Assembly (NCBI GenBank): GCA_964436015.1 | Contig: CAYTAR010000001.1 | Span: 92,321-156,320 of the forward strand | DNA length: 64,000 nt | Direction of reading: 5' to 3' | Source: an uncultured Candidatus Saccharibacteria bacterium | GTDB lineage: Bacteria > Patescibacteriota > Minisyncoccia > Phycocordibacterales > GCA-2401445 | Part shown: positions 1 through 64,000 of the stretch, piece by piece | How positions within the stretch are numbered: position 1 is the stretch's first letter | How the letters are laid out: each line of letters opens with the position of its first letter | Made by a program: the position numbers and the translations under genes | Notes under the pieces: generated by a model | Databases searched by the model: none | What the model saw: only the letters and a program-made list of their open reading frames with translations | What the model was told of the DNA's origin: nothing

Positions 1-1467
1 GACCAAAAAACACTTGCGTACTTATCCCAGATTCTCTCCCAATCACAGATCATTCACTCTATACAAACAGTTGGAGACTACGTACATATCCTCACCACAC
101 TTACTGCTGATTCAGTGGCAACAGGAGAATCAATTGTTAAATCAGGCGCACAGACTGTAGTACTCCCCTCCCTACCTCAAACCGCACGCGAGGCACTGCG
201 TTCTCTTAAAGATGAAATGCAATCACTTGCATTACGTGAAAAGTCAGTACAAGCACGTATCGCAGAGTTTTCTATTCATAGAAATAAATTAAAGCAGTTA
301 GCTGATATTTTTACTTGGAAAAAAGAGCGGTATGAAATCGGACATACAGCACACCATACGCATTCTGTTCTTGTTTTTGAAGGTTGGATTAAAGAACGAC
401 ACATTCAGATCATTTCCAATAAGGTGTCTACTACGACTTCACTTTTTCATATTGAAATGGTAACCCCCTCTAAAGATGAGGAAATACCAGTTGAGATTGA
501 GAATGGTTGGTTGGTTAAACCTTTTGAGACCATCACACGACTCTACGGACTCCCTTCATACTACGACCTAGACCCGACCGCATTTCTTGCTGTATTCTTC
601 TTTTTATTCTTTGGTTTGTGTTTGACTGATGTCGGGTATGGAATATTTGTAATGCTACTCACCGGTATACTACTCGCTTTCTTTAGACTGCCAAAGGACA
701 ACCGTCCATTTGTCCTCCTTATGTTTTTGGGAGGGCTTTCATCAGCTCTTATAGGTCTCCTGTTCGGAGGGTACCTAGGAATTGATACCAAAGACCTTCC
801 CGTATGGACACAAAAAATACAAGCATTTAACCCAGTACTTAACCCCCTCCCTGTTCTATTCCTCTCTCTTGGACTCGGAGTTGTTCAAATCATGTTTGGA
901 ATATTTCTTCGCATTGTGCGGGAGTGGAAAAACGGAAACAGAATGGATGGCATTATCGGATACGGCCCGTGGCTCTTTTTCTTTCTTGCCTTTATTCTCT
1001 TTGGTTTACACGCTGGAAACATTTTAACTATCGGAACCAGTACACATTACCTGTATACCATATATGCATCAGTTGCACTCCTAGTGCTCACTCAAGGGCG
1101 ACACGAAAAAAATATATTTATGAAAGCATTCAAGGGAGTCATGAGTTTGTATGATTCTATTTCATACTTCTCTGACATACTTTCATACTCAAGGATTCTT
1201 GCTCTTGGACTTGCAACTACCGCACTTGCATTCTCTATAAACTTAATAGCAGACTTGATAAAAGAAATGATTCCGTTTGTAGGTGGTGTGTTAGCTATAC
1301 TCATCCTTATTGCGGGACACCTCTTTAATCTTGCGGTCAATATGCTTGGAGCCTTCATTCATAGTGCTCGTTTGCAATTCGTTGAATTTTTCAGTAAATT
1401 TATCGTCGGTACAGGTAAGGAATTTCGATCATTCAAACGAATACCGAAATTCGTTCACATAGAATGA
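1..1467 (+). CDS. ntpI: V/A-type ATPase subunit I (membrane subunit a), 5'-partial; the reading frame is open from base 1
   Basis: Frame 1 has no stop from position 1 to the listed ORF start at 115. The C-terminal half is polytopic membrane sequence. The gene is first in an I-K-E-C-F-A-B-D operon. Confidence 0.8.
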   Translation, partial: DQKTLAYLSQILSQSQIIHSIQTVGDYVHILTTLTADSVATGESIVKSGAQTVVLPSLPQTAREALRSLKDEMQSLALREKSVQARIAEFSIHRNKLKQLADIFTWKKERYEIGHTAHHTHSVLVFEGWIKERHIQIISNKVSTTTSLFHIEMVTPSKDEEIPVEIENGWLVKPFETITRLYGLPSYYDLDPTAFLAVFFFLFFGLCLTDVGYGIFVMLLTGILLAFFRLPKDNRPFVLLMFLGGLSSALIGLLFGGYLGIDTKDLPVWTQKIQAFNPVLNPLPVLFLSLGLGVVQIMFGIFLRIVREWKNGNRMDGIIGYGPWLFFFLAFILFGLHAGNILTIGTSTHYLYTIYASVALLVLTQGRHEKNIFMKAFKGVMSLYDSISYFSDILSYSRILALGLATTALAFSINLIADLIKEMIPFVGGVLAILILIAGHLFNLAVNMLGAFIHSARLQFVEFFSKFIVGTGKEFRSFKRIPKFVHIE

Positions 1468-1520
1468 AGTGTGCGGGCAAAGAATTATTAATCGTTATTA
1501 AAAAGTAATACATACATAAT

Positions 1521-2012
1521 ATGGAAACAGAAGTTGTAGGGGTTGTAACAGGACTAGTGTTGGTGTTCGGAGCTGCGGCTTTTGCCTCAGTTCTTGGATT
1601 TATCGGTTCTGCGTTCGGAATGCACTCAGCTGGCCAAGCTGGTGCTGCGCTCGTAGGTGAGAAGCCTGCTTTGTTCGGAAAGATACTTTTGATGCAAGCT
1701 CTACCGGGTTCTCAAGGTATTTACGGACTTGTGGGCGCATTTCTCATCCTCAATTCATCAGGCATTCTCTCAGGAGGGTTAATTGAAATACCAGTTTCAG
1801 TCGGCTTACAGTACCTAATAGCTGCAATTCCTCTTGGTCTCGCATGTCTATTCTCTGCAATATTTCAAGGACGAGTAGCAGCTTCAGGAATTATTATGCT
1901 CGGTCGTGATGAGTCTCTTGTGGCTCGAGCGATGGTACTTGCTGCGATGATTGAAACATGGGCTATCTTCGGATTCCTCATCAGCTTCATTCTTCTTAAC
2001 TCAATTGCGTAA
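1521..2012 (+). CDS. ntpK: V/A-type ATPase proteolipid subunit K (c-ring)
   Basis: A 163-aa hydrophobic protein with Gly/Ala-rich helices typical of c/K proteolipids. It lies between subunits I and E. Confidence 0.85.
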   Translation: METEVVGVVTGLVLVFGAAAFASVLGFIGSAFGMHSAGQAGAALVGEKPALFGKILLMQALPGSQGIYGLVGAFLILNSSGILSGGLIEIPVSVGLQYLIAAIPLGLACLFSAIFQGRVAASGIIMLGRDESLVARAMVLAAMIETWAIFGFLISFILLNSIA

Positions 2013-2014
2013 TT

Positions 2015-2581
2015 ATGTCACTTACCGACATAACAGAACACATACTCTCTACTAGCAACTCAGAAGCAGAGTTGATACGTTCACACGCACGTGCTGAAGT
2101 GAGCAACATTCATTCAGAAACACAAAAGTTACTCTCTGCTCAAGAAAATGAGTTTCATACTGAAACTGAACGCATTATTACTCAAACAGAACAGAAAATT
2201 AAGAATACGGCAACTCAAGAAAGCAAGTTATCTCTTGAACGAGAAAAAAATGCACTTCTAGAGTCTGTGTATTCCGAAGTTTCAGAATACATAACGAACG
2301 CGAGCGATTCAGAGTATAAAAATTTTCTAAAAAAAGCACTTGAGACAGTTTCAATTACTGATCCTGTTACGTGCTACGCACCTCTTGCCCGTCATGCAAT
2401 TACTAAAACCGTTCTCTCGGAACAGAAAATTCCTTGTAAGGAAATTAAGAATTCCCCTCGAGGTGTAGTTGGTATAATCCTTGAAAATGAATCAATATAT
2501 ATTGACTGCAGTTTACGTCAACGTATTGCCGATATCAAGAAAAAGAAAAATGTTGAAGTTGCGCGCATGCTATTCTCCTAA
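2015..2581 (+). CDS. ntpE: V/A-type ATPase subunit E
   Basis: A 188-aa charged helical protein at the operon position expected for subunit E (peripheral stalk). Confidence 0.65.
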   Translation: MSLTDITEHILSTSNSEAELIRSHARAEVSNIHSETQKLLSAQENEFHTETERIITQTEQKIKNTATQESKLSLEREKNALLESVYSEVSEYITNASDSEYKNFLKKALETVSITDPVTCYAPLARHAITKTVLSEQKIPCKEIKNSPRGVVGIILENESIYIDCSLRQRIADIKKKKNVEVARMLFS

Positions 2582-3564
2582 TGAACACAATACCCACACA
2601 AACTAGTTATCTTTTTGCAGGAGCGTATGCAACCGCTCGCATGTTTTCTTTGGTGTCTGAAAACCAGATTGAACGTCTATTAGGAGCTCGGAATAGCGAG
2701 GAAATGCAAGAGGTTCTGCATAGCACCTTCCTCGCTCCATTTATCTCAAAAGAAAACGCAACACTTAATAGTGCCTTGGAGGAGGCTGTGGCACACGCAA
2801 AGAAGGAATTGCTTTTTATTACTCCTTGCCCCGATCTACTTTCCCCTCTTTGGATGAAGTACGACTTCTTTAATATTAGAAATATTATTAAAGGTGAGCG
2901 CGGTGGATTATCAGATAAAGAAATAATTTCTACCTGTTTTACGAGCGGGTTACTTAGCCCTGAAGAGCTACTGGCTCGATATCGATCTGGGACACTATCA
3001 TTCACTCACCCACACCTTGACCGTGTTGTTACGCAGGCAAAAAAAGAAACGGAATCTTATGCTATTGATGTGGCAAAAAATAAGGAGTACTTCTCAACCA
3101 TTGCACAATTTGCACGTTCTACAAAAAATGTTTTTATCGCTCGGTACCTAGCTACTTTAATTGATATATACAATCTCAAAATTAAGGCCCGAACTAAACA
3201 CCTTTCATCTTTAGTTAACCCTTCATCTCTTTTTGTACAAGGTGGCACTATTCCACAATTCACCCTTATACAACAGTCTATTACGGAACTGTACGCAAGA
3301 TTACACGACGCAACTCACTGGAAAGAGGCACTCCAGGAATACGAAGAAACAGGCTCATTTGCTCTGCTTGATAAGCTATCTGAAGAATATCTTCACGTGT
3401 TTCTTAAAAGAGAGAGTATTGACCTCTTTAGCGTAGCACCACAGTACGCGTATTTTAATGCAGTTAAGAACACCGTTCAGACATTGAAAGCAATCATTTC
3501 AGGCAAAGATGCTGGTATTACCGAGGCTGAACTACGTCGTACATTAAGGAGAGTATTTATATAG
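2581..3564 (+). CDS. ntpC: V/A-type ATPase subunit C (V0 d-like)
   Basis: A 327-aa protein whose size and position match ntpC/atpC. Its start overlaps the subunit E stop. Confidence 0.7.
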   Translation: MNTIPTQTSYLFAGAYATARMFSLVSENQIERLLGARNSEEMQEVLHSTFLAPFISKENATLNSALEEAVAHAKKELLFITPCPDLLSPLWMKYDFFNIRNIIKGERGGLSDKEIISTCFTSGLLSPEELLARYRSGTLSFTHPHLDRVVTQAKKETESYAIDVAKNKEYFSTIAQFARSTKNVFIARYLATLIDIYNLKIKARTKHLSSLVNPSSLFVQGGTIPQFTLIQQSITELYARLHDATHWKEALQEYEETGSFALLDKLSEEYLHVFLKRESIDLFSVAPQYAYFNAVKNTVQTLKAIISGKDAGITEAELRRTLRRVFI

Positions 3565-3565
3565 T

Positions 3566-3907
3566 ATGAAGTACAGAACTGCAATTATTGGTCCAAAAGA
3601 TACCGTATCCTTATTTAAAGCAACTGGTGCGGATGTCTTTCCCGCGACACATTCAGATGAAGCGCTCGTAATACTTAAGCACCTCAGGAAAAAAACCATT
3701 ACGACCGACTCTGAAGAAAAATATGCCGTAATAATGATCATTGAAGACTTACTCACCGGCATACACGAAGACGAACTAGCCCGCTTTACTGAAACTCCCC
3801 TCCCCGCCCTTCTCGCGCTTCCAGGACGTTTAGGATCAAGTGGAGTAAGTAAAGCAAGGTTACAAAAATTAGCAGAAAGGGCGATAGGAACAACTATTGG
3901 AGATTAA
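3566..3907 (+). CDS. ntpF: V/A-type ATPase subunit F
   Basis: A 113-aa protein with N-terminus [25 protein letters not shown], typical of the subunit F family. Confidence 0.75.
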
Positions 3908-3917
3908 TAAATACACT

Positions 3918-5687
3918 ATGATGAATACTAAAACAGGAACAATACGAAGAGTGAGTGGACCGCTTGTAGAAGCGGAAGGTTTAAGTGCTCCACGAATGTA
4001 TGAGCTCGTTAAGGTGGGCAAGGCAAAACTCATGGGTGAAATTATTGAGCTCAAGGGTTCTTATGCATCAATACAAGTGTATGAAGATACAAGCGGAATA
4101 TCTCCGGGTGAGCCTGTAATTGCTACAGGAAAGACAATGTCTGCAGAACTTGCTCCAGGACTTCTCGGTTCAATTTATGATGGTATACAACGACCACTAC
4201 AAGCTATTGAAGAAAAATCTAAAAGTTTCTACATTGCACGTGGAATTGAAGCACCTGGAATTGACCGAAAGAAAATTTGGGAGTTTACAGCAAAAGTAAA
4301 GGTCGGTGCATCTGTTTCAGCGGGCGACATTTTAGGTGAAGTACAGGAAACTACTCTTATTACTCACAAAGTAATGGTTCCTCCTCATGTGAGTGGTGAA
4401 GTAGTTTCAATCACTACTGGTTCGTTTACAGTTACCGACACGGTAGCAGTAGTGCAACAGAAAGATGGAACAAAAGAGAATATCTCAATGCTTCAGTACT
4501 GGCCAATTAGAACTCCCCGACCACGAAAAGCAAAAATTTTCCCTACTGAACCATTGGTTACTGGTGGACGCTCTATTGATACATTCTTCCCTGTTGTAAA
4601 AGGGGGTGCTGCTGCGATTCCTGGACCATTCGGTTCTGGAAAAACAGTTACTCAGCAATCAATTGCAAAGTACTGTGATGCACAGGTTATTGTCTACATC
4701 GGGTGCGGTGAGCGCGGAAATGAAATGACAGAAGTTTTGTCTGAATTTCCTCACCTTATCGATCCAAACACTGGCGAATCTCTCATGAAGCGGACTATCC
4801 TGATTGCAAACACATCAAACATGCCGGTTGCCGCTCGTGAAGCAAGTGTGTACACCGGTATTACCATCGCAGAATACTATCGCGACATGGGTTACTCTGT
4901 TGCACTAATGGCAGACTCTACATCACGTTGGGCGGAGGCTATGCGAGAAATTTCAGGTAGAATGGAGGAAATGCCGGGAGAGGAAGGATATCCGGCATAT
5001 CTCTCAAGTAGGACAGCAGAGTTTTATGAGCGTGCTGGTTTTGTAGAGTGCCTCGGAAGTGATGGTAGAAAAGGCGCTCTCACCGTAATCGGTGCAGTGT
5101 CTCCTCCAGGAGGAGATCTCTCAGAGCCAGTGTCTCAGGCGACACTTCGCGTTACGAAAGTATTTTGGGGACTTGATGCAGGGCTAGCGTACAGAAAGCA
5201 CTTCCCTACGATAAACTGGCTTAACTCATATTCACTTTACATTCCAAACATTACAGACTATTGGAGAAAAAACATTGCCGAGGACTACCCTGAAGTAAGA
5301 AGCGAGGCAATGGACCTCCTTCAGCAAGAGTCAAAGCTTATGGAGATTGTAAAGCTTGTTGGTATGGAATCGCTTTCTAATGAGGAAAAGTTAACTCTTG
5401 AAATAGCTAAATCAATTAGAGAAGATTTTCTATTCCAAAATGCGTTTGATAAAGAAGATGCGTACACCGCACCGATTCGCCAGTACCATATTCTCAAATC
5501 AATTCTTCATGTCTTCCATCTAGGAAAAGCAGTTGTAACACAAGAAGAATTTGATTTTGCTCGTTTCAGAAATACTGAATCAATGAAGAAACTACCTACC
5601 CTTAAGCAGATTCCAGTAGATGCACTTGAACAGTTTTCTGCTTTCAAAGCTGATGCTGAAAAAGAAATTAATAACCTTATCGCGTAA
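3918..5687 (+). CDS. ntpA: V/A-type ATPase catalytic subunit A
   Basis: Walker A motif GPFGSGKTV and the strongly conserved A-subunit core. The ORF track opens at TTG 3897, which overlaps ntpF. The ATG at 3918 ([17 protein letters not shown]) sits about 15 nt downstream of a GGAG motif and is preferred. Confidence 0.93.
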
Positions 5688-5692
5688 CCTCT

Positions 5693-7060
5693 ATGATTAA
5701 AGAATACAAAACAGCAGAATCAGTCTCAGGTCCGCTAATCGTAGTTCGGGGAGTAGATGGAGTTATGTACGAAGAGTTGGTTGAGGTTATGCTACCTCAC
5801 GAGGACAAACCTCGGCTCGGAAAGGTGCTTGATACCGCAAATGGTAAAGTTGTTGTCCAGATGTTTAGCCCAACCACCGGCATGCAGACTGAAAATACAC
5901 GTGTAAGGTTTACTGGGGAAACAGCAAAACTCGGTGTTTCTAAGTCAATGTTGGGACGAGTCTTTTCAGGAGGTGGAGATGTGATTGATGGCGGACCAGA
6001 AATAATTCCTGATGTCATGCTTGATATCAATGGCTCAGCTATCAATCCTGCAAGTAGAGAGTATCCAAACGACTTTATCCAAACAGGAATATCTTCTATT
6101 GATGTAATGAACACACTCGTGCGTGGACAAAAACTACCTATATTTTCAGGAGCGGGACTTCCCCACGCACGTCTTGCGGCTCAGATTGCACGACAAGCAA
6201 AAGTGAAAAGTGGTGGAAACTTCGCTATCGTGTTCGGAACGATGGGTGTGACCTTTGAGGAAGCGGCATACTTTAAGAAAGAGTTTGAATCGACAGGAGC
6301 CCTTGAACGAAGTGTGCTTTTCCTTAACACAGCCGCAGACCCTGTGGTAGAGCGTATCACTACCCCCCGCCTTGCCCTTACCACTGCTGAGTACCTCGCA
6401 TTTGAGCACAACATGCATGTGTTGGTGATTTTGACTGACATGACAAACTACTGTGAAGCACTCCGAGAAGTTTCTTCAGCACGAAAAGAAGTTCCAGGTA
6501 GACGAGGCTACCCAGGGTACATGTACACCGACCTCTCAACTATTTATGAGCGTGCAGGAAGAGTTAAGGGAAGATCTGGATCAATTACCCAGATTCCTAT
6601 CCTTACCATGCCTGACGATGATAAAACACACCCTGTTCCCGACCTTACAGGCTACATTACCGAAGGACAGTTTGTTATCGATAGAACATTGAACACTAAA
6701 GGGCTCTTCCCTCCTGTTGACGTACAAGGTTCACTTTCAAGACTCTGGTCTGCAGGGGTTGGTCCTGACAAAACACGTGAGGATCACTCTGGATTGAAGG
6801 ATCAACTGTTCTCTTCTTACGCGATTGGAAAAGAAGCTAGAGAGCTTGCAGTGGTTCTGGGCGAAGCGTCACTCTCTGAATCTGACCGCGCACACCTCAA
6901 ATTTGCGGAACAGTTTGAAAAACAATTCATTAACCAAGGTGAGTACGAAAACAGAGATATTGAAACATCACTCAATAAAGGGTGGGAGCTACTTACCATG
7001 GTACCCCGTGAATCACTTAAACGAGTTAAGGCTGAGTTTATAGACAAGTACATGAAGTAG
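5693..7060 (+). CDS. ntpB: V/A-type ATPase subunit B
   Basis: A 455-aa protein with the conserved non-catalytic B-subunit fold sequence ([13 protein letters not shown] etc.). Confidence 0.93.
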
Positions 7061-7061
7061 T

Positions 7062-7694
7062 ATGATTCTCAAGGTTAATCCAACACGAATAAACCTACTC
7101 ACCCTCAAACGAGAGTTGAAACTCGCGGTTAGAGGTCACAAACTTCTTAAAGATAAACGCGATGGGTTGATGAAAAAGTTTATGGAAACTGTACGTGAGG
7201 TAAAATCGCTCCGTACGCATGTTGAGAGTGAGCTTGCGGTCATGTTTTCATCTTACACACGCGCAAGTATCATGATGGCTCAGAAATCTATAGATACTGC
7301 ATTCATGCTCCCTAATGCTAAACTCTCGCTTGAGGTAACTACAAAGTCTGTTATGTCTGTTCCAATTCCTGAATTTACACTTGAAAAGAATGGCACCCTT
7401 TTTTGTTACGGAATGCTTGATACGAGTGGCGACCTTGATTCCGCAATAATGAAATTAGACGCAACGCTTCCAGACCTTTTCACTCTCGCTCAGCTGGAAA
7501 AAACAATTGAGAATCTTGCGCTAGAAATTGAACGTACCCGAAGGCGAGCAAGCGCGCTTGAAAATACTCGTATTCCAAACCTTAAAGAAACGATACGTTT
7601 TATCACGATGCGACTTGAAGAGCAGGCACGTGATGCGGTAGTAGGAACAATGCGAATAAAAGCCATGATTCTTGAAAAAGAGGCTGTGGCGTAG
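7062..7694 (+). CDS. ntpD: V/A-type ATPase subunit D (central stalk)
   Basis: A 210-aa coiled-coil protein and the last gene of the operon. Confidence 0.85.
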   Translation: MILKVNPTRINLLTLKRELKLAVRGHKLLKDKRDGLMKKFMETVREVKSLRTHVESELAVMFSSYTRASIMMAQKSIDTAFMLPNAKLSLEVTTKSVMSVPIPEFTLEKNGTLFCYGMLDTSGDLDSAIMKLDATLPDLFTLAQLEKTIENLALEIERTRRRASALENTRIPNLKETIRFITMRLEEQARDAVVGTMRIKAMILEKEAVA

Positions 7695-7862
7695 TAGTTA
7701 TCCACATATAATCCACCGGCTATACACGGTATCTTTTGACTTTATGTGAGCAACTCTTTAGTGTGGATGTATGTTTCCTAAGGTTGCATAGAGTCACTAT
7801 AATCACTCTGTTGCAAAACTATATACAAAAAACCACTCACCTTAGTGAACATATGACCGAAG

Positions 7863-7895
7863 AAAACCACCAATAACATGGTGGTTTTCTTTTGG
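7863..7895 (+). terminator. Intrinsic terminator downstream of the ATPase operon
   Basis: Hairpin aaccacc-aataacat-ggtggtt followed by ttcttttgg. Confidence 0.55.
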
Positions 7896-7952
7896 CGAAC
7901 TACTTGACATTAAGTGTTTGTGATGTACTATATTTTCGAAAGGAGTGCATCT

Positions 7953-8090
7953 ATGCCAAAATATTGCGAATGTGGCAGAGAGATTCGCGTGAAGAAACGT
8001 GGTAAATGGGGCCCTCCCCCGGACGAAGACCACGATATGTGTCGTCAGTGCTGGCAATCCCACATTGATGCGTCACGCTACAATCACTGA
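7953..8090 (+). CDS. 45-aa zinc-ribbon protein (CxxC...CxxC), absent from the ORF track because it is under 60 aa
   Basis: Sequence MPKYCECGREIRVKKRGKWGPPPDEDHDMCRQCWQSH..., with SD-like aaggag 8 nt upstream of the ATG. A TTGACA -35 hexamer lies at about 7905-7910. Confidence 0.45.
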   Translation: MPKYCECGREIRVKKRGKWGPPPDEDHDMCRQCWQSHIDASRYNH

Positions 8091-8159
8091 GCGCCACTCA
8101 AAAATTCCCCACGATACTCTTCGCGGAAAATTATTTTTTTTATTTTCAATTTTATTAGC

Positions 8160-8455
8160 AATCACCCTCTTCCTTTTAATTCTTATCTTTTTTTCTTCTT
8201 ATCTCTAATCTCTGATCTCTACAATCTCTACCCGTTCTCTTTCCATTCTAATCTCCAATCTCTTCGTCTCTACTTATTATTTCCTCATTTTTTCTTATAC
8301 TGCGATATATCGCAGTATAAGAAAAAAGTTCCTATTTTCTATTTTCAGTTTTTTTCTAGCCTCTAATCTCATATCTCTGCCTCTTCCCTTTTTCCTTTTC
8401 TAATCTCTAATCTCCGTTCTCTAGTCTCTGTTCTCTACTCTCCCATTCCGGTATT
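8160..8455. repeat. Pyrimidine-rich degenerate (TCTCTAATCTC/TTTTCT)n repeat tract, locus A
   Basis: Reiterated atctct/taatctc units. Positions 8381-8418 are identical to 57286-57323. The tract lies in a convergent intergenic region and overlaps the 3' end of the exonuclease ORF. Confidence 0.7.
8288..8327. repeat. 40-bp perfect palindrome ttttttcttatactgcgatatatcgcagtataagaaaaaa
   Basis: Read directly from the sequence. The self-complementarity is perfect over 40 bp and is embedded in the repeat tract. Confidence 0.8.
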
Positions 8456-9027
8456 TCATATTGCTCAAATTCTGAAAGCACTTTCTTATTCCAGAACAAT
8501 CTACCAAAGGCTTCAGTTTCCATTAACGCGCCGGTAAGCGCATTATGTGGATGTGGTTCAGAAGTTAAACCGACATACTCAAATATTGCATCTGAGGTAA
8601 GTGCACTTCTTTTCTTTTCAGTAGGAAATTGTGTTCCTCGTGCAAACATGTGTGCGATACACACCGAATGAAGATCAACCGTTCTGTGCGCAAGTGGCCA
8701 ATTAATATGGTGTCTCAGGGCCCCCACATGAATAAAATCTCTATCAAACGAAGGGTTTTGTCCTGCTATAGTGTGATCATCACTTTCAAGTGCCCACGCA
8801 ATGAAATTCGTTACTATTTCAAATTCAGATAACTTTTTCTTGTCATGTATATCACTCTCTGTAAAACCATTCACGGTGAGCGCCTCAGGCATCACATGAA
8901 TACCCTCTTCTATATAGCACTCCTGATAAAAGCGCCGATCTGGTCGGTTTAAATCAACCGCACCAATTGATAACAATCCGTGCTTATGCGGTTCTGTTCC
9001 AGTCGCCTCAACATCTACAACAATCAT
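8407..9027 (-). CDS. DEDDh-family 3'-5' exonuclease (DnaQ/RNase T-like)
   Basis: Exo I motif VVDVEATG and Exo III-like HNALTGA. The last about 12 codons (ESREQRLENGD) are encoded by the repeat tract, so the true stop is uncertain. Confidence 0.75.
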   Translation of the reverse strand: MIVVDVEATGTEPHKHGLLSIGAVDLNRPDRRFYQECYIEEGIHVMPEALTVNGFTESDIHDKKKLSEFEIVTNFIAWALESDDHTIAGQNPSFDRDFIHVGALRHHINWPLAHRTVDLHSVCIAHMFARGTQFPTEKKRSALTSDAIFEYVGLTSEPHPHNALTGALMETEAFGRLFWNKKVLSEFEQYEIPEWESREQRLENGD

Positions 9028-9040
9028 TTTTTTATTATAA

Positions 9041-9125
9041 CAAAAAATCTCTTCTTATCTCTAATCTCATATCTTTACCCTCTGTTTTCTATTTTCAATT
9101 TTCTTTCCAATCTCTTTTCTCTAAT
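9041..9125. repeat. Pyrimidine-rich repeat tract, locus B
   Basis: Shares tctctaatctcatatct and tattttcaatttt units with locus A. Confidence 0.6.
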
Positions 9126-9130
9126 CTCTG

Positions 9131-9532
9131 CTAAATTCCTTTACAATTCGCTGCTGGGGTATACCCTCGCGCTTCCGCTTCCTCCTTATTTTGAAACCAC
9201 ACCTTATTTTGTTCTGCAATCTGTTGTGCACCCGGACACCACGGGAGGTGGTACTTTGTACCATTCTTTGAGCCAACATATGAACCTTCAGTAATCATAG
9301 CAGGTTCAGCAATACTTGTTGCCACACCTCCCTTTTCAGTTAGTACACCTGCCCCAAAAGCCCTATTTTCAATGGTTACATCAGGTTTTACTGCCAGAGA
9401 GACCGATAGCCTACCCAATGCAAATGCAAGGCTTACAGAGCCCAAAATAAGCCCTGAGATAAGAAGGTCTGAAAACACACCCCGTGCAGTACCCCTCCCC
9501 TTGATTAATTTTGACTCTTCTGGTAAACTCAT
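9131..9532 (-). CDS. Membrane-anchored protein with C-terminal Ada-like metal-binding motif
   Basis: An N-terminal TM helix, then KYHLPWCPGAQQIAEQNKVWFQNKEEAEARGYTPAANCKG, which resembles the YHxPxCP...ENxxFF...A..GYRPC signature of the Ada Zn-binding fold. Confidence 0.5.
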   Translation of the reverse strand: MSLPEESKLIKGRGTARGVFSDLLISGLILGSVSLAFALGRLSVSLAVKPDVTIENRAFGAGVLTEKGGVATSIAEPAMITEGSYVGSKNGTKYHLPWCPGAQQIAEQNKVWFQNKEEAEARGYTPAANCKGI

Positions 9533-9572
9533 AAAACTTATATAGATTAAGTGTACCGTATTTAATTAAGTT

Positions 9573-9845
9573 ATGGCAACAAAAAAGGCCGCGGGAACCG
9601 CGAAAAACTTACGTGACTCAAACCCAAAGTATTTGGGTGTTAAAATTGCGGATGGTCAACACGTAAAAGCAGGAGGTATTATTGTAAGACAGCGAGGCAC
9701 AAAGTTTGTGGCTGGTCCAAATACATCTATCGGAAAAGACCATACTGTTTTCTCTCTCATTGAAGGCACCGTATCATTCACCAACGCTCGAAAGACTCGT
9801 TTCGATGGACAGGTGCGTTCAAAAAAGAAAGTCTCCGTCTCATAA
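9573..9845 (+). CDS. rpmA: 50S ribosomal protein L27
   Basis: Signature [11 protein letters not shown]...[10 protein letters not shown]...GKDHTVFSL. Confidence 0.95.
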
Positions 9846-9854
9846 AGTAATACA

Positions 9855-9890
9855 ACAAAAAAACCGCATATGCGGTTTTTTTGTTTATTT
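9855..9890. terminator. Bidirectional intrinsic terminator between convergent rpmA and rplI
   Basis: Sequence aaaaaaaccgcatatgcggtttttttg, with an A-run before and a T-run after the hairpin. Confidence 0.8.
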
Positions 9891-10334
9891 TGAACTATCT
9901 GCTTCAATGGTTAATGTAAATGTTTCTTTTACTTCTCCACTATGAACTGAAATCTCATGTGTTCCTACTTCTTTAATTGGGTGCTCCAACTTAATGTACT
10001 CAGAAGGTAGCTCAATGTGCTCCGCATGAAGCGCCATACAAATTTCGTCTGTATGAATACCTTTGAAAAGGTGTCCCTTTTCATTTGCTTTTGCAGTGAT
10101 AGTAATCTTCTTTTCAGAAAGAGCTTTGAGGTTCTTCATGAGTAATTCATGCTGAATCTTTGCGTGCTGACCTTGTGCCTTTTTCATTTGCTCAATGACC
10201 CCAAGCGAACTTTTTGTGGCCACTTTTGCGAGTCCGCGAGGAATAAGGTGGTTTAAAGCAAAACCATCAGAGACCGCTACTACATCAAATTTCTTACCTG
10301 TTTTTGCAATATCCTTTAACAATATAACTTTCAT
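9885..10334 (-). CDS. rplI: 50S ribosomal protein L9
   Basis: N-terminus MKVILLKDIAKTGKKFDVVAVSDGFALNHLIP, typical of L9. Confidence 0.9.
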   Translation of the reverse strand: MKVILLKDIAKTGKKFDVVAVSDGFALNHLIPRGLAKVATKSSLGVIEQMKKAQGQHAKIQHELLMKNLKALSEKKITITAKANEKGHLFKGIHTDEICMALHAEHIELPSEYIKLEHPIKEVGTHEISVHSGEVKETFTLTIEADSSK

Positions 10335-10362
10335 GGTATTTCATTAACTAATGAACCCTATA

Positions 10363-11619
10363 CTACTCCACTCCGAGAAGTATTTCAACCGCCCGTTCAA
10401 GTTGCGCATCTCTCCGTGCTTCTATATCTTCTTCTGTAAAGGAAACCTCTACATCAGGAGTAAGCCCTCCATCTGAGATGGAAACATTTCCTGGGGTTAA
10501 CCACTGCGCAACCGTAACTTTAAGTGAGGTTGAATCTGTAATATCTAGAAGCTCCTGGACTGAACCTTTTCCGAAAGATTTTTCTCCGACAAGTGTCGCG
10601 ACTCCGTAATGCTGAAGCGCTCCAGCAAAAATTTCTGATGCCGACGCAGATCCACGGTTGATAAGTACTACCACTGAAGGGTTCCGTATAAATGCTTTTG
10701 GAGACACTGTTTTGAATTCATGAATTTCCCCATTTCCAAAATCTTCAGAAACTACCACAGTACCCTTCGGAACAAAGTAACTGGTCATTTCAACCGCAGA
10801 CTCCAAATATCCTCCTGGGTTATCGCGGAGATCAATAATAAGCTTGTCTGACCCACTTCGAGAAAATTCCAAAATAGCATTTCTAAATAGTTGAGATGAA
10901 GGAGCTGAAAAGTTAAACAAACTAATTACAAACACTCCATCATCTCGCATTTCTGTAGTAAGAGTCGGTATGTCAATAATATCTCGTACCACTGGTATCT
11001 CTATTGGCTCATCTGAAGACTCGCGCGCAACAGTAAGTAATACCGTTGTTCCTCGCTCCCCTCTGATAAGCCTGACCGCTTGCTCTACAGTAAAATCTGC
11101 TGCGAAGCTATCGTCAATTTTTAGAATGATATCTCCGGACAAAATTCCCGCTCGTTCCGCAGGAGTCCCTTTAAGTGGGGCAACCACCGTCAAAAGCCCA
11201 TCCCGTATTCCAACCTCCATACCAACTCCTTCAAAATTACCACTAATCTCATTTTGGAAATCTTGCGATTCAACCGGAGGGAAAAAGACTGTATATGGGT
11301 CGCCGAGCGATGCAGTCATGCCAGCTATCGCACCCCATACCCTATCTTGCTTTGAGTGAACCAGTGTAGACGAAGCGGAGACATACTTTTCATCAAGTAT
11401 TGCCCACGCGCGCCAAAACGGACTGAAATCTATCGCATCAGGAGCGCCTTCCATGCCGATAATAGGATCTGCTACCTGCAACACTTCCACAGAAGATGTT
11501 TTAAACCACCATACTCCACTAAAAAAACCAACCGCAAAAAATGCGAGTGAGAAAAATACACCTGCGGTTAATTTCATCTTGTACTCATCCATCGTTGCAC
11601 TATTATCGCAAAGAAACAT
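10363..11619 (-). CDS. Carboxyl-terminal processing protease (S41 peptidase with PDZ domain)
   Basis: PDZ segment GMEVGIRDG...TPAERAGILSGDIILKID and S41 catalytic block VVLINRGSASASEIFAGALQ, with an N-terminal TM anchor. Alternative starts at 11592 or 11577 are possible. Confidence 0.88.
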   Translation of the reverse strand: MFLCDNSATMDEYKMKLTAGVFFSLAFFAVGFFSGVWWFKTSSVEVLQVADPIIGMEGAPDAIDFSPFWRAWAILDEKYVSASSTLVHSKQDRVWGAIAGMTASLGDPYTVFFPPVESQDFQNEISGNFEGVGMEVGIRDGLLTVVAPLKGTPAERAGILSGDIILKIDDSFAADFTVEQAVRLIRGERGTTVLLTVARESSDEPIEIPVVRDIIDIPTLTTEMRDDGVFVISLFNFSAPSSQLFRNAILEFSRSGSDKLIIDLRDNPGGYLESAVEMTSYFVPKGTVVVSEDFGNGEIHEFKTVSPKAFIRNPSVVVLINRGSASASEIFAGALQHYGVATLVGEKSFGKGSVQELLDITDSTSLKVTVAQWLTPGNVSISDGGLTPDVEVSFTEEDIEARRDAQLERAVEILLGVE

Positions 11620-11647
11620 ACTAAACGCAATTGATATTTTCGTAATA

Positions 11648-12586
11648 ATGGCTTTGAGGTATACTTATCTTATGTTTATTAAAAACGCCTATAAAAATGT
11701 AACGTGGGTAGATGTTACGAAGCCCAGTAAAGACGAAATTCGCTCAATCGCAGAAGAGTACTCTATATCACCCGACATATCAGCAGAATTACTATCACAA
11801 ACACATCGACCTAATGTAATCCGAGAAGATTCATTTTTCTACCTTACCCTACACTTCCCTGCACTAAAGCACTCTCATACAGACAACACAGACCAAGAAA
11901 TTAAATTTATTGTTGGAAAAGATTTTCTTATTACTGTTCACTACGACACTATTGACCCAATACACAAGTTTTCAAAAATATTTGAGGTTAATTCAATCTT
12001 AGAAACCTATTCATCCACAGTTACCGGCGGGACGATTTTCTTTCATCTCATAATGAAGCTGTACGCATCACTTGTTCACGAACTAGAATTCATTAGCGAT
12101 GAATTGCGCTCCGTTGAAAACGATATCTTTCAAGGAAAAGAAAAAGAGATGGTATTCAAGCTTTCCCACGTACATCGCAACGTGCTTGCAATTAGACACG
12201 GAATCAGTACACACCGCCGTGTACTTGCAAATCTCTCTGAGGTCGCTACAGCGCTGTTTGGTGCAAAATATGATACTGAGATAAAGCAGGTTCAAGATGA
12301 ATATGAGCACGTCGCTTCTACAACCGCAGATACGCAAGAATTTTTAGCGGAACTACGAAGCACAAACGACGCACTCTTGCAGACAAAACAGAATGATACT
12401 ATTCAATTCCTTACCGTACTCTCATTCTTGACGCTTCCATTGGCTCTTATCGCGCAAATACTCAGTATGAACACAGCAATCAATCCTCTTAATAATGTGC
12501 CCTACGATTTTTGGACGGTAATGGCAGTGATGGCATTCATATCACTCCTCACTGCTCTTTATTTCAAGTACAAGAAATGGCTGTAG
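11648..12586 (+). CDS. corA: CorA-family divalent cation transporter with a variant SMN signature (normally GMN)
   Basis: C-terminal two-TM segment LPLALIAQILSMNTAINPL. The listed ORF start at 11453 overlaps the protease gene. ATG 11648 gives a 312-aa product of canonical CorA length. Confidence 0.75.
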   Translation: MALRYTYLMFIKNAYKNVTWVDVTKPSKDEIRSIAEEYSISPDISAELLSQTHRPNVIREDSFFYLTLHFPALKHSHTDNTDQEIKFIVGKDFLITVHYDTIDPIHKFSKIFEVNSILETYSSTVTGGTIFFHLIMKLYASLVHELEFISDELRSVENDIFQGKEKEMVFKLSHVHRNVLAIRHGISTHRRVLANLSEVATALFGAKYDTEIKQVQDEYEHVASTTADTQEFLAELRSTNDALLQTKQNDTIQFLTVLSFLTLPLALIAQILSMNTAINPLNNVPYDFWTVMAVMAFISLLTALYFKYKKWL

Positions 12587-12599
12587 GAACAGAATAAGA

Positions 12600-14087
12600 A
12601 TGAATTCATTTCTCAAACCATCTAAACGCACAACACAAAGCGCCGAATCGGTGTACTTTTATACTACCAACACAAAAGAGAAAGTTTTATTCAAACCACT
12701 CAAGAACAATCACGTAACAATTTACTCGTGCGGCCCTACTGTCTACGACTTCCCACACATTGGAAACTACCGACCATACGTTGTTGCAGACGTACTTAAG
12801 CGTGTTCTCACACATGCCGGTTATACCCTTAAGCACGTCATTAATATCACTGACGTTGGTCACTTAACTGACGACGGCGACATGGGTAAAGACAAAATGG
12901 AAGCCGGCGCTGAAAAACGTGGAATGACGGTGCCGCAAATAGCAAAAGAAGTTGAGGAGGTCTTCATGAAAGATCTTTCTCTACTCTCAGTTGCCACTGA
13001 AGGAGTGTTGTTTCCTCGAGCGACTGAACATATTAAAGAGCAAATTGCGTTCATAGAAACACTTGAACAGAAAGGATACACCTATCAAACATCGGACGGT
13101 GTGTACTTTGACACGACACGGTTCCCTGCCTATGGGTCTCTTGGAAATAGAGACATTAACGAACAACGTGAAGGGGCTCGTGTAGAAGTAAATCCTGAGA
13201 AAAGGCATCCTGCTGATTTTGCACTTTGGAAAAAATCACCTCAAAATGAAAAGCGCCAACAAGAGTGGGAATCACCGTGGGGTGTCGGTTTCCCTGGTTG
13301 GCACATTGAGTGCTCTGCAATGGCAATTGCACATCTTGGTAAAACGATTGATATCCATATGGGAGGAGTTGATCACGTGTCTACACACCACAACAACGAA
13401 ATTGCCCAATCTGAATCAGCAACTGGTAAGACCTTTGTGCAAAACTGGATACATACCGAACATATTTCCGTTGAAGGTCATAAAATATCAAAGTCTGTAG
13501 GCAACACCATCTACCTTAGAAACATTATTGACCGTGGTATTTCTCCGTTGAGTTACCGTTACTGGCTTCTTCAAGGACACTACCGTACCCGTATGAATTT
13601 TACCTGGGAGGCACTCAAGGGCGCGCATACGGCACTGTTTAAAATTCATAAATACTTCACTGAACAACTTCAGACAATTGAAATCGCACCTGTACATGCA
13701 CAGTACTCAAACAACATTATCACTGCCCTTCGTGACGATATTGATACACCTAAAGCAATCGCGTTAGTATGGGAGCTCATAAAAGACGATTCGGTTCCCC
13801 TTGGTGAGAAAAAGAGCACCTTGTTACTTGCGGATTCACTCTTAGGCCTTAACTTGCACGGAAGAGATGCACTTTTAACTCAAGCTGAAAATAAGAAAAT
13901 AGTGGTAACTTCCCTGCCTGATAATATACAAAAAATGGTCTCTGAGAGAGACGAAGCACGAAAAAACAAAGACTGGAACGCTTCAGACGCGCTCCGTGAC
14001 GAACTTACCAAACAAGGGTATGTTGTAACAGATAGTGAGCACGGAACTACGTTAGAAAAGTCTTCACAAACTCCTCCGCACGAGTAA
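12600..14087 (+). CDS. cysS: Cysteinyl-tRNA synthetase
   Basis: HIGH motif ([13 protein letters not shown]) and KISKS (KMSKS variant). The zinc-binding WHIECSAM block is present. Confidence 0.95.
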
Positions 14088-14754
14088 GGTCGTGTGGTGC
14101 AGTTACTTGGCAGTATCCACGTGAAGTAACCCCGATAATATTGGGCAACATAGCCGTGTGTGCAACTATTGTTTGTGGGAGTCCAAATTCGCTTCTCCCA
14201 GGGATTTGTATCGGAGTGGTCTGAAAATACTCAAGAGGCAAAACGTACATGCCACAGTTTAAGTACTCCCCCATTTGAATAGTTGCTCCCTCAATAATGT
14301 CAGTTATATGCCCACTCGAATCCAGTATCACCTTCCCACCTGTTTTTTCTTCGTCAGTACTGGTGTTTTTGTGAAGAAGTAATGCGCAGGGGTGCGAAAC
14401 CATATCTCGCATATCATCAGGATGGTATATATCATCACCCATCAGAACAAGAAAATTTCCATGTATCAAATGTGCACATGCCCGTACCGCAGTATCAGTG
14501 CCCGTAAGGGGAACATCCGTTACATAGGTCACCTTAATACCGTTGTACGAGTCCCCCAGACGCTCTAAAATGAGATTCTGGAGGTGATTCACCACGCAAA
14601 TGACTTCTGATATATTCGGCGGTAAAGCACGTATTTTATGCTCAATTAAAGAAAGACCGTTTACTGAAAGTAACGGCTTTGGGGTGTGTTCTGAGAGTTC
14701 CTTCATTCTGCTTCCGCGTCCTGCGGCACATATAATTGCTTGCATGACACTCAC
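14047..14754 (-). CDS. Sugar-phosphate nucleotidyltransferase (NTP_transferase family)
   Basis: N-terminal AAGRGSRM (GxGxR) loop. The 3' end overlaps cysS by 41 nt, convergent. Confidence 0.7.
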   Translation of the reverse strand: MSVMQAIICAAGRGSRMKELSEHTPKPLLSVNGLSLIEHKIRALPPNISEVICVVNHLQNLILERLGDSYNGIKVTYVTDVPLTGTDTAVRACAHLIHGNFLVLMGDDIYHPDDMRDMVSHPCALLLHKNTSTDEEKTGGKVILDSSGHITDIIEGATIQMGEYLNCGMYVLPLEYFQTTPIQIPGRSEFGLPQTIVAHTAMLPNIIGVTSRGYCQVTAPHDLTRAEEFVKTFLT

Positions 14755-14847
14755 AATACCAAACTATCCACACATTTACCACAGTAAAAACACATAATTC
14801 TACTTTGTCTCCTTACATAAGTATGTTTGAAATGGTAAAATTCTGAA

Positions 14848-16242
14848 ATGCAAAAAAAGAGTGTCGCACGTAGCGCAGATGGTATACGGGTACCACCTCA
14901 GCAAAATGAATCCGAACAAGCGCTTCTCGGTTCAATCATGCTTGACCCAGAGTTAATGGTTGACCTCCTAGATATGATTTCAGAGAGATCATTCTACAGT
15001 GAAAAACATCGTATTATTTTTTCTACGATGTCCGACCTCCACACTCGAGCAACACCAATTGACCTTCTCTCTGTTTCTGCAAAACTTGAAGAACAGAAAA
15101 AATTAGAACTTGTTGGCGGAAACACATACCTTGCAGAACTGGTGAACCGTGTTCCCTCTGCTGCCAACGCAAGATACTACGCAGAAATTGTACATAAAAA
15201 GTACATGCTTCGCAGACTCATTTCCGCATCAGAGGAAATCGCTGAGATGAGCTACGCAGAATCAGAAGACTTGGATTCAATTCTAGATCGTTCTGAAAAG
15301 GCGGTGTACGATGTCACCAACATATCAGGCGTACACAAGTTTGTCGCCATTAACGACACGTTGCATGAAGCATGGGAAAGACTTGATAAACTCCACCGAT
15401 CTAAAGGAGAAATGCGTGGTGTTCCTACTGGCTTCACACAACTGGACAACAAACTTGCTGGTCTCCAGCAGTCTGACCTCATCATTCTTGCCGCGCGGCC
15501 TTCAATGGGTAAAACTTCCCTCGCGCTTGATATCGCGCGCCAGGCTGCGAGCAAGCACAATATTCCCGTAGGTATTTTTTCTCTTGAAATGAGTTCTCAG
15601 CAACTCGTAGATCGTATGCTCGCCGCAGAATCACGGGTAGACGCATGGAAACTCCGAACCGGAAACCTTTCTACCGATACCGAGTTTGATAAACTTCGTG
15701 ATTCCCTTGATGTGCTTTCAAAAGCTCCTATCTATATTGATGATCAACCCGGAAACAACATTTTGAAAATGCGTTCTGTTGCACGTAAATTAAAACGAGA
15801 AAAAGGACTTGGACTTATTATCGTGGACTACCTCCAACTCATGGTCCCAACACAAACAAAATCTACTGACTCTGTCGTGCAACAAGTAACTGAAATTTCT
15901 CGCTCTCTCAAAAACCTCGCTCGTGAACTTGAGGTGCCTGTACTCGCCCTCTCTCAGTTGTCTCGTGCAGTGGAAAGTCGAGGAGGTAAACCACGACTCT
16001 CTGACCTTCGTGACTCAGGTTCAATTGAACAGGATGCCGACGTAGTTATGTTTATTCACCGTGAGGATAAATACAATGAAAATTCAGAACGGCCCAACAT
16101 TGCTGAAATTATGATTGAAAAACATCGAAATGGTCCAACTGGAAAGATTGAGCTCTACTTTGATGAGAACAAGTCATCGTTTGTTAACATTGATAAGAGC
16201 GACTACGGTGGAGGTGGTGGTACTGGAGTAGAAGATTTCTAA
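14848..16242 (+). CDS. dnaB: Replicative DNA helicase DnaB
   Basis: DnaB N-terminal domain (ALLGSIMLDPE), Walker A ARPSMGKTS and RecA-like motifs. The length of 464 aa indicates no intein. Confidence 0.95.
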   Translation: MQKKSVARSADGIRVPPQQNESEQALLGSIMLDPELMVDLLDMISERSFYSEKHRIIFSTMSDLHTRATPIDLLSVSAKLEEQKKLELVGGNTYLAELVNRVPSAANARYYAEIVHKKYMLRRLISASEEIAEMSYAESEDLDSILDRSEKAVYDVTNISGVHKFVAINDTLHEAWERLDKLHRSKGEMRGVPTGFTQLDNKLAGLQQSDLIILAARPSMGKTSLALDIARQAASKHNIPVGIFSLEMSSQQLVDRMLAAESRVDAWKLRTGNLSTDTEFDKLRDSLDVLSKAPIYIDDQPGNNILKMRSVARKLKREKGLGLIIVDYLQLMVPTQTKSTDSVVQQVTEISRSLKNLARELEVPVLALSQLSRAVESRGGKPRLSDLRDSGSIEQDADVVMFIHREDKYNENSERPNIAEIMIEKHRNGPTGKIELYFDENKSSFVNIDKSDYGGGGGTGVEDF

Positions 16243-16243
16243 C

Positions 16244-16846
16244 ATGAACTCACTAGATAAACTAACCGAGCTATTCAGACGCTTCCCGGGCATTGGTCCT
16301 AGGCAAGCAAAACGGTTTACTCACCACGTTGCACACATGACCCCATCTCAACGTACAGTTCTTGCGGAAACCATTGTTTCCCTCTCAAAAAATGTGTCCC
16401 TCTGCACTGAATGCTTCCGCCTCACGGAGCAAGTTAGTGGAAGCAAGTGCTCTTTCTGCGGAGATGATACTCGCGACTCCCACACACTCATGCTCGTTGA
16501 AAAAGATACAGATGCCACCTCTGTTGAATATTCAAAAGCGTACCGTGGAAACTATTTTATTCTTGGTGGAACGGTACCAGTGCTCGATGAAAATCCCATG
16601 TCCCGTTTCCGCTCAGAGGAACTTAAACGCAAACTACATAAAGATAAGAACACTCTCACCGAGGTTGTTATTGCTCTTTCTGCAACTCCCCAAGGTGAAC
16701 ACACCACCGATATCTTACGGGAGTTTATTCAAAAACACTCCCCCACCCTCACTGTTAGCGTTCTCGGGCGAGGACTTTCAACTGGAAGCGAGCTTGAATA
16801 CCTTGACTCTGAGACACTTACCTTCGCGCTTAAAAATAGATCATGA
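16244..16846 (+). CDS. recR: Recombination protein RecR
   Basis: Helix-hairpin-helix block FPGIGPRQAKR, a C4 zinc finger and a Toprim domain. Confidence 0.93.
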   Translation: MNSLDKLTELFRRFPGIGPRQAKRFTHHVAHMTPSQRTVLAETIVSLSKNVSLCTECFRLTEQVSGSKCSFCGDDTRDSHTLMLVEKDTDATSVEYSKAYRGNYFILGGTVPVLDENPMSRFRSEELKRKLHKDKNTLTEVVIALSATPQGEHTTDILREFIQKHSPTLTVSVLGRGLSTGSELEYLDSETLTFALKNRS

Positions 16847-17382
16847 GCATGACAAATCTTTTTTACATAGTTACCTCGTTACTCATTGGGTATATTCTAG
16901 GTAGGGAGAGAGATAACAACAAAGCTCTTTTTAATAGAAAACTAGAAGTGTACTCTAACATTGTATACCACATTAACTCTGCAAAACATCTTCAATACGA
17001 TTTGAATTTTTCGTACGGAAGATTAAAAACTTTCATGAATGAAATCAACAACCAGTATGAAAGTAAGTCTATTAAAAAAACAGATTCTTGTAGTAATGAG
17101 TTAAAGAAAATAGATAAAGCAGTAAATTTGTTAAACTATAAAGACGAGATGATTAAGTTATTTGCCCCAGCAAGATTGATTGGAAGTAAGCTTGTGATTG
17201 ATGAACTACGAGAACATTTTTCCCTAGTTTTTGAATACTATTCAACAAAAGAAAAAAATGATCTAGATGCTCTTGAAAAAAGAATATCAAAAAATGTGAT
17301 GGAACTAGAGCAGTTAATGAGAAAAGATTTGGGACACTTTAGGGTGCTTTCAAAGCTCCAAATTTGGTGGCATTTACGCTAG
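16843..17382 (+). CDS. Hypothetical protein with N-terminal TM helix, very AT-rich
   Basis: A 179-aa ORF overlapping the recR stop (ATGA), with markedly lower GC than its neighbours. No recognisable motif. Confidence 0.45.
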   Translation: MSMTNLFYIVTSLLIGYILGRERDNNKALFNRKLEVYSNIVYHINSAKHLQYDLNFSYGRLKTFMNEINNQYESKSIKKTDSCSNELKKIDKAVNLLNYKDEMIKLFAPARLIGSKLVIDELREHFSLVFEYYSTKEKNDLDALEKRISKNVMELEQLMRKDLGHFRVLSKLQIWWHLR

Positions 17383-17473
17383 TATCCAAATCCAAATTTC
17401 TATAATCCCTAGGCTCTTGGCTTAGTAAAAAAGGAAATGTGGTGTAATCATTAGAATTAGTTACTTTACAAAC

Positions 17474-17502
17474 AAAAACCCGCTTTGTGAGCGGGTTTTT
17501 GA
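17474..17502. terminator. Bidirectional intrinsic terminator
   Basis: Sequence aaaaacccgctttgtgagcgggttttt between convergent genes. Confidence 0.8.
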
Positions 17503-17507
17503 TTATG

Positions 17508-17825
17508 TTATTTAATTTTAGATATCGTTACAGTAACAAACGGTTGTCGGTGGTTTCGAGTCTTTGTGTATCGGCTCTTTGGCTTATACTTAACCACAAT
17601 GACTTTCTTTGCTCGTCCTTGTTCTCCAAATGTTGCTTCAACTACTGCACCCTTAATATAGGGGGTTCCGATTGAGGTATCCTTTCCATTATCAACCATG
17701 AGAACCTTGTCAAAAACAACGGTATCACCTGTCTTGTATTCGCCTGAAAGCTTCTCAATAGTGATTGTGTCACCCTCTGAGACTTTGTACTGCTTTCCGC
17801 CTGTTTTTATTACTGCAAATTCCAT
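17508..17825 (-). CDS. rplU: 50S ribosomal protein L21
   Basis: N-terminus MEFAVIKTGGKQYKVSEGDTITIEKL. Confidence 0.95.
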   Translation of the reverse strand: MEFAVIKTGGKQYKVSEGDTITIEKLSGEYKTGDTVVFDKVLMVDNGKDTSIGTPYIKGAVVEATFGEQGRAKKVIVVKYKPKSRYTKTRNHRQPFVTVTISKIK

Positions 17826-17877
17826 AGATACCCATTGTACCTATATTTTGATATTTTGCAAGTGTATATACAAGAGG

Positions 17878-18924
17878 CTATATTCCCTCTTCTTTTAGCT
17901 CAGTTATGCGCTTTTTTGCCTCTTTAGAGAGCTTTTTAGGTAGAACAATATCAATGGTTACGAGCAAATCTCCGCGTTGCTTATTGCTGATCACCACCCC
18001 TTTACCGCGAACACGCAAGACCTCTCCCCAGGTAACGCCTTGTGGCACGGTTATTTCAATCGGCCCATCTAGGGTCTCAATAGTATACGTACCACCGAGG
18101 AGTGCATCGGTTAACTTCACCCCGAGCTTCATAGTGAGGTTATTTCCCTCCTTTACCAAGTGCGGATGTTTCTCAACATGAACCTTCACATACAAGTCGC
18201 CCGGATGACCGTGTGCAACCGCTTCCCCCATACCAGAGAGACGAATCATCTCTCCATGGTCAATGCCCGCAGGAATCCCCACAACTACCTCCTCTTCTCC
18301 ATACAGCACACCATCACCCTTACACACGGTACATTTTTCCTTAGCAGTCTTTCCCGCTCCTTGGCAGTCAGGACAGGTTCGCTCAGTTGAGAATGTTCCA
18401 AAGAGAGATCGTTTTGCTTCATGAATTCGCCCCGCGCCATTACATCTTGAACACAAGGTCATTTCAGAACCTGGCTTTGCGCCATTTCCGCTACAGGTAG
18501 AGCAAGTGGATGTTTTTGTAACAAGTATTCTCCTCTCGCCTCCAAATACAGATTCTTTGAATGTAGCCTGAAGGTCTATTGAGATGTCTCTTCCACGTGC
18601 TTGGCGCTGTCTACCTCCTCCACCAAAAAACTCATTGAAGATATCTCCCAAGTCAACATCAAATCCTTGCCCGTTGAAATCAAAACCACCAAAGCCTCCT
18701 TGTGGTCCTTGGTTCCCTCCAAAAGTTCTTCCGTACGTATCGTACTCAGCTCGCTTCTTGTCGTCAGATAGTACAGAATACGCTTCACTCGCTTCGTTGA
18801 ACTTTTTTTCGTCCCCTCCTGATTTATCCGGGTGGTACTTGTGCGCAAGTTTACGAAACGCCTTTTTTATATCGTCTTTGGTTGCCGACTTTTCAACTCC
18901 AAGAATAGAATAATAGTCTTTCAT
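17878..18924 (-). CDS. dnaJ: Chaperone DnaJ
   Basis: J-domain with HPD (KYHPDK), a G/F-rich linker and four CxxCxG zinc-finger repeats. Confidence 0.95.
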   Translation of the reverse strand: MKDYYSILGVEKSATKDDIKKAFRKLAHKYHPDKSGGDEKKFNEASEAYSVLSDDKKRAEYDTYGRTFGGNQGPQGGFGGFDFNGQGFDVDLGDIFNEFFGGGGRQRQARGRDISIDLQATFKESVFGGERRILVTKTSTCSTCSGNGAKPGSEMTLCSRCNGAGRIHEAKRSLFGTFSTERTCPDCQGAGKTAKEKCTVCKGDGVLYGEEEVVVGIPAGIDHGEMIRLSGMGEAVAHGHPGDLYVKVHVEKHPHLVKEGNNLTMKLGVKLTDALLGGTYTIETLDGPIEITVPQGVTWGEVLRVRGKGVVISNKQRGDLLVTIDIVLPKKLSKEAKKRITELKEEGI

Positions 18925-19029
18925 ACATTAATTATGTTACGTGACAAACTCATTTCCTCAAACGAGACTCGCAGACCCACCTCCCTGAGAGCACTCCCGA
19001 ATTATCATCGGGAGAGCCCTTGTGGAGAC

Positions 19030-20925
19030 CTATTGCTTTCCTTCTTCTCCTTTTTCTTTAAACTCCGCATCACGAGTTTTAGCATCAGAGCCTGCTTGTT
19101 CATCTTTCTTCTCTTCATTCGGCTTTGCTTTTTGCATCGCTTCTCCTATTTTCTGCATTGCAGATGAGAGCGCTTCACTCTTTGCTTTTATATCCGAGAG
19201 CACATCCTTCCCCTTTACTTCATTTAGCGCTTTTATCTTTTCTTCAACATCACTCTTTACTTCCGGAGGCACTGCAGTTCCGCCATCTTTGAGTGACTTT
19301 TCTGCGGTATACACCATTTGCTCTGCCAAATTACGCGCATCAATCAACTCTTTCTTTTCTTTGTCACTTCCTGCAAATTGTTCTGCTTCCTTCTTCATTC
19401 TCTCAATCTCTTCAGGAGACAAACTTGAACTTGCTTCTATACGTATACTCTGCTCTTTTCCGCTTGTTTTATCTTTTGCCTTAACTTCAAGAATACCGTT
19501 TGCGTCAACATTGAACGTCACCTCAACCTGCGGAACACCACGTGGTGCAGGAGGAATACCATCAAGGATAAATCGCCCTAAGCTCTTATTGTCAGAGACC
19601 ATAGGTCGTTCACCTTGCACAATGTGAATATCTACCTGTGTCTGGTTATCTCCTGCAGTTGAAAATACTTGTGATCGTGAAGTAGGAATTGTTGTGTTCT
19701 TTTCAATCAACTTTGTTGCAACGCCACCCATAGTTTCAATACCGAGCGAAAGCGGAATAACATCAAGCAAAAGTACATCATGCACATCTCCTGCAATCAC
19801 TCCACCTTGGATAGCAGCACCCACCGCAACCACTTCATCTGGGTTTACCTCAAGACTTGGCTCTTTTCCGAAGAATTCTTTTACCGCAGTTTGAAGCGCA
19901 GGCATTCTGGTCTGTCCTCCCACCAATACCACTTCATTAATATCTGAGATTGAGAATGGAGACGCTTCAACCGCTCGCTTCGTGATTTGCATTGCACGGT
20001 CAATAAACTCTCGCGTAAGGTCCTCTAGTTTTGCTCGCGTAAGGGTAATCAGTAGGTGTTTTGGTCCATCAGCATCAGAAGTAATAAACGGAATGTTTAC
20101 TTCTGTCTGAACAGCGGAAGAGAGCTCAATCTTTGCCTTCTCAGCTGCCTCATCCAGTCGTTGGAGCGCGAGTGCGTCTTTGCGGACATCTATTCCTGTA
20201 TCCTTCTTGAACTCGTCTGCAAGGTAGTTAATCAGCTTCTGGTCAATATCCTTACCACCAAGGTGTGAGTCGCCATCGGTTGATTTTACCTCAACGACGT
20301 CATCACCAACTTCAAGAATAGAAATATCAAACGTACCACCACCAAAGTCAAAAATCGCTATCTTTTCATCCTTCTTTCGGTTAAATCCATACGCGAGCGC
20401 CGCAGCGGTTGGTTCATTGATAATCCTTTTAACATCAAGACCCGCAATTTTACCAGCATCTTTTGTAGCTTGTCGTTGTGCATCGTTAAAGTATGCGGGT
20501 ACGGTAATAACCGCCTCAGTTATTTTTTCACCGAGCTTAGCTTCAGCGTCATTCTTAAGTTTCTGGAGAATCATGGCAGAAACCTCTTCCGGCCTGAACC
20601 ATGTGTCTCCCATCTTTACTTCAATACCGCCATTATCAGACTTTCTCATTTCATATGGAACTGAAGAGAGATCCTTCTGAACTGACGCTTCGTCAAACGT
20701 GTGTCCGATAAATCGCTTAATCTGGTAGATGGTGTTTTTTGGATTCGTAACCGCTTGTCGTTTTGCAAGCTGTCCCACGAATCGTTCACCGTTCTTTGAC
20801 TGTGCCACAATAGACGGCATAGTTCGTCCACCTTCTGCAGTCTCAAGCACACGAGGAGTCCCCGCTTCAACGACCGCAACCGCGGAATTTGTTGTTCCTA
20901 AATCAATACCTATTATTTTGGCCAT
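19030..20925 (-). CDS. dnaK: Chaperone DnaK (Hsp70)
   Basis: N-terminus [18 protein letters not shown] and Hsp70 signatures throughout. The start was trimmed from the listed 20961 to the conserved Met at 20925. Confidence 0.97.
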
Positions 20926-21616
20926 AAATTTAATTGTTAGACGTAGTAATAATACAAACAAGTACTATTACCGTGTTGGCCCCCGAGTTGGTTGTGTGTG
21001 AATGAATAGCTCTTGAAAATAAGGAGAAAGGATAACAAAAGATGAAGTGAGTCGCTCCACCGTCCCAGTCGTACATGATGACCCACATAGAAGCAGTTTT
21101 GCTTCACCGGTCGCACTTACGCCCAAGTAGCGGGCAGAAACAAGTTTGACTGAGATGCGTTCATTAACACAAGACACCAAAAACAACCCAATAGCTTTTT
21201 TATTATCGGGAGTGATGAATGGTTTTATTAGTAATCGTTCTCGTCTTGCTAAAGCATTCATATAGTTATTATTGACTACCCTCACTCGCAATTTTCTTAC
21301 TCAATACCGCGGAATACAGACTCCACGGTTACTGATTAGCATGTGTACACCATTATATTCGTTTGTCACGTATTGTCTAGTAGAAATTAACCCTTTATTA
21401 ATAAGTAAATTATTTCCTTATCCCCTTTCAGACCCGCTCATTTGGAGGGGTAATGTGTTGCTTGTAATAAAGGTATTGATTGTACGTCAGTAGTAATGGA
21501 GGCCTCAAGATAGATGAGCCTATGAGGCTCATCTACTTGTGTTCTCCCTAATACAGATAGTTAAGTGTTCTTATGTCGACAAAACTGACAATTATAAATA
21601 CTAATTTACAATTTAC

Positions 21617-21964
21617 ATGAAAAATAAAAACAGCAACGGAAAGAGCGAGGGGCACAAAGTCGCAATTGGAATCGGAGTAACCGCGCTAGCGGCAGCGGCA
21701 GCAGGAGCATACTTTCTGTATGGATCAACTAAAAGTCCTGCTCGAAGAAAAGCATTAAAGAGCTGGACGGTGAAAATGAAAGGCGAGATTATGGAAGAAA
21801 TAGAGAATGTAAAAGAGATTACTCAAGAGACATACAATGGCGTCATTGATACAGTTTCAAAAAGATATCAGGCTCTCAAAAATATAGATCAAGATGAATT
21901 ACAGGAAACAGTAAAAAGATTAAAGGGGCACTGGAAGGATATACAAAAAGAAATAAAACCTTAG
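21617..21964 (+). CDS. YtxH-like small membrane-anchored stress protein (DUF948-like)
   Basis: Sequence GIGVTALAAAAAGAYFLYGSTKSPARRKALK... followed by a coiled coil. Converges on the grpE stop. Confidence 0.5.
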   Translation: MKNKNSNGKSEGHKVAIGIGVTALAAAAAGAYFLYGSTKSPARRKALKSWTVKMKGEIMEEIENVKEITQETYNGVIDTVSKRYQALKNIDQDELQETVKRLKGHWKDIQKEIKP

Positions 21965-22575
21965 TGGTTAGTTTTTGTCTCTCCAACCTTTACTTTCGGG
22001 GCTTTAATTACCTTACCATTCAGCTCGTACCCTTTTGAAACAACTGTCGTAATGATGTCGCTCTGCTTTCCATCTTCTACCGCCTCATCTCTCATTGGGT
22101 CAAATACTTTGCCTATTGGGTCTATTTCTTTTAGTCCATTATCCTCCAGAACTTTCTTTAACTGGTGTGCAATATATTCAACCCCTATTCTCCAATTCTT
22201 ATCCACTTTTTCCCATGCCTCCTTGTTATTCATTGCCATATTGAAACTATCAAGAACTGGAATAAGTTCAGTAATGAGGTTTTCATTTGAAAAACGGACA
22301 AAATCTTTCTGTGCTTCCTCATCTCGCTTTCGTGCATTCACGAATTCAGCTTTTGACCTCTGCCACCCATCAAGATATTCTTGCCGTTCTTTTTGGCACG
22401 CACTCAACTGCTCTTTTAATTTTTTTATACGATTAGCTACACCCTCTTCCTCAACAATAATATCATCGTCATCCGCGTGGGTATGACCTTCATCAATACG
22501 AGAAACCGATTCTTCAGTATTCGGTTCAAGTACAGACTCATCTTGTGTATTACTTTCATCTCGAAACTGATTCAT
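21961..22575 (-). CDS. grpE: Nucleotide exchange factor GrpE
   Basis: An acidic N-terminus, a long helix, and a C-terminal beta domain (DPMRDEAV...VSKGYELNGKVIKAPKV). Confidence 0.9.
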   Translation of the reverse strand: MNQFRDESNTQDESVLEPNTEESVSRIDEGHTHADDDDIIVEEEGVANRIKKLKEQLSACQKERQEYLDGWQRSKAEFVNARKRDEEAQKDFVRFSNENLITELIPVLDSFNMAMNNKEAWEKVDKNWRIGVEYIAHQLKKVLEDNGLKEIDPIGKVFDPMRDEAVEDGKQSDIITTVVSKGYELNGKVIKAPKVKVGETKTNH

Positions 22576-22614
22576 AGAGATACCATTATACGATTTTCTA
22601 CGAGCATTGCAAGA

Positions 22615-22640
22615 TAAAATCCGCCGAAGCGGATTTTATG
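22615..22640 (-). terminator. Hairpin terminator after rpsI, immediately followed by a sigma70-like promoter for grpE (TTGCAA-N16-TATAAT at about 22584-22611 on the minus strand)
   Basis: Sequence aaaatccgcttcggcggatttt. Downstream on the minus strand is cttgcaa tgctcgtagaaaatcg tataat, 9 nt before the grpE ATG. Confidence 0.55.
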
Positions 22641-22656
22641 TAGTGCTTGCAAATTA

Positions 22657-23055
22657 TTAACGCTTTGACCACTGAGGTGCCTTTCGTGCTTTCTTTAAAC
22701 CCGGCTTCTTTCGCTCCTTTGATCGAGAATCACGAGTGAGTAAACCTTTTCGTTTAAGTTCAGGCCTATACAGCGTTGCGTTGATTTCATTGAGCGCTCT
22801 TGAGATACCATGGCGAAGTGCCTCAGCTTGAGCATGTACTCCACCTCCCTTAAGCACTGCGGTCACCTTTAATTTTGGAGCATCAGTAATGAACGCTTGG
22901 TGAACAATAGTCTGTAATTCTTTTGTTGGAAAATACTGCTCCAAAGTTCTTTTGTTCAAAGAAAAAGAAGTTTTACTTGCTTCAACAACTCGTACTCGAG
23001 CAGTAGCGGTTTTTCGTCTTCCAATTGCTTCAATGTAAGTTTCTTTGTTTGACAT
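22657..23055 (-). CDS. rpsI: 30S ribosomal protein S9
   Basis: C-terminal RKKPGLKKARKAPQWSKR, a characteristic S9 tail. Confidence 0.95.
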   Translation of the reverse strand: MSNKETYIEAIGRRKTATARVRVVEASKTSFSLNKRTLEQYFPTKELQTIVHQAFITDAPKLKVTAVLKGGGVHAQAEALRHGISRALNEINATLYRPELKRKGLLTRDSRSKERKKPGLKKARKAPQWSKR

Positions 23056-23056
23056 A

Positions 23057-23410
23057 TTATTCAGAAATTATGAGGTTCTTTAACATCACTGCGCGCAACT
23101 TGTTTGCAGGAAGCATATTCTTAGTTGCTGTGCGAAGCGCTTCAGCATATCCCTTCTTTGTAATCATTTGATCAAGTGTCTGCAACTTGAGTCCTCCTGG
23201 GTATCCAGTATAGGTAGTGTACACGGTGTCATCCTTCTTTTTCTGTGTAAGAGAAAGTTTACTTGCATTCGTAATTGAAACAGTAACCAAAGGAGCTTTG
23301 TTTCGTGCAAATTCAACTGAATTTTTTCCCATGAGCAAAGTTGCAGCTTCACTAGCTACTCGTCCCATTTTCTTTCCTGTTGCGTCTATTGTGTATTTCA
23401 TATTAAACAA
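23057..23410 (-). CDS. rplM: 50S ribosomal protein L13
   Basis: Sequence IDATGKKMGRVASEAATLLMGK, typical of L13. The start may be at 23401 (MKYT). Confidence 0.9.
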   Translation of the reverse strand: MFNMKYTIDATGKKMGRVASEAATLLMGKNSVEFARNKAPLVTVSITNASKLSLTQKKKDDTVYTTYTGYPGGLKLQTLDQMITKKGYAEALRTATKNMLPANKLRAVMLKNLIISE

Positions 23411-23753
23411 AAGCTATATGAGCCATTTTTGCTCCATCTCCAAGTCTAATTGGTAACTTTACTATCCGTGTGTACCCTCCTTTTCTATCAACATACTTCG
23501 GTGCAAGTGTATCAAAAATTTTCTTTACTGCAACCGGGCTTCCCAATCGAGCTGAAACCAACCTTCGTGAAGAAAGAGTATTTGCTTTTCCAGCAGTAAT
23601 CAACTTTTCAACAAATGGACGCAACTCCTTTGCTTTTGCTTCAGTGGTTTCAATACCTTCATGCAGTACCAATGAGCGCGCCAAACTCTTCAAAAGAGCC
23701 TTTCGCTGTGAGGCAGATCGTCCAAATTTTCGTACATTATCGTGGTGTCTCAT
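23403..23753 (-). CDS. rplQ: 50S ribosomal protein L17
   Basis: N-terminus MRHHDNVRKFGRSASQRKALLKSLARSLV. Confidence 0.9.
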   Translation of the reverse strand: MRHHDNVRKFGRSASQRKALLKSLARSLVLHEGIETTEAKAKELRPFVEKLITAGKANTLSSRRLVSARLGSPVAVKKIFDTLAPKYVDRKGGYTRIVKLPIRLGDGAKMAHIAFV

Positions 23754-23764
23754 GGTAAGTTTAT

Positions 23765-24733
23765 TTATTGTTTGAGCTCAAGTCCGAGATTCTTGAGTGA
23801 TGTCTTTATCTCATCAAGACCTTTTTCTCCCATTCCGTCCAATTCAAGGATATCTTCTTCTGTCTTTCGTACAAGACCTGCTACTGTTTTTATTCCCGCA
23901 TCAGTAAGCGCAGTGTGTATTCTGCTTGAGAATTCAAGATCTTCAATCTTCTTCTTAAGCGCATTTGAATTTTCTCCTGACTCAGACTCATCTCGCTTTA
24001 GCTCTTGAGCAAGCAGAGCTGCATCACCTGATTCATTTTCTTCTTTAAATCCAATGATAGCCTTAAGTTGGTGTACCATAATCTCAACAGATTGTTCAAG
24101 CGCAACTCGAGGAGCAATGATTCCGTCGGTTTCAATGTTGATTCTGAGACGATTGAAATCAGTACGATCGCCAACACGCATGTTCTCTACTTCGTAGTTA
24201 ACTCGTCGTATTGGGGTAAAAATAGCATCAAGAGCAATAACTCCAATATCTACTCTATCTTCCTTCATTACCTCTTTAGGAACATATCCAATACCTCTTT
24301 CAACGGTCATCTCTACCATAAGTTCTGCTGACTTTGAAGTAAGTTCCGCAATGTGCTGTTCAGGATTAAGAATTTCTACCTGACCTGGAGCATTGATATT
24401 TTTTGCAGTTACTGTCTGAATACCTTTCGAAGTAATAGTAAGTTGTTGTGGTTCATCAGTAAGAAGTCTAACTCGTACCTTCTTAAGGTTGAGGAGAATA
24501 GTGATAACATCCTCTCGCACACCCTCAACAGTTGAAAATTCGTGCGGTACTCCATCAATCTTTACTGAGGTGATTGCTGCACCTGGTAGAGACGAAAGAA
24601 TAATTCTTCGGAGTGAGTTACCAAGAGTGTGTCCGTACCCAGGGTACAAGCCATCTATTTCATAGATTCCTGTGTTGCCCTCTTCTTTAACAACTTTTGG
24701 TTTTGATGGAAGTACAATGCTATAGTCTGGCAT
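23765..24733 (-). CDS. rpoA: DNA-directed RNA polymerase subunit alpha
   Basis: N-terminal dimerisation domain and a C-terminal alpha-CTD (ELDGMGEKGLDEI). Confidence 0.95.
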   Translation of the reverse strand: MPDYSIVLPSKPKVVKEEGNTGIYEIDGLYPGYGHTLGNSLRRIILSSLPGAAITSVKIDGVPHEFSTVEGVREDVITILLNLKKVRVRLLTDEPQQLTITSKGIQTVTAKNINAPGQVEILNPEQHIAELTSKSAELMVEMTVERGIGYVPKEVMKEDRVDIGVIALDAIFTPIRRVNYEVENMRVGDRTDFNRLRINIETDGIIAPRVALEQSVEIMVHQLKAIIGFKEENESGDAALLAQELKRDESESGENSNALKKKIEDLEFSSRIHTALTDAGIKTVAGLVRKTEEDILELDGMGEKGLDEIKTSLKNLGLELKQ

Positions 24734-24832
24734 AGTGATATTTATCGCACTAAATTTATAAAGTTAAACAATTATACATTAATTATAAAATTCGTCAATT
24801 GTGGATGATACGACCACCCAACAGTTACCTCC

Positions 24833-25438
24833 TTATCTACTATAAAATTGCAACACTGCGTCCATGTCAAACAGTTGTTCTCCTAACTGTGGACGAGGAA
24901 CACCCGTTACAACTCCGGTCATCTTCTCAACATCAAAGGTCAACCACTGTGGTGCAGTATAATTCTTTGTTCTTTCCGCAACAGTAGCGAAAAGTGCGCT
25001 CTTCTTGCTTCCCTCTCTAATCGTAATCACATCTCCTTCTCGCACAGAATATGATGGAATTGTAATACGTTTTCCGTTTACAAGAATGTGTCCATGAGAC
25101 ACAATCTGACGAGCGAGAGCTCGAGTATGAGCTAGACCTAGTCGATGAACGACGTTATCTACTCTTCGTTCTACGTTTTCAAAAAGTTTATCAGTAGTTT
25201 TAACTCCCTTTGTACGAATAGCATCAACTACATAATTGAAAAACTGCTTTTCTCTCAAGCCGTAAATATATCGCATTTTCTGCTTCTCAAACATCTGCTT
25301 TTTGAATTCAGACATTGTGTTTCGCTTTCCTTTTTTCTCGCCACGAGTTTTAGAGAGCGCAAACTTAGCAGTTTGAGTTTTCTCAAAAATAGGAGCTCCA
25401 AGTCGTTTTGCAATTTTGTATTTTGGTCCGGTAATCAT
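24833..25438 (-). CDS. rpsD: 30S ribosomal protein S4
   Basis: Listed ORF trimmed to Met47 (MITGPKYKIAKRLG...), giving the canonical S4 N-terminus. An S4 RNA-binding domain is present. Confidence 0.9.
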   Translation of the reverse strand: MITGPKYKIAKRLGAPIFEKTQTAKFALSKTRGEKKGKRNTMSEFKKQMFEKQKMRYIYGLREKQFFNYVVDAIRTKGVKTTDKLFENVERRVDNVVHRLGLAHTRALARQIVSHGHILVNGKRITIPSYSVREGDVITIREGSKKSALFATVAERTKNYTAPQWLTFDVEKMTGVVTGVPRPQLGEQLFDMDAVLQFYSR

Positions 25439-25448
25439 AAAAATAAAA

Positions 25449-25877
25449 TTATACTCTTCGTGGCTTTTTAGCACGAACACCATTGTGCGGAACTGGTGTA
25501 ATATCTTTGATAGACAACAGGTTAATTCCCTTTCCAGCAAATGCTCGGATAGATGACTCACGTCCAGAACCAACACCCTTAACTATAACTGCTACTTCCT
25601 GCATACCGATTGAGGTTGCTTGGTCAGCAACTAATTCTGCAACTTTTGCAGCTGCGAACGGAGTCCCCTTTTTCGCGCCTTTAAATCCAATCGCTCCTGA
25701 TGAAGACTGATATATTGAATTTCCACTTGCATCTGTGAGGGTCACTATAGTGTTATTGTAAGTTGCTTGAACATACAATCGCCCTGAAGCAACCTTCTTT
25801 TTGATAGTTCGAACAGCCCCAGATGACGCTGATCCTCCTGTATCTCCACCCTTTGTAGCTATCTTTACCTTACCCAT
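25449..25877 (-). CDS. rpsK: 30S ribosomal protein S11
   Basis: Sequence GRLYVQATYNNTIVTLTD...GSGRESSIRA. Confidence 0.95.
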   Translation of the reverse strand: MGKVKIATKGGDTGGSASSGAVRTIKKKVASGRLYVQATYNNTIVTLTDASGNSIYQSSSGAIGFKGAKKGTPFAAAKVAELVADQATSIGMQEVAVIVKGVGSGRESSIRAFAGKGINLLSIKDITPVPHNGVRAKKPRRV

Positions 25878-25896
25878 TTGTTCGTCTGATTAGTGA

Positions 25897-26277
25897 TTAT
25901 TTCTTATCAACGGCCTTACGTCCTGAACCCATTGTCTTTCGAATATTACCCTTTGAGGTACGACAATTTGTTTTTGTTCTCTGTCCCCGTGATGGCAAAC
26001 GACGCGTGTGCCGTGTACCCCGGTATGACTTGATATCTTTCAAGCGCTTTATATTTGAAGAGACTTCTCGTCTCAAATCTCCTTCTAACCTTAATGTTTC
26101 AATTACCTCTCTTATCTTTTGTTCCTCTTGCTGAGAAAGTGCATTTGGTTTTGCGCCAAATTCCACACCAGCTTGAGTTAAAATTTTCTGTGCGCGAGAA
26201 CGTCCGATACCATACACCGCTGTCAAGGCGATTTCCATTCTCTTTTTTTCTGGAAGTGTAATACCAAGTACTCTCAT
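25897..26277 (-). CDS. rpsM: 30S ribosomal protein S13
   Basis: Sequence ALTAVYGIGRSRAQKIL...KRLKDIKSYRGTRH. Confidence 0.95.
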   Translation of the reverse strand: MRVLGITLPEKKRMEIALTAVYGIGRSRAQKILTQAGVEFGAKPNALSQQEEQKIREVIETLRLEGDLRREVSSNIKRLKDIKSYRGTRHTRRLPSRGQRTKTNCRTSKGNIRKTMGSGRKAVDKK

Positions 26278-26279
26278 AA

Positions 26280-26396
26280 CTATCCTTGTCGTGCCTTATG
26301 GCGCGGATTCTTTTTATTAATCAAAAACAAGCGTCCACGACGTCGGACGATCTTGTCATCTGGACTTCTCTTTTTAATTGATGATTTTACTTTCAT
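26280..26396 (-). CDS. rpmJ: 50S ribosomal protein L36 (Cys-less, zinc-free variant)
   Basis: Hand translation gives [38 protein letters not shown], 38 aa. It is absent from the ORF track because it is under 60 aa. It sits between infA and rpsM as in the canonical spc/alpha region. Confidence 0.85.
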
Positions 26397-26434
26397 AAAT
26401 ACGCAATAAAACAGAGCACGCTCTGTTTTACTTT

Positions 26435-26650
26435 TTACAAACGCTTGATCAGACGGTGTTTTTCACCATACTGATCCATTTCAACGACAACCTTGTCTCC
26501 TACGAGAACACGAATTCTAAATCGTCGCATCTTGCCTGCAAGGTACGCTTTGATTTCTACACCTGTGGTCAACATAACACGAAAAGTCGCATTTGGGAGC
26601 GATTCTATGACCACTCCTTCTGCAGTTTGTTGTGTGTTTACTGTCCCCAT
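26435..26650 (-). CDS. infA: Translation initiation factor IF-1
   Basis: Characteristic 71-aa S1-like sequence ([14 protein letters not shown]...). Confidence 0.95.
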
Positions 26651-26727
26651 GTGAAAGTTAGCGTCTCGCTATACTAACAAAGTACTAAAATAGAGTCAAG
26701 TACCCTGTGTATAAGCGAGCCACCATA

Positions 26728-28080
26728 CTAGTTGTCTTCAAGTACTTTTACTCGAATTCGAGCCTCCCTATCGGGCAGGACATCCTGCCAAAACGGACGT
26801 ACGGTAATTTGAGCCGTTTTTATCTCTCTGTGATTCTTTAATATGGCCTCACCATCAGATTTGAGCTTACCTACGAGGTCTTTCTTTAGAGCTTCTTCAT
26901 CAAACTTCCACACTAAACGAGCTGGCCCGCTCAATGTGAAAGAAAACTGTGTATCTGTTGAAGGTTCAATTGACGCTTTATCAAGAACAGAGAATGTTAA
27001 ATCAGCAGGATTCATAAGCTGTATTGGTTCCCCTTCGTACGAACCGATAGTTTTTTCAGCAACATACTCAGACAGATCATCTTTATTAAATATAAACGCA
27101 TGCGCATACGCTTTCTCTGTCACTATTAACCCGTTCTTATCACTACTGTCTCTATTAGGAAGAGACTCAAATGAGGTAAAAATAGCATCGTCGTACAACA
27201 CAAAACCTTCAGGAAACTGAGTCATGATATCTCTCCTAACGCTTTCAAGTAATTCTTTCTGTAATTCCTGCTGTGCAGCAGCAACTAATTCTGGCGTTGC
27301 AACATTTACCTCTCCTGAAAATCCTCCAGTTATAGGAGTAGTAGAACGTGCGTAGAACTTTGCGTATCGGGGGTCACCTTTGAATCCTGGTATAGTAAAA
27401 TCTGTTTGGCCGATATTATACTGCTCTCCTGGAGAATCAGCATACACGGTAACCTCAATACTTCCTGGTACAGGTTCAGATCCAGCAACAGTCTTCATCC
27501 CTGGAACCACAACTGAACGGTCAATTCTGTATATGAGTCCGTTTGGATCCTCAAAACGAGTATTGGTAATTAAACGTTGAGGCTGAGTGCTAAATGTATT
27601 ATAGATAACGATTGTTCCAGAAGCTCTCTTTTGCACCAATTCACGCCCTGTTGCAGGAACGGTTTTAGATAACTCCTGAGTAACTACAGCGGTCTGATAC
27701 GCAAGATCTGTGGGTGATTGTGGATTAAGGTATGCAATACCAGTATCATCTATTCTAACCTCAGCGTGATTTATCGTAACATCCACGCGCGCTCCGGAAA
27801 AAAGCATTGAAAGCAAAAATAGTCCTCCCACAACCAAGAAAAGGATGATAATCCACATGAGTTTTTGCGACTTCCTTCGCTGAGGGTATTCCCTACGTGG
27901 CGGAGTTTCTCGAGGAACATTCGGACTCGATGTTGAAGAACTGGAGGTACTGCCTGTATTTTGTTGATTCTCATTCTCAATAGGAAGACGGATGCGCTTT
28001 CTATGATGATGCTCTATTGAAAGGTCCCGAATGCTTTTTCGGTTTGGCGGAACTACATCTTGTACTAGAGGTTTTGGCAT
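26728..28080 (-). CDS. Hypothetical bitopic membrane protein
   Basis: A basic, Ser-rich 85-aa cytoplasmic head, a single TM (WIIILFLVVGGLFLL) and a ~350-aa extracytoplasmic domain. Confidence 0.5.
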   Translation of the reverse strand: MPKPLVQDVVPPNRKSIRDLSIEHHHRKRIRLPIENENQQNTGSTSSSSTSSPNVPRETPPRREYPQRRKSQKLMWIIILFLVVGGLFLLSMLFSGARVDVTINHAEVRIDDTGIAYLNPQSPTDLAYQTAVVTQELSKTVPATGRELVQKRASGTIVIYNTFSTQPQRLITNTRFEDPNGLIYRIDRSVVVPGMKTVAGSEPVPGSIEVTVYADSPGEQYNIGQTDFTIPGFKGDPRYAKFYARSTTPITGGFSGEVNVATPELVAAAQQELQKELLESVRRDIMTQFPEGFVLYDDAIFTSFESLPNRDSSDKNGLIVTEKAYAHAFIFNKDDLSEYVAEKTIGSYEGEPIQLMNPADLTFSVLDKASIEPSTDTQFSFTLSGPARLVWKFDEEALKKDLVGKLKSDGEAILKNHREIKTAQITVRPFWQDVLPDREARIRVKVLEDN

Positions 28081-28129
28081 TTTTTTAGATCATTAACACT
28101 ATGTATATATAGTAACAGAAATACAACAT

Positions 28130-29368
28130 CTATTCCATCGGTTTTTGTGGATTCGGTTGCATATTTACAACCGTATCTAGAAATAGACCACCAACGGTCA
28201 AGAAGACGTCTCGAGTAACCCCTTGATTATACCGAACAAAAGGAGAAAGCGTTTGCTCACGCACAAGAACGATTGTGTACTTTTCTCCATTAAACTCATA
28301 TCGTGTGGTGTTACCTAAAGATGAAAACCGTGAAAACCACTCATGTGTTTGTTTATCAGCCAAAATAAAAATTTGTTTTGGCATTGTACCTGATGATTCT
28401 ACAGACGTAATAACTGATTCAAAAAATTCTTTAAGCTTCTCAACCGCCTGCGTGAGTACCCGTTCCACCTTAATTCGCGATTTTGAATCCAGAGAATCAT
28501 TTGCGTACATAGAAAGCATTGAAACTGCCTCCTCTGCTACGGTGGTGAATTGTTTTGAGACTTCCCTGATCAAAACATTTTTTCCTACAGGTGCAGAAAA
28601 AACCTCCTTAAGTACCCCATCACGAATAACTGACACATCAGTAACTTCTCCACTCATATCAATCATTGCAAAATTATTCTCTGCAACAAAATTATCGCGC
28701 AATACTGAGAAGGATGCGAGCGGAAATGTATGAAATACAATGTCACGAACCCCAAATGCGGATTCTATAATTGAAGTAACTTCCTCCCGTATCTGTTTTG
28801 AAACTACGCTTAAAAATATAGCAGTATCAAGCACTTTTGACTTTTTATTGTACGGATCAGATACTTCATACCCATTCAGCTTCACCTGCACCGTAGCGTG
28901 GTCTATCACGGACAAACTATCGCTCGTATTAAGTATCTTCTTTTTATGTTCTTCAGAAAGGAAATCATCTATCTCCTTTTGAGTAATTTTTTGAAGCATT
29001 TCAGGGGTAAGTTCAAATGAATCCGTCTGTTCAAAATGTATTCTTCGTGTTTGAGACATAAACCACGGAGACGCAAACAAAACGAGCACGTGTTTAATGT
29101 GTTTGTTGCGAAGTGGAATAAAATTAAGATGCGGAACCCCTTCCTTACTCAACATATCAACAACACCGACAAGCGCTGACTTCATCGCATGATAGAAATC
29201 ATCAAAATTCTTGTAGTCTTTGAACGCAATCGGCGCACGGTAGGTGTACAGCACTATAGGGCGATCATGACGAGAAGTGCACATGAGTGATGCACCCACA
29301 GAACCACTTGCGATATCAAATACAATCGCCACTTCTTCGTGTTTGTGTCGCGAGAAAGAAAATGCCAT
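28130..29368 (-). CDS. Actin-fold ATPase (FtsA/PilM-like)
   Basis: Phosphate-1-like VAIVFDIASGSVGASL and phosphate-2-like AMIDMSGEVTDVSVIRDG. Immediately upstream of the bitopic membrane protein. Confidence 0.5.
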   Translation of the reverse strand: MAFSFSRHKHEEVAIVFDIASGSVGASLMCTSRHDRPIVLYTYRAPIAFKDYKNFDDFYHAMKSALVGVVDMLSKEGVPHLNFIPLRNKHIKHVLVLFASPWFMSQTRRIHFEQTDSFELTPEMLQKITQKEIDDFLSEEHKKKILNTSDSLSVIDHATVQVKLNGYEVSDPYNKKSKVLDTAIFLSVVSKQIREEVTSIIESAFGVRDIVFHTFPLASFSVLRDNFVAENNFAMIDMSGEVTDVSVIRDGVLKEVFSAPVGKNVLIREVSKQFTTVAEEAVSMLSMYANDSLDSKSRIKVERVLTQAVEKLKEFFESVITSVESSGTMPKQIFILADKQTHEWFSRFSSLGNTTRYEFNGEKYTIVLVREQTLSPFVRYNQGVTRDVFLTVGGLFLDTVVNMQPNPQKPME

Positions 29369-29418
29369 ATTACTTTATTGTACACTGGCAGGGGTTCTTA
29401 CCAAACAGAGATATGTGG

Positions 29419-31230
29419 TTAAGAAAGAATTGCCTTAATTCTTCTGACACCAGCAGACGACGCCTCTTCCTTTTGAATTTTGAATAATCCAAGTTCGCGC
29501 GTATTTGTCACATGCGGACCACCACAGAATTCTTTTGAGTACGCTGACTCAATTGAATCACCGGTGTAGTATACAGAAACCTCATCTCCATATGCATCAC
29601 CGAAAAAATGAAGCGCTCCTGTTTTTTCTGCTACACTTTTAGGAAGAATGACCGATTGCATAGCCAAACCTTCTTGTATCTTTTCATTTACTATTGATTC
29701 AACCTGTTTCTTTTCTTCATCAGTCATTTTTTTATCATGTGTAAAATCAAATCGAAGACGCTCTGGGGTAATATTTGAGCCCTTTTGCATTACATGATCT
29801 CCGAGAACATCGCGTAGTGCTTGGTGAAGAAGGTGAGTGGCGGTATGGTACTTTATCACCTGCGGGTTACCTGCGTCCGCTAACCCACCCTTGAATTTCC
29901 CCGCGCTGGCGGTTCGTGATAATTCTTGATGCTTCTCAAATTCCTTTTGAAAAACAGTTGAGTCAACCTCTATTCCCTTCTCTTTTGCTAACTCAACAGT
30001 TAACTCAAATGGAAAACCATAGCTCGCGAATAGATTAAAAGCATCAGTGCCTGTTACTTCTCCACGCTCAACATGTTTTTGAAACTGACGACTTCCCTCT
30101 GCTAAGGTCTTTCTGAACTTCTCTTCCTCATTTCGTATTATTTGGATGATTTCTTCACGCTTCAAAAACATGTGTGGGTATACATCCCTATACCTCTCTA
30201 TTACTACCTCAGAAACATGCACCAATGTTTCTTGAGGACAAGTAAGTACGTCAATATGTCGCATTGCACGCCTCAACAACCTTCTTAAAATGTACCCTTG
30301 ATCAGTGTTGGAAGGTAGCACTCCATCACTTATCAAGAAAACAGATGAGCGAATGTGATCAACCACAATTCTCTCACTCTTAGTATTATGTGTGCTCGCA
30401 TGAGTCTTAATCACTGAAACTAGTGGCTCAAAAATATCGGTTTCAAAAACATTATTTTTACCCTGAAGAGTCATTACGAGACGTTCAAACCCTGATCCAG
30501 TATCAATATTTTTACGCTCAAGTTCACCGACGACCACGCCGTCCTTCTTCACATATTGCATGAACACATCATTCCAAATTTCAACCACCTGCTGATTATT
30601 GTCGGCTTCTATGTATTCGTCGCGGGTCAAATCTCCCAATCCTTCAGGGGTTACATCATAAAACATTTCTGAGTCAGGACCACATGGACCATTATTCCCC
30701 GCACTCCACCAATTCTTACTTGCTGGCATAAAGTAAATGCGATGCTCAGGAATGCCTAATGACATCCAGATTTTTTTTGCTTCTTCATCACGAGGTGCGT
30801 CCTGATTACCCTCAAAAACAGTTATGTACAGACGGCTGATATCCAAACCAAAACCCTCAGTCTTTGAGGTTAGTAATTCAAAACTCCACTCTATAGCCTC
30901 TTTCTTAAAATAATCACCGAGGGACCAGTTTCCGAGCATCTCAAAAAACGTTAGATGCGTATTATCTCCAACCTCATCTATATCACCCGTGCGAACACAC
31001 TTTTGGTAGTTTACCAAACGAGCACCTTGAGGGTGTGGGGCTCCCAATAAGTATGGTACGAGAGGTTGCATACCAGCAGTAGTAAAAAGCACTGAGGGGT
31101 CATTTTCAGGCAAGAGCGAGGCTGAAGGGATAACCACATGTCCTCGTTTTTCAAAAAAAGAAAGGAATCGCCTACGAATTTCATCAGATTTCATATCGCG
31201 AATTGTAGCAGAGGACGGGTTTTTGCTCAA
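29419..31230 (-). CDS. alaS: Alanyl-tRNA synthetase, short form lacking the C-Ala domain
   Basis: Class II catalytic core (FTTAGMQPLVPYLLG, GNWSLGDYFK) and the editing-domain HxxxH (TATHLLHQAL). Length is 603 aa. Confidence 0.9.
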   Translation of the reverse strand: MSKNPSSATIRDMKSDEIRRRFLSFFEKRGHVVIPSASLLPENDPSVLFTTAGMQPLVPYLLGAPHPQGARLVNYQKCVRTGDIDEVGDNTHLTFFEMLGNWSLGDYFKKEAIEWSFELLTSKTEGFGLDISRLYITVFEGNQDAPRDEEAKKIWMSLGIPEHRIYFMPASKNWWSAGNNGPCGPDSEMFYDVTPEGLGDLTRDEYIEADNNQQVVEIWNDVFMQYVKKDGVVVGELERKNIDTGSGFERLVMTLQGKNNVFETDIFEPLVSVIKTHASTHNTKSERIVVDHIRSSVFLISDGVLPSNTDQGYILRRLLRRAMRHIDVLTCPQETLVHVSEVVIERYRDVYPHMFLKREEIIQIIRNEEEKFRKTLAEGSRQFQKHVERGEVTGTDAFNLFASYGFPFELTVELAKEKGIEVDSTVFQKEFEKHQELSRTASAGKFKGGLADAGNPQVIKYHTATHLLHQALRDVLGDHVMQKGSNITPERLRFDFTHDKKMTDEEKKQVESIVNEKIQEGLAMQSVILPKSVAEKTGALHFFGDAYGDEVSVYYTGDSIESAYSKEFCGGPHVTNTRELGLFKIQKEEASSAGVRRIKAILS

Positions 31231-31242
31231 ATATGAATTTTC

Positions 31243-32238
31243 CTATTTGAGTGCGAGCACAAACATTGAAACTGCTATACCTAAAAATAGAACCGCCATA
31301 AAACGTTCAAGCAATTTTGTTGGAAGCTTTGACGCAACCATTGGAGAAATTTTTCCTGAAATGAGAACGGCAGGCACCGTCCACACCAAAATATTCCACG
31401 GCACTGAAAGGCTACTCTCAGAATAAACTGAGATGCCAATATGTAAAAGTGTTGCGCTAATCGCTGTTACTGCAACAATTCCATGACTTGTTCCTATCGC
31501 GATTCGTGTAGGAATTCGAGAAAGCATCATAGAGGTTAATCCGAGCTCACCTGCCCCAAACCCAACAGACCCTTGAAAGAAACCGCCGATTCCGAATCCG
31601 AAAAATCGCTTTGCGTGACCATGAATACTTCTGCAGTAACGGTATTCTTCACCATCAACAGTTTTTTTCACCACAGCCTCTTCACTTGGAAGTGCACAAT
31701 TCATTACACTTCCTATCAGTGGCGTACGTCGGTGGTTCCGTAGCCGTTCCTCAAAGAAAATGAATACAGCTGAAATAAGAAGTAATCCTGCAATCATAAT
31801 TAAAATAATGGACTCAGGAACTAGTGTAGCCATAATGACTCCACCAAAAACAAACGGGAGCATCCCGGCAATTGCGTATAGAGCTATTCTCGTGTCAGTC
31901 AGACCAAATAGGTAAAAGGACAATGCGGAGCTCGCTAGTCCAAACGATTCAGTAATTAAACCGACCATGACACTTTCAATGTACGAAAGCTCGTATGCAA
32001 GTAATGGAAAAATTAAAATAAAAAATGGAACAAAGAGCGCAGCTGAACTAATACCAATCATATTTATTGAAAGAGAAATCAAAAAAGCAATTGGAAACAA
32101 CCACCACAGCTCAAACCAATACCCTATCGGCTCTGTATGTTCACCAATAACAAAACTGAAGCAGGCAACTGCAACCAGCACAAGGATACACAATCCAAAT
32201 ACATGCTCCTTTGAGAATATGTGCAATCTATCCATCAC
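31243..32238 (-). CDS. TauE/SafE-family (DUF81) anion exporter
   Basis: Polytopic two-repeat membrane protein with a glycine-rich GFGIGGFFQGSVGFGAGELG block. Confidence 0.7.
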   Translation of the reverse strand: MMDRLHIFSKEHVFGLCILVLVAVACFSFVIGEHTEPIGYWFELWWLFPIAFLISLSINMIGISSAALFVPFFILIFPLLAYELSYIESVMVGLITESFGLASSALSFYLFGLTDTRIALYAIAGMLPFVFGGVIMATLVPESIILIMIAGLLLISAVFIFFEERLRNHRRTPLIGSVMNCALPSEEAVVKKTVDGEEYRYCRSIHGHAKRFFGFGIGGFFQGSVGFGAGELGLTSMMLSRIPTRIAIGTSHGIVAVTAISATLLHIGISVYSESSLSVPWNILVWTVPAVLISGKISPMVASKLPTKLLERFMAVLFLGIAVSMFVLALK

Positions 32239-32281
32239 ATTTGATTGTACCCCATCAGACGTGAGAGAACTGTTTATAAAC

Positions 32282-34021
32282 CTACACTAATGAATACTTT
32301 TCAAGCTCAATAATATCACTCTCAAGTGCAGATAAACCTTCCTTATAAAACTCTTTGCTTCGCACATCAATACCAATTGAAGAAAATATTTCTTCAGGTT
32401 GCATGCTTCCGCCGAGCGACAGAAACTTCATGATGCTTTCTCGATACTCAGGATTTTCTTTATATCGTTTAAACAACGCTCGCGAAACGATATATCCGAA
32501 CGCATACGCATGCACGTAGAATCCGTAGCGCAGATGTGGCCACAACACAAAACAGTACCCATCATCCACAGTAAGCGCATAGGATTCACCTAAATACGAT
32601 TGCAAGTGTTTTGTCATAAGCTCTGCCATAACACCGTGACTCTGCATTCCCTTTTCGCGAACAAGTGTGTGCAGTTCAAGCTCATAGTTGAATACCGCGA
32701 CTTGCCGAAAGACAGTTGCTATTCCTTCGTTAATCTGTGCATCAAGCAACACCACTTTTTCTTCATCAGTACTCCCCTTTAGCTGCGCATCAAAAGCAAG
32801 TTGCTCAAAAAAAGTACTTGCTACCTCAGCAACAGAAATAGTGTACGCTTCATACAACGGACCTTGCACCTTACTTTCCTCTGAGTGAAATGCATGCCCC
32901 ATTTCATGCGCAAACGTAGAGTGACTTCTAGGTGTATTATCGTGATTAAGTAACACACTCGTCGGGACCGAGTGACCACTTGAGCAAAACGCACCTCCTC
33001 GCTTCCCCATTCTTGGAAACACGTCTACCTGCCCTTGCTCTACAAAGTAGGTCAGCAACTCCTTATACCGAGGATGAAAATTCCCAAAAACCTCTTGTAA
33101 CTCTCGATAGCTCTCTTCAAAGGGAATTTCTCTGGTAATGGTTCCCACTCCAACATTTCTGTCGCAATACCGCAGTGTGTCTTGTTGTAAATGTTTTGCG
33201 TGAAGCCTTCCGTAGCGATGTGCGATAGAAAAACTTTCTGTTACCGCCGAAACAAGCGTCTGAACTGTGCGATCATCATTTTGGTACGACAACACCGTCT
33301 GGCTGTAAGGCGCGCTAAAACCTTTCATTTCATCAGTTATTTTCTTTGTGAGAATAACCGAGTTGAGCTCCGCCTCAGCTAGGGGTGCATCTTTTTTTGT
33401 TTCCTCAATAATCAAATTAGCGAAAGCATCCCGATCAGCATAATCTTGTATACCCCCCGTCTTTTGACTGGCAACCGCGAGCGGTATTGTTTCCCCCTTC
33501 CATGATATCGAGCGCTTGTTTGTAGCCTTTTCTCTTGTTTGAACAAACAACTCTTTTCCAGGAATTGAAAGCATTTGTATGGCATGCTCAACGTCATCAC
33601 CAAGCACGTGGTTAACAATTTTCTTTTGCGTATCAACAAGGTACGTAAAATTTTCAAGTCCATTCTCCTCAAGGATTTTTTTTGAAATACCAGCAATCAC
33701 TTTTGTAGTCCACGTAAGACTACTTGAGAGTCGTGTATAGTGTTCGCTATAGCGTGTTGAGGCAGATAATACCGCATCGTTTCCACTCTCAATACTTTCT
33801 CGTAAACTAAAGTAGCGAAGCGGTTTTGCGGAATCAAGTATTCCACAAATTTTCTCATATTCATGGAGAAATTCTCCACACTCATCTACGCGTAGCATTT
33901 CTTTCCCTTTGAATCGCGTATTGAATTCTTCAACCGCCTGTCTGTCATGTTCCGCGTCACACTCTATTTCCAAATCGGTGTCGCTTTGGTACCACAGAGT
34001 CATATCCCATTCTGTTTTCAT
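32282..34021 (-). CDS. pepF: M3B oligoendopeptidase F
   Basis: HEMGH zinc site (TFAHEMGHAFHSE) in a 579-aa protein. Confidence 0.88.
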   Translation of the reverse strand: MKTEWDMTLWYQSDTDLEIECDAEHDRQAVEEFNTRFKGKEMLRVDECGEFLHEYEKICGILDSAKPLRYFSLRESIESGNDAVLSASTRYSEHYTRLSSSLTWTTKVIAGISKKILEENGLENFTYLVDTQKKIVNHVLGDDVEHAIQMLSIPGKELFVQTREKATNKRSISWKGETIPLAVASQKTGGIQDYADRDAFANLIIEETKKDAPLAEAELNSVILTKKITDEMKGFSAPYSQTVLSYQNDDRTVQTLVSAVTESFSIAHRYGRLHAKHLQQDTLRYCDRNVGVGTITREIPFEESYRELQEVFGNFHPRYKELLTYFVEQGQVDVFPRMGKRGGAFCSSGHSVPTSVLLNHDNTPRSHSTFAHEMGHAFHSEESKVQGPLYEAYTISVAEVASTFFEQLAFDAQLKGSTDEEKVVLLDAQINEGIATVFRQVAVFNYELELHTLVREKGMQSHGVMAELMTKHLQSYLGESYALTVDDGYCFVLWPHLRYGFYVHAYAFGYIVSRALFKRYKENPEYRESIMKFLSLGGSMQPEEIFSSIGIDVRSKEFYKEGLSALESDIIELEKYSLV

Positions 34022-34614
34022 ATATATTTCTTTATTACTTTAAAATCCTCTAGCAAAACCGATTTTTGAGAGCCATTATATAACGCTGCGGCGGGATGAT
34101 ATAGCGGAATAATCACTAGCTCTCTCCCATTGATTCTGGTCGTATATACCTTACCATGTGTTTCTCCAATTGACGGTATCTCAATCTCGGGACAATACCT
34201 TTTTAGTATGTACTGCATCGCATGGCGCCCCAGTGTCGCAATAACGTTTGGCTCGATTATATCTATTTGCCTATCAAGAAATGGTGCATATAGATCAATC
34301 TCATCGGGTGTAGGATCTCTATTCTCAGGAGGTCTATCTTTTACAATATTAGTTACAAAGACACTTTCACGAGGAAGATTGATACTTAATAGCAGCTCAT
34401 CAAGTAATCTGCCCGACGCACCACAAAACGGTTTCCCTGAGAGTGCTTCCTTTTTACCTGGTGCCTCACCAATAAACATAATGTCCGCATCAATAGTACC
34501 CTCCCCTAGTACAGGCAAAAATTTATTTTCAATTCGGTAGCGGTAGAGCGGAGACTGACTGAACGCACACACTTCTTCCTTTACCAGATTCATAGCCTCA
34601 ACCTTTGTGCTCAT
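34018..34614 (-). CDS. Uracil-DNA glycosylase, family 4
   Basis: Sequence GEGTIDADIMFIGEAPGKKEA...GKPFCGASGRLL (family 4 motif A). Confidence 0.85.
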   Translation of the reverse strand: MSTKVEAMNLVKEEVCAFSQSPLYRYRIENKFLPVLGEGTIDADIMFIGEAPGKKEALSGKPFCGASGRLLDELLLSINLPRESVFVTNIVKDRPPENRDPTPDEIDLYAPFLDRQIDIIEPNVIATLGRHAMQYILKRYCPEIEIPSIGETHGKVYTTRINGRELVIIPLYHPAAALYNGSQKSVLLEDFKVIKKYI

Positions 34615-34892
34615 AGCGATCCTTCTCCGGTAAGTAGAATTACCTTCGCGTGTGTGCCTCCCCTGTTGTAGTCGCCGACAGTTCCATCACTCTTAATCAC
34701 TCGATGGCACGGAATATGTTGGTTGTAATTTTTCTTCAAAATGGTTCCCACTGCACGAAATGCTTTTGGTGATCCTGCCTTTTCTGCCACTTGTCGGTAC
34801 GTCAGTACGCTACCTTTGGGAATACGCGCCACCACCGCGTGTACTTTTTCAGTAAATGTCAGGGGTCTACTTTTTTGTCTTATTTTTTTCAT
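34611..34892 (-). CDS. ogt: Methylated-DNA-protein-cysteine methyltransferase (MGMT C-terminal domain)
   Basis: Active-site IPCHRVIKSDG. The start was trimmed to Met29 of the listed ORF, and the gene still overlaps the upstream nuclease by 26 nt. Confidence 0.8.
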   Translation of the reverse strand: MKKIRQKSRPLTFTEKVHAVVARIPKGSVLTYRQVAEKAGSPKAFRAVGTILKKNYNQHIPCHRVIKSDGTVGDYNRGGTHAKVILLTGEGSL

Positions 34893-35643
34893 GCTTTGAA
34901 ATATCGTCTCGAACCGCTTTGCGGTACTCACAGTAATCACACTCACTCCCTGGCTCCGGAATGACTTCTTGTTCAAGTGTGTTCTTTATTTCAAAAAGTG
35001 TCTTTTCAATCCAATCTGCATTACCAATATATGGAATAAGAGTAATATCAAATTCAAGCTTCGCGTCAAATGCTTTTCTGTCCTTTTTTCCATTTGCATA
35101 TACGAAGTAACCTGTATCCGAAACTGTAAATCCCTTTTGGCGAAGCAACCACTGGTACACCTCCATCTGTCGCTTGTATCCAATGTGCCATGTGTCATTA
35201 AGACTTACTATCTCTTCATCTTTACTAGTAGACTTATAGTCAACCACAATCAACTCACCTGCGGGGTTAATCCAAATATCATCCACTGCACCAGTCACGG
35301 TAAAGCCAGTCTTTTCATGGACACACTGAATACCTTTAAAATTTTCTCTCCATACGTCAATATCTTTATGTGAAAAAGGCACTGCTTCAATACCATACGC
35401 TTTCATCAACGGATGTGTGGTCTCTTGAGTTCGGTGAATATCAAATTCTTTCTTAAGTAGAGCATCAACGGCACTATTCAGTGCGAAAGGAAAACCGGGC
35501 GGTCGAGCAGTTCCCAGTTTGGCATCAATAAAAAAACATCTTGGGCACTCAATGAACAGGTCAATTTTTGAACGTGACAGCTTAAATCTTTCTCCACCGT
35601 AATTCCACTGTGGGTTTCGATGCGGTTTGTAGTACTCTGACAT
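34867..35643 (-). CDS. Cas4-like PD-(D/E)xK nuclease with Cys cluster
   Basis: Sequence D...ELIVVDYKST (D-E-K catalytic triad), plus an N-terminal CPRCF and a C-terminal ECDYCEY that resemble the 4-Cys arrangement of Cas4/AddB-type nucleases. No CRISPR array nearby. Confidence 0.6.
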   Translation of the reverse strand: MSEYYKPHRNPQWNYGGERFKLSRSKIDLFIECPRCFFIDAKLGTARPPGFPFALNSAVDALLKKEFDIHRTQETTHPLMKAYGIEAVPFSHKDIDVWRENFKGIQCVHEKTGFTVTGAVDDIWINPAGELIVVDYKSTSKDEEIVSLNDTWHIGYKRQMEVYQWLLRQKGFTVSDTGYFVYANGKKDRKAFDAKLEFDITLIPYIGNADWIEKTLFEIKNTLEQEVIPEPGSECDYCEYRKAVRDDISKHEKNKTKK

Positions 35644-35732
35644 ATAGTAAGTATAGCAAATTCGTCCACGCAATAAAAAACCCACTTCATGAAAGTGAGT
35701 TTTTTATTGCGTAGGTATTATCAGGACAACTC

Positions 35733-36350
35733 TTACTCTTGAGCTGTGGTTGCCTCCTCTGTTGTTGTTTCTGTTGTTTCCTCAACAATTACGGCGTTTT
35801 CTGTAGTGGTAAATGATGACATGATTACCTCACCTTCACTATCTACAAGTAGTAAATCTTTTTTATGATCAAAGGTGCCATCTCCGTCATCATTGAACAC
35901 GGTAATGTAATTTCGTCCACCAGCAACTGTCGCGCGGAGTAAATGTACAGTTACCGCATCATACTCTCCGACAGACAGACGCTGTACTCCGAGAATGTTT
36001 CCTGGAAGTCCGTTCCTATCTTCTTGAACCGCAACCCATCCTGTCTGCTTTAGTGCGATTGAATCAACAACCACTGTTTCTCCTGCTGGCTGATCAGACA
36101 CTCGGATCGCAATTTGAGCCGGCTCACTTACTGATGTCTGTGTACCGGTAATTGCAACTGGGGTTACTGATTTTGATGATTCTTTTTCTTCATTATTTAT
36201 ATTTTTCTGCTCCGAACGAGATATGTCAGTAGCATTCTCAGGAGACGCATTACCCTGACCACCAAAAGTAATCCACCCAAAACCAAATCCAACAATCAAA
36301 CTGACAATGGTGATTACCACTATTTTATTATTTTCTTTCGAGTCACTCAT
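35733..36350 (-). CDS. Hypothetical membrane-anchored protein with acidic Thr/Glu-rich tail
   Basis: An N-terminal TM followed by a ~170-aa domain with no recognised motif. Confidence 0.5.
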   Translation of the reverse strand: MSDSKENNKIVVITIVSLIVGFGFGWITFGGQGNASPENATDISRSEQKNINNEEKESSKSVTPVAITGTQTSVSEPAQIAIRVSDQPAGETVVVDSIALKQTGWVAVQEDRNGLPGNILGVQRLSVGEYDAVTVHLLRATVAGGRNYITVFNDDGDGTFDHKKDLLLVDSEGEVIMSSFTTTENAVIVEETTETTTEEATTAQE

Positions 36351-36437
36351 AGACTAAATATTAAATTACTAATCAGATACTGGTATAGTACGCCGATTAA
36401 CGAGGAATTGCAAATAAAGCATATTTGAAGCCCTACA

Positions 36438-37289
36438 CTAGCTCTTTGGCAGAGGAAGTGTGCACACTTTTTGAGCCTCGGCAATAACTGCGGACGACTT
36501 TTCTTTTCCAATACCTATTTCTTGCAAAACCGTATCATTGTCTTGAACCGCGTTGCATAGCACAACATTATGTGCGAGTAGAGCCTCTTTGTCTTTTTGT
36601 GACAATGTAGTGAGACAAGTAATCGGATGAAGCCCAGTGCGCTCTATCCAATCTTGTAAATTACCCTTAGCAGGATAGCTCCAACTCATGAGCTGTATAC
36701 CTACACATTCTGCGTACGCAATCGCCTCATGAGTGAATTTAGTATTAGTAATTACCATTCCTTTATTCATGGTACGCCTTACTCCTCCGTACTCAAACGA
36801 TTCTGTACGCAAGTCATCAAAACGAGCTTTCATATAGAGAGCAGTGCGTACATCTGACTTAAAGCCATGTCGATTGTGAAATTTTGCTTCAACAAACACA
36901 GTTTCCTGTGGTGAGTACGCCACTACATCTATCTCGTGTGCAACACACTTACCCTGAAGCACCTGCCCCGTTTCTGCGTGGTACCCATCTTTTTTAAACA
37001 ACTCAGCAATGTAGCGCTCAAAAGGAAACCCCGAAGGACCAAACGAAAGCAACGCGCGTCGGAGTGAGTACCGAGCAGCAGATTCGCTATTAGTCCGTCT
37101 CAGTACTTCAAATGCATGCTTATATATTGCGTACGTGGTTAAACCAGGACGCAACTCAGCTTGTATATGTCTTACAATATCCTCAACAATATCTGGATTT
37201 GCACCAGAGCGAGCAAGTGAATGACGAAGTTTTTCTGGATCAAAAAGTTCTTCTTCTCCAGTCGCTTTTTTAATGTATACTTCTTCCAT
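36438..37289 (-). CDS. ATP-cone domain protein fused to a restriction-endonuclease-like (Mrr-type PD-(D/E)xK) domain
   Basis: An N-terminal ATP-cone-like segment (VYIKKATGEEELFDPEKLRHSL), then HEIDVVAY...VFVEAKF. Confidence 0.6.
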   Translation of the reverse strand: MEEVYIKKATGEEELFDPEKLRHSLARSGANPDIVEDIVRHIQAELRPGLTTYAIYKHAFEVLRRTNSESAARYSLRRALLSFGPSGFPFERYIAELFKKDGYHAETGQVLQGKCVAHEIDVVAYSPQETVFVEAKFHNRHGFKSDVRTALYMKARFDDLRTESFEYGGVRRTMNKGMVITNTKFTHEAIAYAECVGIQLMSWSYPAKGNLQDWIERTGLHPITCLTTLSQKDKEALLAHNVVLCNAVQDNDTVLQEIGIGKEKSSAVIAEAQKVCTLPLPKS

Positions 37290-37324
37290 TACACAAGTAT
37301 AGCAAATACATCAATCTATTTCAT

Positions 37325-38404
37325 TTACATTACAATCCCCCCTCCGATAAGTGTGGTCCCTGAATACATGACGAGTGACTGACCAGAAGGAATACTTGAA
37401 ACTGGATACGTAAATCTAACAGTAGCAGTTCCATCATCATGAGGTGTTACAGAAGCAGTGTATAATTCTTGACGATATCTAAAACGAACAGAAACACTTA
37501 ATGATTCTTTTGGAGCGCCTCCCTGTATCCAGTTTACATTCTCAATTGTTATTTCAGACCTACTGTCAGGCAACATTCCCTCTTCGTCTTTGTGCGAAAC
37601 GGTTATACTGTTTCTTTCCACATCCTTACGTATTATAAAATATGGCACATCAGTAGGTGTTTTTCGGGTTATAGTAAAACCGTGTCGTTGGCCAATAGTA
37701 TAAAACATTGCCCCGTCATGAACTCCAATCACTTCTCCGTCAGTATTGTATACATTTCCCTTCTCTTGCATTACAAAATGTGACAAAAATTCCTTTAAAT
37801 CAATTTTACCCACAAAACACAGTCCCTGACTATCCTTTTTCTCAGCAGTTATCAAACCATTTTGTTCTGCAATGCGTCGTACTTCTGTTTTCTCAATCCC
37901 GCCCACAGGAAAAAGAATACGTGACAGCTTTTCTTGAGTAAGCGTCCATAAAAAATACGACTGGTCCTTATTTTGATCAAGTCCCATAGAAAGGTTGTAC
38001 ACACCATCTCGGTTCGTTACTTCAGCATAGTGTCCCGTTGCAACATAGTCAGCACCATGTGAAAGCGCCCACTCTAAAAATGCGCCAAACTTAACCTCTT
38101 TGTTACAAAATACATCAGGATTGGGCGTGCGTCCTGATTTGTATTCATTGACCATATAATCAACTACTTCCTTTTTATACACATCCTCAAGGTTAAGTGT
38201 TTTAAATGGAATACCGATATGCGCGCACACCCGCATTGCATCAAGACGATCTTCCGTTGCGGTACAAGTAATCCAATCCGGTTGCCATACTTTTATAAAC
38301 ACACCCGTTACGTCGTACCCCGCCTCTTTAAGCAAGAGTGCAGAGACGGACGAATCTACTCCTCCGGACATACCGACAAACACTTTTTTCTTTTCGGTAG
38401 ACAT
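37325..38404 (-). CDS. mnmA: tRNA-specific 2-thiouridylase MnmA
   Basis: PP-loop SGGVDSSV and conserved MnmA blocks. Confidence 0.95.
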   Translation of the reverse strand: MSTEKKKVFVGMSGGVDSSVSALLLKEAGYDVTGVFIKVWQPDWITCTATEDRLDAMRVCAHIGIPFKTLNLEDVYKKEVVDYMVNEYKSGRTPNPDVFCNKEVKFGAFLEWALSHGADYVATGHYAEVTNRDGVYNLSMGLDQNKDQSYFLWTLTQEKLSRILFPVGGIEKTEVRRIAEQNGLITAEKKDSQGLCFVGKIDLKEFLSHFVMQEKGNVYNTDGEVIGVHDGAMFYTIGQRHGFTITRKTPTDVPYFIIRKDVERNSITVSHKDEEGMLPDSRSEITIENVNWIQGGAPKESLSVSVRFRYRQELYTASVTPHDDGTATVRFTYPVSSIPSGQSLVMYSGTTLIGGGIVM

Positions 38405-38475
38405 GCACGTATACTATCATTCCTCACAAAAATAAAAAGCCACCACTGCAAGAAAATGCAGTGGTGGTAAATTGC

Positions 38476-38910
38476 TCACGAAACAACGACCGGAACTTCC
38501 CTCTCCACGTGAGGAGGATTGAGCACGTAGTAAAACGAATGCCACAACAAAGTGAGACGTTGCCGAACGCGCGCACGTTCATGCTTGAGTAAACCGTATG
38601 ATATCGGCGGAATGTCAAAACCATATTGCCACGCAGTGTCGTGACTGAGTTTGAATTTTAGCAACAATTCAGGTGAGTACGAACTACCCGAAAGCAAACA
38701 AAGTACGCATGTTTCTGACCCAGTGATATCAAGCCTGACATCATTGAGCACCCGAGACAACTCAGAATTACTGTACTTGAGCTTTCGAAGGTGCTTGTAC
38801 CCAGCAACAACCCGAGAGACGAGTGTTCTCGCAGAGTCCTCACTCATACCGTCCATGAGTGCATAAGTGAGCAAATCGCTTTCAAGCTCACCTGATGATT
38901 GAGTCGGCAT
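38476..38910 (-). CDS. Hypothetical protein (island cargo)
   Basis: A 144-aa GC-rich ORF followed by a minus-strand hairpin and T-run terminator at 38431-38462. Confidence 0.35.
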   Translation of the reverse strand: MPTQSSGELESDLLTYALMDGMSEDSARTLVSRVVAGYKHLRKLKYSNSELSRVLNDVRLDITGSETCVLCLLSGSSYSPELLLKFKLSHDTAWQYGFDIPPISYGLLKHERARVRQRLTLLWHSFYYVLNPPHVEREVPVVVS

Positions 38911-39025
38911 ATCAGTTTTCCTTTAATTGAGGGTTAACTATCTATTCACACTATACAATGCATAATATTTTTGTCAAAAAAATCAGCGAGTTGTTCACTC
39001 GCTGATTTGAATTGTATCCCACGCA

Positions 39026-39376
39026 TCAGTGCGTAGGCACTGGCACAAGCTCCCACGCGAGCTTCTGCCACAGAGAAAGAGTGGAAACTTCACTGTCGGT
39101 CTCCGACCTGAACCCGTACAGAGTTGGATTTGTAACACCCAGTTCTCTGACAAGCTCATCACTGAAGAGGGACCTTAGTCCCAGATCCCAAATGCCCGAC
39201 TCAGCCAACACATCTAGGATGTGAAGCCGATCATGTTTTTCAAGGATACGAAATCCTTGAATTACACACTCTGCAATGCGGAGTGTTGAGTGATGCTCAC
39301 CATGGGTGAGCAATTTCAAAAGGAGCTCATTGCTCCAATTTCCTGTGTTCGTTCCTGTGTTCGTATTAGGATTCAT
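39026..39376 (-). CDS. Hypothetical protein (island cargo)
   Basis: A 116-aa GC-rich ORF followed by a minus-strand terminator at 38975-39005. Confidence 0.35.
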   Translation of the reverse strand: MNPNTNTGTNTGNWSNELLLKLLTHGEHHSTLRIAECVIQGFRILEKHDRLHILDVLAESGIWDLGLRSLFSDELVRELGVTNPTLYGFRSETDSEVSTLSLWQKLAWELVPVPTH

Positions 39377-39846
39377 ATTCAGTTTTTTTGTACACCAGTA
39401 CTAACGTATAGTATAACATAGTTATTGTACTATGTCAATATCAATAAAATGCTTATTTTAAGCCTCAGAAAATACCCAAGGTTAAACCTTGATATATTCA
39501 AAGTTTAACTTTGTGGAAAAAAGATAGAAAAAACAGCGACCAGTGTGTGATCGCTGTTTGTTTGGCGGAACGTCATCGGCTATTTCGTGAACAGGCCTTC
39601 ATTCGCCGACCGCCAAAATAGAAAGAGCTGGTAGCAGTACACACATCGGTGACATTAATTCATTCGCCACCAACCCTAAAAACATACAAAGAACAATTGG
39701 TGCGTCGCAAGCCTTGCTTGCGACGCACCCCAGGAGAACATGGCAGCGTTCGCATACAGCATTACTGTCTTCGTTCTCCCAAATTTTGAGCCGGTCTGTG
39801 AACAGACCGGCAGAGGGTACCTCTTTCTTCGCAATCAATTTCCGTC

Positions 39847-39908
39847 TCGCCCTCTTCACGAAATCCATGTTGTAGCGATACATCACTACAGAAGATTCCC
39901 TGAAGAAG
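39847..39908 (-). repeat. 62-bp conserved element, copy 1, with an imperfect 22-bp palindrome; followed (39907-39936) by a GC hairpin ggtccctcgc/gcgagggacc
   Basis: Differs from 42281-42342 at 3 of 62 positions. The palindrome mismatch is C:A on the plus strand and G:U on the minus strand. Confidence 0.8.
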
Positions 39909-48777: not shown

Positions 48778-49731
48778 TTATCTCTTTATAACAGGGGGAT
48801 TTGGAGAAAGGAGTTTAATATCAATTGTTCGATTAAAGCACTGGTATCCTGCGGTATGTTCCCAGAAATTACCATCAACTATACCGTACGAGGGGTACTG
48901 TTCAAGGGTACGAGCATCGCGCGCCTTGCTCTCACGATTGAAGGTTGCACACAATTCAAATGAAAGTGTCTCGGGATACACTTGGTAGTTGTACGGTTCA
49001 TTAGTTTCAGGATCAAGTGGAAGTGAGAATCCTCTGAGCGGATCTTCAATGTCGCTCAGATGTTCAGGAAGTGCTTCATTGTTCTGGTAAAATTCAACAA
49101 TCTGCCACTGAATAGACTGTAAATTATTTACCCGCTCTTGATCTAACCGTAAATCACGTTGAGTTGCTGGTCCTCCAAACACCGCAAATGAAAGTAAAAT
49201 GAGTGCTAGAGCAACGACACCAACGCCTACTTCAATGTAAGTATGAGTACGTGCGCTCATATCATTTTTATACTCTTTTCTAAAAAAGTAGAAAATACAT
49301 CCAGCAAAAACGAGCACAAGAACCATTTTAAGAACCGTGGGAAGCGTGAGAGCGCCAGAGACGAACAGCACCACAACCCGAATAAGTGAGATAGTAAACG
49401 CAACTGCAGATATAAAGAGCGTGAGACCAATAGACCAGGTCCGCACCCACACATTCTTTAATTCTGGATTTTGTTCAAGGTCACCCTTTACCATTCGGAT
49501 GAGCCATATAAACAGAGGGACTACAACTATAAGTACACCAACCGTGCCTGCCATGATGCTATCTGGATTTCCTCCATACACCACATCAGGAAACCACTCG
49601 TCTATAATTGCAAACGCGAGCATAAGAAACGCAAACGACCACACATATAGTGATAATGCCACTCCCATGTTGAGAAAGAAATCTCGAGGAGTTACCGCAG
49701 TATGCGGACTTTTTGTATTAAATATGTTCAT
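48778..49731 (-). CDS. Hypothetical polytopic membrane protein
   Basis: Six or more TM helices. The start was trimmed to MNIFNTK, Met27 of the listed ORF. Confidence 0.5.
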   Translation of the reverse strand: MNIFNTKSPHTAVTPRDFFLNMGVALSLYVWSFAFLMLAFAIIDEWFPDVVYGGNPDSIMAGTVGVLIVVVPLFIWLIRMVKGDLEQNPELKNVWVRTWSIGLTLFISAVAFTISLIRVVVLFVSGALTLPTVLKMVLVLVFAGCIFYFFRKEYKNDMSARTHTYIEVGVGVVALALILLSFAVFGGPATQRDLRLDQERVNNLQSIQWQIVEFYQNNEALPEHLSDIEDPLRGFSLPLDPETNEPYNYQVYPETLSFELCATFNRESKARDARTLEQYPSYGIVDGNFWEHTAGYQCFNRTIDIKLLSPNPPVIKR

Positions 49732-49802
49732 ATACTTATTATAGACGTTTGAAAGCCAATTTTGCAACAAAAAACCGGCACACCCCTGTGTGCCGATCCT
49801 GC

Positions 49803-50639
49803 TTACCATCCTTTAGCATACCCGAGGAATACGCGGGTTCCGCCAAGTGTTGAATCTCCAAAACTGATGAGAACTTCACTTCCTGATGAGAATTCGCGCC
49901 TAAGAGCAAGTGCGAGAGCATTCGCATCCCGAACCTCCCGGTGATACGAAGGGTCACGGTAGATGTGGGATATGCCGATTCTCCAATCCTCAATCAAGGA
50001 AAAGAACAGAAATGACTCTGCCGAGAATGAGTTGAAGTTTCTCATGTAGATTCGTGAATGAAGACGAAACATCCGCTCTCCAAAACGATTCTTTGGCGCG
50101 AAGGTTACGAAACCGTACGGATCCATTTGAAACGGACGGATACCGTAGTCAAACGTCCCCGCTTGGTCAAACCACATACGAGCGAGGGATTGACCCGCAT
50201 CAAGCTCAATGTACCGTTCATCGGTGTTTCCGATGACTCGTTTGAGGATTGACCGTGACCAATCATCCAGCCACACCTTGAGTGATGTACGGAAAAGTAT
50301 TTCCTCTCCCCCGTATTTCAATGCTTCCGTTGCTGAATCAGCAACCGCATCCACTATTTTTTCATTCGCGCCTTCATATCCAACCCGCGGATCAAACACA
50401 CGCTCCATGTACCGCATCGGGTGGAGATTACGCTCAAGGGCTATCTCAAAGCGGTTTGTGAAAAAGTAACGGTAGTCGCCGATAGTGCCGTCAGTGGGAC
50501 GGACGAGGTCAAACGCAAGATGCGTCGTACGAATGCCTTGCGTTCGTTTATCTGGAATCTCTTCCCGTTCTTGCGAGTAAGAGTAGAGACACCCGAGGAA
50601 CATTGCCATGCAAACCAACAAGCTAGTTTTGAATTGCAT
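49803..50639 (-). CDS. Secreted or lipoprotein-like hypothetical protein, GC-rich, ending in an aromatic residue (...FLGYAKGW)
   Basis: Signal peptide with MFLGC, and a strong SD (ggaggtg) 5 nt before the ATG. GC is clearly above the local background. Confidence 0.5.
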   Translation of the reverse strand: MQFKTSLLVCMAMFLGCLYSYSQEREEIPDKRTQGIRTTHLAFDLVRPTDGTIGDYRYFFTNRFEIALERNLHPMRYMERVFDPRVGYEGANEKIVDAVADSATEALKYGGEEILFRTSLKVWLDDWSRSILKRVIGNTDERYIELDAGQSLARMWFDQAGTFDYGIRPFQMDPYGFVTFAPKNRFGERMFRLHSRIYMRNFNSFSAESFLFFSLIEDWRIGISHIYRDPSYHREVRDANALALALRREFSSGSEVLISFGDSTLGGTRVFLGYAKGW

Positions 50640-50850
50640 ACACCTCCATATGGTTTAGGTTAGGAACTGCCTCTATTTATCATCGCATATCCTATGCTTT
50701 TGCCAAGGATATATAAAATGGACGCATTTCATGTTTGTTTCAAGCTTTCAATGGTTACTGTCCTACGTCGCAAGACTATTCAAATTATCCTAAATTCCTT
50801 GGGACGCCCCACTTGCGGAAACATGAGTGTGGTAAATTTTGGCCTAAATC

Positions 50851-51381
50851 TTAACACAATTTTACATTAGGTTGGTGCTTATATAAAACTTTAAGTTTCT
50901 CAAGTCCTCTATGTAATCGCACGCTAATAGCATTTTTTGATTGTCCAGTAAGTAAGGATATCTCTTTGAGGGACAAATCTTGAGAATATTTCATAAGCAT
51001 TACCTTCCTATATGATATTGGAAGACGTCCCAATAACAGAAAAGCAATTTCTCCATCTAAAATATTTTGTACATGCCGAGGAGTTTTTTCCTTTGGTTTA
51101 AATCCTTTTTCTATAAGACTGTCTAAGGAAACTGGTTTTTTCTTTCGATATTCATCTATAATAAGGTTATTGAGAATGTGATAAAGAAAAGCCTTTATTG
51201 AATGAATTTCTCTTCCCTTAAGAAGATACACCCATGTTTTCATAAAAGTTTGCTGAACTAGATCCTTTCCAAGATCATAATCGCCTATTTTATAAAAGGC
51301 GTGTGAATTTAAGCCCTTCTCATAATCATGATGGGCTTTGGACAATATTTCTTTCAAATTTTCTGTTTGAGTGAGTGTCAT
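50851..51381 (-). CDS. ECF-type sigma-70 family factor
   Basis: Region 2 (FMKTWVYLLKG...IIDEYRKK) and region 4 HTH (LKEISLLTGQSKNAISVRLHRG). Confidence 0.85.
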   Translation of the reverse strand: MTLTQTENLKEILSKAHHDYEKGLNSHAFYKIGDYDLGKDLVQQTFMKTWVYLLKGREIHSIKAFLYHILNNLIIDEYRKKKPVSLDSLIEKGFKPKEKTPRHVQNILDGEIAFLLLGRLPISYRKVMLMKYSQDLSLKEISLLTGQSKNAISVRLHRGLEKLKVLYKHQPNVKLC

Positions 51382-51550
51382 AATTTAATGTAATTTTAAT
51401 GTTATTATAATTAAAATAAATAGTCAAGAAGCAACATATACATATATATGTATAAACTGTGTATAAGTTTAATGTAAACTTAACTTTAGGAATTAATATA
51501 AAGTTAACAAAGAGCTTGCAAACACTAATAAATGGTTATATACTCTAGCA

Positions 51551-52219
51551 ATGTCAATACTGATAATTGAAGACGAGGAAAAATTAGTTGATATATTAAA
51601 AGTAGCTCTCAAGGGCCAACGTTATACAGTTGATGTGGCTTATGATGGAGAAGAAGGCCTAAAAAAGGCCATGAAAAATGACTATAGTCTGATTATTTTA
51701 GATATTATGCTTCCCAAAAAAGATGGCTTTACCCTATGCAAAGAACTTAGAGCTCACCAAATCCACACACCCATCATCATGCTTACAGCAAGGGGTACTG
51801 AGGAAGATAGAATCACCGGTCTTGATAATGGAGCTGATGACTATCTTATTAAGCCTTTTGGTCTTAATGAACTGTTTTCACGAATTCGTGCTGTCTTACG
51901 TCGCCGAAAAACAACCGATTCAAATATCATAAAAATAGCTGACCTAATAATGGACAGTAAGAAACATGAGGTAACTCGTGCTGGCAAAATCATTGCTCTC
52001 ACCCCAAAGGAATACAAGCTTCTTAATACCCTACTCTCTCATCAGGGTGAAGCAGTCAACAGACGCAAACTTATTGATCATGCTTGGGGTCCAGAATTTA
52101 AAGAAACGAATAATGAATTAAACGTCCATATAAAATATTTGCGAACAAAAATAAATAAAAGTAACGAAAAAGAGCTTATTCACACAATACGAGGTGTTGG
52201 TTTTATGTTGAAAGAATAG
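51551..52219 (+). CDS. OmpR-family response regulator
   Basis: Receiver domain (IIEDEEK...LDIMLPKKDG...MLTARG) and a winged-helix output domain (VHIKYLRTKI). Confidence 0.9.
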   Translation: MSILIIEDEEKLVDILKVALKGQRYTVDVAYDGEEGLKKAMKNDYSLIILDIMLPKKDGFTLCKELRAHQIHTPIIMLTARGTEEDRITGLDNGADDYLIKPFGLNELFSRIRAVLRRRKTTDSNIIKIADLIMDSKKHEVTRAGKIIALTPKEYKLLNTLLSHQGEAVNRRKLIDHAWGPEFKETNNELNVHIKYLRTKINKSNEKELIHTIRGVGFMLKE

Positions 52220-52334
52220 GCCTGAGGACTTGCGTAAATCTGATTTTTGTTTTACAATATTTATAGATAGACACCAGAACAAACAAATTCCCTCACAACG
52301 AGAGGATCCTCCACAATTTAATAGAAGGAACAAC

Positions 52335-53036
52335 ATGAAAAAAAACTCTGGAGAATACTGGGATTCTAGGCTCAGACAGAGTCAAGATAACCCTTTCCCA
52401 CTAGCCCCTGCTGACTTGCTCAAAAAAGGATTAGTGAACGCAGCTAATTACTCCACCCAAAACATGAGATTCGGCTTGTTCTGCCAACGAAAGATGTTGG
52501 CGGAACTTGAAAATCTCAATCGTGATGGAGAAATCGAGATTTTTGGAATAGGTCTCGCAAGGGACATCGGGTGGGTACTGAAAGCTATAGAACATTTCGG
52601 TGTTAAAATGTGGGACCACAGCACAGTGGCACGTCAAAATGCCACGCTTGTACTCCGTCCCAGAACATGGTTGCAGATGGTGGAAATCGCTGAAGGTGAA
52701 GTCATGAAGGGATGGAAAGCCGGTCAGATAGACCGGGAAGGGGTAATGGCAATCTATGCTTCACAGTTCCTAGAACATCAGGGTGATGCATTGAAAAGTT
52801 TCGCGTATCACTTTGGTAAGTTCCTCCGAGTTCCCGATAGAAGGATCTATCTAGTACTCCCCCGTTTGGAGGACAATCCTCCCGACAAAGTGAAGTGGGA
52901 TTCAGCTGTTCCCCCCCTCGATCATGAGTGGCAAGTACCACTCAATGAGGGGTTCGGTGGACTAACGAATATTTGTAAGCTAGGAACACACAAATATTTT
53001 CACCGGAGATACACATTCTTCCGGATCAGCGGATAA
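52335..53036 (+). CDS. Hypothetical protein, GC-rich, inserted between the response-regulator and kinase genes
   Basis: The ATG is preceded by aaggaa, and GC is about 46% against 25-36% in the flanks. There is a possible GxGxxA/G nucleotide-binding-like loop (EIFGIGLARDIG), with weak support. Confidence 0.45.
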   Translation: MKKNSGEYWDSRLRQSQDNPFPLAPADLLKKGLVNAANYSTQNMRFGLFCQRKMLAELENLNRDGEIEIFGIGLARDIGWVLKAIEHFGVKMWDHSTVARQNATLVLRPRTWLQMVEIAEGEVMKGWKAGQIDREGVMAIYASQFLEHQGDALKSFAYHFGKFLRVPDRRIYLVLPRLEDNPPDKVKWDSAVPPLDHEWQVPLNEGFGGLTNICKLGTHKYFHRRYTFFRISG

Positions 53037-53102
53037 AGCATCAGGGAGGGAGAGGAAAAACCTATTCTCTCCCTTTTTTCTTTAATTTAGTATCATAAAA
53101 AA

Positions 53103-54314
53103 ATGAATCGAAAAAAAGACACAATTTTAAAAAAAATTACTCTACTGAATAAAACTATTCTTGACTCCATGACAGAGAAAGATAACAACGCAATAGTTAA
53201 GAATTTTACCGATGATGCAATTGAAATTTTAGAGGCAGATTTCGGCTTTGCTTGGTGGAAATTTAGTGATAAAGATGAATATAAGTTGGCTTATAAAAGT
53301 CCAAGCACACCCTATAGTCCATTCCTACCAAGAGATAGAGCAAATCATTATACAGCTATAAAAAATAAAAAACCTCTTTTTCAAAGTGATATAAAAAAGG
53401 AAGATTATAAATCATCCGATATCACTCCCTATATGAAAAGTTTCGTTATCATACCTATTCACCATGAAAAAAATATATACGGTAGCCTTACATTGTGCTA
53501 TAAAAAGCGTCATAATTTTACCAAAGAAGAACTAACGTTAGCGCAAGCTATAGGACATACCACTGCCCAAGCCATTACTATTCATAAATTATACAAAATA
53601 GATGCTCTTCTCCGAGAAGAGAGGTCAAAAACAGAATTTATAGCAAACGCAACACATGAGCTACGAACTCCTCTTGCTATCATGAAAGGCAACGTAGACT
53701 TGGCACTAACCGATAAGAAAAATTTAAAGTTATCCCAAAAAGCTTTACAGAAGGTGGACGAAGAAATAAACAATTTGTCGAATATCATAAAAAACTTATA
53801 CTTAATTACTTCTCCTGGTCAAAATGTAGAAAGGGTAATAAATCCAATTACTGTAAATATTACAGACTTAATACATAAGTTAGTAAAAAGATTGAAAGTA
53901 ATGGCGGTAGAAAAAAATATACAAATAAAATTTAATAAGGAAGAAGCGAATTTATTTATTACTGGAAATGAAGAATACCTAACAGAATTGTTTCTTAATA
54001 TAATAAAAAACTCCATAACTTATGGAAAAAATAATGGAAAAACTTTCATTGATATTTCTGCAGAAAAAAATAAAGTTAAAATAAAAATAGCTGATAATGG
54101 CATAGGAATATCAAAAGAGGATTTGCCAAAAATATTTGACCGTTTTTATAAAGGCGATAAGGCCCACTCTAATGTTTCTTATAAAAATAATTCTGGGCTC
54201 GGGCTTGCCATAGCAAAATGGGCAGCAGAAATACATGGCGGAACAATACAAGTAAAAAGTACCCTCGGTAAAGGTAGTGTTTTTAGTGTAGTACTACCAG
54301 TGTCTAAATCTTAA
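53103..54314 (+). CDS. Cytoplasmic sensor histidine kinase (GAF-like N-terminus, HisKA, HATPase_c)
   Basis: H-box ANATHELRTPL, N-box, and G-boxes DNGIGISKEDLPKIFDRFYKGD and GLGLAIAK. No TM helices. Confidence 0.9.
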   Translation: MNRKKDTILKKITLLNKTILDSMTEKDNNAIVKNFTDDAIEILEADFGFAWWKFSDKDEYKLAYKSPSTPYSPFLPRDRANHYTAIKNKKPLFQSDIKKEDYKSSDITPYMKSFVIIPIHHEKNIYGSLTLCYKKRHNFTKEELTLAQAIGHTTAQAITIHKLYKIDALLREERSKTEFIANATHELRTPLAIMKGNVDLALTDKKNLKLSQKALQKVDEEINNLSNIIKNLYLITSPGQNVERVINPITVNITDLIHKLVKRLKVMAVEKNIQIKFNKEEANLFITGNEEYLTELFLNIIKNSITYGKNNGKTFIDISAEKNKVKIKIADNGIGISKEDLPKIFDRFYKGDKAHSNVSYKNNSGLGLAIAKWAAEIHGGTIQVKSTLGKGSVFSVVLPVSKS

Positions 54315-54327
54315 ACTCTATCACACC
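54304..54327 (+). repeat. 24-bp direct repeat, copy 1 (ctaaatcttaaactctatcacacc), overlapping the kinase stop codon
   Basis: Matches 54510-54533 at 22 of 24 positions. Confidence 0.7.
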
Positions 54328-54341
54328 ATTGTCTTTATATC

Positions 54342-54370
54342 TTGACAAGATTAAGGTAGTCTGCTATAAT
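54342..54370 (+). promoter_or_regulatory. Consensus sigma70 promoter TTGACA-N17-TATAAT
   Basis: TTGACA at 54342-54347 and TATAAT at 54365-54370, a perfect match to both hexamers with a 17-nt spacer. Confidence 0.6.
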
Positions 54371-54376
54371 ACAGGT

Positions 54377-54507
54377 ATAATAGTACTTCCTGGCGCCGGG
54401 ATCACTAGGGCCCGTTTCCGCAAGGAAATGATGTGTTTAAGATAAGGTAGCTTATAAGAAACCTTTCATTAACCCGCTAAGACTTAGGTCAAGGCGGGTT
54501 TCTTCTT
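54377..54507 (+). ncRNA. Candidate ~130-nt small RNA
   Basis: Bounded by the consensus promoter and by the intrinsic terminator acccgc...gcgggt plus ttcttcttg (54472-54507). There is no ORF, and the 5' part is GC-rich (ggcgccgggatcactagggcccg). Confidence 0.4.
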
Positions 54508-54509
54508 GC

Positions 54510-54533
54510 CTAAATCTTAAACTCAATCACATC
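54510..54533 (+). repeat. 24-bp direct repeat, copy 2 (ctaaatcttaaactcaatcacatc), overlapping the ychF stop codon
   Basis: See copy 1. Together the two copies frame the ~180-bp promoter-sRNA-terminator module. Confidence 0.7.
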
Positions 54534-55619
54534 TCCGTCCTTTACCACGTATTCCTTCCCTTCAGTCCTAATCAATCCTTTTTCTCGAGCTTGTGCGTAC
54601 GAACCAGAATCAATTAAATCTTTCCAGAAAACTACCTCGGCTCTAATAAACTTATCCTTAAAATCAGTATGGATCGCAGTACCTGCAATTGGAGCCGTGG
54701 AGCCCTTTTGTATCGTCCACGCACGTGTCTCATCTTCTCCGGTCGTAAAATAGGTCATGAGGTTAAGCATTGAGTAACCCGCAACAATGAGGTTATTTAT
54801 TCCATCATCGTTAGCGCCCAACTCCTTTCTGAAAAGCTCTTTCTCTTCCCCCTCAAGCTCTTTAATTTCGCTTTCAATGTGGGCATCAACTACCACAGAG
54901 TGCGCATTATTTTCTTTCAAAAAAGTTTGCAACTTCTCATATTTCTGCTTGTGAATAGGATCCGTGCTCGTATCCAAGTTTACTCCGCCAGACTTTCTAT
55001 TTAATACATACAGAAAAGGCTTCATGGTAAGTAGGTGAACACTCTTAACTATTTCTAATTCATCAGTGCTTAGTTCAGCAGTATTTGCAAGCTTTCCTTG
55101 AGAGAGAACTTTTTCTATTTTTTGGATTGCCCCGTGTTCTTTAATTGCATTCTTATCTCCTCGCTTTACATCTCTCCCGAGAGAGTCAAGACGCTTTGTT
55201 ACCGTTTGCTGGTCCGCAAGAATAAGCTCAAGGTTTATCACCTCAATATCAGACACAGGGTCTACATCGTTGTGTACATGTGTAATATCTGGATCAACAA
55301 ATATACGTACCACCTCCGCAATTGCATTTGTCTCACGAATATTTGCAAGAAATTTATTCCCTAACCCCTCCCCTTCACTTGCGCCTTTAACCAGTCCTGC
55401 AATATCAACAAATTCAACCGCTGCAGGTACTGTTTTCTTTGAAGAACTAAACTCAGACAAAGTCCACAGACGAGAGTCAGGCACCGCAACGACGCCAACG
55501 GATGGGTCAATCGTACAAAAAGGAAAGTTTGCAGCATCAACGGATTTTTTTGTAAGTGCGTTAAAAAGCGTTGACTTCCCAACGTTTGGCAATCCGACAA
55601 TTCCTATGCTTAATGACAT
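54510..55619 (-). CDS. ychF: Ribosome-binding ATPase YchF (Obg-family GTPase)
   Basis: G1 motif GIVGLPNVGKST and a TGS C-terminal domain. The start was trimmed to MSLSIGIV. Confidence 0.92.
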   Translation of the reverse strand: MSLSIGIVGLPNVGKSTLFNALTKKSVDAANFPFCTIDPSVGVVAVPDSRLWTLSEFSSSKKTVPAAVEFVDIAGLVKGASEGEGLGNKFLANIRETNAIAEVVRIFVDPDITHVHNDVDPVSDIEVINLELILADQQTVTKRLDSLGRDVKRGDKNAIKEHGAIQKIEKVLSQGKLANTAELSTDELEIVKSVHLLTMKPFLYVLNRKSGGVNLDTSTDPIHKQKYEKLQTFLKENNAHSVVVDAHIESEIKELEGEEKELFRKELGANDDGINNLIVAGYSMLNLMTYFTTGEDETRAWTIQKGSTAPIAGTAIHTDFKDKFIRAEVVFWKDLIDSGSYAQAREKGLIRTEGKEYVVKDGDVIEFKI

Positions 55620-55837
55620 GCACACCATAATATCAGCTGATTGCGCAATTACAAGTATTCAATACCAGCCAGCGACACTTACTAGATATATATTTCTATA
55701 GCTTATACAAAATATAAAAAACTCGCGTATTAAAAAAATCTCATCATAAAAAATTAGTAATAAATGTAAATTTGTGTTATATTTATTAAAGTCGAAAAAC
55801 ATTATTATTATAAATATTACCAATAATAAATATAATT

Positions 55838-56401
55838 ATGATTTTTACTACACTTACAAAGGTTGTTGATGGAGTTAAAGGTGGCGTAACCGCTGGCCTT
55901 AAAGGTGCTGGAGACATCACAAGTTCAATTATTAATGTTGTTAAAACTACAGCTGTAACAACTATTCAAGGTACCACTGAATTTGCTTCCAAAGGAGTAG
56001 AGGCAGCTGCATCAATTGTTAAAGGAGCTATGAGCGGAGTAGCAGAAATTGGATCTTCGGTAATTGGGGCAGTCCGAAGTATTGCTCAGGGTACAGTTGA
56101 AGGTTTTATGCAGTCTGGAGGATCACAAAATGATGCAGTACGAGGGGTGGTATCTCAATCTATCCATGGAGCGAAAGAACTTGGAGTAAGTATTGGTGAA
56201 GCGGCAGTTGAATCAGTTAAAGGAGCCATTGATGCTATCAAGCAGGTAGGCGGAGACACAGCGAAAGCAACGCATACCGCAGTATCCGCTGCCCTTGATG
56301 CCGCAGGTGATCTTGGAGAGGAATCTGTAAAGGCAGTGAGCGAATCTCTGTCTACGGGGGTAGATGGTGCAAAATCTATCATTGAAGAAATTAAAAAATA
56401 G
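55838..56401 (+). CDS. Gly/Ala/Val/Ser-rich protein built of about sixteen 11-residue repeats (LEA/synuclein-like amphipathic periodicity)
   Basis: The sequence parses into consecutive 11-mers (VKGGVTAGLKG / AGDITSSIINV / VKTTAVTTIQG ...), mostly starting with V/A and ending with G/A. There is no signal peptide. An extremely AT-rich 200-bp region lies upstream. Confidence 0.5.
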   Translation: MIFTTLTKVVDGVKGGVTAGLKGAGDITSSIINVVKTTAVTTIQGTTEFASKGVEAAASIVKGAMSGVAEIGSSVIGAVRSIAQGTVEGFMQSGGSQNDAVRGVVSQSIHGAKELGVSIGEAAVESVKGAIDAIKQVGGDTAKATHTAVSAALDAAGDLGEESVKAVSESLSTGVDGAKSIIEEIKK

Positions 56402-56413
56402 TTGATTTATCTT

Positions 56414-56450
56414 AAAAAGCTAGGAATAACTTCCTAGCTTTTTCTTTTTG
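56414..56450 (+). terminator. Intrinsic terminator
   Basis: Sequence aaaaagctaggaa-taac-ttcctagcttttt. Confidence 0.8.
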
Positions 56451-56473
56451 TATTTGGCATAGTAATATCAGAC

Positions 56474-56683
56474 ATGAAAACACAATTGGTTACAAAGGAA
56501 ACTATTCTCGTTGATGTCAAAACTGGCAAGAGAATTAGCATTACCTACGATCCGAACGAAAAACACTCATTCATGGGTTTTGGCAAACCAAAAACTATTG
56601 ATGAGTCAGGGGAGGAAGCACGACAGTCGGCCGAAGCGCTCGTTCGCGCCCTTGAGAGCGACGACCCATTTCATCTGATTTAA
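56474..56683 (+). CDS. Small hypothetical protein (69 aa)
   Basis: An ORF bounded by terminators on both sides. Confidence 0.4.
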   Translation: MKTQLVTKETILVDVKTGKRISITYDPNEKHSFMGFGKPKTIDESGEEARQSAEALVRALESDDPFHLI

Positions 56684-56692
56684 GTGCGACGC

Positions 56693-56724
56693 AAAACCGC
56701 GCGACTACGTCGCGCGGTTTTTAT
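56693..56724 (+). terminator. Intrinsic terminator, repeat module copy A
   Basis: Sequence acgcaaaaccgcgcgac-tac-gtcgcgcggttttt. Confidence 0.8.
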
Positions 56725-56786
56725 TGATAATGATAATATTATGTGGTATAGATAAACAAGCAAAGAACCTTAACACACTAATCACT

Positions 56787-57194
56787 ATGCCAAGTCCTTT
56801 TGAACATGCGGTAAGTAGTGCTGAAAAATGGGGTGGCACACCGGAAGACTACCTCCCGATTCATGAACTGATCGATTCAAGCAAACTCGCATTTCCTGAT
56901 GCGCGTCACCGAGCACTTACCCACAATTCCTGGTTTATCACGTTCATACTGGAGAAAATCTTTGGTCCAGTGATCACAAACACCGATGGAGCCAAAGTAC
57001 CTGTGAGACACATTGGCGAGCGACACGTACATGAAGATTATGACGATTTCATGCCTTCGCCACAAGACTTTCTCGCCAGAATGACTCTTGAGAAGTGGAT
57101 GCAAAATGGAGCAAAGGGTTCATACCCTCCAAGTTTACAACCCCCTCAGCTTGTGCAGAAACCAAGAAAAAGAACTGGAATAAAGTACGACTAA
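56787..57194 (+). CDS. Hypothetical protein (135 aa)
   Basis: The start was trimmed to MPSPFEH. No motif recognised. Confidence 0.4.
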   Translation: MPSPFEHAVSSAEKWGGTPEDYLPIHELIDSSKLAFPDARHRALTHNSWFITFILEKIFGPVITNTDGAKVPVRHIGERHVHEDYDDFMPSPQDFLARMTLEKWMQNGAKGSYPPSLQPPQLVQKPRKRTGIKYD

Positions 57195-57204
57195 CTTTCT
57201 GCAA

Positions 57205-57240
57205 ACGCAAAACCGCGCGATTCTATCGCGCGGTTTTTTC
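57205..57240 (+). terminator. Intrinsic terminator, repeat module copy B
   Basis: Sequence acgcaaaaccgcgcgat-tct-atcgcgcggtttttt, with a stem nearly identical to copy A. Confidence 0.8.
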
Positions 57241-57366
57241 TTATCTCTTATCTCCAATCTCTACTCTCTTTTCTCTACCTTTTCCCTCTTCCCTTTTTCC
57301 TTTTCTAATCTCTAATCTCCGTTTTCTATTTCCAATCTCTTATCTCTTTTCTCTAATCTCTACCTT
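57241..57366. repeat. Pyrimidine-rich repeat tract, locus C
   Basis: Contains a 38-mer (57286-57323) identical to 8381-8418, plus additional tctctaatctc units. Confidence 0.7.
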
Positions 57367-57597
57367 TTATTTCTTCTGTATAGCCCGAAGTTCGCTCTCG
57401 TATTTTTTCATAACCTGCATCGTTGCAGCCATCTGATCTTTCCCATTTTTCATTTCAGATTGAATTTCAAGTGCAATCTTCTGAAACAAATCAGGATTCT
57501 TTTCAACCATTTCAATTATCCGGTCCTGCTCCGCTTCAGGCACACCTTTCATTTTACTCTTGAGCATTTTCTTCATTAAAAAACTTTTGAGTCCCAT
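57367..57597 (-). CDS. Small helical hypothetical protein (76 aa)
   Basis: A Lys/Glu-rich ORF whose stop abuts repeat locus C. Confidence 0.4.
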   Translation of the reverse strand: MGLKSFLMKKMLKSKMKGVPEAEQDRIIEMVEKNPDLFQKIALEIQSEMKNGKDQMAATMQVMKKYESELRAIQKK

Positions 57598-57645
57598 AAT
57601 TTGGATATATTATTTAGTAACAGAGACGAGTATACCACACTCGCA

Positions 57646-58509
57646 TTACATAATTCTACAGGTCTTATCTTTGGATACCATACCAAGAGCACCCCATAAA
57701 CCACCAACAGCACCGAGCTCCGCACGTTTAAACACAGGCACTTGAGGGTATAAAGAAAGATGCTTTTTTGTGTGATGTTCAATTCTATCAACCAAAATTG
57801 CAGGGTCACCTACTATCATTGAACCTCCAAGTACCACAACTTCAGGTGTCCAGTGGTATATGGAATTAGCAAGTCCTACACCCAACCATTCCGCAAGCGT
57901 TTCCCATAATTCATCAGTCTGTGGCACCTCATACGGCTTGCACTTAAAACGATGAGTGGTTGCGGTACCCGACACAATGTGCTCAAGTGTGCCCGGTAAC
58001 TCATATCCGAATTTCTCACACAAGGTTCCATCAATATCAATTATCTGGTGTCCCGGTTCAAAACCAATTACATGTGGCGCGAGCTCACCGTGTACAATTT
58101 TAGCGCCCCCAACACCCGTTGATACGGTAATGTACATAACCGCAGAAAAATCTTTCCCTGCTCCATACAAGGCCTCCCCAAGCCCTACGACTGCCGCATC
58201 ATTTTCTATACACACTGGGACACCGAACCGTTTCTGTATTTCCTGACTGAGTGGTTTGTGTTCCCAGTCACGCAAATGAGGTGAATGGAAAAGCGAACTT
58301 CTGTCGGGTGTAAGTATGCCAGAAATGTCTCCCGCAAATCCTTCAATGGTTCGTCCCCCTGCCAACTCACGACTTATTGATTCAAGCACATTCACTCCTT
58401 CCTCAAAATGCTCAGGTGTATCAACTATTCTCGGCGCCTCAAAAGAATTTGCATCAGGTGAATATGCAACGCGCATTTTAGATCCTCCAATGTCAAATAA
58501 AATATGCAT
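57646..58509 (-). CDS. ROK-family sugar kinase (glucokinase-like)
   Basis: Sequence ILFDIGGSKMR and ENDAAVVGLGEALYGAG. Confidence 0.8.
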   Translation of the reverse strand: MHILFDIGGSKMRVAYSPDANSFEAPRIVDTPEHFEEGVNVLESISRELAGGRTIEGFAGDISGILTPDRSSLFHSPHLRDWEHKPLSQEIQKRFGVPVCIENDAAVVGLGEALYGAGKDFSAVMYITVSTGVGGAKIVHGELAPHVIGFEPGHQIIDIDGTLCEKFGYELPGTLEHIVSGTATTHRFKCKPYEVPQTDELWETLAEWLGVGLANSIYHWTPEVVVLGGSMIVGDPAILVDRIEHHTKKHLSLYPQVPVFKRAELGAVGGLWGALGMVSKDKTCRIM

Positions 58510-59477
58510 TATTCAGTTATTTTCTTTTTAAACTCCTCAATAATCTGCACACGTTCGGGGTCAGCGTGGTAGTGATGTGCAGTATACAGCGCAGTCCAGT
58601 CCGCAAGAATAAGCGATCTAAATATCCGCTCAAATGGAGATGATCCTTCAAGAAAAAGACGAGTAACCGAAAGACCTCGAGCTTGATACTGTTCTTCAAG
58701 CACTTCCATCCTCTTTACATTCCGAGGATGATCGGCGCTGTCACGAATAATCAAAAAATGAAGCTTATGTGAGAGGTCTTTAGTACTTTCAAGCACATCC
58801 ATTCCTGCAAGCTCGTTGTGATTTAACTCGGGGAATACATTATAAAACGCCGGAATTTTTCCAGTTTCATTAAATTTAATTTTCCAATTATACGCAATTG
58901 AATGATTTTGCGCGGATGCATACACCACAGGAACAAAACCAGCCATGCCACTCGCAAGTGCTTCACCTTCTCCTCGATACGACTCCACATCAAGTATATT
59001 TCCTAGTGCTGAAACTTCTCTTATCAAATCATCGCGCTTCATAACCGCAAGCAGTGCTAGTAAAGAAAAACCAAGTGCAGAGCGAGGCTGAATGCCTGTA
59101 TTAGGCATTTCAACATACGGAATACCGCGCTCCTTTGCAAATGAAATAAGAGCACCACCAACAGAAATTATCGCAAGTGGGTACCCGCGAGAATGAGCAG
59201 TCTCTGCAAAATCAATTGTTTCTTCAGTATTGCCTGAGTACGAACTCGCAATAAAAAGAGTCTCCTTTGCTTCGCTGGCGACAAACGGCGGTAACCCATA
59301 GTTTTGGTATATTCCTAAATCAATCTCAGGACAAGCGGTTCGGAGTATTCCTCCCGCTAGGTGTGACCCACCCATACCACCCAAGATATACTTTTGGTAT
59401 GTTCCAAGTTTTTCACCATTTGTTATGACAGGTGAAAAAGAAAACTGCTTTGCGAAATTTTTTATTGCTTCTTCCAT
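58509..59477 (-). CDS. Bifunctional phosphoglucose/phosphomannose isomerase (SIS-domain, archaeal-type)
   Basis: Sequence ILGGMGGSHLAGG and SSYSGNTEET SIS motifs, about 320 aa. Confidence 0.75.
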   Translation of the reverse strand: MEEAIKNFAKQFSFSPVITNGEKLGTYQKYILGGMGGSHLAGGILRTACPEIDLGIYQNYGLPPFVASEAKETLFIASSYSGNTEETIDFAETAHSRGYPLAIISVGGALISFAKERGIPYVEMPNTGIQPRSALGFSLLALLAVMKRDDLIREVSALGNILDVESYRGEGEALASGMAGFVPVVYASAQNHSIAYNWKIKFNETGKIPAFYNVFPELNHNELAGMDVLESTKDLSHKLHFLIIRDSADHPRNVKRMEVLEEQYQARGLSVTRLFLEGSSPFERIFRSLILADWTALYTAHHYHADPERVQIIEEFKKKITE

Positions 59478-59492
59478 ATAGATACTATTGTA

Positions 59493-60197
59493 TCATGCAA
59501 GACCTTTCTGATCTGTGAAAAGATGAACATCTGCGAGGGTCTGTAGTAAACGCGCGGGTATTTCAGAAAACGAACCGCCGGGTGTAAGAAGTGCAGTAAG
59601 AGCATTCCTCTTTGCCTCACCTTTAGCAAAAACAACAGAGTGGCGTAACTTTCTCATAAGGGTGATTGTTGTGGTGATCCTACTTGACCACTCAAGTGTC
59701 TCTGCGTCATACGAAACAACCAAATCAGCGTTTTCAAAATAATCGGAAAAAAGCTCGTGCGGAAGTCCAGCTTCTATTCCTGCAGTATGACCGTCTGCTC
59801 CGACACCGAATACTCCAATGGTTTCTCCTGCCTTATTGCCCTCTAACCATTCAGCTAGAAAACTATTGAACCTCTCTGCGAGCTCCTCACTACTTTCATC
59901 ATCTAGAATACTTGTATTAAAAAAATTTACCCCACGATCACAGGCACGTTCATAGAAATTGGTTCGAGCAAGTTGCAAGTAATTATTTATCCTGTCGCTT
60001 ACTGCATACCGTTCATCAAGAACACACACCGTGAGGTGCGGGCCAAGCACTACAGAGTCTATGTGCTCTACTACTGACAATACTGAGCCCCCGGAGACAA
60101 GAAGCAGTGTTTCTTTCTTTCCACGAACTAAGTCAGTAATCTTTTTACCTGCTTTCTTTTCAATACTATTTGAGTCATGTGTGTGAATTGAGACCAT
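59493..60197 (-). CDS. pgl: 6-phosphogluconolactonase
   Basis: Sequence LLVSGGS and GVGADGHTAG of the NagB/Pgl family. Confidence 0.78.
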   Translation of the reverse strand: MVSIHTHDSNSIEKKAGKKITDLVRGKKETLLLVSGGSVLSVVEHIDSVVLGPHLTVCVLDERYAVSDRINNYLQLARTNFYERACDRGVNFFNTSILDDESSEELAERFNSFLAEWLEGNKAGETIGVFGVGADGHTAGIEAGLPHELFSDYFENADLVVSYDAETLEWSSRITTTITLMRKLRHSVVFAKGEAKRNALTALLTPGGSFSEIPARLLQTLADVHLFTDQKGLA

Positions 60198-60227
60198 ACG
60201 GTAAGTATACCAAACACTGTACTTTTT

Positions 60228-60755
60228 GTGTCACCTGTGATACAATACTTTTCAGATATGTCAACATGTACCTTGCAGGAATTGCCTCAACCGCAAACTC
60301 AGCCAAGAGAGCAATCTCTACCTACACTCACACGACAATACACCATGATTGTCGCACCAAGAATCAACCACTCAACAGGAGGGTTCCAGTATCAATACCG
60401 CCAAATACTTTGGTGGTTTGGGTTCTGTGCACCTTCTTTTTTTCATGGAGTGACACACATCGTCTCTTCCCTGCCCGTGCCCGCACTTGAAGAGGTGAAG
60501 GATAAACTGCACATCCCTGACAAGGCAGTATGCGTACCGCTACCTGAATACCATGAGCCCAAGCAGATCCGTGAGATTTGTAACCCTTATGAAGGAGTGC
60601 TGATCTTTCCGAGAATTGATGAAGTCTCCAAAATCATTGAGTCGCTCGGTGCGACCTATCACGGAATTGTCAGTGACCGATTACTGCTCACGGTGACAGA
60701 GGGGGAAACGATGTTTAAGTTTGCCCCTCCTATCGAGGATGAATTCGGCGTGTAG
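60228..60755 (+). CDS. Hypothetical protein
   Basis: A 175-aa ORF followed by a strong terminator (gggcgcaaagca-ttt-gctttgcgccc-ttttttc at 60768-60800). The true start is uncertain. Confidence 0.4.
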   Translation: MSPVIQYFSDMSTCTLQELPQPQTQPREQSLPTLTRQYTMIVAPRINHSTGGFQYQYRQILWWFGFCAPSFFHGVTHIVSSLPVPALEEVKDKLHIPDKAVCVPLPEYHEPKQIREICNPYEGVLIFPRIDEVSKIIESLGATYHGIVSDRLLLTVTEGETMFKFAPPIEDEFGV

Positions 60756-60824
60756 CTTTTAATTCTAGGGCGCAAAGCATTTGCTTTGCGCCCTTTTTTC
60801 TTGCTATAGTAGACACAGAATCAT

Positions 60825-61298
60825 ATGCCAACCTTACCTGCACCTAAAAAATCGCAGTACCTCACTCTGCTTATTCAACCACTACTCACCAAAACGGAAG
60901 AGCTCGAGCGCGACTCAGAAATGAGATTATGGCAACTACACTACCGCAGGAAAGAAATTTTTAATTCAGTCACTGCGGTACTCACCGTACCAGGCATACC
61001 GGCATACAAAATAGTCCAATCCATCAAGGCGGACCAAGCGCGGCACAACCTCATGTACATCAACAGCATTAAACACGTCCTTGAGATTGTTCAAGAGTGT
61101 AGCCTCAGACACAAACACTTGCTCTGTGTTCTGCCACACAGAGAAGTCTGCACTATCGCAGATAGCCTGCTCAAACCAAACCCCCAACCAATCTTAAACA
61201 TCCCCGTTTCGGGTTTGAGCATTAATGTGAGTAATTGCAAACCCTTCATTGTAGATACGTTCTACTTTAACAAAGAAAGCATGTTGTCTATGAGGTAA
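60825..61298 (+). CDS. Hypothetical protein
   Basis: A 157-aa ORF followed by a terminator (accccgagt...actcggggt-ttttttt at 61305-61340). Confidence 0.4.
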   Translation: MPTLPAPKKSQYLTLLIQPLLTKTEELERDSEMRLWQLHYRRKEIFNSVTAVLTVPGIPAYKIVQSIKADQARHNLMYINSIKHVLEIVQECSLRHKHLLCVLPHREVCTIADSLLKPNPQPILNIPVSGLSINVSNCKPFIVDTFYFNKESMLSMR

Positions 61299-61392
61299 GA
61301 CACCACACCCCGAGTAACATACACTCGGGGTGTTTTTTTAACAACAGAGAATGTGGGTTATGAGAGTAAAAAGATCTTATAGTCGGGATACT

Positions 61393-62295
61393 TTATTCTT
61401 CTTGACCTTTAATACTGTGCCCTCCAAACTGATTTCTCATTACAGAAAGAATTTTACCCGTATAAGTGGGACTATCTTTAGACTGTACCCTAAAATCAAA
61501 AGATCCTTGTATTATTGGTGCAGAGACACCGTAACGTCTTCCCGCCTCCACAGTCCACTCTCCTTCTCCAGTATGAGCCACCGTGCCTGAGATTGACTCT
61601 AAATCGACACCATATGTTTCAAAACCGCTTTTAAGCCACCCCACGAGACGCGACTCTATAACACTCTTGTTGTTGTACACACGAGCAACTTCAGGTAAAT
61701 CAATATTAAACGGAGACGCTTTCATAATCGCAAATCCTTCTGCGATTGCCTGCATCATGCCGTACTCAATACCATTGTGCACCATTTTCACAAAGTGCCC
61801 CGCTCCGCTTTCACCCATATACCCGTACGCATTTGGTGCTGAAATATCTCTAAACAATTTTTCATACATAAGGTACACGTCCTTCTTTCCCCCTACCATC
61901 ACACACGCTCCCTCACGTGCCCCTTTTGGACCCCCAGAAACACCCGCATCAAGAAAATTAATTCCCTTTTTAGTACACAGATCAGCTCGACGGCATGTTT
62001 CTGTATACGGTGAATTGCCACCATCAATAACGACATCATCACTCGTAAGAAATGGAAAAATTTCATCAAGAACAGCATCAACCGCAGTATGTGTTACCAT
62101 AATCCACACTACTCTAGGAGTTTCAGTTTCCGTAAGCAAATCTTTCACTGTGTCGGCAACTTGAATTCCTTTTGATCGAGCACTATTTCGAGGACCTTCT
62201 CCTCGATTGAAAGCCCTCACGTTGTGCCCCTTTTCATTCAAGCGCAGAACCATATTCATTCCCATTTTTCCCAAACCAATGTATGCGATATTCAT
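61393..62295 (-). CDS. gnd: 6-phosphogluconate dehydrogenase, short (~300 aa) NAD(P)-binding form
   Basis: Sequence MNIAYIGLGKMGMNMVLRL and a GGKKDVY...GESGAGHFVKMVHNGIEYG block. Confidence 0.85.
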   Translation of the reverse strand: MNIAYIGLGKMGMNMVLRLNEKGHNVRAFNRGEGPRNSARSKGIQVADTVKDLLTETETPRVVWIMVTHTAVDAVLDEIFPFLTSDDVVIDGGNSPYTETCRRADLCTKKGINFLDAGVSGGPKGAREGACVMVGGKKDVYLMYEKLFRDISAPNAYGYMGESGAGHFVKMVHNGIEYGMMQAIAEGFAIMKASPFNIDLPEVARVYNNKSVIESRLVGWLKSGFETYGVDLESISGTVAHTGEGEWTVEAGRRYGVSAPIIQGSFDFRVQSKDSPTYTGKILSVMRNQFGGHSIKGQEE

Positions 62296-62313
62296 AAGTA
62301 TTAAAAATAACTA

Positions 62314-63702
62314 TTATAAACTCCCCTTTTTATACACACGAAGTGGAACATTTTTCCATTTCTCTAAAATTGGTGTGATAAATTTCCACGCGTATAGTAC
62401 TTCGTCAGTGCTTGCAAACAGTGTTTGATCACCCATAACAGCATCTAGGAGTACTTTTTCATACGCATCAACTACTGACTCTTTATCTCCCTCATATGTA
62501 AATGCAAGAGTTCGTTGCTCTAACTCATAGCGAAGGCCTGGTTTTTTTGCCCAAAATATAAGTTCAATAGATTCATTTGGTTGCACCCTAAAGGTAAGTG
62601 TGTTTCGTGATGTACCCACTTCACTTTCAATTCCCAAAAATGAAATAGGAGTATTCTTAAACTGTATTACTATTTCCGCAAGTGAATTTTTCATCGCCTT
62701 ACCCCCTTCAAGAATAAAAGGAACACCTTTGAACCTACGTGAATTAACACGAGCTTCAAGCTTAAAATATGTTTCAGTCTCTGAATCAGGCGATACGCCT
62801 TCAGTTGTTGAGTATCCTTCATACTGACCTCGCACAATGTCCGTGTACGACGAGCATGACAAGCGACGAAAAACTTCTGCTCTCTTTTTGCGAATTTCAG
62901 ACGAAGTGAATAATTGACACGAATCCATCGCGATCACTGCCAACATTTGAAGCATATGGTTCTGTCCAATGTCACGAAGCGCACCAATACTATCGTAAAA
63001 TGCACCGCGAGTAGAAACATCTTGTGACTCATGCATTCTAATCGTCACCGATTCAATGTATCTACTATTCCATACAGGTTCAAACAATTCATTTACAAAA
63101 CGAAACGCAAGTATGTTCTGAAGGGTTTCCTTTGCTAAATAGTGGTCTATACGAAATATTTGCTCCTCCGTAAACAGCTTTCCAAGTAGCCTATCCAACG
63201 CTCGAGCAGTTTTAATATCTCGCCCGAATGGTTTCTCAATCAAAACACGAGTCCATCCTTCTTCTCCTTTACAAGGAGTTGTTAACCCTGAATGTGCTAG
63301 TGAAGTAAGTATGACTTCGTATTGTAGCGGAGGAACCGCCAAATAAAAAAGCTTATTGGAACAAACTCCTTGTTTTCTATCATGCTCTGCAAGAACATCT
63401 CCAAAATCAGTGTAACTGGTTTTTGAATCAAAATTTCCTTGATGGTAATGCACTGATTGTAGAAAAGAGGTAACCGCCTCCTCAGAGTATAATTTCTTTT
63501 TATCTCCGAGTAATTCAGATAAATAAATCCTAAACCCTTCGTCTGAGAATGTCTTTCTTGAAAACCCCCAAATAGTAAACTGCTTAGGAAGTGCCTCTTT
63601 TACGTATAAATCAAGCAATGCAGGTAGTAACTTTTTCTGCGATAAGTCACCCGTGATACCAAAAATCACAAACACAGTTGGTGTAGAAGATGTGTGCGCC
63701 AT
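62314..63702 (-). CDS. zwf: Glucose-6-phosphate 1-dehydrogenase
   Basis: Sequences VIFGITGDLSQKKLLPAL, RIDHYLAKE and EKPFG. Confidence 0.95.
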   Translation of the reverse strand: MAHTSSTPTVFVIFGITGDLSQKKLLPALLDLYVKEALPKQFTIWGFSRKTFSDEGFRIYLSELLGDKKKLYSEEAVTSFLQSVHYHQGNFDSKTSYTDFGDVLAEHDRKQGVCSNKLFYLAVPPLQYEVILTSLAHSGLTTPCKGEEGWTRVLIEKPFGRDIKTARALDRLLGKLFTEEQIFRIDHYLAKETLQNILAFRFVNELFEPVWNSRYIESVTIRMHESQDVSTRGAFYDSIGALRDIGQNHMLQMLAVIAMDSCQLFTSSEIRKKRAEVFRRLSCSSYTDIVRGQYEGYSTTEGVSPDSETETYFKLEARVNSRRFKGVPFILEGGKAMKNSLAEIVIQFKNTPISFLGIESEVGTSRNTLTFRVQPNESIELIFWAKKPGLRYELEQRTLAFTYEGDKESVVDAYEKVLLDAVMGDQTLFASTDEVLYAWKFITPILEKWKNVPLRVYKKGSL

Positions 63703-63781
63703 ACAGCACAGTATATCATGCGCGCTCTACCACAAACACCAAAACATTGACATAATAGCACCTGAATGGTATAAGAAGTTC

Positions 63782-64000
63782 ATGAAAGTTCTTTTAGTAG
63801 ACGACGAATCAATTTGGCGAAACATCAATTCAACTCTCCTTGCGAGAATATCCAAGAATATTACCACCCTTATCGCCGAAAGCGGAGAAGATGCGGTTGA
63901 GTTGCTCAAACTCAACCCAGATATTGATCTGGTAATAACTGACATGGACATGACTCCTGGAGGAATGAGCGGTATTGATGTCCTGCATCACTTGAAAAGA
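63782..64000 (+). CDS. Response-regulator receiver domain, 3'-partial (runs off the window)
   Basis: Sequence MKVLLVDDESIWRN...DLVITDMDMTPGGMSGIDVLHHLKR, with an open frame to position 64000. The listed minus-strand ORF 63727..63951 on the opposite strand is judged spurious. Confidence 0.6.
   Translation, partial: MKVLLVDDESIWRNINSTLLARISKNITTLIAESGEDAVELLKLNPDIDLVITDMDMTPGGMSGIDVLHHLKR

What the first reader, a model, noticed from the sequence alone, without database searches (positions are those of the whole stretch)
54304..54533. Self-contained ~130-nt candidate sRNA with a perfect consensus promoter, framed by 24-bp direct repeats that overlap two stop codons
Between the histidine-kinase stop and the convergent ychF stop lies a textbook TTGACA-17-TATAAT promoter (54342-54370). 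About 130 nt of ORF-free sequence with a GC-rich 5' stem region follows, then an intrinsic terminator (54472-54507). The whole ~180-bp module is bracketed by ctaaatcttaaactcTatcacaCc / ctaaatcttaaactcAatcacaTc (22/24 identical). These repeats look like a target-site duplication or the ends of a small insertion module. Perfect-consensus promoters are rare in this otherwise SD-poor, AT-rich genome, which argues for a highly expressed small RNA. Possibilities include an SRP/6S-like housekeeping RNA or a mobile sRNA cassette.
Basis: seen in the sequence. Interest (0 to 1): 0.65.

Follow-up and report, generated by a model that had tools for sequence, protein, structure and literature searches.

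The report
Orphan RNA cassette inserted at ychF end
The "direct repeats" are two copies of the last ten codons of the ychF gene, left by a 206-bp insertion into the gene's end in an uncultured Patescibacteria genome; the insert carries only a consensus promoter and a terminator, so it probably makes an unconserved ~130-nt RNA, not a housekeeping RNA.

Summary
The window's only perfect TTGACA-17-TGcTATAAT promoter is there. About 100 ORF-free nt follow, then a strong terminator hairpin. A direct repeat frames the module and is really 36 nt long.

The repeat is not a transposon target duplication. The right copy is the working end of ychF (KDGDVIEFKI*). The left copy is a displaced relic of that end (KDNGVIEFKI*), and the histidine-kinase stop codon now lies inside it.

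The same footprint occurs in 11 other genomes among the 79 ychF loci scanned (all Paceibacteria-type Patescibacteria). It lies 77-713 nt downstream of ychF, with unrelated compact cargo: NUDIX, DUF6881, small membrane proteins, or ORF-free promoter-to-terminator units. In four loci the two copies differ only at synonymous sites. Both copies therefore evolved as real ychF ends, which marks a Campbell-type integration that regenerates the gene's end. No recombinase was found.

The RNA has no Rfam match and no homologue anywhere searched. Its body folds no better than shuffled sequence. The closest relative (YchF 82%) carries a NUDIX gene in its place. SRP or 6S RNA is excluded. A lineage-specific, cassette-borne transcription unit is the best reading. 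Expression and function are untested.

The parts
54301..54336 (-). Relic (displaced) copy of the ychF 3' end. On the minus strand it reads KDNGVIEFKI* plus 3 nt. The HK stop codon TAA (54312-54314, + strand) lies inside it.
54342..54370 (+). Consensus sigma-70 promoter TTGACA-17-TATAAT with an extended -10 (TG at 54362-54363). A second TATAAT lies at 54376-54381.
54377..54506 (+). Predicted ~130-nt non-coding transcript. The start is inferred as about 7 nt after the -10 box. There is no ORF, no Rfam match and no homologue.
54471..54506 (+). Intrinsic terminator: hairpin 54471-54500 (-17.1 kcal/mol) plus a U-rich tail. On the minus strand the same hairpin (-14.6 kcal/mol) follows the ychF stop but lacks a good U run. 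It is also the only terminator downstream of the HK operon.
   Evidence: sequence
54507..54542 (-). Functional copy of the ychF 3' end (KDGDVIEFKI*, stop at 54510-54512), joined in frame to the ychF body.
54510..55616 (-). ychF (redox-regulated ATPase). The Pfam YchF-GTPase_C domain reaches the last residue, so the gene end is intact.
53103..54314 (+). GAF-HisKA-HATPase histidine kinase. Its last four codons and stop are encoded in the relic.
54432..54443 (+). UGUGUUUAAGAU inside the RNA, an inverted partial match to the repeat core. Marginal (p about 0.02) and absent from analogous modules, so probably chance.
50842..50854 (-). Possible older, decayed ychF-end relic (13-nt exact GCCTAAATCTTAA). 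It sits at the far edge of the low-GC sigma/RR/HK block and overlaps the sigma-factor stop. It is not significant window-wide.

Best explanation
The genome is a CPR/Patescibacteria (Paceibacteria, Yonathbacteria-like) MAG.

What happened: a 206-bp piece of DNA was inserted into the 3' end of ychF by a Campbell-type, single-crossover event. Whether that event was site-specific or homology-driven is unknown. In the ychF direction, the inserted piece consists of a ychF-end sequence (or part of one), then a hairpin terminator, about 100 nt of unique sequence, and a consensus promoter that faces back toward ychF.

What it left: integration gave ychF an intact end at 54507-54542 and pushed a second copy of that end to 54301-54336. 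That displaced copy is decaying, and the neighbouring histidine-kinase gene now terminates inside it.

The cargo: a compact convergent transcription unit. RNA polymerase should start near 54377 and stop at the hairpin 54471-54500, giving a ~130-nt non-coding RNA. The same hairpin also ends the HK operon transcript and probably the ychF transcript.

The RNA: lineage-specific and cassette-borne, not a housekeeping RNA. If functional, it most likely acts in trans by base pairing, since its body is weakly structured.

Shown: the anatomy, the ychF-end identity of the repeats, recurrence of the footprint with other cargo, the empty sites, and the absence of homologues.

Inferred: the integration mechanism, transcription of the module, and any function.
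For: 1. Repeat identity. On the minus strand the left copy reads KDNGVIEFKI* and the right copy KDGDVIEFKI*. The right copy completes the Pfam YchF-GTPase_C domain.

2. Backbone and empty site. In many relatives ychF is followed directly by DUF5671-LeuRS-sigma4. Examples are L003, L034, L046, L029 and L094. The window instead has about 4.2 kb between ychF and the conserved hyp270/DUF5671 genes (hyp49803 is 39% identical to the L081 orthologue).

3. Recurrence. In 12 genomes among the 79 loci scanned (13 loci, because L081 and L082 are two assemblies of one genome), this window included, a same-strand copy of the last 10 codons plus stop (at least 23 of 33 nt) lies 77-713 nt downstream of ychF. 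Upstream control regions gave no such match; the only two high scores there were self-matches from an indexing artefact. L040 has three copies.

4. Synonymous-only differences. L031 has 7 of 7 differing codons synonymous, L040 copy 1 has 6 of 6, L049 has 5 of 5 (including Ser TCG versus AGT), and L016 has 2 of 2. Both copies therefore evolved as functional ychF ends. This matches elements that integrate into the 3' end of a conserved gene. SGI1 at trmE is one example (PMC8409611). Phage 21 and e14 at icd are another (from my own knowledge).

5. Cargo is always a compact unit. It is NUDIX in L081, DUF6881 in L009 and L038, an EamA/SMR-like protein in L016, and small proteins in L079, L049 and L037. 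L040 (two units) and L063 carry ORF-free units. In those, a minus-strand promoter abuts the relic and a terminator abuts the ychF stop, as in the window.

6. Shared junction. The window and L040 module 2 share the relic-to-promoter junction CTATCACACCA-N8-11-TATCTTGAC.

7. Signals. The promoter is perfect and unique in the window, and the terminator is strong.

8. Not an assembly artefact. L081 (an NCBI MAG) and L082 (an independent Logan assembly) show the same structure.
Against: - No integrase or other recombinase is in or near the module. A Xer-type recombinase query found nothing in the window or in the ychF loci.
- A 206-bp unit cannot move by itself.
- No ychF-end mimic was found on viral contigs.
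- The RNA has no homologue in 85 ychF loci, phages or plasmids. A junction-pattern scan of JGI metagenomes gave only chance hits.
- The bodies of the analogous ORF-free modules are mutually unalignable (p = 0.3-0.9).
- The body fold is not better than shuffles (z = -0.9).
- No significant target was found among 67 translation-initiation regions of the window.
- For this window alone, the copies differ at 2 synonymous and 2 non-synonymous codons. An in-situ duplication followed by decay cannot be excluded.
- Expression is untested.
Confidence: 0.6

Rival explanations
1. Functionless debris. The module is what remains of a cassette whose gene was lost. A promoter and a terminator still stand, so a junk transcript may be made, but nothing is selected.
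For: The body is unstructured (z = -0.9) and has no homologues. The closest relative has a different, frameshifted cargo at the same place. In L079 and L049 the same position holds a promoter, a small protein gene and a terminator. In L031 the insert is only a hairpin. The ORF-free modules have unrelated bodies.
Against: The promoter matches at all 14 scored positions (12 of 12 plus TG) and the terminator stem is intact, while the adjacent relic has 6 changes in 33 nt. Under equal neutral decay I estimate about a 10% chance of zero hits in 14 positions. That is a weak argument for maintenance. ORF-free units recur in L040 (twice) and L063.
Confidence: 0.25
2. In-situ tandem duplication of the ychF end, for example by slippage. 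The DNA between the copies would be ordinary intergenic sequence, and the promoter would be a chance or decayed signal.
For: In this window the copies differ by both synonymous and non-synonymous changes. No recombinase was found.
Against: The 170 bp between the copies has no similarity to ychF or to downstream DNA of relatives. The footprint recurs with unrelated cargo and with synonymous-only differences. The upstream boundary of the duplication lies at about -33 nt in 8 of 12 cases (my reading of the sequences).
Confidence: 0.07
3. Transposon or MITE insertion with a long target-site duplication.
For: Direct repeats flank a small non-coding insert.
Against: There are no terminal inverted repeats at 54337 and 54506. 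The module has no other copy in the 64-kb window. At 36 nt the repeat is far longer than a typical target duplication of 2-14 bp (general knowledge). The repeat encodes a gene end, and in relatives the copies differ only synonymously.
Confidence: 0.03
4. Housekeeping RNA such as SRP 4.5S or 6S RNA.
For: A strong promoter, a terminator and a size near 130 nt.
Against: There is no Rfam hit at E <= 10 on the region and none at gathering score in the window. The module is absent from the syntenic site of the closest relative and from all other ychF loci. No known RNA other than tRNAs is found near ychF in 16 relatives. In the predicted fold the 5' and 3' ends do not pair into a rod.
Confidence: 0.01
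5. Guide-type RNA of an RNA-directed recombination system (bridge-RNA-like) that targets the ychF end.
For: The RNA contains UGUGUUUAAGAU, which is complementary to the repeat core. The analogous modules share promoter and terminator frames but have variable bodies.
Against: The match is marginal (p about 0.02) and is absent from L040 m1, L040 m2, L063 and L045. No recombinase gene is adjacent. IS110-type insertion leaves a core duplication of only a few bases, not 33-36 nt (own knowledge).
Confidence: 0.03

Closest known systems
Integrative elements that insert into the 3' end of a conserved protein gene and regenerate it. Examples are SGI1 and relatives at trmE and yicC (PMC8409611), and phage 21 and e14 at icd (own knowledge).
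   Same: Direct repeats made of the gene's 3' end flank the insert. The gene stays intact. A displaced copy sits at the far side. In relatives the two copies differ synonymously. Tandem stacking occurs (L040; SGI1 tandem arrays, from the title of PMC2297512, which I did not read).
   Different: The inserts here are 77-713 bp with a single transcription unit. They have no integrase, excisionase or mobilisation genes. The target is ychF, the host is CPR, and one class of cargo is ORF-free.
Integron gene cassettes
   Same: Compact, mostly single-gene cassettes are stacked at one site, and the cargo is diverse and accessory.
   Different: No intI gene and no attC-type imperfect palindrome were seen. 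The recombination site is a coding gene end. The cassettes carry their own promoters.
Orphan, horizontally acquired bacterial sRNA genes, such as island- or prophage-encoded sRNAs with their own promoter and intrinsic terminator
   Same: Own sigma-70 promoter, rho-independent terminator, about 130 nt, no ORF, located in acquired DNA.
   Different: There is no expression data, no chaperone or target context and no conservation.
IMEX elements and dif modules that use XerCD
   Same: Small integrase-less modules are flanked by repeated recombination sites and stacked next to the functional site.
   Different: GC skew keeps one sign across the whole window, so this is not the terminus or dif. The repeat lacks a dif-like two-arm palindrome (by inspection).

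Membership tests
Bacterial small SRP RNA (Rfam RF00169) and 6S RNA (RF00013) | Match to the family covariance model | tested here: not met
   No such hit at E <= 10 on 54200-54650, and none at gathering score in the whole window.
Bacterial small SRP RNA (Rfam RF00169) and 6S RNA (RF00013) | Conserved across related genomes, as expected for an essential housekeeping gene | tested here: not met
   Absent from the syntenic site of L081 (YchF 82%). No blastn hit in any of the 85 other ychF loci, and no nhmmer hit in the 80 loci where that was also run.
6S RNA | Long rod in which the 5' and 3' ends pair around a central bubble | tested here: not met
   The minimum-energy and centroid folds show separate local hairpins, and the ends do not pair.
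Independent sRNA gene (operational definition) | Own promoter | tested here: met
   12 of 12 consensus positions plus TG, and unique in the window.
Independent sRNA gene (operational definition) | Intrinsic terminator at the 3' end | tested here: met
   Hairpin of -17.1 kcal/mol, z = -3.9, with a U-rich tail.
Independent sRNA gene (operational definition) | No coding potential | tested here: met
   No ORF of 30 aa or more starts inside the transcript. The longest ATG-initiated frame I read by eye is 5 codons.
Independent sRNA gene (operational definition) | Detected transcript | not testable with these tools
   No expression data are available.
Independent sRNA gene (operational definition) | Sequence or structure conservation, or covariation | tested here: not met
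   No homologues were found. The body fold has z = -0.9.
Integrative element at the 3' end of a gene (SGI1/trmE or phage 21/icd type) | Direct repeats (attL/attR) that contain the gene's 3' end, with the gene left intact | tested here: met
Integrative element at the 3' end of a gene (SGI1/trmE or phage 21/icd type) | Empty site in related genomes | tested here: met
   ychF abuts DUF5671 in L003, L034, L046 and L094. These relatives share only about 60-73% YchF identity with the window.
Integrative element at the 3' end of a gene (SGI1/trmE or phage 21/icd type) | The replacement end evolved as coding sequence, so the copies differ synonymously | tested here: inconclusive
   Met in L031, L040, L049 and L016. 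In the window the copies differ at 2 synonymous and 2 non-synonymous codons.
Integrative element at the 3' end of a gene (SGI1/trmE or phage 21/icd type) | Integrase or recombinase encoded in the element | tested here: not met
   The module is 170 bp without an ORF. Pfam on the neighbouring genes shows sigma factor, response regulator and HK only. A Xer-type tblastn query was negative.
Transposon or MITE | Terminal inverted repeats and a short target-site duplication | tested here: not met
   No inverted repeat lies at the module ends, and the duplication is 36 nt.
Transposon or MITE | Multiple copies in the genome | tested here: not met
   There is no second copy in the 64-kb window. The rest of the genome was not available.
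Diversity-generating retroelement (template/variable repeat pair at a gene's 3' end) | All mismatches fall at template adenines, and a reverse transcriptase is nearby | tested here: not met
   Four of the 6 mismatches have A in the relic and 2 do not (sequences). No reverse-transcriptase domain is among the neighbours scanned.
IS110-type bridge RNA | Adjacent DEDD/Tnp recombinase, with loops complementary to target and donor | tested here: not met
   No recombinase gene is adjacent. The complementarity is marginal and not shared by the analogous modules.

The most novel reading that the evidence does not exclude
In Paceibacteria the last 33 nt of ychF may serve as a dedicated capture site. Miniature, integrase-less cassettes of 0.08-0.7 kb would be stacked there, with the youngest next to ychF. 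Each cassette is one transcription unit and brings its own ychF-end mimic and terminator. A recombinase encoded elsewhere, or homologous recombination after DNA uptake, would move them. This would resemble an integron whose attachment site is a gene end. One cassette class is ORF-free: it has a conserved promoter and terminator frame around an unrelated ~100-nt body (this window, L040 twice, L063). These bodies could be exchangeable regulatory or guide-like RNAs.
Probability: 0.15. Interest if true: 0.7.

Novelty: new variant of a known kind. Interest (0 to 1): 0.4.

Why it matters
Mobile DNA and small RNAs of CPR/Patescibacteria are almost uncharacterised, because these organisms are uncultured and have tiny genomes.

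The finding shows that the 3' end of ychF is a recurrent entry point for very small accessory cassettes in this group. One of these cassettes is a promoter-plus-terminator RNA unit. If such units are transcribed and exchanged between lineages, they would be a cheap route to regulatory innovation in streamlined genomes. The ychF-end footprint would also give a simple computational handle for finding recently acquired DNA in these MAGs.

The RNA alone, an orphan without conservation or expression data, is a modest candidate.

Tried and rejected
- Rfam on the region at E <= 10, on the whole window, on the L040 modules and on 16 related loci gave only chance miRNA/leader matches and tRNAs.
- ARAGORN found no tRNA or tmRNA in the window.
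- blastn and nhmmer of the module against the first 80 ychF loci, and blastn against the HK-homologue loci and further ychF loci fetched later, gave only the ychF-end match.
- The NUDIX cassette of L081 shows no homology to the module.
- HK homologues (61-67% identity) sit in unrelated contexts with no such module downstream, so the RNA is not linked to the HK.
- A 23-mer from the RNA and two degenerate ychF-end patterns found nothing on viral contigs.
- A relic-promoter junction pattern in JGI metagenomes gave 7 hits, all chance.
- Distant blastn against phages and plasmids found nothing.
- The dif/XerCD idea is rejected. GC skew has one sign across the window and no Xer homologue was found.
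- The DGR idea is rejected (see the membership tests).
- The guide-RNA idea rests on an inverted mini-copy with p about 0.02 that is not shared by other modules.
- Pairwise alignment of the RNA bodies of the window, L040 m1, L040 m2 and L045 showed no similarity. No covariance model could therefore be built.
- A target scan of 67 translation-initiation regions was no better than shuffled RNA. A whole-window duplex scan timed out.
- The third repeat copy at 50842-50854 is suggestive by position but not significant window-wide.
- Exact-sequence look-ups of the window's own YchF, including the 100%-identical entry P0001, found no record. The source contig itself could not be fetched.
Full report
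**Observation**

The region reads as described. The promoter scan finds TTGACA-17-TATAAT at 54342-54370 with 12 of 12 matches and TG before the -10 box. A scan of both strands of the 64-kb window finds no other perfect match and only five one-mismatch sites.

The hairpin 54471-54500 folds at -17.1 kcal/mol (z = -3.9; none of 200 shuffles is as stable) and is followed by UCUUCUU. No ORF starts inside the predicted transcript.

The repeat is longer than reported. It spans 36 nt, 54301-54336 versus 54507-54542, at 81% identity and 206-nt spacing. Its 22-nt core occurs only at these two places in the window, against zero expected.

**What the repeats are**

The right copy is the end of ychF on the minus strand (...YVVKDGDVIEFKI*). 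It completes the Pfam YchF-GTPase_C domain. The left copy, read in the same sense, is KDNGVIEFKI*. It is a relic of the last ten codons plus stop of ychF. The histidine-kinase gene (GAF-HisKA-HATPase) ends four codons into this relic.

**Organism and backbone**

YchF relatives are all Patescibacteria (Yonathbacteria, Paceibacteria and similar). The best species-representative genome reaches 72% identity. The closest genome overall is GCA_040879725.1 at 82%.

In many relatives ychF is followed directly, on the same strand, by DUF5671, LeuRS and a sigma4-domain gene. Examples are L003, L034, L046 and L094, the last with a 70-nt gap. These are the empty sites.

The window instead holds, between ychF and the conserved hyp270/DUF5671 pair:
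- the 170-bp module;
- the relic;
- a low-GC block with the HK, a 268-aa hypothetical protein, an OmpR-type response regulator and an ECF-like sigma factor.

hyp49803 is 39% identical to the L081 orthologue.

**The closest relative**

In L081 a frameshifted NUDIX gene follows ychF. After it comes a relic ychF end, AAAGATGGCGGTGTCATAGAGTTTAAGATTTAG, which reads KDGGVIEFKI*. The independent Logan assembly L082 shows the same structure.

The relic is therefore shared with the window, including the derived bases TAT.ACACC. The cargo between the copies is different and unrelated.

**Recurrence**

For each of 79 ychF loci I compared its own last 33 nt with the 3 kb downstream. In 12 genomes (13 loci, since L081 and L082 are one genome), the window included, a same-strand copy with at least 23 of 33 identities lies 77-713 nt downstream. 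It always ends in a stop codon at the corresponding position. Upstream control regions gave no such match; the two perfect scores seen there (L050, L068) were self-matches from an indexing artefact.

L040 has three copies. L035 and L023 have inverted copies.

The method has one known false positive. In L094 a GAEIEFKI peptide motif inside LeuRS scores 25 of 33. It lies in a coding gene and has no stop codon.

**Nature of the differences**

In four loci every differing codon is synonymous:
- L031: 7 of 7;
- L040 copy 1: 6 of 6;
- L049: 5 of 5, including Ser TCG versus AGT and the lineage-specific ending KHS*;
- L016: 2 of 2.

A relic decaying in place would collect mostly non-synonymous changes. 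Both copies must therefore have evolved as ends of working ychF genes before being placed side by side.

This is the signature of integration into the 3' end of a protein gene by DNA that brings a replacement end. Known examples are SGI1-type islands at trmE and yicC (PMC8409611) and phage 21 and e14 at icd (my own knowledge; the one paper I opened did not contain the term in its main text).

By my reading of the sequences, the upstream boundary of the duplication lies at about -33 nt in 8 of 12 cases. A fixed boundary suggests a site-specific process or a shared founding event.

In the window, all six differences lie in the upstream 18 nt. The stop-proximal 15 nt are identical, as expected if the exchange happens near the stop codon. 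That last step is inference.

**Cargo**

The DNA between the copies is always compact and varied:
- NUDIX in L081;
- DUF6881 in L009 and L038, in opposite orientations;
- an EamA/SMR-like membrane protein in L016;
- small unknown proteins in L079, L049 and L037;
- only a hairpin in L031.

The window, L040 (two stacked units) and L063 carry ORF-free units with the same layout. A minus-strand promoter lies 4-6 nt from the relic. A variable body follows. Then a hairpin whose U-tail (TTTCTTCTTGC, TTTTTTCTTGC or TTTTTTCTTGT) abuts the stop codon of the next ychF-end copy. L045 has a promoter-to-terminator unit in the same orientation after ychF, but no ychF-end relic was found there and its terminator sits about 50 nt from the stop.

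The window and L040 module 2 share the junction CTATCACACCA-N8-11-TATCTTGAC. In L040 the relic nearest ychF differs at 6 synonymous sites, and the farther relic at 12 sites, 6 codons of them non-synonymous. This fits stacking with the youngest unit next to ychF.

**The RNA itself**

- Rfam finds nothing on the region, the window, the L040 modules or 16 related loci.
- No homologue appears in any fetched locus, in phage or plasmid collections, or on viral contigs.
- A junction-pattern scan of metagenomes gave only chance hits.
- The body 54377-54470 folds no better than shuffles (z = -0.9). The full transcript's z of -2.3 is mostly the terminator.
- The bodies of the analogous modules are not alignable (p = 0.3-0.9), so no covariation test is possible.
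- A 12-nt inverted match to the repeat core inside the RNA is marginal (p about 0.02) and is not seen in the other modules.
- No convincing target was found among 67 start regions in the window.

**Mechanism**

- Shown: the footprint, its recurrence, the empty sites and the synonymous signature.
- Not found: any recombinase. Pfam on the neighbouring genes and a Xer-type tblastn query were negative. No viral attP-like ychF-end mimic was found.
- Excluded: a dif/Xer explanation. GC skew has the same sign across the whole window.

How these tiny units enter therefore stays open. It could be a trans-acting recombinase, or homologous recombination after DNA uptake with the ychF end as the handle.

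**Verdict**

It is not a housekeeping RNA, and the repeats are not a transposon target duplication.

My confidence in each step:
- about 0.9 that the repeats are a ychF-end integration footprint;
- about 0.55 that the module is transcribed as a discrete RNA;
- about 0.3 that the RNA has a selected function.

The recurrent ychF-end cassette site in Paceibacteria is the more interesting result and deserves a systematic survey.

Noticed in passing
window 50650-54300: A low-GC block (about 30% against about 42% for the window) holds an ECF-like sigma factor (50851-51381, minus strand), an OmpR-type response regulator (51551-52219), a 268-aa hypothetical protein (52230-53036, higher GC) and the GAF histidine kinase. 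It is absent from this position in relatives. L078 has sigma, RR (73% identity) and HK upstream of ychF instead. HK homologues elsewhere are always preceded by a hypothetical gene of about 240 aa.
   Followed up: partly
window 50842-50854: A 13-nt exact match to the ychF-end core (GCCTAAATCTTAA) overlaps the sigma-factor stop at the far edge of the low-GC block. It could be an older relic, which would make the sigma/RR/HK block an earlier cassette. It is not significant window-wide.
   Followed up: partly
window 57239-57361: About 18 degenerate copies of a 7-nt unit (TCTTATC/TCTAATC) form a pyrimidine-rich tract (GC skew -0.6). It lies directly after a terminator at 57210-57238 and next to the 3' end of a 76-aa minus-strand ORF.
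   Followed up: no
L040 5096-5660: The 750-nt gap between ychF and LeuRS holds at least three ychF-end copies and four minus-strand terminators in a row. Together they form a stack of ORF-free mini transcription units.
   Followed up: partly
L035 1226-1246; L023 5126-5144: An inverted copy of the last codons of ychF lies immediately after the stop. It forms a long hairpin that includes coding sequence.
   Followed up: no
L081 9764-10145 (and L082): The NUDIX cassette after ychF is split by a frameshift in two independent assemblies. It is either a pseudogene or a real frameshift.
   Followed up: partly
L094 7185-10559; L095 6876-8729: The LeuRS genes of these relatives carry NUDIX-domain hits inside the synthetase. 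The window's LeuRS (822 aa) is of ordinary length.
   Followed up: no
L009 5104-5396; L038 1798-2082: Two unrelated lineages carry DUF6881 genes as the ychF-end cassette cargo, in opposite orientations.
   Followed up: partly
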